Shown here: piece after piece, positions 1-64,000 of the stretch
How positions within the stretch are numbered: position 1 is the stretch's first letter
How the letters are laid out: each line of letters opens with the position of its first letter
Source of the DNA: Podarcis melisellensis
Taxonomy: Eukaryota
Strand: one strand, 5' to 3'
DNA: 64,000 nucleotides
Assembly: GCA_964234715.1 (NCBI GenBank)
Contig: OZ174286.1
The notes under the pieces: generated by a model
The model's database searches: none
What the model was told of the DNA's origin: nothing
What the model saw: the letters and a program-made list of their open reading frames with translations, nothing else
Made by a program: the position numbers and the translations under genes

Positions 1-540
1 AACCTTAAATTGAAAAAGAAAGAAAACCCTGCCAGTCTTTATTTTCCGACCACTTCTATAAACTGTCCGAGAAGTGGGGCTAGCAGGTTGTTCCACAGTA
101 ATCAAAGGCCGTATGTATCCCTAATATTACCTGGTTCCTATTCAGTTTCTTTTTTAATGCCTCCGAAAAAGGTAGAACATTACGCTAAATAATACTTCAT
201 GTCCATCTGCCTTCCCTTTCTTTTGAGACCTATTTCAACACTACTCATCAAGTCTTGAATGGTACCCTTCATAGCTTATTGGTTTGCTAATTTTATAGCA
301 ATTGTGTCACGTTGCATTGCTGAAAATTTGAACTCTTTATTGTTGTTAGAATTGCTATTGACTAAAATTGATGGTGTGCTGTTGTCTCCTTTTCCTCCCC
401 TCACCCTCCTGCTTTGTCTTTTAGGAATTTCCTTTGAGCACCGCTGGAATGCATTTGGAGATGCGATGACTCCTGCCTTTCTCTCCCATGTCTTCTCGTT
501 TTGTCGTTGAATTGGTACAGAAGAAACTGTTTCGGAGACC

Positions 541-633
541 ATGACTGAAGAAAAGAATCTTGGTGTGTCTCAGAAAGTCTTGTCGCCTTCAAGAAGTACC
601 AGCAGCTGCTCCTCTAAGCAGGGGAGTAGACAG
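541..633 (+). CDS. OSBPL3: OSBPL3 coding exon 1 (exon probably begins at 425 after ttttag)
   Basis: ATG 541, [31 protein letters not shown], donor CAG/gtaaat. Confidence 0.95.
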
Positions 634-3600
634 GTAAATATAAAGTGTTTTTATCATCCCCATTGTGGTGTAGTGGTTAAGAGCAGTAGACTCGTAATCT
701 GGTGAACTGGGTTCGCTTCCCTGCTCCTCCATATGCTGGGTGACCTTGGGCCAGTCACACTTCTTTGAAGTCTCTCAGCCCCACTCACCTCACAGAGTGT
801 TTGTTGTGGAGGAGGAAGGGAAAGGAGATTGTTAGCCGCTTTGAGACTCCTTAAGGGGAGTGAAAGGCAGGATATCAAGTCCCAACTCTTCTTCTCCTTT
901 GTTTAACACCACTGATTGAAAAATATAGATCAAGATCTGTATAGAAATAGAGATCAAGGTTGGAAACCTGTGGCCCCCCAGCTGTTGTTGGTATGACCAA
1001 TGGTCAGGGATGATGGGAGTTGTAGTCCAACAACCTCTGGAGGTACCACTGTTTCCCCACTCCTGTTGCAGATGATTCACTACCTGATTGCTTGCCCTTT
1101 TTCACTGTTTCTGGTACTTAGGATTAATTCACATGACCAAGCTGGTGTTCAGAGTATGTGGGTTGAGTTGATCTGTAGTGAGTTGGTTCTGCCTTGGTTT
1201 CACACAACAGGCCAAGTTCACAACCTGGCTTTCAGTAACATTTTAATTGGCACTGCTAGTTCCCCCACCCCCTGCCGTGGATTTCAATACAGTGGTACCT
1301 CAGGTTACGTATGCTTCAGGTTACATACTGTGATGGGACGATGAGCTGCTTGTGCGTAAAATGCAAGTCCCTCAGAGTTTGATCAGGCTTTCAAACCTCT
1401 GCCTGTGACGGAGCCCCTCCAGCATGGCTGCGTCAATCACTAGTAGAATCCGAAAGTGGCTGCTTTCGGAAACGTTTCCAACATAAAAGCTCCTTAACGG
1501 AAACACGTCGTCTGGCCTCTCGGCGTGACAGTTTCCGTCGAGGTGTGGGTGTCCCTATAGGAGGTCCTGAGACCTCCCCACTGGTTTCGCTTGAAGCGTC
1601 TCTGAGCCATCCCTCCGACTCACTTTCCCTTGGATTTCTTGCTCGCCCTCTACTGGTTCCCTCTTCCGCTGCTACTGCTCTCTCACCCTCAGTGAGCCTT
1701 TGCGCCTCCGGCGCTTTAGATGTCAGTTCCCTGACATCCACCTCCCCTCCAGGGCCCCCTTCACCCCCTCCCGTCTCCTCTCCTACTGGCGGTGAGGAGG
1801 TAAAACCCTTGAAAGAACCTCCCTCATCTTCCGACGTCGCGAACACTTCCTTCCACTTGTTGCTGTTCCTACTCTCTAGGTACTCTTCGTCATCAGAGTC
1901 CACTCCCTCTTCCAACTCCGACTCCGCGAACCCTTCCATTTCCTCTTCCTCATCGGTGGTGCCGAAATACTCCCTCCTAAACCTTGCTATCGGCTGAGGT
2001 TTCCTCGGGAACCTTTGATGGAACGTTTCTGTTAAAACCTCGTCATTGACTTCCTGCGCACTTACCCAGGTGTTTTCTGACTCCGGTTCCCCTTCCCACG
2101 CCACTAAATACTCCACCTGATTTCCCTTCCACCTGGAATCGAGGATTTCCGCTACATGGTTGCGGCGTTCCCTCTCTTCCAAGGCTGGTCCCCTGACGTG
2201 CTCCCCTTCACCTCCTCCCCTGTATGGTGACAGTAACGACCTGTGGAACACTGGGTGCAATTTCATGTGATTGGGTAATCGGAGTTTGAAAGCTGCCGGG
2301 TTGACCTGCTGAATCACCTCAAAGGGTCCCAATCTTCTGGGCCTCAGTTTCTTACAACCCCCTTTGAACGGCAACCCTTGGGTTGACAACCACACTTGAT
2401 CCCCCACCCTTATGGTTTCACCTTCCCTTCTGTTCTTGTCTGCCTGCTTCTTATATTGTGCCTTAGCCCTTTCTAAGTTGAGCTGGAGCTGCTGATGGAT
2501 GGCTTCCATCTCTTCTACAAAATGTTCAGCCGCTGGGACGCTCCATCTCTCCCCTCCTTCCCCTGAAAATGCCCTGGGGTGACACCCGTAATTAGCCAAA
2601 AAGGGACTCATCCCTGTGGACACATTCTCCGCATTATTGTAGGCAAATTCTGCCAACGCCAACTTTTCGACCCAATCGTTCTCTCTGTCATTGACATAAC
2701 ACCTAAGATATTGTTGAAGAATGCCATTTGCCCTTTCCGCCTGCCCGTTGGTTTCAGGGTGCCGGGCAGTTGAAAAATTGACTTCCACGTGTAACAAGCT
2801 CATGAGCTTCCTCCAGAACCTGGAAGTAAATTGTTTGCCTCGATCTGAGATCACCCTCGAGGGAGCCCCGTGCAACCTAAAGATATGTTCCACAAACAAC
2901 TTCGCCGTTTCTTCCGCTGTGACTGCATGTGAGCATGCTACAAAGTGGCACATCTTAGTTAACAGGTCTACTACTACCATGATGGCTGTTTTCCCCTTGG
3001 ACCTTGGCAGATCCGTCATAAAATCTATTGATATCGCTTCCCAAGGCCGTTCTGGTGTGGGTAAAGGTTCTAATAACCCTGCCGGCGCCCTTCTTTCCCC
3101 TTTGGCTCGCTGACATTGGTCACACCCTCTTACATACTCCCTTACATCTTCCCTCACCTTAGGCCACCAAAATTCCCTGGTAACCAACCACATGGTCTTG
3201 TGTTGCCCAAAATGTCCCGCCGTGGGGCTATCATGCAACTGCTTGAGTACTCTCCCCCTCAATTCACCTTCGGGTATATACAGTGCCCCTTTGTAATACA
3301 ATGCCCCATTTCTTTCCTCAAAACCTCCGGGGCTCTCGCCCTCCCCCCTGAGACCTCTGAGCTTATCCTGGGCATATTCATCATTTTCCGTTTCCTCCAC
3401 CAGTTCTCGTTGCCCCACCATCGCCGCCCCACACACCCAGCGGTCCTCCGGGATGACATGTCTCTCTTCGATCACCCCCTCCCCTTCCCAATATTCTGGT
3501 TTGCGTGAGAGCGCGTCCGCCCTGACGTTTTCTGGGCCTGGCACATAACAAATCTCAAAGTTAAATTTGGAGAATTCCTGTGCCCATCTCACTTGTCGTT

Positions 3601-6600
3601 GGTTGAGCACTCGAGCTGTTCTCCAATACTCTAAATTTTTGTGGTCGGTGCACACTTGCACCTTGTGTTGTGCCCCAATTAATAAATGTCTCCACCTCCG
3701 GAATGCTTCGTGAATGGCAAGTAGTTCCCTGTCATACACCGTGTAATTCCTCTCGGACTTATTCAGCTTCCGCGAGAAGAAGGCACACGGTCTCCACTCC
3801 GACGCACTCCTCCCCGGTTGAAGAAGGACCGCCCCTACCGCCCGGTCGGATGCATCTGTTTCCACTCTCATGGGTTTTCGTAAATCCACATGCAGAAGTT
3901 GTTCTTCCGAGGCGAAAGCCCTTTTCAGTTCTTCAAAGGCTCGATCCGCCTCTGCCGTCCAAACAAATTTCTTCTTGCTGCTGAGACAGTCGGTGATGGG
4001 CGCCGTCAAGTGGGCAAAGTTCTTGATGAACTTCCGATAAAAGTTCCCAAATCCCAAGAATCTTTGCACGTCCTTCTTGGTCTTCGGTGTCTTCCATTCC
4101 AGTACCGCTTGGACCTTGCCTGGATCCATGGCCAATCCCTTGTCTGACAAGCGGTACCCCAGGAATTCCACCTCCTTGGTATGAAACTGGCACTTCTCCA
4201 GTTTCACCCACAGCTGGTTGGCTTGCAGCCTGCCCAACACTTCTCGAACGTCCCTCACATGCTGTTCCTCATTTTCCGAATACACCAACACGTCGTCTAA
4301 AAAGGCCACACAATTCTTGTAGAGCAAAGGTCCCAGAACGTGGTTTATAAAAGCTTGAAAACACGCGGAGCCCCCTTGTAGACCGAAGGGCATAACGAGG
4401 TATTCAAAGGCTCCCAACGGGGTAAACATGGTGGTCTTCCATTCATCTCCCTTCCTTATGCGTATCAGATTGTACGCCCCCCGCAGGTCCAGTTTTGTAA
4501 AAATCTTTCCCTTCCTTACTCTGGTCAAAATGTCATCAATTCGGGGCATAGGGAAAGCCAGGGGCTCCGACACTGCATTGAGGGCCCTGAAGTCACACAC
4601 CAGTCTCGGTTTGTCTGTGTTCTTTTTGTCCACAAAAAACACTGGGCTGCCCCCCACCGCTCGGGACTCTCTGATGAAACCTCGCTTCAAGTTTTTGTCA
4701 ATGAACTCCCTCAGCTCCTGCATCTCCCTGTCTGACATGGCGTACAGCTTGCCTACTGGGAGTTGGGCCCCTGGGAGTAGGTTGATTTGACAGTCAAAGG
4801 GTCTATGCGGTGGCAGTTTGTCTGCTTCCCTTTCGCTGAATACGTTGCTCAGATCTGCGTATTGCGGGGGCACCTTCCCTTTGTCCATCACTTCCATCCC
4901 CGCTAGGGTGACTCTGTCTCCTCCCGAAACCTTCCCCTCCTTGCAGTGTTCTAGGCAATGCGCTGACCCAAAGGAGACCACCCTCTGATGCCAGCCCACT
5001 AGCGGATCGTGTAGCGCCAGCCAGCTCATCCCCAAAATGATGGGCGCTCCTCCCAGGATGGCCACATTAAACGCTATCTGTTCGGTGTGCCTTGCCACTC
5101 TCATTATCATCGGGACAGTCTGTTGGCTAACTTCTCCCCCCAACAGCTCTCTGCCGTCAATCGTAGTCACCTGCAAGGGGTTACTTAAAGGGATAGTCTG
5201 TATCTGGTGCTCAGCTGCAAACTCCTTACTCATGAAATTACAGGAGCTGCCTGAATCCAAAAGCGCCTTGACCTTTAGTGGGTGTCCGTTTGGCAGTTCT
5301 AGTAACACCTCTATCACTAAAGCGGGTCTGGGGGGTTCTGGCATGGGCACTTTCATTGCTCTTTGGCCTGGCTGCTGTGCCCCAACGGTGGCAGCCAGGC
5401 GTTGGCTTTTACTTGCTCCTTGCCTTCCTCTTCCTTTCCCCCAACAGCTCCTGCCATCCCTTGCCATTCCTTTCTTTGTGGGCAAACTCTGGCAAAGTGC
5501 CCTGGCTGTTGGCAGAGATAACATCTCTTGGCGCTCTTTCCCTCCTTCTTCCGCCCTTCACTGGGATTTGAAACTGCGCGCGCCCGCGCTGTTCCAAATT
5601 CCATCGGCTCTGCCGGCGGGAAAGGTGGCTCTGGAATGTCTGGAATGCGGAACTCCCTCCAACGGTCTCCTTTCCCTTCCCGCTTTTCCATAGCCCTCGC
5701 CTCCTGGCGCGCTCCTATGGCCAGCGCAGATTTGGTTAACTGGTCCATAGACTCCGCCCTGGGGCCCCGGGAAAGCTCATCTTTGACGGTTGAAGAAAGC
5801 CCCTCTTCGAAAAGCATTTGGATGGGCTCCGCCGATAGGTCCCACCCCAATTTGTGAATCAACATGGTAAATTCAGTCCAGTACTCACGGACAGATCTGC
5901 TTCCTTGCTGGCAAGCCATTAACTGCCTTCGCACCACCCCCTGCTCAATATCGCTGGAAAACATCAGGTCCATGGCACGAAAAAACTTCCTCGTGTCCTT
6001 TAAGATCTCATTATTCGCTGCCATCAGGGGTCTAACCCAATCTTTCGCCCCGGATTCGAGATGGCCAATCACATACGCCACTCGCGATTCCTCATCGGGG
6101 AAGTCATCAAACTGCAAGTTTAGAGCGTATTGCATCTCTGTTCTAAAGGCATGATAGTTCCTGGGATCCCCCCCGAATTTCTGCACCAATCCTGGCACCT
6201 TTCTGGCGAGCGGGGTGGTTTTCTCCTTTCCCTTTTCTGCATCCTGAGCCCTCCTCTCCTCAAGCCTCGCCGTTTGCAGCGCCAACTGGATCTCCAACGC
6301 CCTGTACCTTTCTTCCAGGCTTGGACCTCCTCCAGCTGCTCCTGCTTCCCCGGTTCCGGCTGGATTGCTCATGATGCTTCTCCCTGCACAAGCTGGCTTT
6401 CGGAGACTTTCGGATTGCTGTGATGGGACGATGAGCTGCTTGTGCGTAAAATGCAAGTCCCTCAGAGTTTGATCAGGCTTTCAAACCTCTGCCTGTGACG
6501 GAGCCCCTCCAGCATGGCTGCGTCAATCACTAGTAGAATCCGAAAGTGGCTGCTTTCGGAAACGTTTCCAACATAAAAGCTCCTTAACGGAAACACGTCG

Positions 6601-9600
6601 TCTGGCCTCTCGGCGTGACAGTTTCCGTCGAGGTGTGGGTGTCCCTATAGGAGGTCCTGAGACCTCCCCACTGGTTTCGCTTGAAGCGTCTCTGAGCCAT
6701 CCCTCCGACTCACTTTCCCTTGGATTTCTTGCTCGCCCTCTACTGGTTCCCTCTTCCGCTGCTACTGCTCTCTCACCCTCAGTGAGCCTTTGCGCCTCCG
6801 GCGCTTTAGATGTCAGTTCCCTGACACATACGCTTCAGGTTACAGACTCCTCTAACCCAGAAATAGTACCTTGGGTTAAGAACTTTGCTTCAGGATGAGA
6901 ACAGAAATACGGAGCCATGGCAGCAGTGGGAGGCCCCATTGGCTAAAGTGGTACCTCAGGTTAAGCACAGTTTCAGGTTAAGAACGGACCTCCAGAACGA
7001 ATTAAGTTCTTAACCTGAGGTACCACTGTAGTAATATTTCATTTTCAATTGTGCCAGAAAGTACATTTGTATAAAAGAGAACATGATGACACATTCTTAG
7101 GCTGTGTGTGGTTGAGCGGAGACGTATAAAAAAATTGGCCATGTATGCATGCTATAGATAATTGCAGACCAGATAAGGAAAGTCGATTATGCAAGGACAT
7201 AAGAGCGTGCTGGATCAGGCCAGTGGCACTTCTAGTTCAGCTTCCTGTTTTCTCAGTGACCAACCCGTTGCCTGTGGGAAACCTGCAAGCAGGACCTGAG
7301 TTAGTGCAAAAAACAATCTTCTCTCCTGCAGGTTCCAGATAATATGGTTTCATATTATCATGGCCCCTTGCAAATTCCTTTAGAAAACCAAGATCATGTT
7401 GATACTGGCTTTCGTTGTAAAGATCTACCAAAATCCATGGCACTTACCACACATCCGCACTTGAGTGGACGTTCAGAATTTGGTCACACACTTGGAATCC
7501 TAAGGACTGGAACCTTTTTTAACAATCAAAAGAGGCAGAAGAGGGGGGTATGATGGATTAACCAAAGATCTGTATCATCCATTGTTTTGTTTCTAAATGC
7601 TAGCCATCCAAATGCTTCTGGGAAGCTTATAAGTTCACTCTTGTTTGCTCCCAGCATCTGTTACTTAAAAGAGAGAGAAAGGGAGATTCTGAGCACAAAG
7701 ATCTCATATTAAAGTGAAACCTGAGATTCTCAAATACATTTCTGAATGTTTATAAAGTAAAAATACACATGCATATAATTTTGAATCAAAATCAGTGCAA
7801 GAACCCACACACCCCAATGCAATTCCTTATTTATGAATATTTAGAGATTTAGCAAGACTTGCACTTTTCCTCTTCTGTTCCATTTGGCGTAGTTGCCCAC
7901 CCCCACCCCCCTTTCAAGCACATACAAATACTGGTTTTAGCCGGACTTTCTGCTTTCTTATTAACCGGCCAAGTTGTCTGGGAACATTTCCCACTTTTTC
8001 ACACTGTCTGTGCCGCTGATCAGATTAAGTAAATCAGATTATGTGGAAGAAGACTGTATAAACAGCTTCAAGGGATAACAGGAAGTGGGCAGACATTTTG
8101 TTTATGTTTTGACGCATCCCTTTCCAGTGGTTGGGCGCAAGGAAATATCTCTGCTGTTAGGGTTGCCAGGGCAACCAGGATATGGGATTTATCCTCGGCT
8201 GAAGCCCAATCTGTCTACGGTTGGATTTGGTCACTTTATTAAACACCTCCCTATGTTGTCTGCATGAAGGGGGGCACCACGTGATTATTGGGGAGTTGGG
8301 GTGCACTCCCGGTCCCCATGCTGCCTGTCTCTGCTGGGGACATCCATATTTTAGTGTGGTTGTCTGTAATGAAGAAGCCCATGCACAAGTAGCCATTGAG
8401 GCTGGCCCATTGAGATAAATGGGGCACTGCCTTACCAACCTCAACCAGCTTACACCTGCCTGCCTTCTTTCTTACATCCTGTCACAGGGTGTCTCTTCCT
8501 GTTCTTGGCTTTGGCTCCCCCTACTGTTGGTCTTCCTGCCGTCTGCCCTATCAGTCCCAATTGAGGACAAACCACCACTGCGATCATCTGCTTCTGCCTA
8601 GGTGTCATGTACTGAGTTGAATAGGATCCAAATGCAGCAGTCTGATTGGTCCTAGAACAATCCAGCAGTATGATTGGTCCACAGGAGCCACTCAATCCAG
8701 CTCCAGATGGAAGTGAATCCACAACCTGATTGGCCTACAGGAGAATCCCGGAATTAGCCAATCACATGCAGCCAATTGTGTAAATAATGTATATAAAGCA
8801 GATATTTTGGGGGAACTTCCATTCCTCCTCACCACTATGAGCTGGATAAAGAGCATGAAATCCACTCTCGACTCCGAGTATATTTCAGTAGGCTTCCAAC
8901 ACAATCGGGAAAAGAATAATTGAGAGCCCCTATCTTTGAACTCCAGGACAAAGCATACCTTTGTGGTAACTTTTCCAAACTGGCTTTCCAACTTGCTTAG
9001 TTTTATTGGACAAAGTGCAGAACATGTGTAGCAAATCTTCAGCTGGCGGTGGATACCCCCAAACAAGTCTGGAACGTTCATGAATTAAGTTTCAAGCACG
9101 GAAGTGTGGTGTTAAATAAAGCTATATGAGACTATTGATTGTCACTTTAGTTTTGGCACAGCGCGGCCTTTCAATATAACTTGGGTGCTGAGCATTGTTC
9201 ACAGTACATGGTGGAGGTAACCAGAACAAACCAGCCATGCCTACTCTTTTTTAAAAACCATGCTCATTTATTTCAGGGAATGGGAAGGCTGTGCTCAATG
9301 CCCATCTGTCCCAGAACAAAGAACCTCTGAAATGTCCCCATGCCACATCCCTACTAATGCTATGGTAGATTTGTTGGGTGCAGAGAGGTTTCTCACATCT
9401 CTTTCCAGTTCAGTCCTTTTAAATGTATTGTGTGGTGGGGGTTGTTGTGTTGTCTTTGTTCTTATTTTTAGCATGCATCTTGTGTTTTTTTTAATATTGT
9501 AATTTTATGCTGTGAGCCGCCCTGAGATCTACGGGTATAGGGAGGCACAAAAAATTAATTAATTAATTAATTAATTAATTAAAAAAAGTAAGCATATTCC

Positions 9601-12600
9601 TGGGTCACAAGGGGAAAATAAGAAGGGGGTGTATGATGCATGCTTTCACAAGACAACAACAGAGAAGCTACAAACTCCTAATGCGATACGATATGATAAC
9701 ACGATACGATAATCTTTATTGTCATTGTCCCATACAGAACAATGAAATTGAAAAAATCTACATCAATTCAAAAACCAACAAGCCTGCTATCCCAGCCTGA
9801 TTAGTCCCCTAAAAACTCTGATACCCCATAATTAAATACAATATACTCCCATAGAGACTACCTTACACTGTGTTTAAAACCAAAATCGCATTTTAATGGA
9901 AACTCTTTCTCAGGCGGCTAGGCCTAGACTTTATAACCCTGTACCTTCTTTCAGAAGGCAGAAGCTGAAAGAGATCATTTCCGGGGTGCGCACTATCCAT
10001 GCGATGAGGTTCATGGAGATTTTACTTCCCTTGAGAGTGCCTCTGTCCCTCTTTCTTTCCCTTTCTCTGATGCCCTCTTGCATCTCTGCCTCCCAAAGGC
10101 TTGCACAGATGTTTGTTGCAGTGGCCCTGGCTACAAGCTTCCCAGGCGAATGGTACTTCTGGGGCTGGTTTCCTAGGCCCCTGTGGGGCAGAGTAAGAAG
10201 GCGCTTCTCTTTGGGGTGGGGTGGGGGGCAGTTCAGAGACCAAGGATGGCCTCTGCAGCTGCCCAGAGGACTCTGAAGGAGAGGGGAGAGGAGAGGAGAG
10301 AATGCTCCACAAAGGAGGGTGTTCAAAAAAGGATGAGAGGCTGCCAGCTCTGCAGGCGAGAGGTGACATAACTGGGTTTCTGAGCCCCACAGGGGTGCCG
10401 CAGAAAGAATGTAGTTGGTCAGGGTTGAAAACCTCTGCTCTAACTAACCAAACCTTAGCTCTTGGTCCTCCCGTGACGTTCCTGCTCTTTTAGCTCGAGG
10501 TCATGTTTCTATTGCAATATTTATGAGCAAGCAAGGGATTACAGGTACAGCTGAAGACTTCTTTTAGTTTAGTTTACCACCACCTCCACCCCCGCTTTAG
10601 CTCCCATTTTTAGAGGGAAGCCATTGTTTTCAAGCCATCATTTGATGGCACTATTCTTTTGCTAGTGCATAACTGATGACTTTGGACTGTGGCCACAACC
10701 TTTTGAGTTGCTAGAAGAATCTTTCATGGGTATGAAATAATAAGTTTATTTGATGGTGATTATTGATACCATTTTGTAGGCATAAGATAGGGTTTGGGCA
10801 TCACTTCTTTGGATCGGAGGCTTCTTTGTTCCGGCCCACATTCGAGATGCCCCACTTCGCTTTGAACCCAAGGCAAAGCTTTGCGCTGGTTTCCCCAAAC
10901 TTCAGATGTCTCCCCACTCCTATGAGAGTAGCCAGTGTGAGATCAAGCAGGAACTGCCTCGAAGTCACGAAAGAGGAAAATACAGGCTTGTTGTTGTTTA
11001 GTCGTCTTAGTCGTGTTCGACTCCCCGTGACCCCATGAACCAGAGCATGCCTTGGAGAAACTAAATTTCTTCTCAAAGCTTCTCCTTTTTCATGTCCACG
11101 GAGTTTTCTTGGCAAAATACTGGAGCGGTTTGCCAGTTCCTTCTCCAGGTGGATCACATTTAGTCTAAACTTTCGGCTATGATCTGTCTGTCTTGGGTGG
11201 CCCTGCATGGCATAGCTCATAGTTTCTTGGAATCATTCAAGCCCCTTTGCCACGACAAGGCAGTGATCCATGAAGGGGAAAATACAGGCTACATCCCTGT
11301 AAATGGCTGGAGCTGGGGAAAGCTAACTAAACAGCAAGGATCCTTGGGCAGTGGGGTTCATGTTAGGTGTTGGGCTTCCCTACAATCATTTTTTTAGGTG
11401 CAACCTTTATTTTTCCTCTTCATGGCATGCATCCATGTATGTCTTCCTATATGATAGATTCCCAATATCCTAAGTTCTGAAATTGATTCAAAGCTTTGGG
11501 CACAGCCCACTTTGCTTCTGGTTGCTTCAGAGACAACCTGCTTCACTTCAGCAGAAGTCCAAATGCCTCCAACATGACCCTCTTCAGTACAATATTTGGC
11601 TTTATCCAAAACGGATGCAACCTCCTTCTACAGAAGGTGGATTACAGAGTTTGTTTCTTGTCACTCAGAAACAAGCAAGCAAGCAATCATTTTATTTGTA
11701 TGCTGCCTTTCCAAAGTTAAAACCACGCTCAAGGTGGCTTACAACATATTACAAAATACGTAATTAGACGTAAACAATAAATGCAAACATCAAAAAGTGC
11801 ACAACCAAATTGAACCATTTCCACATAAGTCATAAGATCTAAAATAAAGAGACAAAAAATTGATATCAATACAGTGGTACCTCGAGTTAAGTACTTAATT
11901 TGTTCCGGAGGTCCATACTTAACCTGAAACTGTTCTTAACCTGAAGCACCACTTTAGCTAATGGGGCCTCCTGCTGCTGCTGCTGTGCCACCGTAGCACA
12001 ATTTCTGTTTTCATCCTGAAGCAAAGTTCTTAACCTGAGGTATGATTTCTGGGTTAGCAGAGTCTGTAACCTGAAGCGTATGTAACCTGAAGCGTATGCA
12101 ACCCGAGGTACCACTGTAATGGCAACAATAGCCCAATTGTTGTTAAGGAGTCTCAGCTTTTGTAGTTGGAGTCAGTCCCTCCCTGGTCAGGTGGGAAAAG
12201 GCCTGCAAGGCAGGGAGCAGGTCTTCCAGGACTCACAGCCAAGACAGTCTCTAGCCTCTTCAGCAGCCTCATCTTTTGTAACTGGAGTATCTCCCGATCT
12301 GCTTTAGATTTTTTATAGAAATTGAATGCTGTCTGGACTGTAAATATGAAACCCAGGGGATTTGCATCTGGTTACGCTGGGATTTGTTTCAGCTTAACTT
12401 GCAGACCTCTTTAGCTTTATTGTGTTAGATGTTTTGTCTGGGGACAATTCTTACCTTGCAACATGCAAGAATTGTGGCTGTCTGCTGATGTTTTTATATT
12501 CCAGAAATGTGCTAGATGTGAATTGGAGGAATTACTGTTGGCAGGATACTGGAAGGGAGCAAGACCCTGTTCAAATTATTACTGTTTGGGTCTCCATTTA

Positions 12601-13838
12601 TTACCTTTTCCCCCCCTTCCACCTTGGCTACTCATAAAACCAAATCTGGCTTCTGCCCCCATCATGGTGACTAAACTTTTTGTATCACTTGGAAGACTCT
12701 GACAGTGGATTCCATTTCTTTATTGTAGTTCACTGTAACAGTAGCTACTAATGCAAAGCAATATTTGCTACCGCCACTGTATTCTGAATTTAAGAGTCAG
12801 TGACTTTGCTGAGCTGCAGAATGAAAAGTAGCAAATCAGTCCTGTGCTCTTTTCTTCAAAACTAAATCCCAGTGAGTTCAATGGGGTTACTTCCAAGTAA
12901 GTGTTCTTACAGGCATAGATGCTTAAGAGTGTATACTAATGACAAAAAAGAACAATATTGAGAATATTTGGGTCATGTGTGGTACCAGAGAGAAAGCGTA
13001 GCAATGCTCTGGTGGGAGTAAAAAAGAAAATTTAAATTTAAAACCATTTGTGCCAATTTTATGAACCGTAACAAATGTTGGTGCTGCTGATGTAAAACTC
13101 TGTCTTCCCCCGCAAAGATGCTTTCTATTTTTGGCGCTTGCAAATACTCACTACAACAGACTGCGTTTTATTCTAGACAGAAGTCTGGCGCTGTCATCTG
13201 GTACATTCGAGGAGCTATAAGAACAAATTTCAATCTGATAGTTATTCTGGTTCATCGCTTCATTCTTTTGATATGGCTTCTACACAATATGCATACTGTG
13301 CATTGGAAAATGGGTGGCTTCTAGCTTTTTGCATTTAATATCATTTTAGCATCCAGGGCTTTTAGAAATGGGCTATAATTGTCTTACTAGATCACTCCAG
13401 CAATCCATCTTGTCTAACATTCTGTCTCTATGGCTAAATGCCTACATAAGCTAACACATAGGACATGATAGAGATATGGTGAATGGGCTGGCTCCCAGCA
13501 TCCTTCAGTACATGAACGGTCCACCTTAATTATAATGACTAATGAGCATTGATAGATGTGTTATTCATTAATTTGTACAATCCTTTTAAAAGCCATCTGA
13601 GTTTCGGGCCATCACCTTTTTGGGCCATCAGATCATCTCATGGCAGGAAATTATTTCAACAGTTCGTAGTGTTTCCTCCTCCTGCGATGAGGCTACATTT
13701 TAATATTTTAATGTTTCAGTATTTTAATGTTGTATTTTAATTTTGTTTTTAAGTTGTAATTATTCAACTTGTTTTTATTATTGCTTGTAAGCTGCTCTGA
13801 GCCCCGCCTTAGCTGGGGAGGGCGGGGTATAAATAAAA

Positions 13839-13889
<51 letters not shown>

Positions 13890-16800
13890 ACCCCACCCAC
13901 CTGGTCCAGCATTGGACTGACTGGGTGTTGCAATTATAGAATTATTCATATGGTATCTGCTCTGTCTCCTAATACATCAAATATGCATGGTGAAGGGAGC
14001 AGAAGGCCGGTGGTGATCCTGGTGTTTCAAAGAAGAGGCTATGGTATTTGAAAGAAGAAACGCTGGAGCAATGTTTACTTTCCTCCGGGCTTCAGCCTAG
14101 CGTTTCCAGAGGTTGTATAATGTTGGGCTGTGATATGTTTCTGGAATGTGAACTGGCCACAAATTGCATATTGCAAGATGAGAATTTTCCCGGCAGAAAT
14201 GACATGAACTGAAATCCTCATCGTGAAGTGCTAGTATCTATTTCATGAACCTTACTTGTTGTCCTAGAATCCCACAGGCTGCTAAATGAATATTTTTAAT
14301 GACAGGGTTTTGATTTTCTGATTCTTCAGCTGGGATGCGTGGCACCATTTCCACTATCTTGCATCCAGGAGCCAGGAATACCTGCAGATATTCCTACAGT
14401 CTTGCTGCCTAGTAGCAGCAATTAAATCCATTGCATTCAGCGTGAGATTAAATTGATTGTGTGGGGCACTCAGCTAGTAGCTGGACTCAAAATCTGAAGA
14501 GGCAATTTATAATGCATCATATTAGCTAATTTTAATGGAGAAATCCATCTAAACAGCGAAGCACTTCTATTCCCACAACAAACAATTTGGTGCAATTGTG
14601 CTCTTTTTAATGTATTCAGTTGTTGTACAGGCGATCACAGGTTTCGTACACTGGTCCTAGTCTAAATATTATATATTTATGTGGGGAAAATGTTAGGAGA
14701 CCTCTATTCCCTTCAGCGAGCTGGTTACCAGAGTCCTCCCAGAGAAGGGATTGATTTTTAAACTACTCTGGGAATTGTAGCTCTTTGAGAGGAGTAGAGG
14801 TCTCCCTGCAACTTACATCATCCTTAACAAATTTCTGTTCCCATGATGTTTTGTGGTGGGGGAGAATATGACACTGATTTAAATGTTTAGTGAGAAAGGG
14901 AATCACTGTATATGTGTGTGCAAAATCTTGCACTCAAGGGTAGAACTACCCTGTTAAGGTCATGCATCATTTAGTCAATCTTAAACTGCAGAATTGTAGG
15001 TTTCAAAAGAATACTTTCATGCAGAGCAACTCTATCTTTAACCGAAACGGAGCCTAGTTTTGTGACTTTCTTTTTTTCCTGTTTTTGTTAAAGGACAGAT
15101 CTACTTTTATAATAGTCCTCTTCTGCTCTCTATTACGCATGTTTTCAAATGCAAAGATATCTTTTGCCTCCGTGATGACTGAGACTTCAGGCTCCAAGTG
15201 ACAGACGCCATACCTTTTGTCTGCTGAGAATTGGTAATCTGCCCCCTCAGTCCCATTTTAATTAGGTATTGTCAGTTTTAATGAAAAGGCTCATTGGCAG
15301 GAAATCTGATGAAATATGAACCTTCAAGCATCCGCAAAGACTCTTTGAGTTGTAGTCTTTTTTTTTTTCCTTTTTCCCTCCTTCCACAACAAAATAGTTG
15401 ATGGGGAAGCCAAAATGTCCCTCTCTGAACTATAGCCATTTATTTCTGAGGGCCTCGTCCCACACGCTCATTTTGTTTTCTGGCGCAGGTATCTGACAGC
15501 CATACCCTCACGTCTGTTGAAAATGCATGCATTTATATTGCTACTTTCGCCCCCGCATAAAGCCATTCTTTGCAATTTCGCCGAGGAAAGCTCTGATTTT
15601 AAGTGTACATGCACCGTTCCCTACAGAAGATATGAGAATCTGTTTTGTGCTCTGGTGCCTGCTCCAGACTATAAAAGCGCAAAAATGAGAAAACAGTCCC
15701 CCAAGAACATGTTTCGGATGCGAAGCCGTTCTCGCTGTTCTTTGTTTTTAATTTGCTGCTCACAGGCTGTTCTGCTGGTCTAGGCAACCTAGTGAGATTA
15801 CAGGGGCTTCTCAAAGGCATTATTAAAAGGTTAGACTTCAGACGGTGGAACACATGTTGCTCAAAATGTTGTGGTCTTCCTGGCTTTTAAAAGGTTTGTG
15901 TCCCTCATACATGGCAGCTCCTGGAATGGAAATGTTTCCTATTCCCCATTAACCCATCCTAGGAAGCTCCTTTCCAGAAGGCCTATCTGCCTCTCTTGTG
16001 GGGACTGGGCCTGCAGGCCTGAGACTCTTTGATGCTCATGAAATCCAAACAAAGCATTTGTGCCATTTCATTTCGCTTTATCAAATCCTTTGCAAGATTA
16101 AATTACAATTTTGAAGAAGGCAAGGACAGGTGGCTGAGGGGGATTTGCCTTTGGCCTTGCAGTTTCCAAACCACTTTCAGTGATTTGTCCCTGTTTTCCA
16201 TGATGAATATGTTCCCTCCTATCTTGTGAAATTAATGTTAGCATTCTTTTGTTACTCCTTATTAATGTGTTTATATACTGTGGTTTGCAGTGTTAAAATA
16301 CTACAGCAAATCAATGATATTTTAAAAATGGACCGTTTGCCCGGGTTGAGATGGTTTCAAATGACTAATTTTTAACATGTAGGAGTTATTCCACTGACAT
16401 TTCCGCAAACTTTGTTGCCAATTTGAAATGTGATCAGTTCAGTAACTCCTATTGCTCATTGCTTTCTCACTTGTTGGGTTTGATTTGGGCTCTGAATGTT
16501 GTCATACGCATTTTCCTGTTGTCTTGCAGCTCTAAAATGTGGAATAAACAGTTACTTTTCTGCATGCATATTTCATTTGAGGCAACAGAGCATTTTAGGC
16601 TTTGTTGTTAAAATCTCTGTTTCATTATTCAGAAACGGGGGAAGGAAAATGGGTAATAAACGTTCAAAAATTTACAAGGATCTTCTGGGCACAAAATATC
16701 ACATATGGTAGGAGCGGATGAGATTACAAGCGGTAGTTTAGTATGGAATATTCACACTACCATGAGAGCATGCAATGATCATTCTTGTATTGATAAAAAC

Positions 16801-19800
16801 ATTAAAAATATTCCTGTGTATTGCTGTATTAATGTACTTCATGATATTGTGTCTGTGTTTGTATATTCATTATGGAAATGAACTTGGGAGCTTTAGGGGT
16901 TGCAGGCTCTCTTTCTATGGTACAACTACGAGAGGCAGATCAGAAGCTTTTGCTTCTTCTTTTTTTGGCAAACCACAGTTTACCATTATGAACTTGGAGA
17001 ATGTCTGGATTTGGACAAACCATGGTTAGTCTTAATCATGGTCCATTAAAACAATTTCCAAACATAAAGAAATTTCAAAGCATGGTTTATGAAGCCTGTT
17101 CGTTTTAATAGACCATATCTAGATTAGAAACGGGTTTTTCTGCAGTTATAGAGGTATAATTTCTGTTGTCTCCAGATTTTTTAGCACACTGCCACATTCC
17201 ATTATTATTCATCTAGTGTTCTGGAACAAAGACCATTTTTTCTTCTGACCTACGATTCTTAATAGTTTCCATTTGTGTACAAGTATTGCCCCAGTTTTTG
17301 TGTGGACGTAAGGTTGGTGAGCGTGGTTTGTGAAACATCTGTTTCACTCCACTTCCCTATGACGGTGCAAGCTGTCAGTTTGCGAGCTCAGTTCAGAGGA
17401 GAGAGATTGCAGACTGAGATGGTGATAATGATTCAGAGTTTTGCCCATGACAGCAAAAATTAGCTGCGGACAATATACCTCACAATAACTAGGTTCACCA
17501 GACACAGTAGTTCCTCTTCTTATCTGCTATACTATTAGAATTCCAGAACACCGTGAATTAAATACAAAAAAAGAGCCACAAAAGTGATATTCCTTGGACA
17601 TGTTCATAATTCTTACATTTACCAGAGGAATATGAGAGTATGTAAGGGGTGTGACCGGAACCATAGAACTTTTCTCAATTCAGATACAACCTACTATTGT
17701 AGAAAGAAAATCTTTACTCGTCCCTCGACCATCAGCTCCTCGTCCCTCGACCATCAGCTACAAATTCACTCTTAAAAATATTGGACCAAACAGCAACTAG
17801 ACCAGGCATAGGCAAACTCGGCCCTCCAGATGTTTTGGGACTACAACTCCAATGATCCCTAGCTAACAGGACCAGTGGTCAGGAATGATGGGAATTGTAG
17901 TCCCAAAACATCTGGAGGGCCGAGTTTGCCTATGCCTGAACTAGACCACTACAAAGGATAAGTGCGGAAAGGCCCATAAGTTCTCACATTTCACTGAACT
18001 GTGCAGAAGTGAAAACAGAAGCAAAAACTTCCAGACTTTCCCTCCTGGTTGTGCCTGAGGCATAAAAGGATGCCCTATTCCAAGGCTTACTTAGACTTGC
18101 TCCCATAACCATTCAATATAGTTTATTGTTTCATCGGAATGCAGCTGTTGCATATTAAAAGTGTTTAATTTACTTGGCATGCTGGTAGATGGGAATTGTA
18201 GTTCAGAACCCCAGGATGGCAAAGACTGCTCCAAACAAATGCATTTATATGCGCCTTTTTGTATTCTGTCCATAATGGCAGTTCAATTCAGAGCCCACTT
18301 AGACTGAATTAGCTGCTCTCAATCTGGAAACCCAGTGGGGCAGCCATCTTAAACCCAAGGGACTCCAGTCTGCTTGGGTTGGGATTTTGGCCTGCTGTTA
18401 GCATGTTAAAGTTGCTGCTTTTGTTCACTGTCCTCTCATTTGACGAAGGAGAAAAAAGACACTGTTATATATTCTGGGCCTTGTTTCTGAACAGGACAGC
18501 TGGGAAATTGTGGAAGGACTGCGGGGAGCCATGAATTACACGCAGGAACCACCGAAACAGGAAGGCTACCTGCTGAAAAAGAGGAAATGGCCTCTGAAAG
18601 GTTGGCACAAGGTGAGGACATCTGTCATTGTTGTTTGTTCCCATTAACATTTAAGTCACTTAGTCTGGTGCCCTTGTTGAAAGGCTGGGTGAAGGAGTAT
18701 TACAGCTCCTCAAGGAACAGTCGCACTGTCTTATGCTTCCTGACTAAAAGAGTTTTCTCTGCATTACAGAGATGCTTCTTTCTGGATAAAGGGATTTTGA
18801 AGTATGCAAAGAGCCCAGCTGACGTAAGTACCTCAAAGACACATTGTGCAAACATTGCGTGAATTAATTTGATGTCTGCTTAGGTTTTTGTGAAAGAAAT
18901 CAGTGATTGTTTGAAAGGATATCAGTAGGCAGAAAGAGGTAATCCTGAAAATAGGGGGTTTTTGTGGGGGGTTTTTGCAGTCTTCTCCCTTGAATTGGGA
19001 GTTCAATTGGGAATTGAAATAGTTATTTTTCAATGACTCTTGACAGATAGCGCGAGGCAAGCTGCATGGGTGTATAGACGTTGGGCTTTCGGTGATGTCT
19101 GTGAAGAAGTCAACAAAATGTATAGATTTGGATACAGAAGAACACATTTATCATTTAAAGGTAATCCTGTTGTTAAGTAATATCAGAATGTCTTTCTGGT
19201 GCTGGAAAAGATTGCATTCAACCTAGAGATCTCCATCTGTTTCCCCAGAATCCTGTTGAATTTGCTATATTTTTCCCTATTTTGCCCAGTTCGCTTAAAA
19301 TGCAATCTTACTCTCAACTTGCTGCAAGGTCATATCTTACTCTAAGCTTGAACCGAAGGTGTCGTATACGGCTTTGAAAGTGATTGTTTAACTTGAATTC
19401 CCACACATGGGAAGAAAGTTTGAAGAACAGCATAGTTTTAACTACTAAATATTATTTTGATGCTTAATATACATTTAAAGTATGTAATCGTGCCAAAGAT
19501 ATATTATTAATAGGCTAAAGATTATTATATGCTTTTTAGTGTGAACGATCGTGATTTTGCATGTTAATATCAAAGGATGTTATATATCGAAGGATATGGG
19601 CATAGTGTAATATGCTGCAGCACGGTGCGTCAGAAAATCAGAGTTATACAAGATCTGCTTTTAATCTTTGGAGGGGTGATTGGACTGAGTGAACTAGAAC
19701 CTCTTTTGCCTGTCAGTAATATGTGTGTAGCTAAGGGAAATCACGCTTCTGCAGTTGCCACTGCTGTTTTCCCATGGTGTTCAGTACTCTGCTTTCAAAG

Positions 19801-22651
19801 ATACATATACAGTTTAACTTTATGTTATCAATTTTCAGCTGTAGGGTATTTCTTAAAAGCCTTTTGATCAGAGCAACCCTGGGGGATAGAACCTGAAGCT
19901 GGAATTTGTATTTAGCGCTGGCTCCAGATGAACCCACAGAAAAGGAATAATGATTTGAAGTGGAGCCGCAACTGAGTCACAAGCCATAGAAGACAAAATT
20001 GGCTGATGGGGAGTGCATATAAGAAACTCTGCCTTAAGACAGACATCGATTTGTTTTTGTTTTATGCGTGACTAGAGTGTGATGTATTTAATATGTTTTA
20101 AATCGTTATAAACTTATATAATTAAGTTGGACTTGGGATCCAAATTGCTGCCCCTGAACTTCAGACTCGAACTTTGGTTCAAAGAATTTGTGTTGATCAG
20201 TACAGAATACAACTTGCATATATGGCAAACTCAAAAAGAAATGCAATAGGAATTGAGTATTATGGTGTAGAATCCGCTGCCACTTTAACTTTGGTTCGCT
20301 GGTCTGATTGGTTATTTGGAACAGGACAGGCTGCCCATGGTCTCTATGTCATCCCTTGCTTTCTACACGTAGCCTATAGCTTTCCCTTGGTTCTGTAGGT
20401 GCCTGGGCCAGGCCCTGTTTGCTACCATAGAGCACTGTGTTTGCTGCCTTTCGTCCTTCCTGCAGCTCAGCATCCCCTTCATAACTAGGCTGAGAAGTAG
20501 AAACAAGTTACTAGGACCTCACTAGGACAATTTCCTTCCATCTATTGCAGCAAAACCTCCTCTGTCATTCAGTTCAAAGGAGCGGTGTGGAAGAGTGGTG
20601 TTTCACCCATGTCCTGTTTCTGGCCACTGTGAGAACAGAATGCTAGACTAGTTGGGCCTTGATAGGTGTGGCCCAGCAGGTTGCTTCCTATGTAGGTTTT
20701 CCAGGTTGCAAAGCAGTCCTAGACTGCAGAATTATTCATTTAGTAAAGACTTTGAACCAACTGAGGGGAGATAAATGAGATCTTTCATCCCACTTACGCT
20801 GGGTAGTAGTAATGTGAAAAAATATAACTCTTGTTTTTATAACCTCTGTTTTCCACTAGGCAAAATCTCAGGAAGTCTTTGATGAATGGGTAGCAAAGCT
20901 ACGCCATCATAGAATGTATCGTCAAAATGAAATTTCCATGTTTCCACATGACATCAACAACCATTTCTTTCCAGCATCAGCTTCTGTTACAGACTCCGTA
21001 ACTGGCTTTATGGAATCCACGGCAAGCAGAAAGGTAGAAACCACAGGAATGGCAGATGATGGGCTTCCCTTGGGGCTTAATTTGGTCTGACCTCTGTGTT
21101 CAGAATAAAACAAGGAATAGAGCTGATATTTGAGGAATAAACGCAATATGTTCCTTTCAAAAAAACCACTGTAGTGCTCATTCTTTTTCCAGTACCAGTG
21201 GAGGTAAAGAATGAATATCAACAAAAGCTGAGTGTTTTGTGGCGATTTGGGAATTTGGTGGCTTCAAAATAAAACAAAGAAATCAAAACAAAGCTTCATC
21301 CAAGTCAATTGATACTAAGCAGCATAGTTTACGTTTCCATTAACTGAAGAAAGGGCTACTTTTCATGCTTTCTTTATGTGCTGTGTGACCTGATGAGTAT
21401 ATGGATAAGCAACACGGTGCCCTTCAGACATTGTCAGACTACAACTCCCATCATCCCTTCCCATTGTCCTAGCTGATTGAAACTGATGAGAGTTGGAGTT
21501 CAGAACACCTGGAACACACCAATTTGGCTAGCCTTTTTCTGTGGCGTTTGGGAGGATACAAAGTGCACTATAGCCCGTCTCATTCTTGTTGTTCACTTTC
21601 CTCACTTCCTGTTGTTCTGGCAACAACCTGGTCATTTAGGTAGAGAAACTGTCTTCACTAGGGCTGTCCAGTTGCCTTCCTGACGGACCATGGATTTTCT
21701 TTGCCCAAATGTCCGTAACGGCCTGAAGGCCATTGATAGGAAATGTCAGTGTTGAAGCAGTTGGGAAGTATTTGCATTTTTGGCTTGTGGAAATGACAGC
21801 ATGAATGGGTCTTTACTAGTATGTAAGAATTTAGCTTGAAATTTGGTAATTTTAGTGGGGCAAGGCCACTGAGTGTACTTTATCTTTCAGCCAACCTGCA
21901 GCTAGCAATGGCGCAGGTTGAGCTTTACTTCAGGGATGGAGAACCTGTGGCTGCCCAGATGTTGGACTCCAACTCCCATCAGCCCCCGCTCCAGGTTTCC
22001 CATTCCTGCTTTAATGCATGCAGCTTTGGGGAAATCGCTTTTGCAAAGCCTTTCCCACCTGGAGTTAAACATCTGTGCTTGCTTTTAAGTGTCATTCATC
22101 ATAACAAAGCATGCAAAGTATTTCTCCCCTTACTGGAATATTTTTATTGATGATGTAATCCTGTTTCCACGCAACAGCGAGGCAGCATGACTCAACAGAA
22201 TTCATTGCAGACTGGAAGTAGTTTGTCATTCTCCTGCTCAAACAATGACTCAAGGATCCCACCTTGGCTGCAGTCTTCGGAGGATATGGAAAGATGTTCA
22301 AAAGGTAAAAAGTAGAAATTCAGTCTTCTAAGTTACTTAGCGTTTACAGAACGTTCTTCATGGTTCTATGGCCTGATGCAACATCCGCCTTAAAAAGCAA
22401 TTTTTAAGGCGGAAATTGGAAAGCAATTGGAAAGCAATTTTTAAAACAAGCTTTGATAATAGACCATGTGACTCTGAAGTTAGGGTTACTTCTCCTCCTC
22501 TCCATTTCAAGAGCCTATCACCTGCCTTGTCAATTGCTTCAGCCTCTAAAATGGACTGGACTCCAAATAACAGGTGACTGAAGTTCAAATGGAGAGTTTG
22601 AAATAACTTGTTCCTAGGTGGGACATAGATGGGTGGTGGAAAGATGTGTAA

Positions 22652-22684
<33 letters not shown>

Positions 22685-25600
22685 ACCCCCTGGGAATGAA
22701 AATGGGGGTGGGGGGTTGGTTTCTTTACAGCCTTTGGGCTGGAGTTCCTTGGGCTAAAGGTGATATTATCAGAGGTGTTACAAAACATACGTTAGGCAGC
22801 ATAGCTAATGATCAGGGTTGGTGAGAACCACAGGGCAATAGGTTCCCCACCCCTGGCGTAAATCATTGTCCTAGCACTATGCTCACCCCAGCTGCAGGAC
22901 TCCTCACTGTGAAACTTCTTTTTTAAAAAACAAACAAACCCTGTTTGCTGCTAGTGTCCTTTTTAGGCTAGGAAGGAATGAGGAACGTGTGGTTGAGTAC
23001 TCTCAACATGGGGAGAAAGGCAGAGAGGACATGCAGGTGCATAGGAACTGAAACTGGGTTTCAAAGCAGATTAGGAACATGGGCAGCAGCCTTCTAGTGA
23101 GTCAAGCCAGTGAGCTACAGCCCTTCCTTGGTTTGAGAAGAACAGGTGGAAGGCGATTAGAATGCCCTTGAAAAAAAGATTTGTTCCAAAACACATTGAG
23201 CCTAATAAATCCTCTTCCTATGTACTTCGGGGTATACTCCATTTCCTTCCTCTGACTGGGGTCTTCCTCACTTCTGAGCACTGCCAGGATACCAGCATCT
23301 TCTGCTATTGTGTTCCTCTCTGCTTTCCTACCCAAAACTCTCTCAGGAGCTCTCTTTGAGTAAGCAACTGGGTCAGGCATGCGAGCTACCTTTAAAATAC
23401 CTTTTTCTCCTAGCCTATGTTTTCTAATGGAGTGTGTATGGGTTTGTTTGGGGTTTTTTTGGTAGGCATGGAGAGGGAGGGAGAAATTCAGCCGTTCAAG
23501 AAAAACTAGCCCCCAGAGCCTAGTTTGTGTGGAACATCTTCTCCAGTCTTGTTTACACGTCACTCAGTTTTACTGCTTCGGTTTTTGATAGGGCTGTTTC
23601 AAGTTAAATTCTTGTAAGAGAGTGCTAACTTAGCTGCGTATTAAGAATTAGACAATCTCATCCAGTCTCTTGAGGAAGCTAATAATTACAGTGAGAACAA
23701 TGCTTTATGGTGCTATTAGTCTAAAGAAATGGAATAGAGGAGGGCCAGGACTCCCTCCGAAGGTCGTGGACTCTCCTTCCTTGGAGGTTTTAGATGTTGG
23801 ATGGCCATCGGTCAGGCATGCTTTAGCTGAGATTCCTGCCTTTCAGGGGGTTGGACTGGGGGGAGGTCCCTTCCTACTCTATGACCTTATGCTCAAAGAT
23901 GCTGCTTAAACTCTCTTCTCCCTGCAAACGTTATTGCAACCTGTGAGGTGAGAGTGTGGTTGCTCACGAAGATAACAGCCAGGACTCCGGCCTGTTTTTA
24001 CAGGTTTTATTGAGTGCAAAACTTATGTACAGTGTAGAAGTCCAAAAACCACGTCTGCCTTAATCGCTAGCAGATTCCGGAAGTGCCTTCTTCCTGTTTG
24101 CCCTCCAGCATAAAAGCCCGGGAAAACCTCCTCTTTTCCTTACGTGAAATTCCCTGGCGAAAACTATGCGACGGAAGAGGCACATCCACTTCCCTGGGAG
24201 TAGTGTCTTGGCTCCCCTCCGCCTGACTGAGCCTTTGCCTCGTCTCCCCCCAACCTTTTCTCTCTTCGTCCGTGTCTCCTGAAGGCTTCTTCTCCCCAGA
24301 CTCTGAGGAAGTGCAGCTGCTCAACAGAGGAGGAGGCTGTCTGTACGTTCCTGTCCCCCCCCCCCCCCCGTGAATGCAGACCCCTGACACAGCCCTTTTA
24401 AACATGGATCATATATTTCATAGGTGGTATGTTTTTGCGCCACTGCTTTGTGTGTGCTAAAATCCTACCCACCTATTCGTAAGCTTTGCTTTTAATAGCT
24501 GTTTCAACAGATCCTGGGAGAGTAACCACAGAATCAGAATGTAACCGACAGCCAGACACATCTGTCATAATCTTCTGAATTACCTAGTAATCAGTTACCA
24601 TTAGAGTTCTGCTGAAAGATACATTGCGCATACACTAGATAAATGGAGGGGTAGATAACCTCTTCCTCCCTCTCCCCTCCCCCTCTCTTTTACAAAGCAC
24701 TGAAAATCGTTTCTTTCTTCCCAACAGACCTCTCCCACTGTCATAACTATCTGCTGGAAATGAGCCAGCTTCTGCAAAGCATGGAAGTTCTCCACAGGAC
24801 ATACTCAGCGCCCGCCATAAATGCCATGCAGGTTAGTTGTGCAAATTGCTACCTCTGTTCGGTCATGCTGCTAGCTCGTGTCAGCTTTCTTCCTAGAGTT
24901 GTGATAAATGCCGTTCTTCTCTTTCCCGTGTGCTGTTCTAAAGGGCATCCCCTTTGAAAGTCCTAAAAAGGAAAAAAGAACACACAGGAGGTGGCGTTCC
25001 CGAGGTCTTAGTAAAGATGCGAAAGGAATGTTGCAGGTAACCAGCCTCTCTTCACCCATCCTCTTCCAGGCTTAGCCTAAAAATGTAGGTGTGGATGAAC
25101 TGGTGAAAACTCATTTTCTCCAATATAATTGACGGTCTTAGTAATTGCTCTCGGTGACAGATGGTGATTCCGTTCTGCTGGTGTGATATAAGCAGAGGGT
25201 GCTGCATTCACTAATCTATTGAGCCTTTCGTTCGCTGAACTTTTGACAGCATAATAAATAACATTTATATCCAAGATTGGCTCCATCCATCTGGAGAATG
25301 CACATTTATTTGGGTTGCTGAGTTTACAGGGGTCTGCAGAAGGGTGAAAGGGGTAGCGCAGTCGTAAGAGTACACACTTTGCATGCATAATATCTCACGC
25401 CAATGCCAAACATTTCCCATTAAAGAATATCTGGTAGTGGCTTCTTAAGCCTTAGAAAGCTGTTGTCATTTTGGGGTAGGGGAACTAGGCTAGTTTTGGT
25501 CTGACGCAGATGAGGCTAGGGATGTCATGCTGGTCAACTGATTGGTCAAATACGATTAATTGGCTGCAGTCCAACATGTTAGGAGCACCCTGTGTGACTA

Positions 25601-28600
25601 ACAGCTTTCTGTTGCATCCCAGTGTCATTTGACAGCAATACAAACAGTGAGAGTCCCTTGCTGTGCAGCCCTGAAGGAATCAGGGCTGAGCATGCGAGTC
25701 CACTCCTCACTTTTGGGAACAACTATTCCTTGACTTCCTGCCTTCTCCCTCACTTTTAAGCAGCATGGGCGAGCTTCTCCTACTAGTCACGTATTGTAAC
25801 CACAGCCATACATTCCAGTAGCAGGTGGGACCAGACCCACACACCATTGCACAACAATAGGTCTGTTTTTATTATTTAAACTTCACTATCATTAGGTCTT
25901 TCAGGAATCCACTGCTTATATTTCAAATCCTGCCCGCAACTTCATATCTGGGTGATACTTTGATAGATAATCCATCAATGGTCCCAATTCCTCCTTAGTC
26001 ATGATGTCCTCTTAGTTTGGCAGTTAATTTCGCCGTTTCAGCCTAGTCCATCAATTTCATAAGCCATTATTCCTTTGAATTGTTTGCGTTTCCTGTGGGG
26101 AGGAAGGGCTTCAAGTGTTCGTTCTTTCATAGTGCTCTATAAAGCTTCTGGGAGGTCCCCTCGTTCTTTGGGCAGCTAGCAAATTCTCTTTATAGCATAC
26201 ATGTTTAAATGCTTGTCTATTATTTGGCCAGTCAATTGACCAAGTTTTATGTTTTTGTTTCATTTTTTTTTATGTTCTTGACCGGTCAAATACCACCCCC
26301 CTAATATACTGGCCAATACGCTTTCTGCCATGTCCGTACTCCAGCCTAGCAATCCCACCACCCCTTACCTTTTCCTTCCCCATACCTCCAATCCTCTGAA
26401 TTCAGCAAGGCATTTAATGAGGAGCATGAGCACATCCTTTCAGGTGAGTGATTGACAACTTCCTCCGCAGCTTAGGTGGGGACTTTCTGATAGAGAGCAG
26501 GAAGCTTGTTTATAGCTAGGAAAGGAGACAGTTGAACTGAGGGGGGGGGTTGCATAGATCAACATAGGAAGGGAGGATCGAATCCTGGACCAGAAAAGAG
26601 AGTTGAATGGTGTACTCTGTAATCACCTTTTAAACATGAGTTAATTGACATTTGTGATGGGTATTGGCATGGCCTCAAATTAACCTCATGTCCCCCCCCC
26701 CAATGCACAAGCAAATCCCACAGTACTTACACTTATTTAATGTTACAAAGAGTCTGTAAAGAACATAGAAAGGATCGCATTAGGCCCAAGCACATGGCTT
26801 GGCATTTCCTGTTTCAATTGTAAGCTGCTGTGGGCATCTGCTTGTGAAGTGGGGAATAAGTTTTGTTAAATAAATCAAGAAATAAGGAGAAGGGAAGGAA
26901 GAGATCAAGGGGTGGTAAGTAAGTAGTGAGGCTAAGGAAGGGGGAAAGCGAGGTGTGGTATAGCCGTTGTTCCCAGTGATGCTGTGATTGTTCAACCACG
27001 GTTTTGCCTGAAAATGTGGGTATTGAGGGAGAAGAAAGTGAAGGTGTTCAAGGAATAAGGAAGTTCCCAGGCGAAGGAGGCAGAAGGAAATTGTTGGCAA
27101 ATGACTGGGTAGAATGGAGTGAGCAAGTGAAGGAACTATAATTGTGGATAAGGAGCAGGAGAGTTTTCAGGGTGAGGTCTAGGGAAGGAAACTGGAGCAG
27201 AGGATTCAGGATAGAGTGGATAACTTAATGGAAAGAGAGTAGCTCAGCATCGATTTTTCTGAGCAATCTGAAGTGAGAAGAGAAACAGCAGGAAGGAAAG
27301 CTTCAATGCGGAAGGTGCAGAGATGAAGAGCACCACTTGAAATGCTCAAGCAAAACTTCAAAACCCTTAACTAAGGGTTTGGGTAAGCTCCACGGACAAA
27401 TCTGTGGCGTAAAATGGGGGTGCAGTAGGGTACGGGGGGTTCTTCTGGTTTGCGAGTGGCAATGGTCTGTTTCAGATCAATGTCTTTCCCTTCCTTTCTG
27501 AATCTTGAATGTAAGTTGCTGGCAAGCTGGAACCTTTTGTACTAATATCGCACCGCTGGTGTGTGTTCCTTATAGGTACCAACTGTTCTTTCTGCTCCAT
27601 TGAGACTGCACGCTTCCAACCCCAATTTATCCACATTAGATTTTGGCGAAGAGAAAATTTACTCTAATGGTTCCGAAACAACATCGGAATTCTCTAAAAT
27701 GCAAGAGGACTTGTGTCACATAGCACACAAAGGTAAATGGGATTTTGCTCAGTGTCAATTTTTTTTAAAAAAACCAACAACATGGAAGTTAGAGGTGGGG
27801 TTTGTGAGAAATCCAGTAAAAAAGTGATGTGCGGTTAATGTTGTAAGAATTCAGATGCTTTTAAAATGCCTCTTGCACAATGAGTTATCAAAGTATGGAA
27901 TTGTGATTTGAGCTTTGGACTTTCTTTTGAGCAGCTTGAACCAGACTAATTATTGTTTCTTTCAGCCTTATCTGAATTAATGCATAACTTTATGTATGCG
28001 CACATATTAAGGAGGCATCTAGAAAAGAACGCTCAGGTCCATTTTGCAAATCCTTCCCATTCATCAAAATTCTCTGAAGCTGGCCTTCATCCAACACCCC
28101 TCATGAATAGTTGTGGCAATCTAATCCATTTTTGAACTGTTTATGTAAGTCTAGGGAATCTTCTAACCTGAAGAGCAGTTGTGAAAGCCTTTATCTGAAA
28201 ATGCAGCTGCATATTGCATCTGGTTTATGTGTACAGATGTTGAATGTAGCTTCCTGAATTTTAGAGTTGGCATTTGTGATGTAAGGGGGTTGCTATGGTA
28301 GTAACCTATTTTTAGTGGATGCAGAAGAGAGGGGGGGGGTCATTTTAAGGCGCTATGAGGCCAGCTCAAGCTGGCACTAGTCAGCCCTTTTGCAAGATTA
28401 ATAAATAAACCAGCAGCTCACACTTTATTAGTATGTCTGCTAAATCGTGCCATCTGTATTCATTTTAACAGTGTTCTAGTAGCAAAGGGAAAGGGAACCT
28501 TGGAAATGACAGAGATAATTATTCAAGTCTTTTATAAAAAGGATTTTTTTAAAAAACACATTTCATTAATCACAGAAAATATTCCGTGACCTCACACCTT

Positions 28601-31600
28601 ACACCATCTTGTTTGTAGGTAAAACTTTGGCTTTTTGAAGCTGCTTTAAATCCCCATGTTGCTTTGTATGATTAAATCCATTATTTAGTTCAGGCTTTGC
28701 TTAGGGTTAGGTGTGAAGCTGTGTTTGTGCAGAATCACAGAACTGTAGAGTTGGAAGGGAACCCCAAGGATCATCAAGTCCAACCCCCTGCAGTGCAGAA
28801 ATATTTTCCGCCAACAAGGGACTCAAAACCACTGCCTAGAGATCGAGAGTCTCTTGCTCTACCAATTGAGCTATCCCAGCATAGGGGAACATGGGTGGCG
28901 CTGTGGTATAAACCACTGAGACTCTTGGGCTTGCCGATTGGAAGGTTAGTGGTTCAAATCCTCGCAACGGAGTGAGCTCCCATGGCTCTGTCCCAGCTCC
29001 TGCCAACCTAGAAGTTTGAAAGCACACCAGTGCAAGTAGAAAAATAGGTACCGCTGTGGCAGGAAGGTAACCGGTGTTTCTGTGCGCTCTGGTTTCTGTC
29101 ACGGTGTTCCGTTGCACCAGAAGCGGTTTGATCATGTTGGCCACATGTCCCAGAAAGCTGTCTGTGGAGAAACGCCGGCTCCCTTGGCCTGAAAGCGAGA
29201 TGAGTGTCGCACCTCATAGTCGCCTTTGACTGGACTTAACCATCCAGGGGTCCTTTACCTTTACTTGTCATCAGCATAATGATGAAATACTTAATTATGC
29301 ACCCAGAGAAGCCATGCCTCAGAGGTATCTTGGTTCCTCCTGCTGCCGTCCCTCCCTGTATCGTTGTTAGTATATATTTCTGGTCTGTCCCTCTTACAAA
29401 GGATTCAGGTTAACACATTCATATAAGGACTGAAACTGTGACCTAGAGCCCTGTAGCTGTCATTACATGGTGACTTTGAACATTGACTTCAGCTGGGAAA
29501 AGTGCCCAATGACAAGGTTACAATTAAGCAATGGGTAGTTACGTCATGCAGGCCCACCATTAGCTGGTGTTACATATTTCCTGGTATCTTGCAGTGATAA
29601 CATGTCAAGTTATTTTTTGCTCAAGGCTGTAGATGTACATAAAGACTCTCCTCCCTGCAAGAGAGGGGAGTGGTTGTGGGCGGGAGCCTGAGCTCCGCCC
29701 CTAGCAGGGGGCGTTAGCCCCCTGCCTTCACCTCACCTGGCTGGCGCCCACGCCCCTCAGCAGGCATCCAACCAGGTGTCTGAGGGGGGGCGTGTTCAGC
29801 AGCCTTTTGCTGCGGCGACAGCCTTCGCCCAGCCTCATTCTTCGTCCTCTCACCACGAGTCATATTTCCTGGTATCTTGCAGTGATAACATGTCAAGTTA
29901 TTTTTTGCTCAAGGCTGTAGATGTACATAACATGAAAATAACTAACCTAACCCTGAGCTTTGCATTCCTTACTTCCTGTTCATTTGTATTCTGTTGTTTA
30001 GAAAATGAACACACCGAAGATCAGTGCTCTTAAAACTCATTTCAGTTTAGGTGCTTACTGCTTTTTATATTGTTGAGAAGCAGCCTGGTGCAGCAGTTCA
30101 TATTGGACCTAGGCTCCAATCCCCGCTCGGCTGCGATATCTCAGCTTAACTCTATCCCACAGAGGATAGAGTGGGATAACTCCAAATACTGTATAGTGCC
30201 AAATACAGATACAAAAGTTATTAGATCAGTAGAGAAGCTTTGCAAACAAGCCCAGAAAAGTTACTAAGCTGCAGTTCTATTAGCCTTCTAAGAAGCCTAG
30301 TGCCTAGTGGTGTGTCAGGGGCAGCAGGCCTGAGAGCCAGTGTGGTGTAGTGGTTAAGAGCAGTAGTCTCATAATCTGGGGAACCGGGTTTGCGCCTCCG
30401 CTCCTCCACATGCAGCTTCTGGGTGACCTTGGGCCAGTCACACTTCTCTGAAGTCTCTCAGCCCCACTCACCTCACAGAGTGTTTGTTGTGGGGGAGGAA
30501 GGGAAAGGAGAATGTTAGCCGCTTTGAGACTCCTTAAAGGGAGTGAAAGGCGGGATATCAAATCCAAACTCCTCCTCTTCTTCTTCTTCTTCTTCTTCTT
30601 CTTCTTCTTCTTCTTCTTCTTCTTCTTCTTCTTTGTAAATCAGTTGCTGGGATTCACATGGGGTGAAAGCACTGTTGCACCCAGGTCCTGCTTCCAGGCT
30701 TCCCCTTGGCTGTCATCTTGTGCTGGACTAGATGGGCCTTTGGTCTGATCCATCAGAGAGAGCTCTTCTCATGCTCTGAGGTTTTTAAATTGTGGATTTC
30801 CCGCTGTTTTGAAAATTGTGCGAAGCCGCAAGATAAATGAATAGTAGATTGCATTTCCATACTGTCCGTAGAAGACGGAAAACCATCTCTTCTCTAGCCC
30901 GCATGGAAACTTGAGCTACCAATTGCAAAGGAGGGATGGATTGCTCTGTCTCTTGTGTCAGCTCTTGCATTTCCCTATTGACCACCGAGGGAACAGGCTG
31001 GTGGGCTGGAGCGATTTGTTGCTTCTCTGCTAGCCTGCTCACTCACCTGCATGAAATTCATTAAAGCTGCCAAGTGAGTAATTAAATGCAAAGCTTATCT
31101 GGTCATGAGCAAATAATCATAATCATTGCCCTCGGTTGCATTAGATTGTGGATTTGGTGTGTGTGTTTATTTTATGAATCTGTATCCCCCCCCCTTTTGC
31201 ATTAAAATCTTGCAAAGCACTTTGCTTTGTATTTATGTAATCAGCAACAGAAATGTTTTCATTCTCGCTTTTTGCCATGCTGTGTTTGTCTCTCCAGCTG
31301 CTCTTCTGCACACATTTTGCCCTGGTGTCATTTCTGTAACTTTGACTATTTTCTATAGTGTACTTCACCTTAAAGTCGGCTTTCAGTACGATCTCGACGG
31401 AGAGAGAGAAGCTGCAGCAGATGTTTGAACATGATTCAGCCTCATCTCCATCTGCGCAAATAGCTGGACTGAAGAATGCCTTATCATCTGTAAGTGACCC
31501 ACATTGATCGCTCTGATGTTCAGAGGCATGCCTCATAAATCACTTGCTTATCTCGTCTTGGTTTGATCTTTGCCTGTGTTTACAACTCACTGAAATAAGA

Positions 31601-34600
31601 CCGATGGAATGCCATCGAATGCATGAGGAGCCTTTCGTGTCCTGAACCTTTTGATGTGTGCATATTCATTTCTTTCAGTCATGAGTTGTCAATCATTGGA
31701 GTGCCAGTTTACATATGAACAACCTTGTATGCCTAAGGGGTGTTCACAGGAGACACGATGTTTGTCTGTGTGCTGCACATACAGATTTATGTTGCAGACC
31801 CCTAAACCAACCTTCCCCAGCTTGGGGTCCTTGAGATATTTTGGACTATAAATTATGCCGGCACAGCTAATAGTTGAGGATCATGGGAGTTGTGGTCCAA
31901 AACAACTTGAGGGCACCTGGTTGGGAAAGACTCCTCTACGCATTGTGTGGGCAGGTCTTGCATCTTCAGCAATGTTGCGTCCCAAGTGCTTTCCTTTTTC
32001 CTCGTGGGAATGAACGATAGCCTTTCTGCTACATGGCGGAATGAGAAGTAGAGTAGTTGAAAGCAACAATAAGGGCTACTTGAGACATGAATCTGATTAT
32101 GTCCAGAGTGTGTTCCCAACACACTTAACCGCGGCTCGGATTTTAGCCCTTTTTTCTTTGCTTTATATAGTTCATTGAGAGATACTGAGAACTATCTGCA
32201 TAGCTCTGGTGTGTGTTCTACTTCTTGGCTGAATGCTATTTTTCTGGGCCATGGGATCAGGTGACAGAACTCAAGGCAGCTTTATAATGCACAGGGATAT
32301 TTTTTTTTGGGGGGGGGGGTAAAGTAGACTAAACCAAGCGTCTCCATTGTTGGAATCCATCTGTCTCAAGAGACAATGGAGTGCACCTCCAGGGGTGAAG
32401 TTAAACTGCTGGAGAATCACAGCGCCTGTTGTGGCTGCTGAGACCAGTTACTCATAACTGCTGCCTCCAACATTGTTTTTGCTGTGTTAGCAGCACTGAA
32501 GTGAGCACAAGCCTGGGCAGAGTGTATGGAGGTCCTGGGCTGTCCAAATGGCAAGATCCTGCCCCCCGGCATCGCTTGTGGGCCAAAGGAAAGCAGAGCA
32601 ATACATTTGGCATCAACTTGGCTACAGGAGTTGGAAGAAGGAGACGTACAAGGCACCATCCAACCGTCTTAGGGACGCCACTCCAGATTTGTGTAGGGTT
32701 TACTCCTTAACCCTTTCTTCTCCCTAAAATATCCCACAAGGCAGTGGGTAGAGATTTTTCCTTAGGGTTTACTCCCAAATCCTTTCTCACCAATGAGTAT
32801 AGCTGCAAAGCAAGTGGAGGTTTAGGTTCAGAGTTCTCCTACTCCTCCCTGATACCAGGTGTATCAGTGATGGCTTTTTCAGCCCATGGCCAAGATGGGT
32901 AGTGGGCTCTTGCTCACTCTTCCACAGTCTTCATGCAGAGGCTGGATTATGGAGGATACTCAAACTCTGGATTTTCTGCATTGAGCACTAGAGGCCGCCT
33001 ATAACTCGAAGACTCTAGGCAAGCAATATGTGGGCATTGTATAAATATTAATAAACTTATTCAGTACCTATAAAGTAGTTTTTAGAAATTGTGAGGAATT
33101 AGTCAACAACAGATTAAACTGAGTATTTCTCAAAGTTCATGTAGGTGTAGTTCATTTTTAAAATAATAATAATATAATAATTTATTATTCATACCCCGCC
33201 CATCTGGCTGGGTTTCCCCAGCCACTCTGGGCAGCTTCCAACCAAATATTAAAAACAATACAGCATCAGACATTAAAAACTAAACAGTTGTTTATTGCCT
33301 TGACATCTGCTGGGAGGGCATTTCATAGGGCAGGCGCCACTACCAAGAAGGCCCTCAGCCTGGTTCCCTGTAACCTCACTTCTCGCAGCGAGGGAACCGC
33401 CAGAAGGCCCTCGGCGCTGGACCTCAGTGTCCGGGCTGGATGATGGGGGTGGAGACGCTCCTTCAGGTATACAGGACTTAGGCCGTTTAGGGCTTTAAAA
33501 GGCTGTTTTACTTTTATTGTGAAGATTTTTTAGTGTGTGCCCTGTCTGCAGCGCTATGTGTTGGGTAGAATGCACTTCACACTTTCTTTCTTTTTGTGAT
33601 AACAAAATCAGGCGAGGTTTTTGCTAACTTGATGCTACTGCCACTAAACAAGCCGGAGCTTAAAAACCGGATTACTCTTCTTCCTTGGATGCTCAGTGAC
33701 ATTCCAGCATTCACCTGCTCTCCTTGCTCGGTTCTCTTGGCAAACCTACGATGTTGGCTTACAGCTTAGGTCCTGCGTTGGAAACCAGCCTGAGACCTGG
33801 GGAAGATGAGAAGATGACTTACCGTTTTATGTATTTTTATTACGTGCGTGGCTTTCTTCCCAGGAGGCATCTCAAAGTGATTAGCAGTGAAGTTTGGCTT
33901 TTGAATACCTTCTGCTTGGGCTGTCTGTGATGTGAGTCATCAGGTTAAGGGTTGTTAGCTTTGACAGGGGAGAGAACGGCATCTGCTGCTCTCCTAGGTT
34001 AGAACATATGGTGTGCACTTGTAGTTGGAAGGCAGGAATGAATCAAGGACCGGTTAACTTGACAGAAATGCATATTCAACTGGAGTAGATGCAGGGTGGC
34101 AGCTACTGCTCATTTGGTAGTTGCTTTCTGAACACTTTTAAGGTTGCAAGCATTTGGATTTTTCTGCACCTTAGGCCTCTGCATGGAGCAGGATGAACTG
34201 GTAGGATCCTGTAGAGCCAGCTTGAAGGGGTTGGGCCGTTTTTCATGCTCCCCTTAGGTATGTCATTGAAGCAAATTTAAAAAACCAAGTACATCAGGAA
34301 AAGGGGTTCTAGACCAGTCCTCTAGTTTTCTGCTGGCTTGAAAATGGTTGTGCAGAGAAGAACATTTTTTAAAAAAATAGCACTCCCTATCTGAAGGGAT
34401 GCTGTGCATTTATCACTTCATGACTCTTATTCCCTCTTTATGCTGCCGCATTTATAGGCCAGGCATGAATCGGAGAGCATCACTTCCTAGCACTAGTTCA
34501 AGTTCAGTTTCTTAGCCATTTTAGCCACTGACTTTTGTAAAGATGGATGAGAAAACGGCAACAAGCAACATTAAAATTTTTCTCGCTTTCTGGAATAAAA

Positions 34601-37600
34601 ACAGCCCTAGAGTGCATAAAAGTGTTACTGTATGTACAGGAAGATTACTGTTCTTCAAAGGTCCCACGAAATCGAATTATAAAATCATTTTAAAACACAG
34701 TACTATTAAATCCCACAGCAAAGTAACCGTGCACTAATGCTGCGTCCCATTTGTCTGGCTTAAATATTATGCATCCTGCAGCTCTTGATTGCTGTACACT
34801 CTTGTTCTGGATACAATACCTTGGCTTTTGTGAAGAGCTTTAAAAATTTTCGTAGAATAAAAACTCAGGCTGTGCCAAACTATTCAGCCATATTTTACGG
34901 AACTCTGTTGGAAGTACAACCTTTCAGCTGCCTGTTTCTCCTTTCAGCTCTGCCCAGCCTTGGCAAGCTGGTATTTGTGCCTGAACCAGCAAAATGCACA
35001 GGGGTTGTCAGTGGCAGATGGTTTCTCCCCCAAAGCAGGAATGCTGCAAGTCCCACACAGACTTATTAAGAAACTTCTTTCTGCTCTGTCTTATCAAAAG
35101 CTTCTCTACTAAAGCTCCACCCATAGGTAGATTCTGTGAGCCATAATAGCTAAATTGAGCTTCTAAGATCAGGAGCATTATGTCTGTAGAGAGGAGCAAC
35201 AGTGAGCGTGGAACTAGATATGATTTGCCTAGGCCCTAGGACAACTAGTGATGTGAGAATATTCTCCGGACAACAAAGCAGGAACAAGGCATGGGTGGAT
35301 TTCAAACCCCGAGCAGTTATCACTCTCTTCCCTGCCGTTTGTTGCAGTCGGACATGCTCTGGAGTGATTTCCTCTCTCCTGCGCCTTTCTGTACAAGAAA
35401 AAGGAGTTCAGGCAGTGTTATGAAGCAATACTGCAGACATTTTTCCCTGCAACATGTCATGTAACTTAACGGAATTCACAGCCACGAGGCACAGTGATGA
35501 AGTCCTACCAGGAAATGTTGTTTCATACCACATGTGTTTCCTGAATGTTTTAACACTTGGTGTTTGGTGCTGTCTATTTAAGACACTCGGTCAAGAAGAT
35601 TTCGTTGGTTTGTTTTTCTCTGTCCAAACATAATGGGAGGAAAGATGAGCACCTTCTTTTTCTTTCTTATCTCAGAAAAGAGTATTATATTCTTCCTTCT
35701 CTTACTCTTTCACAAACAAAGTCTGCCATTATTGAGACAGTAGTAACTGGAAACCTTGCCAGATACCTGTTGGTGCTGATCCTGAACACTCTAGCCTGCA
35801 CACAAACATACCCAAAGTGCACTCCTATTCTTTCCTTTCTCCTTGGTTCATAGTAGCTATAGCTTGTCAGTGCGACCAGCTCAGTTACCGTCAACAATGG
35901 TTTACCTCCGAAGTGGTTTGGGAGTCCAAAACTGGCCTTGGAATACTGTTTCAAGCTGCTGAACGCGCCTTATTGCAGCTTGTTTTTTGGCCATGTAAAC
36001 ACATGCAGACAGTGTTTGGTCTGACAAGTCACAGACAAGAAATGGCCTTGAAACACCTGGATGTATTCCTAGAAGAAATATTGACTATAGCTAAACGTTT
36101 CCAGGAAATGCTAGGGAGGAAGTGCTTGGCAAAAAAGGTGTAAACACGGTTGACCCTGCCAAATCCCCCTAGGAACAAGAGGATACAATTCAAAAGTAGT
36201 TAATGAAAGTGGTCCTCTGGCATTATTCCCAGCCACATAGGAAAGATTTGATGCCTGATGAGAAATGGATGCTTGGATTACCGGCGTAGGGAAGGAGACC
36301 CATCCCCCTTAACTACTGACTTGTTTCGAAGGCAGCAGAAGGAAGGGCTGTGATTTTGCTCAGGGAAATGGAGTGTGTTGGGTTTCATGTTGGGCGCTCA
36401 ATAATTCTAATACTCTGGTAAATGTTAGGTGTACTTTTAGCTCTTTCTACCCAAAGAACTATCACAGTTCAGTAAATAGAACTGGCACCAGCCAGGGAGC
36501 CAAAGTCCCTGTTCACTGCTGGACAGTTTTGACAGATTTTAAAACATATTTTAAATTGTGTGTGTCTGGGGGGCAGGGGCAGGTATTGATAGAAGAATGC
36601 GGTATCTTGATTTACAAGTGTTAAAGGAGGGCTTCAGCATTGCCTCCACATTCATATCTTCTTGTTGACATCTAAGGTTATTAAAAGCCTGAAACAACAA
36701 ATGCCATGGCATTTTCCTTTGCCGCTTCTTTAATAGCAACATCGAGTTCCTTTGAAATTTCATTCTGTATATGTAAAAGTGCCTAAAGATGGGACACGAG
36801 ATAGAGTGGGCGAAAGAGTGAAATTTATTATCTTGAGAAGAGTATGGAGCATCTCCAACTATCTCAAAAATAAAATAAAATATGGAGACAAGATGGGGAT
36901 CCTCTGACCCATGAGCGGAATGCTTTCCATCCAGCCACCAGGACTCAACTCCCTTCAGGCTACTGAGAGAAAGGAAAAGCAGGGGCCTGATGATAATAAT
37001 AATAATTCTTATTATTCAAAAAGTGAACTCCTATTCACATGGAGGAAGCCTAAAAGACCATTAACTGTTAATAACTCATTCTCGAATTCCCCCCCCAATC
37101 AAATTGCCCCTCTGTGGAGCGTGTGCCCCACATTGGGAACCACGGGAGTAGATGGTGGATCAAGGGGGTGTTCTTGTGAATGTGAGAGATGCCCACATTT
37201 GACTCCACCCTGGGATCCAGCCCCTGACACATTTCCCCTGAGCTAAGATTAGTCTGTAGCTGAATATAGATCAGACCACATTAATGGGCCATTTAAGGTT
37301 GCCAGGTCCTAAACTGACCAACTTGAGAGCCCAGGGGATTTTAGGACTACACATTGGATAATAGCATGGCTTGCAGCCACAACATGTTGTTGTTTTTTTA
37401 ATTAATTTGTGTGTGGGGGGGGAGTGATTTGCGTCAGGACTAGTGCCCAGGGAGAAAAGGTTTAACCCTCCTCTCCTCAGCCAGGACCCTGCTGTTATGA
37501 TCCTGTTGTGGCAGTGAGTCTGAAGGTCTTCCTGGTGCCAGTGGGAGTTTTTTCCCACTCTTGCAGCACGTGGGTCACTTTTCATCAAGTAGGATTAAAC

Positions 37601-40600
37601 TTTACCTCCCCATGCACTGGAGTACCAATGAAAATCCAGGGATCAGGAGGCCTTTGGCTTATTTTTTAAAACAACAACAACTTGATATTACAGTTAAGTT
37701 CCAAGCCTAAAGGGAACTGGTCCCTTTTTATCTAGATGCATTTGGGATTGTGCTAGAAATGACCCCCTAAAGATCAGAGTAAAAGTCTTAATTAACCAAT
37801 TTTTGCCTCACCTGATTTTATCAATAAAGGAGGGGCAGACGTATACAGACTTTGAAAATTCAGATGTTTTCAACTTTTCCATCAAGTTGAGATCATCCTA
37901 GTGTAGCCTTATTTGGGTTCACCGATTGGGTCTGCGTTGCTCAGGAGGAAGGAAGTCAAATGACACCGAGGTTGATTCCAAGAAAGAGTTTATTCTGCTC
38001 TCCGGATTGCGTGATCAAGTCCACAGCAAGTCCAAAGAAATGACAAGTTTCATGCAGTATATATATCCTCCATGCACCTCTCCCTCCTTCCCATATAAAT
38101 CCAACCACGTCAGCCTATGTACGCAGGTTGACATCACATATGTTCTTGCTCTGGTATTCTTAACCATAAAAGGGAATTCCTTCCTGTACTTCTGACCATA
38201 AAAGGATCTTCCTCTTCCTAGTCTTATCTTGGAGAAAGAGGTCATCATCTCTGGGACCACGCTTCTGGCATTGTTCCCGGACTTCGGTTTGTGCGTCTTT
38301 TGTGGTCAGCACAAAAGATAAGGCACAGACGTGTCTTCTCTGTTCTGCTGGTGCAGTCAGGGCCATCCGCTGTCACAAACTGATAAAGGAGAGGGCTCTG
38401 AGCCGGGTTTTTGTTTATACATTGTCTCAGAGCTCAAGTTAATGGATTTTAGCTAAGGAAAAATAGGGATTTTGGTGCAGTTTCAAACTGCCTTCACAGT
38501 CAGTTTTGGGTTTGGGAAACCCATTCCTTCACTAGCTCTGAAGATCTCAGGACATTTGTCATTCTGGGGACAATGTCCCACCCATAGAATTCATGGCATT
38601 TGCAAGTGCATTTCAGAATCCACACTTCTGGTTGCCCCGCTGCTTCTCCCTGGGGAAACCCCTGGTTTTTCGTTGAATCGGAGCAAGTGGCAACCAGGTT
38701 TTCTGTGGGTTGCTGTTGGTTTCAATTTAGCACTAAAGAGTAGGCTTTCTGGGGGAAAGGCAAAACCGCTTGTACCTACTCATAGAACTACATTGGCTGC
38801 CACTCATAGAATCCTAGAGTAGAAAGGGACTCCGGGAATCATCTAGTCCAACCCCCTGCAGCTGCCCCGTACGGGGATCAAACCCACAACCTTGGCATGA
38901 TCAGCATTAATCTCTAGCCAACTGAATTAACACTACTTATCCAGAAGCAGAAGTGTGGGCGAGCCCTTAGTTTCATTCAAAATACGTCTTTCTTTTTTTT
39001 TAAAGCTAAGTAGAATAATTAAAAAATATAAATTCTCAAGTGATTCGTCATGCTTGCCCCTAAAAAACATATTCTGTTTGAGGAAAGCAAGTGTTTACTC
39101 CCACTTGCTGAAGAGGCATGTTTGATCTTGCCCTGGTTATTCATAACTCACTTTTAATGTCAGTTCGTTATTACCATCTGAGAGTGCTTTTCCTGTCTTT
39201 CATGGGCTTTGTAATGGGTTTGGCTACATGCCAGGGCCACTAGAACTTTTCTATGGAAGCAGGGCTGGTTTAGACGTTAGTAGGCCTTACGCTTTTAACC
39301 CATTGTCTTCTCCGGTCTCCTTTAACTGGTCTAAATTTGAAGACTGACAGGAGAAAAGTCTCACCCAGACACTATAATGCCCATTACAGTTTTCTAATGC
39401 AGAGCACGGTAAGTGCTCACTGGTAGATGTTTGGTTATTTTGTGTGTAGTGATCTGCAACAGAGAAAATAAATAACCAATGTAAATTCCAAAGTAGTTAG
39501 TCATATTCCGTTCTAAGGAAGCCAAGGAATGTGAGGAAATGGGTGTTGCAATGGTTTGAGACGAAGATATAACCCAGAAAATAGTATATATATATTTACC
39601 AAATATCTAATGAAGGGCCTTATCTGAAGTCACTTGCTACGTCTCCTACCTTCGTACATTCCAAAGGTGAACTTCAATGTCTTCAGGTGAAACTGGACAC
39701 ACAAGAACCACTTTAAATGTTACAGTGTGAAATAGGAATACAATAGTTTCATTTAAGCCCAATGTTAACCACACTTTTTGTTTCTAGAAATTAGAATAAA
39801 ATATGTAGCACAGTAAGTTTTTAAGCAGCTAAGGTGCAACTCCCCGTCACCTAAATCTACTCTTTACTTTAGAGGAAAGGAGAAACTATTTGAATTAACT
39901 GATGGTGCAAAAAGACCCATGTGGGGTGGTTGTTTTTCCCTTTCAAATATCGAGACTGTGTTTTGAACCATAAAGGCAACCATTTAAGATCAGCTGAGAC
40001 ACCTTAATAGCCCAAATGTACTTTTTTTTTTTTTTTGTCTTAAACATTTCAGGCCATAGCACAAAACACAGATCTTAAAGACCGGTTACGCAGAATACAT
40101 GCCGAATCTGTGCTTCTTGATTCAGCAGCTAATGCAAAATCCAGCCCTGATTTGGCAAAGGTGGGTATAGATTTTTCTGCCCTGGTTTGGCAAAGGTGGG
40201 TATAGATTCCCTGTCCTTCCGCAAAGCTGCCTGCTGCTTCTCTCCCCCACCTCAGCCCGACCAATGCCCTGTTTCTTTTTCCACCCCATTCAGCTGCTCC
40301 TTTTCCTGTGCTTGTGACTCATCTGTTGCGACATGAATACTTTGCATAGAACAGTTTTATTTCCAAGCATGTTTTCAGTGTTTTTTGCTGACAGCCTTGT
40401 TGCTTCCCTTCCGCTGCTAGAGTTTTGTTAGAAAAAGTTGTCCTGTCGTTTTCTTTGGTGTCGCTGAACAGTTTTGTGTCTCTAACTAGTTTTCTATAGT
40501 TCCTTCCATTACAGCTTTTGCGCGTGCTCTCACACACCCACCCCATGTGTCATGAGACACAACTTGCATTCTGTTTTGTAAATAGCCAAAGTAGAATATT

Positions 40601-43600
40601 TCAACACTGCTCATCAGCCTGAAAAGCACATCTCTCAAAAGCTACTGGGGGAAAAAGGTGCTATAATATGCCAATTCGCCATCACCATGCCAGGTTCTTG
40701 ATATTTGGAAGAATAAGGTGAAATCGCAAAGCATCGCTGGAGCTGCAGAGTCTCCCTGCCAGTAGCCAAGTTTACCTCTTTGCGTGAACGTCTTTCTGGC
40801 ACTAGCAACTGCGATTTCCATAAAGCTGAACAGAAATATATTTATAAATCGTAGCAGGTAGATGGCGGCTATGAAGGAAGCGGGGCTGTGTTACTTACAA
40901 CACGCTCTCTAAATTTTGACTAGCACAATAACTTAGTCTGGTCTTATGTAATATTTTTTGAGAAGCCAGATAGAAATTGGTAGGCTGATTTAACATGGAC
41001 TGACATTTTGAGTAAACAGGTGGTGCCGGTGAGCACCTCGCGATTAAACTCTGGAACGTACCTTGTTATGACTTGGAAGGGAGGCAAGATCGAAAATTAA
41101 TGACCTTGTTTGAACATAGTGCTGGGCCAGTAGTGCTTCCTATGTATTTTGTTCGCTGATAACACAGAGACTCACAATAACACCACAATCACAAGAGGCG
41201 GCAGAGAATGCATGCAAGGGCTGTGACAGCCGCTAACTTAGATAGTTGGTTTTAAAAGATGATTATACAAATTCATGGAGGACAAAACGATCAATGGTGC
41301 TAGCCCTAATGGCTGCTGTCAATAGTGGCTATGGTGTACCTCAGAGGCAGGATGTCTTTGAATGCTAGTTGCTAGAAATGACAAGGGCGGGATTACCACT
41401 TTGCTTAGGTTCAGCTTGTGGGCCTCCCATGGGCATCTTTTCCACACTCTGAATATCATGCTTTGTGTGTTCTTACACCCCCACTGCGTTCTGTCCACAG
41501 CAGTAGGCATAACATAACCGTATTTTGGGGGTGGGGGGATAAAAATACACACAAGGGCACAATTTTAGCTATGAGTTAATTCTTTAAATATATATTTTTT
41601 AGATTCGTGCCCAAATGCTTCTTTGATTTCGTGCAAATTTTAAAATCTTTTAAAAACAAAACGCATCTTGTTAAAACAGCACTATCCATAAAGAATTATA
41701 ATGGAGGTGCGTGAAGAGAAGAGACGTGGAAAATAGGGCTCAACCTGATGAAAAGTTTAAAAAAGATGGAAGGATTTGCACTAGCTTCTTCATTTGCAGA
41801 AACTCTGCTACTGTTCCATTTTTTATTTTATTTTTAAAGTGGTGTTTGTGAATGTTCAAAAGAAACAGGCAGGAGAACAACTGTTTGCTTACTTTTTAGC
41901 GGCTGTCTGTGTGATGTTGTCATCAAAGTGGCAATTCCAGAACCTGCTCTGATTGTTGATCAGGATGATGGGCATAGATTTCACCAGTTCTGAGCAAGTG
42001 ATTTGATTTATTAGACTTGTATATCAATTTATACTTTTTTAAAAAATAAAGACGTATCAAAATGATGTACAATATTTTTAATACACCAAAGCATGATAAA
42101 ACATATTAACATAGGAAACTGCCACATACAGAGTCAGACCAATGGTCCATGTAGTTCATTGTTGTCTACACTGACTGGCAGAAGCTCTCCAGCAGGAGTC
42201 TTTCCCAGCCCTACCTGGGAAGGTAGATTGAGTGACTGTAATAACAATATCACTGGAGCTGCCCAGGATGCTCAAAACATTTTTACGCAGCCCTGAAATC
42301 ATAGTAAAGTAGACTCTAAGCATTCCTATCTGGGAAGCTCATTGAAAAGACAGAGAAGGCATATTCTCTAGTCACCCATTCTCCATACTTATTTTGGACA
42401 CAGCAAAAGGGTGTGTCTCAGATGACAAGCGCATAGTCTAAGTGGGAAAAGAGACGATCCTTTAGGTATTGGGGTTGCAGTGAGGCTGGAGGGGAAGAAG
42501 TGGGAGTTCACAGTTTAGAATTTAAAGATGTTACCAACGGTGGCTGGTTGGTTTTTTTAATCCGTTATTTTCATAATGCATGCCTGCAAAAGACATTTGA
42601 AGAGACACTGCTCAATTAGTTTTAGAGAAGCCGGTAAACTTTAGCCCACCCTTGGTCTGGATGTATTTCATTTTGCAGCTGAACCATATGACATTATATT
42701 TATATTAGAGTTTGTAAGACGATGTTCCAAGCCCAGGTTTTGCAAAATGGGTTTTGAGGATGCATTGATTTTTCAGTTTCAAGAGATGCAATTGATCTGC
42801 TTAGGGTGGAATGTTGTTGGTGAATTATCCTTCACAACCGTATATTTCTGATTGCTAAAGATTAGTTGTCTTCCTTGAGCTGCAGGAACGGCCAAGCTAT
42901 GTTCTTAGGCGCAGTGTCAGGACTTTAGCCTCCCATCAGTTTTGAACTGAAAGCCTGAGGGATATTGGGCAGTGGCTTAAAGTGCACCACCACTGAGCTC
43001 TGTTGAAAGCAGAGAGCTTCAGGAAATAGGCCTCATCTGCCAAGGAAGTTTCCCTTGCACTGGTAGGGCAGAGCTGGTCTGCCGATGCTCCATTAGCTCT
43101 GTAAAATCTTCTGGTTCAGGACTGTTAACCATCTAAGTGATAAAGTGACAAGCTCTTACTGTTTGCAGACTTCCATTCTTCCCTCTCTGTTTTTGTCTCC
43201 CCTCACCATTGGCTTTGTAGAAGTTGAGTCTGATGCACAGAAAATGTGAAAGAATCCCAGTGCTGGATCATTAAATGCAACTGCTTTACGTCGTTTGTTT
43301 CTCATCCTATACAGCGGAACCTCGGTTTTCCGTTCTGGAAGACCGTTCGACTTCTGAAACGTTCGAAAACCCGAGCAGCAATAGGCTAGCTGCAAAGTCA
43401 ATGGGGGAAAATGAAAAATGCGCCTTGGAAGCCGTTCGACTTCTGAGGCGCGTTCGAAAACGGAAGCAATTACTTCCAGGTTTTCGGCATTCAGGTTTCA
43501 AATCATTTGGCTTCCGAGATGCTCGAAAACCGAGGTTCCACTGTGCCAGTCTTGCGTAACCTAGAACCCTCCAGATGTTTTTGACTATAACCCCCACCAT

Positions 43601-46600
43601 CCCTGGTCAATGGCCTTTCTGGCTAGGACTGATAATAGTACAAAACATTTGGAGAGCAGCAGATTGAGGAAGGCCATTGGTGAGAATTTAACTTGCCTAC
43701 GCCCCAGACCTCTCTTCTAGTGGTTGTAAAGCAGGAGTAGGGAGCTTATGGGTTCTCCAGATCTAGTTGGACTCCAACTCCAACCCGCCCCGCCTATGGT
43801 CAAGGATGAAGAGAGTTGTACTCTTTCAACATGGAGATCCACAGGCTTCCTGCCCTTGCAATAAAGCGTAGAGCAGCTCACAACAACTATTTGTGGTGTC
43901 CTTCCCCCCCCCCCCATGGAAAGCCTCTTTGCATTGAGTCTGGATATAAATGGCAGCAGTGAATGGGACATGAAATCTTTTTACATGATGGGGCTGAGGT
44001 TTAATACTGGGAGTTGTGTGTTTGTTTGTTTTTTGTGAACAGCTGGGCTATACTATCATATGGATACCTTCCCCAGAACCTTTGGGTCACAAACCGTGAA
44101 GAAATGGAAAAATGAGGAGTTGTAGTGATGTTTTCTATGGCATAATCGTGGCTGTAACCGCTATGTATTGCATTACACCAAATCTATTGGTTGATTGATT
44201 TTAGACATTGTCAAACAAACAAGAAACAAATGTTTTTACCCATCCTACTTTGGTAACAGCACCTCTTCTCCTTTCATGAATGCTTTGATCCATCATGGTG
44301 TATTTATTGATAAAGGTAAACCTAGCAGTTCAAAAGCACACTAGTGCAAGTAGATAAATAGGTACCGCTGCAGCGGGAAGGTAAGCAGAGTTTCCGTGAG
44401 CTCTGGTTTCCGTCACAGTGTTCTGTTGCGCCATAAGCGGTTTAGTCATGCTGGGCACATGACCCGGAAAGCTGTCTGTGGACAAACGCCAGCTCCCTCG
44501 GCCTGAAAGCGAGATGAGCGCCGCAACCTGGTTGTTGCCTTTGACAGGACTTAACTGTCCAGGGGTCCTTTACCTATTTACTTTCTTACTTGTTGATGGT
44601 GAGCTTCTCTTGCATAGGGCCAAATCCAAGAATCCTAGTAACTTACTTGAAAGCCCACAAAAAACTATCAGTGATGTAGCTAAGGCTCATGGAGACGAGT
44701 GTTCCACGTGCAGTTGACTTTAATGAGTTATTTTAATAATATGTGTAGTGCCAAGGCCTGACACATCAAATAGCTCTTGATAGTTAAGTGCCCAAATTAT
44801 CAGAACTAAAACAGCAAAACTGTTGAGTGGAAAACACTCTTGTAAATGCCTTTTTTTAATAGAAAAAACACATTACAGATAAGCTTGTGGATAAGCTAAG
44901 GATGTCAGTTTCAATTAGCCAAGTGTGCTGCTTACTTCCCAATCAAAATCTATAAAATGCACCATAGAATTGTAGAGTTGGAAGGACAGATCCCTTGGGG
45001 GGGGGGTTAAAGAACCTTTCACTGGCACAAAAAGATTGCCCAGATTTTACCCACCTCAAGTCTGTGTAAAATGAAATTATGAAGTAGCCTTCCCCGTGCA
45101 AATGTTAGATTACAGCTCCCATCATCCTCAACCATCAGCCATGTTTGCATTTTGACAAGTCAACACAAGTGTATTGAGGGGTATTGATACACCTGCCCAA
45201 TTCTCTGTGGTGGACAACAGGAAAAGGTTTTTAAAAAATGATTAAAATGGGAGCTCCCTCCTCTCCTTTTTTTCCTTTTTGTTTTGTAAAACCAGGCAAT
45301 TAGCCTGATTTGATGAAGTGTCGAGGGCACTACCACTTTGCTGTCCTGCTTTAATTTCACAAGGGACGTGCAGAAAGTTATTCAGAGCCTGTTGTTCATC
45401 AAGCATTTATTCTGATTTGCTTGTGGGGAGTTTGTAGGACATTTGCCTCAAGCAATTGTTTTCTCATACTTCCCAGTGCACATTCCCACTAACCTAACAC
45501 AAAAAGCCCCATTTCTTAAAGCAGGTTTGTTGCACAATCTGCTTTAACTCCTCGATCCAAACTTGCTGTACGTATGACTGTGTCTCATCCGTTAAAAAAC
45601 ACAGTAGTAATAGCTTGAAAGTGATCTTAGAGCTTAAGCCTGTTGATTTATTGTGGGGAAGAACAAGCTGATAAGGAGCGTTCTAGCAACTGTCTTTCAG
45701 GCAGTGCAAATCAAGATGTGAGGGCGGAAAAGAATTATACCAAGTACATAATGCTTGTCTTTATTTGACATTTTGCTGAATCCTTCTGTGCTTTTGCTCC
45801 TTGTGTCCTTTCTAAAGTGCATGCTGCCCTCAGTTCTTTTTACTGCAGGGAGTATCCAAGGTGCTGCTTCCCAGATGCTGGCCTTTGGCAATGCTAGCCG
45901 AGACTGATGTGAGTTGGAGCCCCACATCTGGAGAGCAACAGATTAGCTACCCCTGTTTTGCAGCCTGTACTTCAGTTTTTCCAGTAACAATCTAAGGCTC
46001 CTGGTCACTGTTCTTTTTTCCATATGAGGTTTGGCAGCATGGGGTTTCTCTTCCCTTCCCAACGTCTCCATGTTTCTCTCNNNNNNNNNNNNNNNNNNNN
46101 NNNNNNNNNNNNNNNNNNNNNNNNNNNNNNNNNNNNNNNNNNNNNNNNNNNNNNNNNNNNNNNNNNNNNNNNNNNNNNNNNNNNNNNNNNNNNNNNNNNN
46201 NNNNNNNNNNNNNNNNNNNNNNNNNNNNNNNNNNNNNNNNNNNNNNNNNCAATTTAGAATACAGTGGTACCTCGGGTTAAGTACCGTATTTTTCGCCCCA
46301 TAGGACACACTTTTTCCCCTCCAAAAATGAAGGGGAAATGTATGTGCGTCCTATGGGGTGAATGCAGGCTTTCGCTGAAGCCTGGAGAGCGAGAGGCATC
46401 GGTGTGCATCAGGAAGCTATCCGCAAGCCTTGCAAGCCTGGTGGGAGATCCCGCGGGCTCACAAGGCTTGCGGGCAGCAGCCCGAAGCACGGGGTGCCCT
46501 CCGGAGGGCTCCCCATGCTTCGGGCGAGTGTCCGCAAGAACCTGGGGCGGCAGCCGCGGCTGGGGGGTGAAATAATTTTTTTTTATTCATTCCCCCCCCC

Positions 46601-49092
46601 CAAAAAAAAACCGAGGTGCGTCCTATGGGCCGGTGCATCCTATAGGACAACAAATACGGTACTTAATTTGTTCCGGAGGTCCGTTCTTAACCTGAAACTG
46701 TTCTTAACCTGAAGCACCACTTTAGCTAATGGGGCCTCCTGCTGCTGCCGCGCCGCCAGAGCCTGATTTCTGTTCTCATCCTGAAGCAAAGTTCTTAACC
46801 CGAGGGACTATTTCTGGGTTAGCAGAGTCTTTAACCTGAAGCGTCTGTAACCTGAGGTACCACTGTACTCATTAACATCCTTAAAATATCAATGGCTTCC
46901 CTTCTTCTCTTTCCATGGTTCATTTTTGCATATCATAAATCCCTGCATATTTTACATATTCCATTATTACATCCATCAAAACTTATTTACACTGTTGAAT
47001 TTATCTTAATGCTGCCAACGTTTTCAGGTGTACACAATTTCCCCTATATATTTAATAAACATTTTCCAGTATTCCCTTATGTTCTTCTTGTTCTCTTATT
47101 CTATACGTTAAGTTCGCAAGCTGCGCATATTCCATCAACTTAAGTTGGCATTCTTCTTTAGTTGGGACCCCGCTTGTTTTCCGTTTTGGGGCTGATCAAA
47201 CACAGGCCACAGTAGTAGCATACCTAAATAACCTTTTTTGACACCTGGGAATTTCTGTCTGAATTATCCCCAATCCACGTTTCTCTGTGGTTGCGGTGAC
47301 AGTGGATACTCTGTTCACACCCGCCATTCTTTTTATTAGGCTTGATTTTACATATGGGGAAATGTGTCTTTTGCCAGATCACTAGTGGACCCCACAAGCA
47401 GCAAGCAGCGCTTTTAAACAAAGTAAATGGAGCCCTATGAAGTGTGACAGAATGCTGGGGCTGCTCACCCTATAAGCTTGTTTGAGCAAATAGTACAGTG
47501 GTACCTTGGTTCTCAAATGCCTTGGTACTCAAACAACTTAGAACCCAAACACTGCAATCCTGGAAGTAAGTGTTCCAGTTTGCGAACTTTTTTTGGAAGC
47601 CGAACGTGCTCTGTTTTGAGTGTTACGCTTCCAATTTGATAGCCACACTTCCGTTTTGACTGTTACACTGAGGCCTGTCTGTTTTTGCTATTTATTTTGC
47701 CTTTTTGTTTTTGTGACTGTGTGGGACTCAGTTCAGCTATTGATTGATTGTGTAAACATGGTTTATTGCTTTCATTTTATGGATCAGTGGTCTCGTTAGA
47801 TAGTAAAATTCATGTTAAATTGCTGTTTTAGGGGTTGCTTTTAAAAGTCTGGAATGGATTAATTCATTTTTCATTACTTTCTATGGGAAAGCGTACCTTG
47901 GTTTTGGAATGCTTTGGTTTTGGAACGGACTTCCAGAACGGATTAAGTTTGAGAACCCAAGGTACCACTGTATGTGGCTTTTGGTATCTTTGGGGCTGAA
48001 ACTCAAGGGTAGGGCATCCACTTTGAATGCAGAAGGTCCGAAATGAGACACCTGAGAGTCTCTGACAGTCAATGTAGACATAGGGCAACTCCCTCTGTGT
48101 TCTGCACTTAACAATGACACTTTCGCTGAAGGCTCTTTTCTGTCTCTCATTTGCAGGAAATCTCGGATGACGAGAACAGGGGTCTAGTTCACCAGCTTTC
48201 CAACGAAAGTCGGCTGTCTATAACGGATTCGCTCACCGAGTTTTTTGATGCTCAGGAAGTCTTGCTGTCTGCCAGCTCTTCAGAAAACGAGGTCTGGGCA
48301 CCGGCATCGGAAGCAATGGTCTCATGTCGCTTGTTTCAAAGCTGTTTGACCTTTACCGTCTCTGCACACTAATTGCAAACCCAGGGCAGCAAGCGACATG
48401 TTATGTACCATTCAGAATACACAATTATTTATCACTGCTAGGTTTAAAAAGCATTTTGAAAAGGGGGGAGGAGGGGTTTGCAGGAAATGCTGCTTATAGA
48501 TGTTATCATGTTTGTTTTGTTTTTTTTAAAAAGCATATGTTCAAATATTATTTGCCCTGTGTCCCTCTGACAAATGTTACTAAGATTTGTGGGTGTGTGG
48601 GTGTTAAACATTGGGGTGTGTATTTAGGCTTTTGTTTTGCTCTTGACACACAAGTAGAGTCCCTAACAGCAGGGTTTTGTCGTTGCAATATCCATTTCAA
48701 ACTTCATGGCCTCTTTTTATCCACTTTTTCAGTTTCCCAAATACTGTGGTGGTGTTCTGCATGTTCCTTTTAATCAGAATGAAAGCATATTTCCTTCCGC
48801 CTCAGGTATCTGATGATGATTCATACGCCAGTGATGTGAGTGATAACATCTCCGAAGACAACCTAAGTAACGACATAGAGAATGAAAGGCAAACCCTCGG
48901 TAGGAGTTACAAATTTCTTTGCGGTCTGTCCTGAGGGTTTCTGCTTTCTCTTTACCAGAAACTTGTAGTGCAGAAATGAAGATGCAGACACGTTCAGGAT
49001 CGTGTTTCCTTTTAAAGGATTATTTTTGCAACAGTGAAATGGCACACAGTGATCTCTCCCCATGTAGGAGAAACCACCTGGACATAGAGCGA

Positions 49093-49143
<51 letters not shown>

Positions 49144-52100
49144 CCCTATACCCACAGGTCTCAGGGCGGTTCACAACATGAAATCACAATACAAATGCGC
49201 AAAATACATAATATGAATAAAAACAAGAACCACAGAGCTCAGAGGTTCTTGCCCTCCCTTTCCCATCCCCTCTGTATAGGCTTTGGAGCCTGTACAGTCA
49301 TACACAAATCCTTCATCCCTAGTAATGGCCTGATGCGCTGCAGCACACACTGTCAAAGAGGGTGAGGGGAGGAACATGGCTCCATTGACTCCCATGACAT
49401 TGCTTCCAAATTCACAGCACTTAAGTGGGGGTGGATTGCGCCCCAAGGCCTTAGTCCAGTAAGCATGCAGCAGTTACCCACTTTTGTCACACAAGGCCCA
49501 GGTGTTTCCATTCCAGGCTGTGCTCTTGCTGAAGTGATATTTCTTTCCCCTTCCGCTTGATCAGGAGGTGCCAACTACAATAAAATATGTTGGGGCAGGT
49601 AAGCCCCCCCCCCCAAGATGGATCTCAAGGCTTGGCACACGCACAACATTTTAATGGCAATACCCATCAACTTTCGGGAGGCCCAGCCCTCTCAAATATT
49701 TAATTGGGGGGGGGGGAAGGACCTCAGCCCTTAGGAGTTGGCACTTATGCACTAGATTTACTGGTTGTTGTTTTCTCTTTCTTCACAAAGGAGGCAGAAC
49801 AAACAGAGCGGTCCATAGCTATCAAACATATATGCTTTCCCTGGAATAAAAAGCCCTGCTTAAAATGTGGCAGGGTGTTGTTGTTGTTTTTTAAAAAAGT
49901 GTAGCTGATAAAACATGTGGCACCTTTGGGATTCTTCTCCATGGTTCTGTGCTGGCAATTAGCTGCACTGGTCCCACGTTGCGCATCGTTGGTGCTGGAA
50001 TTTGAAAACTAATTTCCTACTTGAATACACAGAGATGATCTTCCCAATTCAGGCAAAATTAAACACTTGCTTAAAATGGGGAGCAATTCAGTTTCAGGGA
50101 AACAGATGGGGGGGATGGAGAGCCAATTTGGTGCAAGGAGTCTCAAATTCCTGCACAGCTATGAAACTTTGCTGGTTGGTCTTGGGCAAGCCATAACCTA
50201 CATCCTCTTCAGGACTGTGTTGAAAGGAAGCCTCTTTGCGTTTTGCTACAACTGCAAAAGTGTGGATATTAACCATGGGATGTTGCCAAATTTAATCCTG
50301 GCCTCTGTCTTCTAGACAGTGTTCCCGACGACAGCTTGGAATGCCATTCCAAGCGGAGGACGTGTCTGCCGGCTCCGTGTCCCAACACTAGTAACATCAG
50401 CCTCTGGAACATTTTGCGGAACAACATCGGGAAAGACCTCTCCAAGGTGGCCATGCCAGTGGAGCTGAACGAACCGCTGAACACTTTGCAGCGCCTCTGC
50501 GAGGAATTGGAGTACAGCGAGTTGTTGGATAAAGCGGCACGTACACCCAACCTGTTTGAGAGGATGGTAAGAGGAAATTGGGTCCCTCGGCAGCTCTAGA
50601 AGGAAAGTGAGTTCTCTTTTGCATGTCCACAGGCATGTAATGGTTCGTGCATCAGCTGTCAGGAGCGAGCCGGCCAGCAATAAATCATACAAAGTAAGTG
50701 GAGTTAACGCTTGACCAGAAGAAACAGGAGATGAGCACAGGAACTCTTCTTCGGTAGGTCTTGCCCCTATGAAGCAGTTGCGGAGACTGAAGATTCCTGC
50801 CTTCCCACAGTTGCCTTTGTCCGCAGGTGGCGCTGTGGTCTAAACCACTGAGCCTAGGGCTTGCCGATCAGAAGGTTGGCGGTTTGAATCCCCATGACGG
50901 GGTGAGCGCCCGTTGTTCGGTCCTAGCTCCTGCCCACCAAGCAATTAGAAAGCACGTCAAGTACAAGTAGATAAAGAGGTACCGCTCCGGCGGGAAGGTA
51001 AACAGCGTTTCTGTGCGCTGCTCTGGTTCACCAGAAGCGGCTTAGTCATGCTGGCCACATGACCCAGAAGCTGTACGCCAGCTCCCTTGACCAATAAGGC
51101 GAGATGAGCGCTGCAAACCCAGAGTCATCTGCAACTGGACTTAATGGTCAGGAGTCCTTTACCTTTACCTTTACCTCCTCTCCAGGGCTTTTCCCAAGCA
51201 ATCTGAGACTGTTTCTGTGTCCCTTTCTCTGCTCCTTCATCTCTCTCCTGGTTCTGGGAAACTAGGGGTGAGGGGAGCTTGGCACAGCAGGACGGGGAGA
51301 CACCCATACCTTTTCACCAGCCTGACTCATCTCTTCCTCTTGGCCTCCCTCTTCCCACTCGCCTGCTTCAACTTCTGCCTCGGATTCTGGACATCTCTCT
51401 GCCACAGACTCTCCCAGCTCACTAAACCCTGCTTACCTCTTCAGCTTCTGACACCTCCCCTTCCCAGTCTGCTCCTTCTTCTCTCTCTGACCACTCATCG
51501 TCATCCCACCACCCATTGAGATGAATCTCGAGTGTGTTGGATACAGTAATGTATAAACTGTCCCTTAAAAAATAACCAGCAAGTTTTCCTCTGTTTCTTT
51601 GTATTTGCCTTCTGGAAGCTATTTGGTGGTGTTATGACTGCAGGGTGCCTGGACCCCCCATGAAAAGCACAATAAACTGTTTTTGCACCCCTTTCATTCT
51701 GTGCATGAAGCAAACATTCTGGCTGCCATTCAGAAAAATTCACGCTGACAGCTCCATCTGCCCTCGATGGAGCTTTGACATGGTTTGTCATGGGAGTCTA
51801 CCTCTGCTGTTTCTATGAATTGGTCTGGAGATGCTTACTGTGCTTTTAATGAGAATGAAACCATAATAAAATCCAGTAGTTGTTTTATTCATTGCAATGG
51901 AATTTAGTTCAAAACAGCCATTTAATTTTGGTTTTCTTCTTAAAGTCTATTTCAATTCAGGAACTTTAGTGTCATTCTGTAAATACTGAGTCATGTTCCC
52001 ATGCTAAAGATATTGTTCCAGATTGCAGGAAACGTATCTGCAAATATTAAAATTGCAGAGTAGAGAAAAAATGGTGTCTGCAGTCAGTGTGAGATCAGAA

Positions 52101-55100
52101 CATCCTCCCCCCAAAAATCAAAATGCAGCAAGACATGACACATACCCCTTTATTAATGACCAACATAATATGATGTCTTCTGTTTTTAGGTATATGTGGC
52201 TGCTTTTGCCGTATCTGCTTATGCATCCAGTTACTACAGAGCTGGAAGTAAGCCTTTTAATCCTGTGCTTGGAGAAACCTACGAATGTATCCGAGAAGAT
52301 AAAGGCTTTCAGTTTTTTGCTGAACAGGTACTACTTTTCTGTTGTGGTCTAGGCTGAAAAGTTTGCTAGTTCTGATTATGTGGCAGGAGGTTAATTTTAT
52401 ACTGAATTGCTTCAGTTGACTTTTGCATGCGTACATAGCTTGAACTGAGATTGTTGAAAGCTGTGGAATAGCGTGGTTACTTTGAGGAACCACCTCCAAA
52501 GCCATATATTTTAGAGTGGGTGCCTGGCACCTTAGTGTTTTCTTTGCACTCGCTATAATATTTCACTTTTACCACTGCCCTGTGTATCCAGATGCCAAGT
52601 GAATTATATCCCTTAGTTTCCTGGCAGTAACTATACATAAACTTGATACAAAACAGCACAGGCTCCACTTTAAAGTGAAAAGCAAAATTAATCATATTTT
52701 AAATGACTACAGTATAAATAGATGGTTATGTTAGCTTGTACTTTATGCTGAGCTTGGTTGCTATTTCTTGTAGCTCAGAAATGTTACTGTTTCTTTTCCG
52801 TTATTTAAATCTGTAGCAAATTTCCGTAAACCACTCCAACCCGATTAAACACTTCTCAGTCTAGAGACTATATTTCTCTAAGGTGAGACAGAAATGAACT
52901 TCAAAAGGGCACATTATTACTCAACAGGAAATACTTCACTTTTTCTCAGGCCTGATCCTTATCGTGTACAAAATAACACCCTCTAACAATAGCTCTGACT
53001 GGAAACCAAACTTGATGTTCAACTGCCTTCTTTTGTTATTTGTGTTTCCCTGCATCTTTATTTTATTTTATTTTTGGATTTATTTTATTTTTTTGGATTT
53101 TATTTCTTTGCAAGTGACTTGATTTAAGACAGTTTATATACCGACATTTATTTGTTTTTATTATTTATTTTAAAAAACAACAGTCCTCATTAACAAATTA
53201 GTGTTAATCGCTTTACACCTGCTCTTCTGGGTTGTTTTTCTAAAACATTTTTTTAAAAAATGTTTCGTTCTCCATATCCAACACTGGTTTTGCTATCGCA
53301 AGCTCCCTCTTGTGGTCAGTGCTGTGCTTAAAATAAAATGAAACTATTAAAATAATTCATGAGAGAGGAATGGAAGTCATTAAAAAAAAAAAAAACCTGT
53401 AGCTGTAACGGAAACTTTTCCCTTCCTCTTAGGTCAGTCACCACCCACCTATATCTGCATGCCATGCTGAATCTGATAACTTTGTGTTTTGGCAAGGTAA
53501 TTTTTTAGCTTATTCTCTCTGGTTTTTACTTGACTATGAAGGAAATCTATAAGCTCAAGCTTTAGTGGCAGATGTTAGGGCAGCTTCAGATGTTGTGCTG
53601 GCCGTGCCAAAGCATCTCTTTGTAGGCATTATGGGGAAGCATAGACATTGACATAACAAACATATGTCTCCTCAACCTTGGCTAACCTCAACCAGCCTTC
53701 ACCAACCTGGTGTCTTCCAGATTTTCTGGGCTGTAGCTCCCATCAGCGATGCTGGCTGGGGCTGATGGGAGTTGTAGCCCAGAACATCTGGAGGACATAA
53801 GGTCGGCAGCCTTGGACCTTAGGATTTAGTGAACCATCTGTAATTGAAACAGCTTGATGTAGCCAGTTTGGAGGGCAGTGTTGTTTTAGAAATGGCTGCT
53901 TACCGCCTTCCCAGTAAGCGGTGGTTGTGGCACCAGCCGGGTCCCCTCGCTGCACGACGCCATCTTTGCGGCCGTTGCTGCGTCCCCTCGTATGGTGCGG
54001 GGGTCCATGGGTTCCCGCGAGGACCCTCAATTCAAATAGGCCAATCTGCGGCATCTCAGAGGGGCAGGGCTTGGGGAGCGGACCTGGCTGAAGCAGGCTT
54101 CACTCAGGTCCACTTCCCACCTATTTATCTCGGCTGGCCCTGCTTGCAGCAGCACAGTCGGCTGGGAGCATCACATTTGTAGTGTTCATTCATTTAGCCC
54201 TCTCTAGCCAGGTGCATCTGGGCAAGGGGACTCTGTAGCTGGGCACGCAAGGCAATTGATATCATCTTGCTACCATAGACTTGAAACTGGTCTGTGGTAT
54301 CAATACTACTCTACAATAATAGCATATACAGTGGTACCTCAGGTTACATACGCTTCAGGTTACATACGCTTCAAGTTACAGACTCCGCTAACCCAGAAAT
54401 AGTGCTTCAGGTTAAGAACTTTGTTTCAGGGTAAGAACAGAAATCGTGCTCCGGTGGTGCGGTGGCAGCAGGAGGCCCCATTAGCTAAAGTGGTGCTTCA
54501 GCTTAAGAACAGTTTCAGGTTAAGAACATACCTCCGGAACAAATTAAGTACTTAACCCGAGGTACCACTGTATAAGTGGGGGGGGTTTTTTTGTGTGTGT
54601 GTCTTTTTAAACACACACAGAAACAATGTAATAATGGGATTTTACAACATTTTTTGAACAAACCAATAGGAAAACGAATTCTTGCTCTATCGAGTTTACA
54701 TTTGAACAGCCCTGAGTGGGTTTCACGCAGGGAAACGAATGCAAGGACAGTTGGCTTATGCTTAAGTCTTCTGGAAACCTCCACTACTTAAGAGACTGAA
54801 GGATTGTATTCTCTGCTTGTCATAAATGTTTCAGATGACTTCGTTGTCTAAAACAAGAGTCCGGTTCCAATCTCCAAAGAGGAAAAATTAAAGCATCTAG
54901 CCAAATATGCTGTGGTTATACGAACTGCCATGATTTAGGAATCATGATATGTTTGCTTTAAGCATCTTAAGTCAGTATAACTATTTGTCACCAGGCTGAG
55001 TTTTGTCCTGGTTATATTCAGCCCCATTTGAAGCTTAGGAGCTGTGATGTTACGGTAGTGAAATACGAGATTTCACTATAGACTTACATCTGACTGCAAA

Positions 55101-58100
55101 TCTGTAAATGAGCAATGGAATGTATACTGGCCATAGTTTTGTGCAAAGTGAATGAGCCGCAGCTAATTTCAGGCTCACACACTCCTCTATCCTCCTTCAG
55201 TGTGGCTTGTTCAGATTTGGGTGAAGCATGGTCTGTTGTGTTGTCTGTGTGGTTCACTTTAGTTATGATTCATTTCAAACAGGTCACTTCCAACCATGGT
55301 TCCTGAAGCTTCTTGTTTAAAGTAACCATTGTTATTGTCAGCCACAGTTTCAGGGCTGCACGATACACCAAGCTGTAGTTAACTAAAAGTGAACACAAAA
55401 GCTTCCAAAGTCATCATCATGGGTGACTGGGAGCATAAGAGAGAATCCATGAGCTCCATGTTTAGTGTGATTGCTCACATACCGCTAAACCATGGTTTAG
55501 TATGACATTCAAACGCAGCCACTGTTTGATACCTTTGTCAATTTATTGATGGTCTCAGGCTTAAAGTATAACATTTAGTAAACAATTCAGCTCAACAATA
55601 GCAATATGTGTTTGGTGTTAAGGATGTACTTAGTTTATTACTGACTTTTTAATTGATTTTTTTTTTTTTAATTTCAGATATCAGATGGAAAAACAAATTC
55701 TGGGGGAAATCCATGGAAATCGTGCCAGTTGGTACAACACATGTAATTTTGCCAGCGTAAGTTCTATAATTGTATGCGGGCTATAGTTCACGTTTTGCAG
55801 CTCTGGGGTTGTCAAAACTCCTTTGGCACAAAAATCTCCATATTTTTTCACTTTCCGTAACCGAGCAAATCATATGATGCCATAGAGAGAGAATTATGTG
55901 CATAACATGTATACCAGATACCTGCTATCAGAAATTCTTTTAACTAGGAATACCTTTGGACTGAACCTGGGACATACCATTATGGGCTCAACATTCTGTC
56001 ACTTATAAAAATTTCACCTGTTGAGCCAACAGCTTAAAATTTATCATCCCATGATCAAAGTTTCTGAATGTGGCAAATTCAGACTGATCTGATTGCAACA
56101 GGTTTATTGGTTTTAAATTGGCTACAAATTGACCCTTTTTTAAACAGGCTTATCATATATTTCTTTCCAATTTTGATGAAAACTATAAATGCACTTTATT
56201 AAGGTTTATTGAGGAAGGCCATTGAAGATCTGTGCAGCCGTTGAAAAGTTGTTAAAGCTTATGGCAGCAACTACATGCAAAATAAGGGGTTGTGTATGCA
56301 GTTGAGTTCCGAAGGGGAAATTCTGCTAGCACTCCCAATATTTGCTGAGAGCGCCACCGTGTGGATGCCATGTGCAATGCCTATTCCTTTCATGCCTATT
56401 CCTTTATGTGTATGGCAGCGTGCTGTAATGATTAGGAGATGCAGTCGCTAACCATGTGCACAATTGGAAATCTAAGAAACGGTTCTGGGCAGCACATACC
56501 ACAACCCCCAACACGCGAACACGTTGTGACCTTCATCATAACCCCACTGCCCACTTGCACTGCCATTCCCTGTGCTCCTGCACTGACACAAGCATGAGTC
56601 AATTCTAAGGAGGATTCCTCCAGGAATACAATAAAATTCAGATGCTTCAAAAGGCAATTCAGAGCCACGTATTTTACCTCTTTTAGCATCTGTTGTTTTT
56701 ATTAATCTTTTGGATTTTTAAAAATACCTGTTCTGTTTTTATTGAGAAATTTAATGTTTTATATTTTTGCAAACCAGGTTTTCTTAGAATCAAGTGGTAT
56801 ATAAATTTTGCTAAATAAGATAAATACCAGTAAATTTGTGCAAGTTTTCTAACTCGGTGAGATATTTTCTCCCTTTGCTTTGTCTCTGCTTTTCTTGAAA
56901 GGAATCAAAATTGGATATTCAGGGTGTTTGAGATGAACGTTTTAAGTCAAACCATTGATTTTGTTAACTAATACTTTATTACAACATGAAATCACAGTCC
57001 TCTGTTTTCTTCTAGCTATAACGACCATTATGAATGGAATAAGGTGACATCTTGCATTCATAATATATTAAGTGGACAGCGGTGGATAGAACACTATGGG
57101 GAGATCATAATCAAGAATCTGAATGACCACAGCTGTCTCTGCAAACTTACTTTTGTAAAGGTAATATTAACATTACCTTGGATGTTCTCAAGAGTCTGTG
57201 CCATTTAATTTAAAAAGTCAGTAAGTTTACTAACAGAATTTCCTGGGCAATGAGAATGTTGAATAATATCCTGAAGTTGTAAGCTTACGTAGTCATTTCT
57301 GGGCATATCTATAGGAACATTTTTTTTCCTGATCTTTTGAAGTGATTTTGGTTTTGCTCATTTTATCTCCAGACAAAATACTGGAATCACAATGTACATG
57401 AGATTGAAGGAAATGTTTTGGACAAAAATGGGAAAGTAGTACATCGTATTTTTGGGAAATGGCATGAGAATATATACTGCGGAACACCATCTTCGCCAAA
57501 GTGCATCTGGAGAGCAAGTTAGTGACCAATCAACCATTTTATTTTTATGCACATATAAAGTATTTGCACTCCCTGCCTATGCTCTTCTATTGACTGCTAC
57601 CTGCCACAATCTTAAGTTTCAGTACATTTTACTATAGTTCTTTACCATGCTATATACTATGGATGGAGTCTTGTAATGGATAAATCTATAATAATTCACT
57701 ATAAATGACTGTCTAGATAGGCCACATTTAAGACATTGGCCATATGCAGATAATGCTCAACCATGGCAAATAGTTCAACTGCATCCATGGTTAAGGGTTA
57801 TCTTCAAACCAAAGCATAGCAGTTGAAAACAAAACAGGAGTGGAAAACAAAAATAAAATTGGGTTTTAAAAGTGGCATAGAATAAAACCACAGAGACACA
57901 TAAAATCCATTGTTGTTAATTTTAAAAAACTTGTAGAAAGGCCTCTTGATGTCTAAATTACTGTAACCAATTTTGTCTGGCATACAAATGGAGGGAGTTC
58001 AGAGACTGGGGTGTTGCCACAGATATGATGTATGTAATCATTGCTCTTAAGTCATGAAATTATGAATAGATTTGGGCTGGAGAAAATAATCAAATCCATT

Positions 58101-61040
58101 TTTATTTGCAGATCCAATGCCAAAAGATTATGAACAGTGGTATGGTTTCACACAGTTTGCATTAGAATTAAATGAATTGGACCCGCTCACTAGGCCTCTG
58201 TTACCATCTACTGATACCCGATTTAGACCAGACCAAAGGTATTATTATTATTATTGTTGTTGTTGTTGTTGTTGTTGTTAAATAATTAAGTTTCCTGTAG
58301 CTGAATACATACTGAGGCAGCACTTATTATCTTGTACCCTTCAGAGGCAGGATGTGCATGTGTTGTGCCCATCATCAAGGAAAATCAGTTCTTACTGGTT
58401 AGTTTTTTGGGAAAGACAAAAAGAGAGTAGAGATCATTACCTGCCTCTGAAATGTCAGGGTCCCTCCCCTCCCATTTTTTTGTTGAGTTCTGGAATCAGT
58501 TCACTGGTTGTTTTTCCCAATCTGTAGCCTGGGACAATGATCTGGTTGTTGCTACTTCATGGTTTGCAGATACTAAGCTAAGGGAGCCACAAAATAAAAT
58601 GCCAACAATGCTTTGTTCTTTTATCGTTGCTTATGGCAGGCTCCTAGAGGAAGGGAATATTGAAGGAGCAGAAATGCAAAAACAAAGGATTGAGCAGCTA
58701 CAGAGAGAGCGGCGAAAAGTTCTAGAAGAAAACAATATGGAGCATCAGCCTAGATTTTTCAGGTATTTTTTTTAACATAGCAGATTTTTTTGCTGAAATG
58801 TCTGCTAATATGCTAGAAGAGTGGCACAGAAAGTGATCCACAAGGTCCCAGTTCATGGTTCATTTCTCAGAATATTTACCTAATTGCTAAAGCCATAATT
58901 TTATTTATGTCTTGTAGCTAAAACAATGGGCTAGGAAAACCAAAGAAATTGTTTTATTGCGGTGGGGTGGCTGGAAGCTAACTCGGAAACATGTTGGGAG
59001 AAGTGAGAAACCAAGGAATAAATGGGGAATCCTGTGGCTCTCTAGATGTTGTTGGACTACAACTCCAGTCATTCATGACCATTGGCTATGTTGGCTGAGG
59101 CTGATTGGAGATGGAGTTGAATAACAGCTCAAGGTCCAGGACAGAGCTCCCAATATCCTACTCATGGATTTTTCCTCCAGAAACATTGGTTCCTCATCGC
59201 TGCCACACAGGATGGCATTTTTGAGTTGCCTAGCTAGTTTGGGAGTTGGCATACAGTTGTACCTTGGATCCCAAATGCCTTGCAAGTCGAACGTTTTGGC
59301 TCCCAAACACCGCAAGCCCGGAAGTGAGTGTTCCATTTTGCAAACGTTCTTTGGAACCTGAACATCGGACGCAACTTCTGCAGCTTCCGATTGGCTGCAG
59401 GAGATTCCTGCAGCCAATCGGAAGCCGCGCCTTGGTTTCCGAACATTTTGGAAGTCAAACGGACTTCCGGAACAGACTTCTGGAATGGATTCCGAGGTAC
59501 CACTGTACTGTGATGGTGGTTTCAGTTCTAGCTATCAGAAGGTGATCATAGGGGATTACTGTTCTACTTCATGAGGTTTATTTTGTGGTGTGCCACAAGA
59601 TTCAGTCTTATCCCCTGTGCTTTTCAGTATCTACATGAAACCTCTGGGGAAAGGGATTTGGGACAAAGTATCATCAGCATAGGGACGCAGGTGGCGCTGT
59701 GGGTTAAAGCCTCAGCGCCTAGGGCTTGCCGATCGAAAGGTCGGTGGTTCGAATCCCCGCGGCGGGGTGCGCTCCCATTGCTCGGTCCCAGCGCCTGCCA
59801 ACCTAGCAGTTCGAAAGCACCCCCAGGTGCAAGTAGATAAATAGGGACCGCTTACTGGCGGGAAGGTAAACGGCGTTTCCGTGTGCTGCGCTGGCTCACC
59901 AGATGTAGCTTTGTCACGCTGGCCACGTGACCCGGAAGTGTCTCCGGACAGCGCTGGCCCCTGGCCTCTTAAGTGAGATGGGCGCACAACCCCAGAGTCT
60001 GTCAAGACTGGCCCGTACGGGCAGGGGTACCTTTACCTTTACCTTATCATCAGCATATGGACGCGGGTGGCGTTGTGGGTTAAACCACAGAGCCTAGGAC
60101 TTGCCGGTCAGAAGGTCGGCTGTTCGAATCCCTGCGACGGGGTGAGCTCCTGTTGCTCAGCCCATGCTCCTGCCAACCTTGCAGTTCAGAAGCAACTCAG
60201 AGTGCTAGATAAATAGGTACTGCTTCGGCGGGAAGGTAAACGGCATTTCCGTGCGCTGCTCTGGTTCGCCAGAAGCGGCTTAGTCATGCTGGCCACATGA
60301 CCCTGAAGCTATACGCCGGCTCCCTTGGCCAGTAAAACGAGATGAGTGCCGCAACCCCAGAGTCAGTCACGACTGAACCTAATGGTCAGGGGTCCCTTTA
60401 CCTTTACCTTATCATCAGCATATACAAACCTATACCTAATTTCAGTATTCCAGGTGAAGCATTGTATGTCTTAAATGCATTTGAGATATAGTGTGGGATC
60501 CAGTGAGATTAATAAATGGAAGCAGATGTGGCAAAGGTGTGCAGTGTGAAAGGTCCAATTGATCTGGAAGTGGATGGTTCTCTTGCTCTGGATAGGGTTA
60601 CACTTGCAGCCGGTTCCCATGCTTCTGAAATCTCCGGTGGCAGCTGTGCCCAGGAGTTCAGTTTTGCCAATATAGCTTGATCTGCCAACTGCTACCACTT
60701 TTAGAGAAGCATAATTATTCATCATTAGCCACTGCTGAGTGTGTGAAATGTCAGACTCAGACCAGGGAAATACCAGTTAAAATCCTCACTCAACCTGAAG
60801 CTGGTTAGATGTCTAGTCTTACTTTGCAGGGTGGTTCTGAGGATTAAATGGGGTGTGGGAGGAGTATGACTGCCACACTGAGTGGCATAAAACATGCATG
60901 TTTCACAGGAGAATTAAAAAAAGCTCTGTTGATTGTTTGACAGGAAATCTGAAGATGACTCCTGGGTCAGCAATGGAACTTATCTAGAACTTAGAAAAAA
61001 CCCTGGCTTTTCCAAGGTGGATAATGCTGTCTTATGGTGA
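541..61040 (+). CDS. OSBPL3: Oxysterol-binding protein-related protein 3, complete spliced CDS: join(541..633,18495..18611,18770..18823,19047..19160,20860..21033,22178..22304,24728..24831,24944..25036,27576..27732,31359..31489,40053..40160,48157..48291,48806..48899,50316..50566,52190..52327,53433..53496,55678..55756,57016..57160,57373..57517,58112..58238,58640..58762,60944..61040)
   Basis: All introns are GT-AG and phases are consistent; 2670 nt = 889 aa + stop. Translation matches ORP3 throughout: [33 protein letters not shown] domain ([13 protein letters not shown]), [14 protein letters not shown] fingerprint EQVSHHPP, C-terminus DNAVLW*. Confidence 0.97.
660..897 (+). mobile_element. tRNA-derived SINE (Squam3-like)
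   Basis: A/B-box head (TGGTGTAGTGG, GGTTCG), CTT tail; sister copy at 30332. Confidence 0.8.
1329..1736 (-). repeat. 3' LTR of the Gypsy element
   Basis: 408 bp, preceded on the - strand by a polypurine tract. Confidence 0.97.
1433..5356 (-). CDS. pol: Pol polyprotein (frame open from 5524; first ATG after the junction at 5356)
   Basis: Protease LLDSGS; RT ...FLDD; RNase H ETDASD..ELLAI..DHKNL..ADALSR; IN HHCC, D-D-E, GPF motif; chromodomain [12 protein letters not shown]. Confidence 0.96.
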   Translation of the reverse strand: MKVPMPEPPRPALVIEVLLELPNGHPLKVKALLDSGSSCNFMSKEFAAEHQIQTIPLSNPLQVTTIDGRELLGGEVSQQTVPMIMRVARHTEQIAFNVAILGGAPIILGMSWLALHDPLVGWHQRVVSFGSAHCLEHCKEGKVSGGDRVTLAGMEVMDKGKVPPQYADLSNVFSEREADKLPPHRPFDCQINLLPGAQLPVGKLYAMSDREMQELREFIDKNLKRGFIRESRAVGGSPVFFVDKKNTDKPRLVCDFRALNAVSEPLAFPMPRIDDILTRVRKGKIFTKLDLRGAYNLIRIRKGDEWKTTMFTPLGAFEYLVMPFGLQGGSACFQAFINHVLGPLLYKNCVAFLDDVLVYSENEEQHVRDVREVLGRLQANQLWVKLEKCQFHTKEVEFLGYRLSDKGLAMDPGKVQAVLEWKTPKTKKDVQRFLGFGNFYRKFIKNFAHLTAPITDCLSSKKKFVWTAEADRAFEELKRAFASEEQLLHVDLRKPMRVETDASDRAVGAVLLQPGRSASEWRPCAFFSRKLNKSERNYTVYDRELLAIHEAFRRWRHLLIGAQHKVQVCTDHKNLEYWRTARVLNQRQVRWAQEFSKFNFEICYVPGPENVRADALSRKPEYWEGEGVIEERHVIPEDRWVCGAAMVGQRELVEETENDEYAQDKLRGLRGEGESPGGFEERNGALYYKGALYIPEGELRGRVLKQLHDSPTAGHFGQHKTMWLVTREFWWPKVREDVREYVRGCDQCQRAKGERRAPAGLLEPLPTPERPWEAISIDFMTDLPRSKGKTAIMVVVDLLTKMCHFVACSHAVTAEETAKLFVEHIFRLHGAPSRVISDRGKQFTSRFWRKLMSLLHVEVNFSTARHPETNGQAERANGILQQYLRCYVNDRENDWVEKLALAEFAYNNAENVSTGMSPFLANYGCHPRAFSGEGGERWSVPAAEHFVEEMEAIHQQLQLNLERAKAQYKKQADKNRREGETIRVGDQVWLSTQGLPFKGGCKKLRPRRLGPFEVIQQVNPAAFKLRLPNHMKLHPVFHRSLLSPYRGGGEGEHVRGPALEERERRNHVAEILDSRWKGNQVEYLVAWEGEPESENTWVSAQEVNDEVLTETFHQRFPRKPQPIARFRREYFGTTDEEEEMEGFAESELEEGVDSDDEEYLESRNSNKWKEVFATSEDEGGSFKGFTSSPPVGEETGGGEGGPGGEVDVRELTSKAPEAQRLTEGERAVAAEEGTSRGRARNPRESESEGWLRDASSETSGEVSGPPIGTPTPRRKLSRREARRRVSVKELLCWKRFRKQPLSDSTSD
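1737..1750 (-). other. Polypurine tract (GGAGGGGAGGTGGA)
   Basis: Abuts the 3' LTR on the - strand. Confidence 0.85.
5345..5400 (-). promoter_or_regulatory. Predicted H-type RNA pseudoknot at the gag/pol junction
   Basis: Stem 1 GCCUGGCUGC/GCAGCCAGGC (10 bp); stem 2 GGGCAC/GUGCCC (6 bp). Confidence 0.75.
5353..6372 (-). CDS. gag: Gag (retrotransposon capsid + CCHC zinc knuckle)
   Basis: MSNPAG start just downstream of the 5' LTR leader; QGSRSVREY (MHR-like); [14 protein letters not shown] knuckle. Confidence 0.93.
   Translation of the reverse strand: MSNPAGTGEAGAAGGGPSLEERYRALEIQLALQTARLEERRAQDAEKGKEKTTPLARKVPGLVQKFGGDPRNYHAFRTEMQYALNLQFDDFPDEESRVAYVIGHLESGAKDWVRPLMAANNEILKDTRKFFRAMDLMFSSDIEQGVVRRQLMACQQGSRSVREYWTEFTMLIHKLGWDLSAEPIQMLFEEGLSSTVKDELSRGPRAESMDQLTKSALAIGARQEARAMEKREGKGDRWREFRIPDIPEPPFPPAEPMEFGTARARAVSNPSEGRKKEGKSAKRCYLCQQPGHFARVCPQRKEWQGMAGAVGGKEEEGKEQVKANAWLPPLGHSSQAKEQ
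6406..6416 (-). other. Self-priming primer-binding site (AATCCGAAAGT)
   Basis: Lies 2 nt inside the 5' LTR boundary, has no TGG, and is the perfect complement of LTR 6537-6547. Confidence 0.8.
6419..6826 (-). repeat. 5' LTR of the Gypsy element
   Basis: 408 bp, TG..CA, identical by eye to 1329..1736. Confidence 0.97.
8608..8887 (+). mobile_element. LTR-like element (about 280 bp)
   Basis: TG..CA, several ATTGG/CCAAT boxes, TATATAAA, GATAAA near the 3' end; no clear TSD. Confidence 0.55.
9685..10008 (-). mobile_element. Rex1/Babar LINE 3' fragment
   Basis: - strand reads [33 protein letters not shown], typical of the Rex1 C-terminus; AATAAA and (TATCG)n tail. Confidence 0.7.
10989..11276 (-). 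mobile_element. BovB (RTE) internal-deletion derivative, 5' end fused to 3' end
   Basis: BovB-like 5' UTR plus 3' terminus with (CAA)n tail; 14-bp TSD GGAAAATACAGGCT (10975-10988, 11277-11290). Confidence 0.8.
11872..12116 (-). mobile_element. Same MITE family, intact copy
   Basis: CAGTGGTACCTCG..CGAGGTACCACTG, TA flanks. Confidence 0.9.
13839..13887. repeat. (ATT)n microsatellite
   Basis: Direct. Confidence 0.9.
17803..17938. mobile_element. hAT-type palindromic MITE (136 bp)
   Basis: Near-perfect inverted repeat, 8-bp TSD AACTAGAC (17795-17802, 17939-17946); decayed relatives near 955-1060, 21410-21525, 31800-31930, 43550-43860, 53695-53815, 59010-59120. Confidence 0.9.
18495..18611 (+). 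CDS. OSBPL3: OSBPL3 coding exon 2 (PH start)
   Basis: [39 protein letters not shown], cag/ and /gtgag. Confidence 0.95.
18770..18823 (+). CDS. OSBPL3: OSBPL3 coding exon 3
   Basis: [18 protein letters not shown], cag/ and /gtaag. Confidence 0.95.
19047..19160 (+). CDS. OSBPL3: OSBPL3 coding exon 4
   Basis: [38 protein letters not shown]. Confidence 0.95.
20860..21033 (+). CDS. OSBPL3: OSBPL3 coding exon 5 (PH end)
   Basis: [31 protein letters not shown]...STASRK. Confidence 0.95.
22178..22304 (+). CDS. OSBPL3: OSBPL3 coding exon 6
   Basis: [20 protein letters not shown]...[15 protein letters not shown]. Confidence 0.93.
22655..22684. repeat. (GT)n microsatellite
   Basis: Direct. Confidence 0.9.
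23750..23890 (+). mobile_element. CR1 LINE 3' fragment
   Basis: GTGGACTCTCCTTCCTTGGAGGTTTT..GTCCCTTCC..CTCTATGA. Confidence 0.65.
23942..24389 (-). mobile_element. Solo LTR of a related, diverged Gypsy family
   Basis: TGTGA..CTGACA termini like the full element; TSD CAACC/CAGCC; AATAAA on the - strand at 24006-24011; shared primer-site/CATAAAAG architecture. Confidence 0.85.
24728..24831 (+). CDS. OSBPL3: OSBPL3 coding exon 7
   Basis: (D)[34 protein letters not shown]. Confidence 0.95.
24944..25036 (+). CDS. OSBPL3: OSBPL3 coding exon 8 (93 nt, symmetric phase 0)
   Basis: [31 protein letters not shown]. Confidence 0.93.
27576..27732 (+). CDS. OSBPL3: OSBPL3 coding exon 9
   Basis: [27 protein letters not shown]...[11 protein letters not shown]. 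Confidence 0.95.
28730..28880 (-). mobile_element. tRNA-head/CR1-tail SINE (Squam2/POM-like)
   Basis: GCTGGGATAGCTCAATTGGTAGAGC head, CR1-like tail; related copy near 38803-38925. Confidence 0.7.
28884..29264 (+). mobile_element. Sauria SINE
   Basis: GGTGGCGCTGTGG head, GCAAGTAGA(T)AAATAGGTACC core, (CCTTTA)n tail. Confidence 0.88.
29573..29930. repeat. 70-bp perfect direct repeat (29573-29642, 29861-29930) flanking a 218-bp GC-rich insert
   Basis: Direct sequence comparison. Confidence 0.92.
30332..30632 (+). mobile_element. tRNA-derived SINE (Squam3-like) with (TTC)n tail
   Basis: Homologous to 660-897. Confidence 0.85.
31359..31489 (+). CDS. OSBPL3: OSBPL3 coding exon 10
   Basis: (V)[43 protein letters not shown]. 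Confidence 0.95.
32345..32850. repeat. Decayed interspersed repeat (possibly RTE-related)
   Basis: Resembles a lacertid repeat from recall only; internal duplicated TAGGGTTTACTCC segment. Confidence 0.35.
33165..33500 (-). mobile_element. L2-like LINE 3' fragment
   Basis: (AAT)n tail with CCCCGCCCATCTGG 3' stem region; similar ends at 13700-13900 and 49093-49180. Confidence 0.6.
39343..39408 (+). CDS. Candidate 66-nt in-frame cassette exon of OSBPL3 ([22 protein letters not shown])
   Basis: Pyrimidine tract and about 57-nt AG-free zone, first AG at 39341-42, consensus donor ACG/gtaagt, phase 0/0, no stop codon. Confidence 0.5.
40053..40160 (+). CDS. OSBPL3: OSBPL3 coding exon 11 (108 nt, symmetric phase 0)
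   Basis: [36 protein letters not shown]. Confidence 0.93.
43312..43543. mobile_element. Related Tigger-like MITE
   Basis: CAGCGGAACCTCGGTTTTC..GAAAACCGAGGTTCCACTG. Confidence 0.78.
44318..44583 (+). mobile_element. Sauria SINE, 5'-truncated
   Basis: Core and tail match the other copies. Confidence 0.8.
46081..46249. other. Assembly gap (169 N)
   Basis: Run of N. Confidence 0.99.
46262..46865 (-). mobile_element. Same MITE family, interrupted by a nested MITE
   Basis: CAGTGGTACC TIRs, TA flanks. Confidence 0.88.
46284..46659. mobile_element. Nested Tc2/pogo-like MITE with CCGTATTT TIRs
   Basis: CCGTATTTTTCG...CAAATACGG, TA duplication; empty site gttaagTActtaat seen in sister copies. Confidence 0.85.
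47496..47970. mobile_element. Related Tigger-like MITE (475 bp)
   Basis: CAGTGGTACCTTGGTTCTCAAA..TTTGAGAACCCAAGGTACCACTG, TA TSD. Confidence 0.85.
48157..48291 (+). CDS. OSBPL3: OSBPL3 coding exon 12 (FFAT motif)
   Basis: [45 protein letters not shown]. Confidence 0.95.
48806..48899 (+). CDS. OSBPL3: OSBPL3 coding exon 13
   Basis: [31 protein letters not shown]. Confidence 0.95.
49093..49142. repeat. (AAT)n microsatellite
   Basis: Direct. Confidence 0.9.
50316..50566 (+). CDS. OSBPL3: OSBPL3 coding exon 14 (ORD start)
   Basis: [61 protein letters not shown]. Confidence 0.96.
50822..51175 (+). mobile_element. Sauria SINE
   Basis: Full head, core and (ACCTTT)n tail. Confidence 0.88.
52190..52327 (+). 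CDS. OSBPL3: OSBPL3 coding exon 15
   Basis: [46 protein letters not shown]. Confidence 0.96.
53433..53496 (+). CDS. OSBPL3: OSBPL3 coding exon 16 (OSBP fingerprint)
   Basis: [21 protein letters not shown]. Confidence 0.96.
54329..54570 (+). mobile_element. Same MITE family, intact copy
   Basis: CAGTGGTACC TIRs, TA TSD. Confidence 0.9.
55678..55756 (+). CDS. OSBPL3: OSBPL3 coding exon 17
   Basis: (D)[25 protein letters not shown]. Confidence 0.96.
57016..57160 (+). CDS. OSBPL3: OSBPL3 coding exon 18
   Basis: [48 protein letters not shown]. Confidence 0.96.
57373..57517 (+). CDS. OSBPL3: OSBPL3 coding exon 19
   Basis: [37 protein letters not shown]...CIWRA. Confidence 0.96.
58112..58238 (+). 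CDS. OSBPL3: OSBPL3 coding exon 20
   Basis: (N)[41 protein letters not shown]. Confidence 0.96.
58640..58762 (+). CDS. OSBPL3: OSBPL3 coding exon 21
   Basis: [40 protein letters not shown]. Confidence 0.96.
59254..59505. mobile_element. Related Tigger-like MITE
   Basis: CAGTTGTACCTTGGATCC..GGATTCCGAGGTACCACTG, TA flanks. Confidence 0.8.
59682..60044 (+). mobile_element. Sauria SINE (subfamily A, younger-looking)
   Basis: Full length, TSD TATCATCAGCATA. Confidence 0.9.
60058..60409 (+). mobile_element. Sauria SINE (subfamily B)
   Basis: Full length, TSD TATCATCAGCATA. Confidence 0.9.
60944..61040 (+). CDS. OSBPL3: OSBPL3 last coding exon
   Basis: [34 protein letters not shown] ends at 61040. 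Confidence 0.96.
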
Positions 61041-64000
61041 AAAAACAAAAACAAACGAAAAGGACATTATAAGCTGCTGTTTCTCTGATTATAAGAATGG
61101 AAATGCTGCGTATCACCATAACCTTCTAGACTCCTGCTTGATTTAGATTTTTGACAAGCACATTTGTGTTATTCTGTTTGTCTTTTGCTATTTTGATAGT
61201 AACCATGATTTATTTGAATGTACAAAAAACTCTAATTTTCTTGACATATATATTTAATAAATGATGGTTGAATGTTATCTCTGAAAGGGGGGTGGGGTGG
61301 GGAGGAGAGAAGCTTTAACACTATTTTTTCCAAAGGATGATGCAAGTTCAGATTTAATGCCTTATTGAGTTCTGTGATAAACAGTATTGGCCAGGAACCT
61401 TCAGCCGCACTACAGTAACTGAATGGAGGCATCTGATCCCACCCCACAAGATGTCAGGAAGCTAACCAAAGCTGGAGTGAGTGTGTTTCTGTCTCTTGCC
61501 TGAGATTCCATCTCAGTTACTGATCTTTTTGGAATCTGTTTTTTTTTTTTTTGTGGTTTGGATTTGCTTTGTTTTTGAGCACATGGGCAGAGCAATGCAT
61601 AAGACCACCAGTCGCGTTGGATGAGATGGAGCTGTTCCTTCACCCAGTTCTGCCTGGCTGTGCTGGGCACTGCTACCATGGAGCGGCTAGCTGCACCCAC
61701 CTCAACTGTGGATAACGGAAGGCACTCCTGTGGAATCCCTGCTGGCAGTAGCTGCTATATATCCCCAAATCAGGAGTAGAGCTGCATAAGCTAAGGATCG
61801 CTTGGATCCTCAGCCAGTCCAGCCACCAGTTACTTGTGGAAATGGGCCCAATCTGGGCCTCTCTGCTGTACCAGCCTGGAGCTGGTATAATAAGGAAGCA
61901 ACATGGTTGTTGACCCTACCCTAGCTGCCATCAGGCTCTGGGATGCAGCGGTCGGTCTTCAGTGCTCTGTTTAGCCCTTCCTTTGCTGCCTGCTGGCGGT
62001 CTGGATCGCTCCTGTTCTTTTTACTCCATTAGCTAACCTATTCCAAGAAAGTAGTACTAAGCGGTAGTAGCATTGATGGTTCTACTGCTTTACAAGCAAG
62101 CAAAAGGACGCAGACACTTAGGAACTTCTCTTATGCCTTGTTGACCTTTACGGAAGCTGGACCACCGCAGACTCCAGCAGGGCTCGCACAGTGGAAGTTC
62201 CAAGTGGAACGTGTCCCAGATTTGTACAGTTGGCGTATATGAATTGTGCTGTGTAGACTGAACTTTTGAGGCACGGTCCAACCAAAGTTAGCGATGGCTT
62301 AATTCATGTTAAAATTCAATAGAAAAGCTGTTAGTTGCGAGCAGCTACCTTTTCCCAGAAAGTACCATTTGGTTAAATGCAATTTAGTGGTACTCCTAAA
62401 CAGAACTTGTGGGTAAAAAAAAATGACCAAATGGAAAAGAAACACGGTTTTCTTTGGGGCTGGCGATATCTTTACAGAGCATGGACTCTTTATTTCACGA
62501 TTCTGGTTTGTTTTTAATAAAAATATCCTGCTAGACAATTTTTTTAAAAGCCCTCCTTTTTAACTATTTGCAAAGTAGCTAATTGTGGTTAAGAGACAGG
62601 TGTTTTCTGAAATAAGATTTCGGTATTTTCTACCTCTTCTGAGCAGCACATTTATTATCTTGTATTATTAAAAAAAACAACCATCTGCCTTAGATACAAT
62701 GTATGGAATATATGATCTTCCTTTACCTGTTTAGTGTTTTAAGGTAAATATTTGTCTTGCACTAAAATGGTTATGTTTTTCCTATATCCTCTCTATATAT
62801 TCTAATATCTCCATGAGCATCTTTAGCTTGTTGAAGAAGGAATCCAAAGTAGACAAAACAGCACTTTGGAATGTAGGTGGCAGTCTTGTTTGTTTTTCTT
62901 TTGTTAAATCACAGTTTTAATATAATATCATGCTAAACAGGAAACGTGTGTGCAGAAAATTAGAGTCTGAAACACATACTTCTATAAGCTTTCAGGTCCA
63001 TTGCCTACAAACTGATGGGAGAGTGGTCCTGGATTACAGTGTTGAATGGTACTTTCTGTAAATTAGTAAAGCATTCTTTCCTCATCTTAGTATGTAGTAC
63101 ATGTCTTGCATCCAAGTGCTGTGAACAGAAGTAAAATACATCAATTTGAATATGCTTACGGAGCTTTTCCCTGTGTGAGCTGCCCCAAATCACTTATGGC
63201 AAAGGGAGCAGCTCCATACAAGCATTTTGTCCCACCTGGTTTAGAGCTGTTTCTTCTAATAAGCAAACAGGTTCAGGCAGGTTTTTTCCTGCATACTGTA
63301 TAGCGCACAACTAGATCACAACTAATTTAGCTAGACACAAGATGCATGAGGATGAGTGTTCGCAACAGCACAAGCACACAACAATACAAAACTAAAGCTA
63401 ACATAGTTAACCAGTTTGTTCTGCAGATGCACATTGATGGAGTGGCGAAATAGAAAACGTTAATGACCTTCTGAACTCTCCCATTTATATATGCCTAAGC
63501 AGTTTCAAGGGAAACCAAATTTTAGCAAAACTTCATAAACTCTCCAACTGAAGTGGGGGTGGCGAAAATCCCTCAGACATCAGTTAATAACTTTTCCATT
63601 CATTTATTTATAAGATCTTCCATTACAATAATATCATGTCTATCACTCAGCATAACAATTGCTTGCTGCCTCATTAAACACTCAGGTCTAACTAGGCACT
63701 ATGTTCGCCCCATATTTGTGCCCTTAACTTCAATGGTGTTGTTGTTTTTTATACAAATTGGTAGTGTGGGGTGCAGGCTCTGAATTGGGACCTTAGCATG
63801 AAGGGTTCAAGGCTTTCCGCCATTGCCCCCTGCTTCAGTCCTGGTTAGGATCTGGGCGGTCCACCAGCGATGTACATTAAAAAAAAATGTTCTCATTCAT
63901 TTCAGTGGAAGCTCTTTTTTTATAGGCAAGTTGCTGGTGTGGGCAGTTCAGATTAGGATTATGGAGAGCGAGGTAAATAAGGTTACCAGATTTTTTTCAG
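61041..64000 (+). other. Probable OSBPL3 3' UTR / downstream region; AATAAA at 61256-61261 and 62516-62521
   Basis: Follows the stop codon, AU-rich and repeat-poor; the true 3' end cannot be determined. Confidence 0.5.

Follow-up and report, generated by a model that had tools for sequence, protein, structure and literature searches.

A lizard Gypsy retrotransposon with a pol frame that continues through U3 of its own LTR and candidate LEDGF/HRP2-docking motifs on its integrase tail

Introduction

How Gypsy elements of vertebrates enter the nucleus and choose their insertion sites is an open question, and it is raised in an unusual form by a locus of the lizard Podarcis melisellensis. The window analysed here, a stretch of 64,000 nucleotides from contig OZ174286.1 (assembly GCA_964234715.1), holds on its minus strand a Gypsy element with identical LTRs of 408 nt each and a 5-nt target duplication (Table 1). 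Its pol is a single stop-free frame that crosses the polypurine tract (PPT) and the entire U3 of the 3′ LTR and ends at position 1433. A preliminary description of the window had proposed that U3 is under coding constraint and supplies integrase with a basic tail resembling a nuclear localisation signal (NLS). Is this part of the LTR kept for the protein that it encodes or for the promoter and primer signals that it also carries, and what might the tail do for the element?

Results and discussion

The element and its surroundings

The window element has the Ty3/gypsy domain order with a C-terminal chromodomain, and its pol frame is −1 relative to gag. The closest named matches outside lizards include a fungal Tf2-like polyprotein, and the element is likely a young, self-priming-type Gypsy chromovirus of the Tf1/sushi group. 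The earlier estimate that pol reads about 100 codons into the 3′ LTR was accurate, the frame at 1433–5557 (−) using 101 codons of the LTR including the stop. Downstream of the chromodomain the tail consists of two FxGF units, the translated PPT, an acidic linker in U3 and a basic end. By eye against the HP1 pattern, positions 1 and 3 of the aromatic cage of the chromodomain appear to be non-aromatic.

Table 1. Positions in the window of the features of the element and of the related solo LTR.
Feature	Position	Strand	Remarks
3′ LTR	1329..1736	−	TG...CA, 408 nt, same sequence as 5′ LTR
5′ LTR	6419..6826	−	
Target-site duplication	6827–6831 and 1324–1328		GTATG
gag frame	5353..6480	−	capsid, CCHC knuckle; first ATG at 6372
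pol frame	1433..5557	−	1374 codons: protease, RT, RNase H, integrase, SH3, chromodomain, tail
Chromodomain	2012..2155	−	Pfam PF00385, upstream of the PPT
TIM-like motif 1	1928..1984	−	RFRREYF + GTTDEEEE + MEGF; M in place of the F of most relatives
TIM-like motif 2	1802..1858	−	KWKEVF + ATSEDEGGS + FKGF
Polypurine tract	1737..1750	−	read as part of G-G-E-V-D
LTR-coded integrase tail	1433..1736	−	101 codons including stop; whole U3 and beginning of R
Basic end	1463..1540	−	basic stretch + hydrophobic-x-x-hydrophobic-hydrophobic-C-W + KRFRK; bipartite-NLS-like, low-confidence helix
Self-primer, 3′ LTR copy	1447..1457	−	11 nt, under codons P-L-S-D-S; first base is the inferred U3/R border
Self-primer, 5′ LTR copy	6537..6547	−	inferred RNA 5′ end
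Primer-binding sequence	6406..6416	−	2 nt past the 5′ LTR; pairs with the self-primer
Solo LTR	23942..24389	−	older related family B, decayed; same frame, ends at 24060

Several further observations concern the setting of the element. In the gag/pol overlap, G GGA AAG at 5434–5440 (−) fits the X XXY YYZ form of a slippery site for a −1 frameshift. The element sits inside a short dispersed repeat (1287–1328 and 6826–7030), and the same repeat also adjoins an element of the distant lineage G (L219) and an LTR of family B (L052). Two exon-like stretches on the plus strand, at 541–633 (MTEEKN...) and at about 18519–18620 (DSWEIVEGL...), continue one another. Pfam had no match for the second, and the gene is presumably OSBPL3. 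The element would sit antisense in that intron. A run of N at 46081–46249 lies outside the finding.

Read-through among related elements

A genome search with the window element gave at least 150 matches at 99% identity or more. The same 225-residue tail was found in 29 of the 30 sister copies fetched, the remaining one being frameshifted, and this agreement rules out a loss of the stop codon private to the window copy. Searches with diverged tails yielded 95 distinct chromodomain-led frames, and 58 of these are open from the chromodomain through the LTR to an end that contains Cys-Trp (CW), a share biased upward because some queries held the tail and regions were picked mostly among stop-free matches. 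Another 11 tails enter the LTR in frame and end differently, 5 enter it out of frame, 9 have no LTR that we could find, and 12 stop before the LTR, at positions scattered 15–330 nt upstream and in no case family-wide. In a set chosen without LTR sequence (30 examined), the frame from the LTR start to CW was kept in 13 of 21 scored (p = 0.007 against one third); among decayed relatives of the solo LTR the net frame was kept in 10 of 22 scored (p = 0.16).

The read-through recurs in lineages with integrase cores 55–91% identical. Lineage G (L218–L228), with a core 55% identical, has an LTR of 784 nt. Its coding part measures 658 nt in 11 of the 12 elements that were fetched; the other one was not anchored. 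Lineage H, with a core 61% identical, enters the LTR in frame in all 9 copies and reads 99–104 codons of it in 8. A shifted end is common to 4 of the 9, all within 0.8 Mb of one contig, and these four are likely duplicates. Continuation of pol into the LTR, which the preliminary description had wished to see followed from family to family, is present in sister copies, in diverged tails and in lineages G and H. All full-tail relatives bearing a species name are from Podarcis muralis, in collections poor in vertebrate retrotransposons. Most of the old full-length copies, many of which are multiplied, sit on one 38.8-Mb contig (C19), a clustering such as would be expected of a non-recombining sex chromosome.

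Selection on the LTR-coded frame

The 58 open tails were thinned to 32 at <93% identity. In sets that were aligned as protein and drawn from open copies, both of which favour the coding frame, tree-based dN/dS of the LTR-coded part was 0.26, 0.36 and 0.31 (groups of 6, 16 and 7 sequences), compared with 0.9–2.1 in shifted frames. A fourth group of 3 sequences, compared only pairwise, gave 0.37, and lineage G gave 0.33, with 0.12 in its last 40 codons. The terminal motif part had values of 0.12, 0.21 and 0.40 in the three groups and 0.12 in lineage G, and the part of the tail ahead of the LTR had 0.18–0.34.

To avoid the bias of protein-guided alignment towards the frame, DNA alignments were made of 15 disjoint pairs. 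The frame-blind differences at the first, second and third codon positions numbered 187, 177 and 310 in the coded part (p = 2.5 × 10−11) and 95, 89 and 111 past the stop (p = 0.27), where there is no third-position excess. Gaps divisible by three were 6 of 12 in the coded part versus 2 of 22 after the stop. Close pairs of old copies had a pN/pS of about 1.3–1.4, near neutral, as expected from decay after insertion. The proposal of coding constraint on U3 is supported, with dN/dS well below 1 in several groups, the measure that the preliminary description had suggested, and with a third-position excess that ends at the stop. Judged by these substitution patterns, the LTR-coded tail almost certainly functions at the protein level.

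The original argument for protein conservation had been drawn from the solo LTR, and it carries less weight. The match at 24060–24119 is as described: 10 of its 19 residues are the same, and the stop falls in the same place. The protein match to the LTR frame of the window scores 63, just above the highest value (62) among 1000 dinucleotide-model shuffles. As proof of protein conservation the pair of 20 codons does not serve: at the DNA level 42 of 60 nt agree, and the mismatches are spread 7/5/6 over the codon positions, so that this pair cannot tell constraint on protein from constraint on DNA. The codons of L-S-D in the compared stretch also contain the self-primer. Upstream, the frame of the solo LTR had been said to continue after one small frameshift; the shift is real, and it is a deletion private to that copy, its relatives L040, L046 and L051 having an open frame all the way from the beginning of the LTR to CW. 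Within the family of the solo LTR, the large shared gaps measure 39, 12, 12 and 9 nt, and of 10 shared gaps 6 have a length divisible by three; the column test within that family was not significant (29/22/36, p = 0.18).

The basic C-terminal end

A bipartite NLS consists of two basic clusters 10–12 residues apart. This pattern, spanning CW, occurs in 27 of the 32 tails versus 2,117 of 9,600 shuffles (22%), and to that extent the NLS-like character ascribed to the tail in the preliminary description stands. The invariance of CW in the 32 tails is by construction, since tails were chosen for a CW ending. The Cys is not shared by all lineages: the corresponding residues are LLNWC in lineage G, and in lineage H a Cys is missing at this place. 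A core function through Cys palmitoylation was considered and set aside, given its absence in lineage H. An AlphaFold2 model of the tail is of low confidence (pLDDT 49) and places helices on motif 2 and on KELLCWKRF.

As read from its sequence, the LTR-coded basic end likely helps nuclear import. It is unlikely, though by no means fanciful, that the basic helix is instead an element for targeting chromatin or nucleic acid, comparable to the CR motif of plant CRM elements and not an import signal. Such a role has a precedent in CRM group A, where the passages concerned describe the LTR-coded CR motif as a putative targeting domain (PMC3059260), and it would fit the position of the most basic 20-mer, which lies 2–23 residues from the C-terminus in 32 of 32 tails, as well as the hydrophobic spacing and the W, both kept beyond the needs of an NLS; the bipartite pattern across CW argues against it and for import.

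FxGF motifs ahead of the LTR

Both FxGF units lie upstream of the LTR, between it and the chromodomain, and had been missed in the preliminary description. Each unit consists of an aromatic helix, 8–9 acidic S/T-rich residues and FxGF. This matches a TND-interacting motif (TIM), which the relevant passages of one source define as a helix with an F/V/L/I anchor, an acidic S/T linker of 8–16 aa and FxGF, the last having a unique role in LEDGF/HRP2 recognition (PMC9987994); in those of another, the MLL1 helix carries Phe129 and Phe133 and the consensus is D/ExExFxGF (PMC8022399). A TIM pattern that was written after the motif had been seen is present in 32 of 32 tails, twice in 25 of them. It occurs in 7 of 9,600 shuffles and in none of 69 polyproteins from other retroelements. 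The strict D/ExExFxGF occurs in 20 of the 32, the window copy not being among them. Five key residues of motif 2 are invariant in a 28-row alignment, and every synonymous codon for the F and the G of FxGF is in use. Lineages G and H each keep one FxGF unit; the linker of lineage G is serine/threonine-rich, not acidic. Pfam searches of the tails returned Chromo only, a PDB search with the motif region gave nothing relevant (2 matches, E > 1), and the ESM Atlas had no usable match.

Two loci in the genome match the LEDGF family, and the LEDGF and HRP2 genes both appear to be present. ESMFold2 scored motif 2 with residues 399–489 of Podarcis LEDGF at 0.35, compared to 0.01 for the best control, with contact agreement of at least 79% and partner pLDDT no lower than 55. 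The pass is a weak one, of a mark that 51 of the 78 solved complexes in a calibration set without peptides reached, as did 2 of its 108 mismatches; at 0.60 or below, the mark was reached by 5 of the 78 solved complexes and by all 4 passing mismatches. The pass may also reflect memory, since solved LEDGF–TIM complexes exist. We regard binding of a TND by the FxGF motifs as an even call. It is improbable that the partner is another TND protein or a protein of the element itself: at least 15 human proteins have TNDs, and a predicted TND pass does not identify which family member binds, but FxGF is the feature with the unique role in recognition of LEDGF/HRP2 (PMC9987994, in the passages on TIMs), and the genome appears to hold both genes.

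Self-primer and other signals beneath the codons

In accounts of Tf1/sushi self-priming, the passages concerned give the 5′ end of the RNA as the primer. With the primer as the RNA 5′ end, U3 would span 1736–1458 and the stop would lie 22 nt into R. Of 30 elements examined, 25 were scored, and 20 of these have a primer/PBS match of 10–11 nt, with seven different primers, each changing together with its own site; the match in the window is 11 nt long. In lineage G such a match is present in 10 of 12 elements. The minimum free energy fold of the predicted window leader pairs the primer helix, with a whole-fold z of only −1.06.

The CW codons lie 25–31 nt ahead of the inferred start, the distance of a TATA box, and TTA is found at the position preceding CW in 11 of the 32 tails. 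The DNA beneath the CW motif is variable (CTT TTA TGT, CTA CTC TGC, TGG GTC TGC, CTT GCA TGT), and no TATA-like word is common to the lineages. LLCW cannot be put down to a TATA box alone, as the DNA differs among lineages and the hydrophobic pattern stays. Changes of the primer in groups A, B and D preserve L-[STP]-[DE]-[ST]. Codon constraints and cis-signal constraints both act on the LTR. That U3 is conserved solely for promoter and primer nucleotides, the open frame being incidental or a matter of 3′ UTR shortening, is very hard to credit and largely refuted, because the TATA distance, the TTA and the covarying primer, which would agree with it, stand against low dN/dS and a third-position excess that extends throughout U3, including a linker distant from the TATA position and the primer signals (dN/dS 0.24–0.42), against lineages that share no TATA-like word and against primer changes that keep the residues.

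The young A- and D-type LTRs (window 1329–1432; L155, L158, L160, L162, L172, L190) have no AATAAA after the stop; it is present there in L066, L090, L093, L105 and family B.

Proposed mechanism

On balance we lean towards an account in which the U3-crossing pol is under purifying selection, the basic end would serve import and the FxGF units would dock to the TND of LEDGF/HRP2. U3 would be present once in the RNA, at the 3′ end, and could be translated there, and its DNA copy in the 5′ LTR would serve as promoter. The tail would remain attached to integrase, and its LTR-coded basic end would import the integration complex into the nucleus. The acidic linkers may be phosphorylated at S/T-x-x-D/E sites, and the FxGF units would tether the complex to LEDGF/HRP2, steering insertion to transcribed chromatin. 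Such a tether could stand in for a chromodomain that seems to be without a methyl-lysine cage. More tentatively, and with some inclination to doubt, we suggest that lizard sushi-type retrotransposons captured a host LEDGF/HRP2 docking motif in tandem on the integrase tail, arriving by mimicry at the tether used by HIV, with the rest of the targeting tail encoded inside the promoter.

Because a short motif here matches a structurally defined host interface, the docking is directly testable with peptides. If the FxGF binding is true, a retrotransposon and the lentiviruses have converged on one chromatin tether. The dual use of the LTR also makes the solo LTRs of these families coding sequence in decay, and codons constrain the evolution of the promoter.

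Comparison with known systems

The preliminary description had likened the coding U3 to nef of HIV and sag of MMTV, which share with it the coding in U3 and are separate genes, not the end of Pol. A closer match is provided by the plant chromoviruses of CRM group A (CRM, Beetle, Bingo), in which, according to the passages on their structure, the pol ORF likewise runs into the 3′ LTR (PMC3059260, PMC3605345); the layout itself is therefore already known. CRM group A elements live in plants, are primed by tRNA-Met and carry the CR motif where a chromodomain would otherwise be, whereas the window element has a chromodomain upstream, looks self-primed, carries its ORF across all of U3 into R and resides in a vertebrate. 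It resembles CRM in layout and is not a CRM member.

With Tf1/sushi elements (Tf1, sushi-ichi; the V-clade of GyDB) the window element shares a chromodomain integrase, a CCHC Gag, the −1 gag-pol arrangement and the self-primer with its PBS, as far as these are treated in the passages concerned (bioRxiv 10.1101/2022.12.06.519325, PMC4600332, PMC6317226). Passages on Sushi LTRs make no mention of read-through (PMC3601003). In the parts of the literature consulted we found no description of LTR read-through in vertebrate Tf1/sushi elements, repeat-database notes, which may record the long ORF, being outside that scope, and no retrotransposon integrase described as bearing an FxGF motif.

HIV uses LEDGF to aim at active genes, and its integrase binds LEDGF via the folded core and is not known to use an FxGF-type motif. 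The tail of Ty1 integrase is not known to be LTR-coded. Its basic C-terminal NLS region is reported also to target integration (PMC7459421). The nearest likeness to the FxGF units is in the IBMs of MLL1, JPO2 and IWS1, which, in the passages describing them, have helix aromatics at i and i+4, an acidic S/T linker of 8–9 aa and FxGF (PMC9987994, PMC8022399); in contrast to these, the candidate units of the window element are in tandem and sit on a retrotransposon integrase. What is new here is the presence of FxGF motifs between chromodomain and LTR.

What the first reader, a model, noticed from the sequence alone, without database searches (positions are those of the whole stretch)
1802..1975. 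Gypsy integrase tail carries two tandem LEDGF-IBD/TND-interacting-like motifs: possible host-factor tethering of integration
Seen: just after the chromodomain, Pol reads [16 protein letters not shown] (1928-1975) and [18 protein letters not shown] (1802-1855) in an acidic, disordered tail. Established: LEDGF/p75 IBD-binding motifs, also called TND-interacting motifs (in PogZ, JPO2/CDCA7L, MLL1, IWS1), consist of a short helix ending in F, an acidic S/T linker with CK2-type sites, then FxGF. They bind TFIIS-N-terminal-type domains of LEDGF, HRP2 and other elongation factors, and LEDGF steers HIV integration into transcribed gene bodies. Inference: this lizard chromovirus may mimic these motifs to tether its intasome to elongation/H3K36me chromatin. 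That fits its position in an OSBPL3 intron and its degenerate chromodomain. I know of no description of this for a Gypsy integrase, but I could not search the literature.
Basis: partly seen in the sequence, partly recalled or inferred. Interest (0 to 1): 0.9.

Follow-up and report, generated by a model that had tools for sequence, protein, structure and literature searches.

The report
LEDGF-type docking motifs on Gypsy integrase
A very young, intact lizard Gypsy retrotransposon carries two conserved short motifs in the floppy tail of its integrase. They are built like the motifs host proteins use to dock onto the chromatin reader LEDGF/HRP2, so the element may pick landing sites by host mimicry, but binding is untested.

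Summary
Pol residues 1184-1199 (window 1928-1975) and 1224-1241 (1802-1855) each form a unit of aromatic anchor, 8-9-residue acidic S/T linker and [F/M]xGF. They lie in a disordered tail just after the integrase chromodomain of an intact Ty3/Gypsy element on the minus strand, which has identical 408-bp LTRs and a 5-bp target duplication.

The units are not a chance feature of an acidic tail:
- Two units occur in about 3.5e-5 of composition-preserving shuffles.
- They persist in families down to 43-59% identity while the rest of the tail diverges.
- The conserved F/G/F residues use different synonymous codons in different copies.
- None of the 84 relatives with an intact chromodomain cage, out of 123 proteins scanned, has such a unit.

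An Anolis Gypsy family with no chromodomain carries a canonical unit too.

The grammar matches the published TND-interacting / IBD-binding motif definition. Binding to LEDGF/HRP2 and any effect on integration sites remain untested, because no TND sequence was available by reference for a complex prediction.

I found no paper describing this, and a 2023 paper states that no data link LEDGF to LTR-retrotransposon integrases. This scan had already flagged the same motif pair on other copies in this genome (s1-504996, s1-498155 and others).

Verdict: a real conserved motif, a plausible new variant of integrase tethering, with the mechanism inferred.

The parts
6419..6826 (-). 5' LTR (TG...CA, 408 bp)
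   Evidence: 100% identical to the 3' LTR. Boundaries were read from the sequence.
1329..1736 (-). 3' LTR. Its first ~300 nt also encode the last 100 codons of Pol.
   Evidence: The Pol ORF stops at 1433.
6827..6831 (-). Target-site duplication GTATG (upstream copy)
   Evidence: Read from the sequence.
1324..1328 (-). Target-site duplication GTATG (downstream copy)
   Evidence: Read from the sequence.
5353..6372 (-). gag (capsid-like domain plus CCHC knuckle)
   Evidence: ORF. Pfam hits Retrotrans_gag, Ty3_capsid and zf-CCHC.
1433..5524 (-). pol ORF: protease, RT, RNase H, H2C2 zinc finger, integrase core, SH3, chromodomain, tail
2219..2404 (-). Integrase SH3_Tf2-1 domain (aa 1041-1102)
   Evidence: Pfam E=1.5e-18. 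AF2 pLDDT about 90.
2012..2155 (-). Chromodomain (aa 1124-1171). It is folded, but its aromatic cage reads N/W/E instead of Y/W/Y.
   Evidence: Pfam Chromo E=1e-8. AF2. Cage mapping against 123 relatives.
1928..1993 (-). Unit A: anchor segment ending in YF, linker GTTDEEEE, then MEGF (aa 1178-1199)
   Evidence: The more diverged relatives have F at the M position.
1856..1927 (-). Acidic spacer between the units. It is poorly conserved and has an indel in one family.
   Evidence: Alignment. Identity is lower outside the units.
1802..1867 (-). Unit B: anchor W-K-E-V-F, linker ATSEDEGGS, then FKGF (aa 1220-1241)
   Evidence: AF2 predicts a short helix at aa 1223-1227. The unit is conserved in families at 50-86% identity.
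1737..1750 (-). Polypurine tract abutting the 3' LTR. It lies inside the Pol reading frame.
   Evidence: Read from the sequence.

Best explanation
The element is an intact, very recently inserted Ty3/Gypsy chromovirus-type retrotransposon. The disordered tail of its integrase carries two paralogous short linear motifs that are kept by selection on the protein.

Each unit has the architecture of a host TND-interacting motif of the LEDGF/HRP2 class: an aromatic or hydrophobic anchor on a short helix, an 8-9 residue acidic linker with CK2-type S/T sites, and FxGF.

The most likely mechanism is host mimicry. The tail, probably after phosphorylation by CK2, docks into the two hydrophobic pockets and the basic patch of the TFIIS-N-terminal-type domain (the IBD) of LEDGF and/or HRP2. 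These proteins read H3K36me2/3 through their PWWP domain, so the intasome would be tethered to transcribed chromatin. The chromodomain has lost two of its three methyl-lysine cage residues and would no longer do the targeting.

Shown: the presence, disorder, conservation and protein-level constraint of the motifs, and their association with cage loss. Inferred: phosphorylation, the binding partner, and the effect on integration sites.
For: Element:
- Identical LTRs, a target-site duplication, and intact gag and pol.

Grammar match:
- Published definition (PMC9987994): an obligate helix with F/V/L/I, an 8-16 residue acidic linker enriched in G/S/T and phosphorylated by CK2, and FxGF essential for LEDGF/HRP2.
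- IBM consensus (S/E)xFxGF and the validated DPF3a peptide (anchor LF, 10-residue S/T/D/E linker, FHGF) (PMC7337902).
- JIL-1 DFxGFDE binds the fly LEDGF homologue (PMC6877644).

Conservation:
- Podarcis families at 86% and 71% tail identity keep both units.
- A 59% relative keeps both with canonical FVGF and FRGF.
- A 50% relative keeps unit B (FLGF).
- A 43% Podarcis clade (four families, 62 member sequences) keeps a unit at the A position (F[HQR]GF, with the x position free).
- Identity to the 59% relative is 56% in the unit columns and 26% in the rest of the tail.

Protein-level constraint:
- The conserved F, G and F use different synonymous codons in the window, L001 and L002.
- In other species' contigs, the listed differences inside the units are synonymous, K>R or A>E. 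The spacer shows six non-synonymous changes.

Specificity:
- Among 123 Pol proteins scanned, 84 have a three-aromatic cage and no [FLM]xGF in the tail.
- 16 of the 19 with a cage of one aromatic residue or fewer have an [FLM]xGF in the tail.
- Four intact-cage proteins have an [FLM]xGF in a non-acidic context.

Second lineage:
- Anolis carolinensis families (46 and 75 members) lack the chromodomain entirely and carry anchor DIF, an 8-residue linker and FEGF.
- On an RT-to-SH3 tree they sit apart from the Podarcis clade, beside an intact-cage, motif-less family (SH-aLRT 97). This requires at least two changes of state.

Structure:
- The tail is disordered, with a short helix on the unit B anchor.
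Against: - No binding test of any kind was possible. No TND sequence was available by reference, so no complex prediction was run.
- Unit A in this copy and its closest kin has M or L at the first Phe of FxGF. F-to-A at either Phe abolishes DPF3a-HRP2 binding (PMC7337902), and the effect of M/L is unknown.
- The 8-9 residue linker is at the short end of the published 8-16 range.
- AF2 predicts no helix on the unit A anchor.
- Acidic-aromatic motifs are recognised by many other nuclear domains.
- The association with cage loss rests on only two or three independent lineages. One cage-degenerate relative (P0189) has no unit.
- The AU test against a single origin is marginal (p = 0.044), and the group was named after seeing the tree.
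- Profile and sequence searches of the units against PDB chains gave nothing relevant.
- The insertion-site distribution is unknown.
Confidence: 0.45

Rival explanations
1. The units are genuine host-mimicking motifs, but they dock on a different TFIIS-N-terminal-type domain (TFIIS, Elongin A, IWS1, PPP1R10/PNUTS or MED26). The element would then be coupled to the elongation machinery rather than to the H3K36me readers.
For: All TNDs read the same helix plus acidic-linker grammar, and IWS1 carries three units with different TND preferences (PMC9987994). The two units here differ: MxGF versus FxGF, and the anchor contexts R-E-Y-F versus W-K-E-V-F.
Against: FxGF is described as optional for other TNDs, but as essential for, and present in, every known LEDGF/HRP2 partner. 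FxGF is the most conserved part of the units here: G and the last F are invariant in 9 of 9 units.
Confidence: 0.15
2. The units are a conserved acidic-aromatic motif with another job. Candidates are histone (H2A-H2B or H3-H4) binding, a transactivation-like contact with Mediator/CBP/TFIIH, nuclear import, or intramolecular masking of basic DNA-binding surfaces such as the basic LTR-encoded C-terminus.
For: The tail is 29% D/E with interspersed aromatic residues. A strongly basic, conserved C-terminal segment follows it. Many nuclear domains bind acidic-hydrophobic peptides (general knowledge, not tested here).
Against: These alternatives do not predict strict retention of x-G-F with a fixed 8-9 residue distance to an upstream anchor in three lineages. 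The acidic spacer between the units, which would serve such roles equally well, is not conserved.
Confidence: 0.25
3. The resemblance is fortuitous. The tail is a neutrally drifting, low-complexity acidic region, and the shared strings reflect recent common ancestry, or constraint on the RNA/DNA near the polypurine tract.
For: The closest relatives are 71-86% identical in the tail region, so their agreement alone is weak evidence. Unit B lies only 50-120 nt upstream of the PPT.
Against: - The units survive in relatives at 43-59% identity, where the surrounding tail is barely alignable.
- Conserved residues switch synonymous codons.
- The shuffle frequency is 3.5e-5.
- There are 84 intact-cage relatives without any unit.
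- A comparable unit occurs in a separate Anolis lineage.
Confidence: 0.08

Closest known systems
Cellular LEDGF/HRP2 IBD-binding motifs, also called TND-interacting motifs (JPO2/CDCA7L, PogZ, MLL1/KMT2A, IWS1, MED1, ASK, DPF3a; fly JIL-1)
   Same: Location in a disordered region. A hydrophobic/aromatic anchor on a short helix. An acidic G/S/T linker with S/T-x-x-D/E sites. A terminal FxGF followed by acidic or S/T residues. An anchor-to-FxGF distance within the published range.
   Different: The carrier is a retrotransposon integrase, not a host transcription factor. There are two tandem units. One unit in this copy has M at the first Phe. Binding and phosphorylation are untested.
Lentiviral integrase with LEDGF/p75
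   Same: The same proposed tether, and the same predicted outcome: integration into transcribed, H3K36me-marked gene bodies.
   Different: HIV-1 integrase binds the IBD through a pre-formed catalytic-core dimer interface centred on LEDGF D366, not through a disordered FxGF motif (PMC6382798). The interaction is described as lentivirus-specific in the literature cited.
Gammaretroviral (MLV) integrase C-terminal tail with the BET ET domain; Ty5 integrase targeting domain with Sir4; Ty1 integrase C-terminus with AC40
   Same: A short peptide in the integrase C-terminal region that copies a host docking motif and sets target choice (general knowledge; Ty1 in PMC7459421, listed).
   Different: The motif chemistry and the partner differ. 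None of these uses a TND.
Chromoviral chromodomain targeting (MAGGY, Tf1-type chromointegrases)
   Same: The same element class and domain order, with a chromodomain at the integrase C-terminus.
   Different: Here 2 of 3 cage residues are replaced (N/W/E), whereas 84 relatives keep three aromatic residues. The tail units are found only in cage-degenerate or chromodomain-less lineages.

Membership tests
TND-interacting motif / LEDGF IBD-binding motif | Lies in an intrinsically disordered region | tested here: met
   AF2 pLDDT is below 55 from about aa 1181 onward, while the adjacent domains score about 90.
TND-interacting motif / LEDGF IBD-binding motif | Short helix carrying a conserved F/V/L/I anchor | tested here: inconclusive
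   The anchor F is conserved in all units. AF2 gives a helix at aa 1223-1227 for unit B and none for unit A.
TND-interacting motif / LEDGF IBD-binding motif | Acidic linker of 8-16 residues rich in D/E, G and S/T | tested here: met
   The linkers are 8 and 9 residues, each with at least 5 D/E/S/T. The length is held at 8-9 in all lineages. Definition from PMC9987994.
TND-interacting motif / LEDGF IBD-binding motif | CK2-type phosphorylation of the linker that raises affinity | not testable with these tools
   S/T-x-x-D/E sites are present in both linkers (read from the sequence). No phosphorylation data are available.
TND-interacting motif / LEDGF IBD-binding motif | FxGF, required for LEDGF/HRP2 | tested here: met
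   Unit B is FKGF. Unit A is MEGF in this copy, L in two close families, and F in the 59% relative, in P0022 and in the 43% clade. The requirement is therefore met by unit B, and only by a variant form in unit A.
TND-interacting motif / LEDGF IBD-binding motif | Direct, Phe-dependent binding to a TND | not testable with these tools
Chromovirus (Ty3/Gypsy with chromo-integrase) | LTRs, target-site duplication, gag, and PR-RT-RNaseH-IN order with a C-terminal chromodomain | tested here: met
Chromovirus (Ty3/Gypsy with chromo-integrase) | Three-residue aromatic cage for methyl-lysine | tested here: not met
   The cage positions read N, W, E, against Y/F-W-Y/F in 84 relatives.

The most novel reading that the evidence does not exclude
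Squamate Gypsy lineages have replaced chromodomain-based (heterochromatin) targeting with mimicry of the host LEDGF/HRP2 docking motif, possibly more than once: in lacertid lineages with a decayed cage, and in an Anolis lineage with no chromodomain. This would converge on the lentiviral tether through a completely different interface. It would be the first LTR retrotransposon shown to use the TND network.
Probability: 0.3. Interest if true: 0.9.

Novelty: new variant of a known kind. Interest (0 to 1): 0.78.

Why it matters
How LTR retrotransposons of vertebrates choose integration sites is largely unknown. The known tethers come from yeasts, lentiviruses and gammaretroviruses. A 2023 study of fly LTR elements that favour active genes raised LEDGF as a candidate but stated that no data support an interaction (PMC10018349).

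Here is a concrete, conserved and mutable peptide on a young and apparently intact element, with natural controls: sister families with intact chromodomains and no motif. That makes the question directly testable by peptide binding and by comparing insertion landscapes.

If the reading is true, it would show that the disordered TND-TIM network is open to hijacking by mobile elements. It would show that LEDGF tethering evolved independently of lentiviruses. It would also show that loss of a chromodomain cage can go with a switch of chromatin niche.

Tried and rejected
- Profile search of the nine aligned units against all PDB chain sequences: no hit at E up to 10.
- Single-sequence searches with the Anolis unit and with the 59% relative's tail. 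These gave only de novo helical bundles and a papillomavirus E1 acidic tail, at E 0.04-0.8, judged to be chance. Sequence search is simply too weak for such short motifs.
- Protein search with the chromodomain-plus-tail fragment alone: no hits, an effect of the length window and word index. It is uninformative.
- Nucleic-acid constraint near the PPT as the cause of conservation: rejected on synonymous codon switching.
- gamma-ear/GGA-type (aromatic-G-x-aromatic) and FGDF-type motifs were considered from memory and set aside, because the G position differs.
- Homology of position between the Anolis unit and the window's LTR-encoded tail: BLASTP E = 0.075, not significant, so left open.
- Single versus multiple origin of the units: AU test p = 0.044 with a group defined post hoc, treated as unresolved.
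- The OSBPL3-intron context was not verified. The findings index had nothing, and no protein search was left.
- Two key primary papers (PMC6065015, PMC8943916) are not held. The motif definition therefore rests on the authors' review and on PMC7337902.
Full report
**What is there**

The first 7 kb of the window hold a complete Ty3/Gypsy element on the minus strand.
- Its two 408-bp LTRs (1329-1736 and 6419-6826, TG...CA) are identical over their whole length.
- They are flanked by a 5-bp duplication, GTATG.
- gag (5353-6372) has capsid-like and CCHC domains.
- The 1363-codon pol frame (1433-5524) has protease, RT, RNase H, H2C2 zinc finger, integrase core, Tf2-type SH3 and a chromodomain at aa 1124-1171.
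- The pol frame runs through the polypurine tract (1737-1750) and about 100 codons into the 3' LTR.

**The observation**

Each is a unit made of an aromatic anchor (…E-Y-F, or W-K-E-V-F), a linker of 8 or 9 residues made almost only of D/E/S/T/G with S/T-x-x-D/E sites, and then M-E-G-F or F-K-G-F.

The 87-residue tail between the chromodomain and the LTR is 29% D/E. AlphaFold2, run on a 36-sequence alignment, folds the SH3 and chromodomain with pLDDT about 90. It leaves everything after about aa 1181 below 55. One short helix falls exactly on the anchor of unit B, at aa 1223-1227.

Two full units arise in 3.5e-5 of composition-preserving shuffles of the tail. This is a post-hoc pattern, so the figure is only indicative.

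**Is it more than a look-alike?**

Relatives were collected three ways:
- a word-indexed search seeded in the tail;
- an exhaustive phmmer of the SH3-to-end fragment against 1.8 billion representatives;
- a search seeded in the PR-RT part of Pol, which is blind to the tail.

The results were as follows.
- *Podarcis muralis* families at 86% and 71% tail identity keep both units.
- A relative at 59% (Logan contig, L002) keeps both, now with canonical FVGF and FRGF.
- A relative at 50% (ENA contig, L001) keeps unit B with FLGF, while the unit A position has decayed.
- A Podarcis clade at 43% (P0033, P0181, P0183, P0184; 62 member sequences) keeps one unit at the A position, with an S/T-rich linker and F-[H/Q/R]-G-F.

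The spacer between the units carries an indel and many substitutions. Against the 59% relative, identity is 56% in the unit columns and 26% in the rest of the tail.

The nine units align without gaps. G and the last F are invariant, and the middle x is free. The two units look like an internal duplication.

**Level of constraint**

In the window, L001 and L002, the conserved F, G and F of both units are written with different synonymous codons (TTC/TTT, GGT/GGG). Selection therefore acts on the protein, not on an RNA or DNA signal near the PPT.

Near-identical DNA of this stretch occurs in runs of at least eight coded organisms. In contigs of three of them, the listed differences inside the units are synonymous, K>R, or A>E in the linker. 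The spacer shows six non-synonymous changes. That list is truncated by the tool, so it is supportive only.

**Specificity and the chromodomain**

I mapped the three methyl-lysine cage positions and scanned the post-chromodomain tails of 123 Pol proteins: the 115 new hits plus eight clade members already in hand.
- 84 have three aromatic cage residues and no [FLM]xGF in the tail.
- Four have three aromatic cage residues and an [FLM]xGF in a non-acidic context, mostly in chimeric gene models.
- 16 of the 19 with one aromatic cage residue or fewer carry an [FLM]xGF in the tail (the earlier set agrees).

The window's cage reads N/W/E.

The chromodomain is still recognised by Pfam (E = 1e-8) and still folds. 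That such a cage no longer binds methyl-lysine is an inference from what is established for HP1-type chromodomains.

**A second lineage**

Two large *Anolis carolinensis* families (P0223 and P0231, with 46 and 75 member sequences) have no chromodomain at all after the SH3. Their acidic tail carries anchor D-I-F, an 8-residue linker (A-E-P-S-D-E-D-S) and F-E-G-F.

On a maximum-likelihood tree built only from the RT-to-SH3 core:
- the squamate elements form one group (SH-aLRT 100);
- the seven Podarcis motif-bearers form a clade (100) with about 0.85 substitutions per site between its two halves;
- the Anolis pair sits beside a Podarcis family with an intact Y/W/Y cage and no unit (97).

The trait therefore needs at least two changes on the tree. 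Forcing all motif-bearers together costs 20.5 log-likelihood units, with AU p = 0.044. This is marginal, and the group was defined after the tree was seen.

Whether this means two gains or one gain with several losses is open. A weak BLASTP match (E = 0.075) hints that the Anolis unit lies in a different part of the tail, but I could not fetch Anolis DNA to settle it.

**Comparison with what is known**

The authors' review of the TFIIS N-terminal domain defines its ligands by three features (PMC9987994):
- an obligate short helix that anchors F/V/L/I in pocket 1;
- an 8-16 residue acidic linker enriched in G and in CK2-phosphorylated S/T;
- an FxGF that fills pocket 2 and is present and essential in every known LEDGF/HRP2 partner.

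PMC7337902 gives the consensus (S/E)xFxGF. It also gives a validated DPF3a peptide (anchor LF, 10-residue S/T/D/E linker, FHGF, then acidic residues) whose binding to HRP2 is lost on either F-to-A change and is raised by phosphorylation.

PMC6877644 shows the same FxGF-LEDGF-domain contact in *Drosophila* (JIL-1 with JASPer).

The units here meet every sequence-level criterion, with one caveat. Unit A has M (L in two close families) where the first Phe should be, while the more divergent families have F there.

HIV-1 integrase, by contrast, uses a pre-formed catalytic-core dimer surface (PMC6382798). If this element binds LEDGF, it does so the way host partners do, not the way lentiviruses do. 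The nearest mechanistic analogues are integrase C-terminal peptides that copy host docking motifs: MLV with BET, Ty5 with Sir4, and Ty1 with AC40.

**Novelty**

Full-text searches gave no paper describing such a motif on a retroelement integrase. The searches combined:
- TND-interacting motif with retrotransposon;
- LEDGF with LTR retrotransposon, integrase and chromodomain;
- TFIIS N-terminal domain with transposable element;
- FxGF alone;
- LEDGF with retrotransposon, H3K36me3, integration and tether.

The library does not hold most subscription journals, so absence is not proof.

Within this scan the same motif pair had already been flagged on other copies in this genome. Two follow-ups reached the same reading, with binding untested (s1-504996, s1-498155; also s1-509514, s1-514989, s1-505016, s1-508194). 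I treated these as leads, not as evidence.

I cannot say whether the earlier follow-ups made any of these tests.

**What is not shown**

No binding, no phosphorylation and no integration-site bias is shown.
- The OSBPL3-intron context was not verified. One insertion would not bear on targeting in any case.
- Sequence searches of the units against PDB chains were uninformative.

**Verdict**

| Claim | My estimate |
|---|---|
| The units are a real, conserved short linear motif under protein-level selection | about 0.85-0.9 |
| The full chain: they dock on the LEDGF/HRP2 TND and steer integration into transcribed chromatin | about 0.45 |
| They dock on a different TND | 0.15 |
| They are an acidic-aromatic motif with another function | 0.25 |
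| Chance resemblance or neutral drift | below 0.1 |

Noticed in passing
window 1436-1736 (-): Pol reads through the PPT and about 100 codons into the 3' LTR. The basic end of this LTR-encoded part (…L-L-C-W-K-R-F…P-L-S-D-S-x-S-D) is kept in the 71% and 59% relatives, and partly (L-L-C-W-K-R) in the 50% one. It therefore looks like real coding sequence. The scan has already noted this (s1-517319, s1-511079).
   Followed up: partly
P0223 and P0231 (Anolis carolinensis, UniRef): Large Anolis Gypsy families whose integrase ends at the SH3 with no chromodomain, followed by a long acidic tail holding one canonical FEGF unit. The position of the unit relative to the PPT/LTR boundary could not be fixed, because no DNA was available.
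   Followed up: partly
window 1545-1997 (+): A 150-codon S/P/L-rich ORF lies antisense to the acidic tail. It is most simply a by-product of GAG/GAA-rich coding on the other strand.
   Followed up: no
window 1290-1328 and 6827-6990: The element is inserted inside another repeat. Both flanks carry copies of a GTAACCTGA-type unit followed by …GGTACCAC…, so the target was itself repetitive DNA.
   Followed up: no
P0004 (NCBI, Podarcis muralis): A gene model named 'vomeronasal type-2 receptor 26-like' contains an SH3/integrase fragment 83% identical to this element. It is probably an intronic insertion absorbed into the annotation.
   Followed up: no
window 1746-2113, run X16: Contigs of a run guessed to be RNA, from another coded organism, cover the tail and the chromodomain (368 nt, 44 differences). 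This hints at transcription of a related family, but the run type is only a guess.
   Followed up: partly
P0192, P0191, P0043 and other cage-intact relatives: Many relatives with intact chromodomains also continue past a conserved G-[DG]-[SG]-V-M signature into S/D/E-rich tails with CK2-like clusters, but without FxGF. Acidic, phosphorylatable integrase tails may be general in this group.
   Followed up: no
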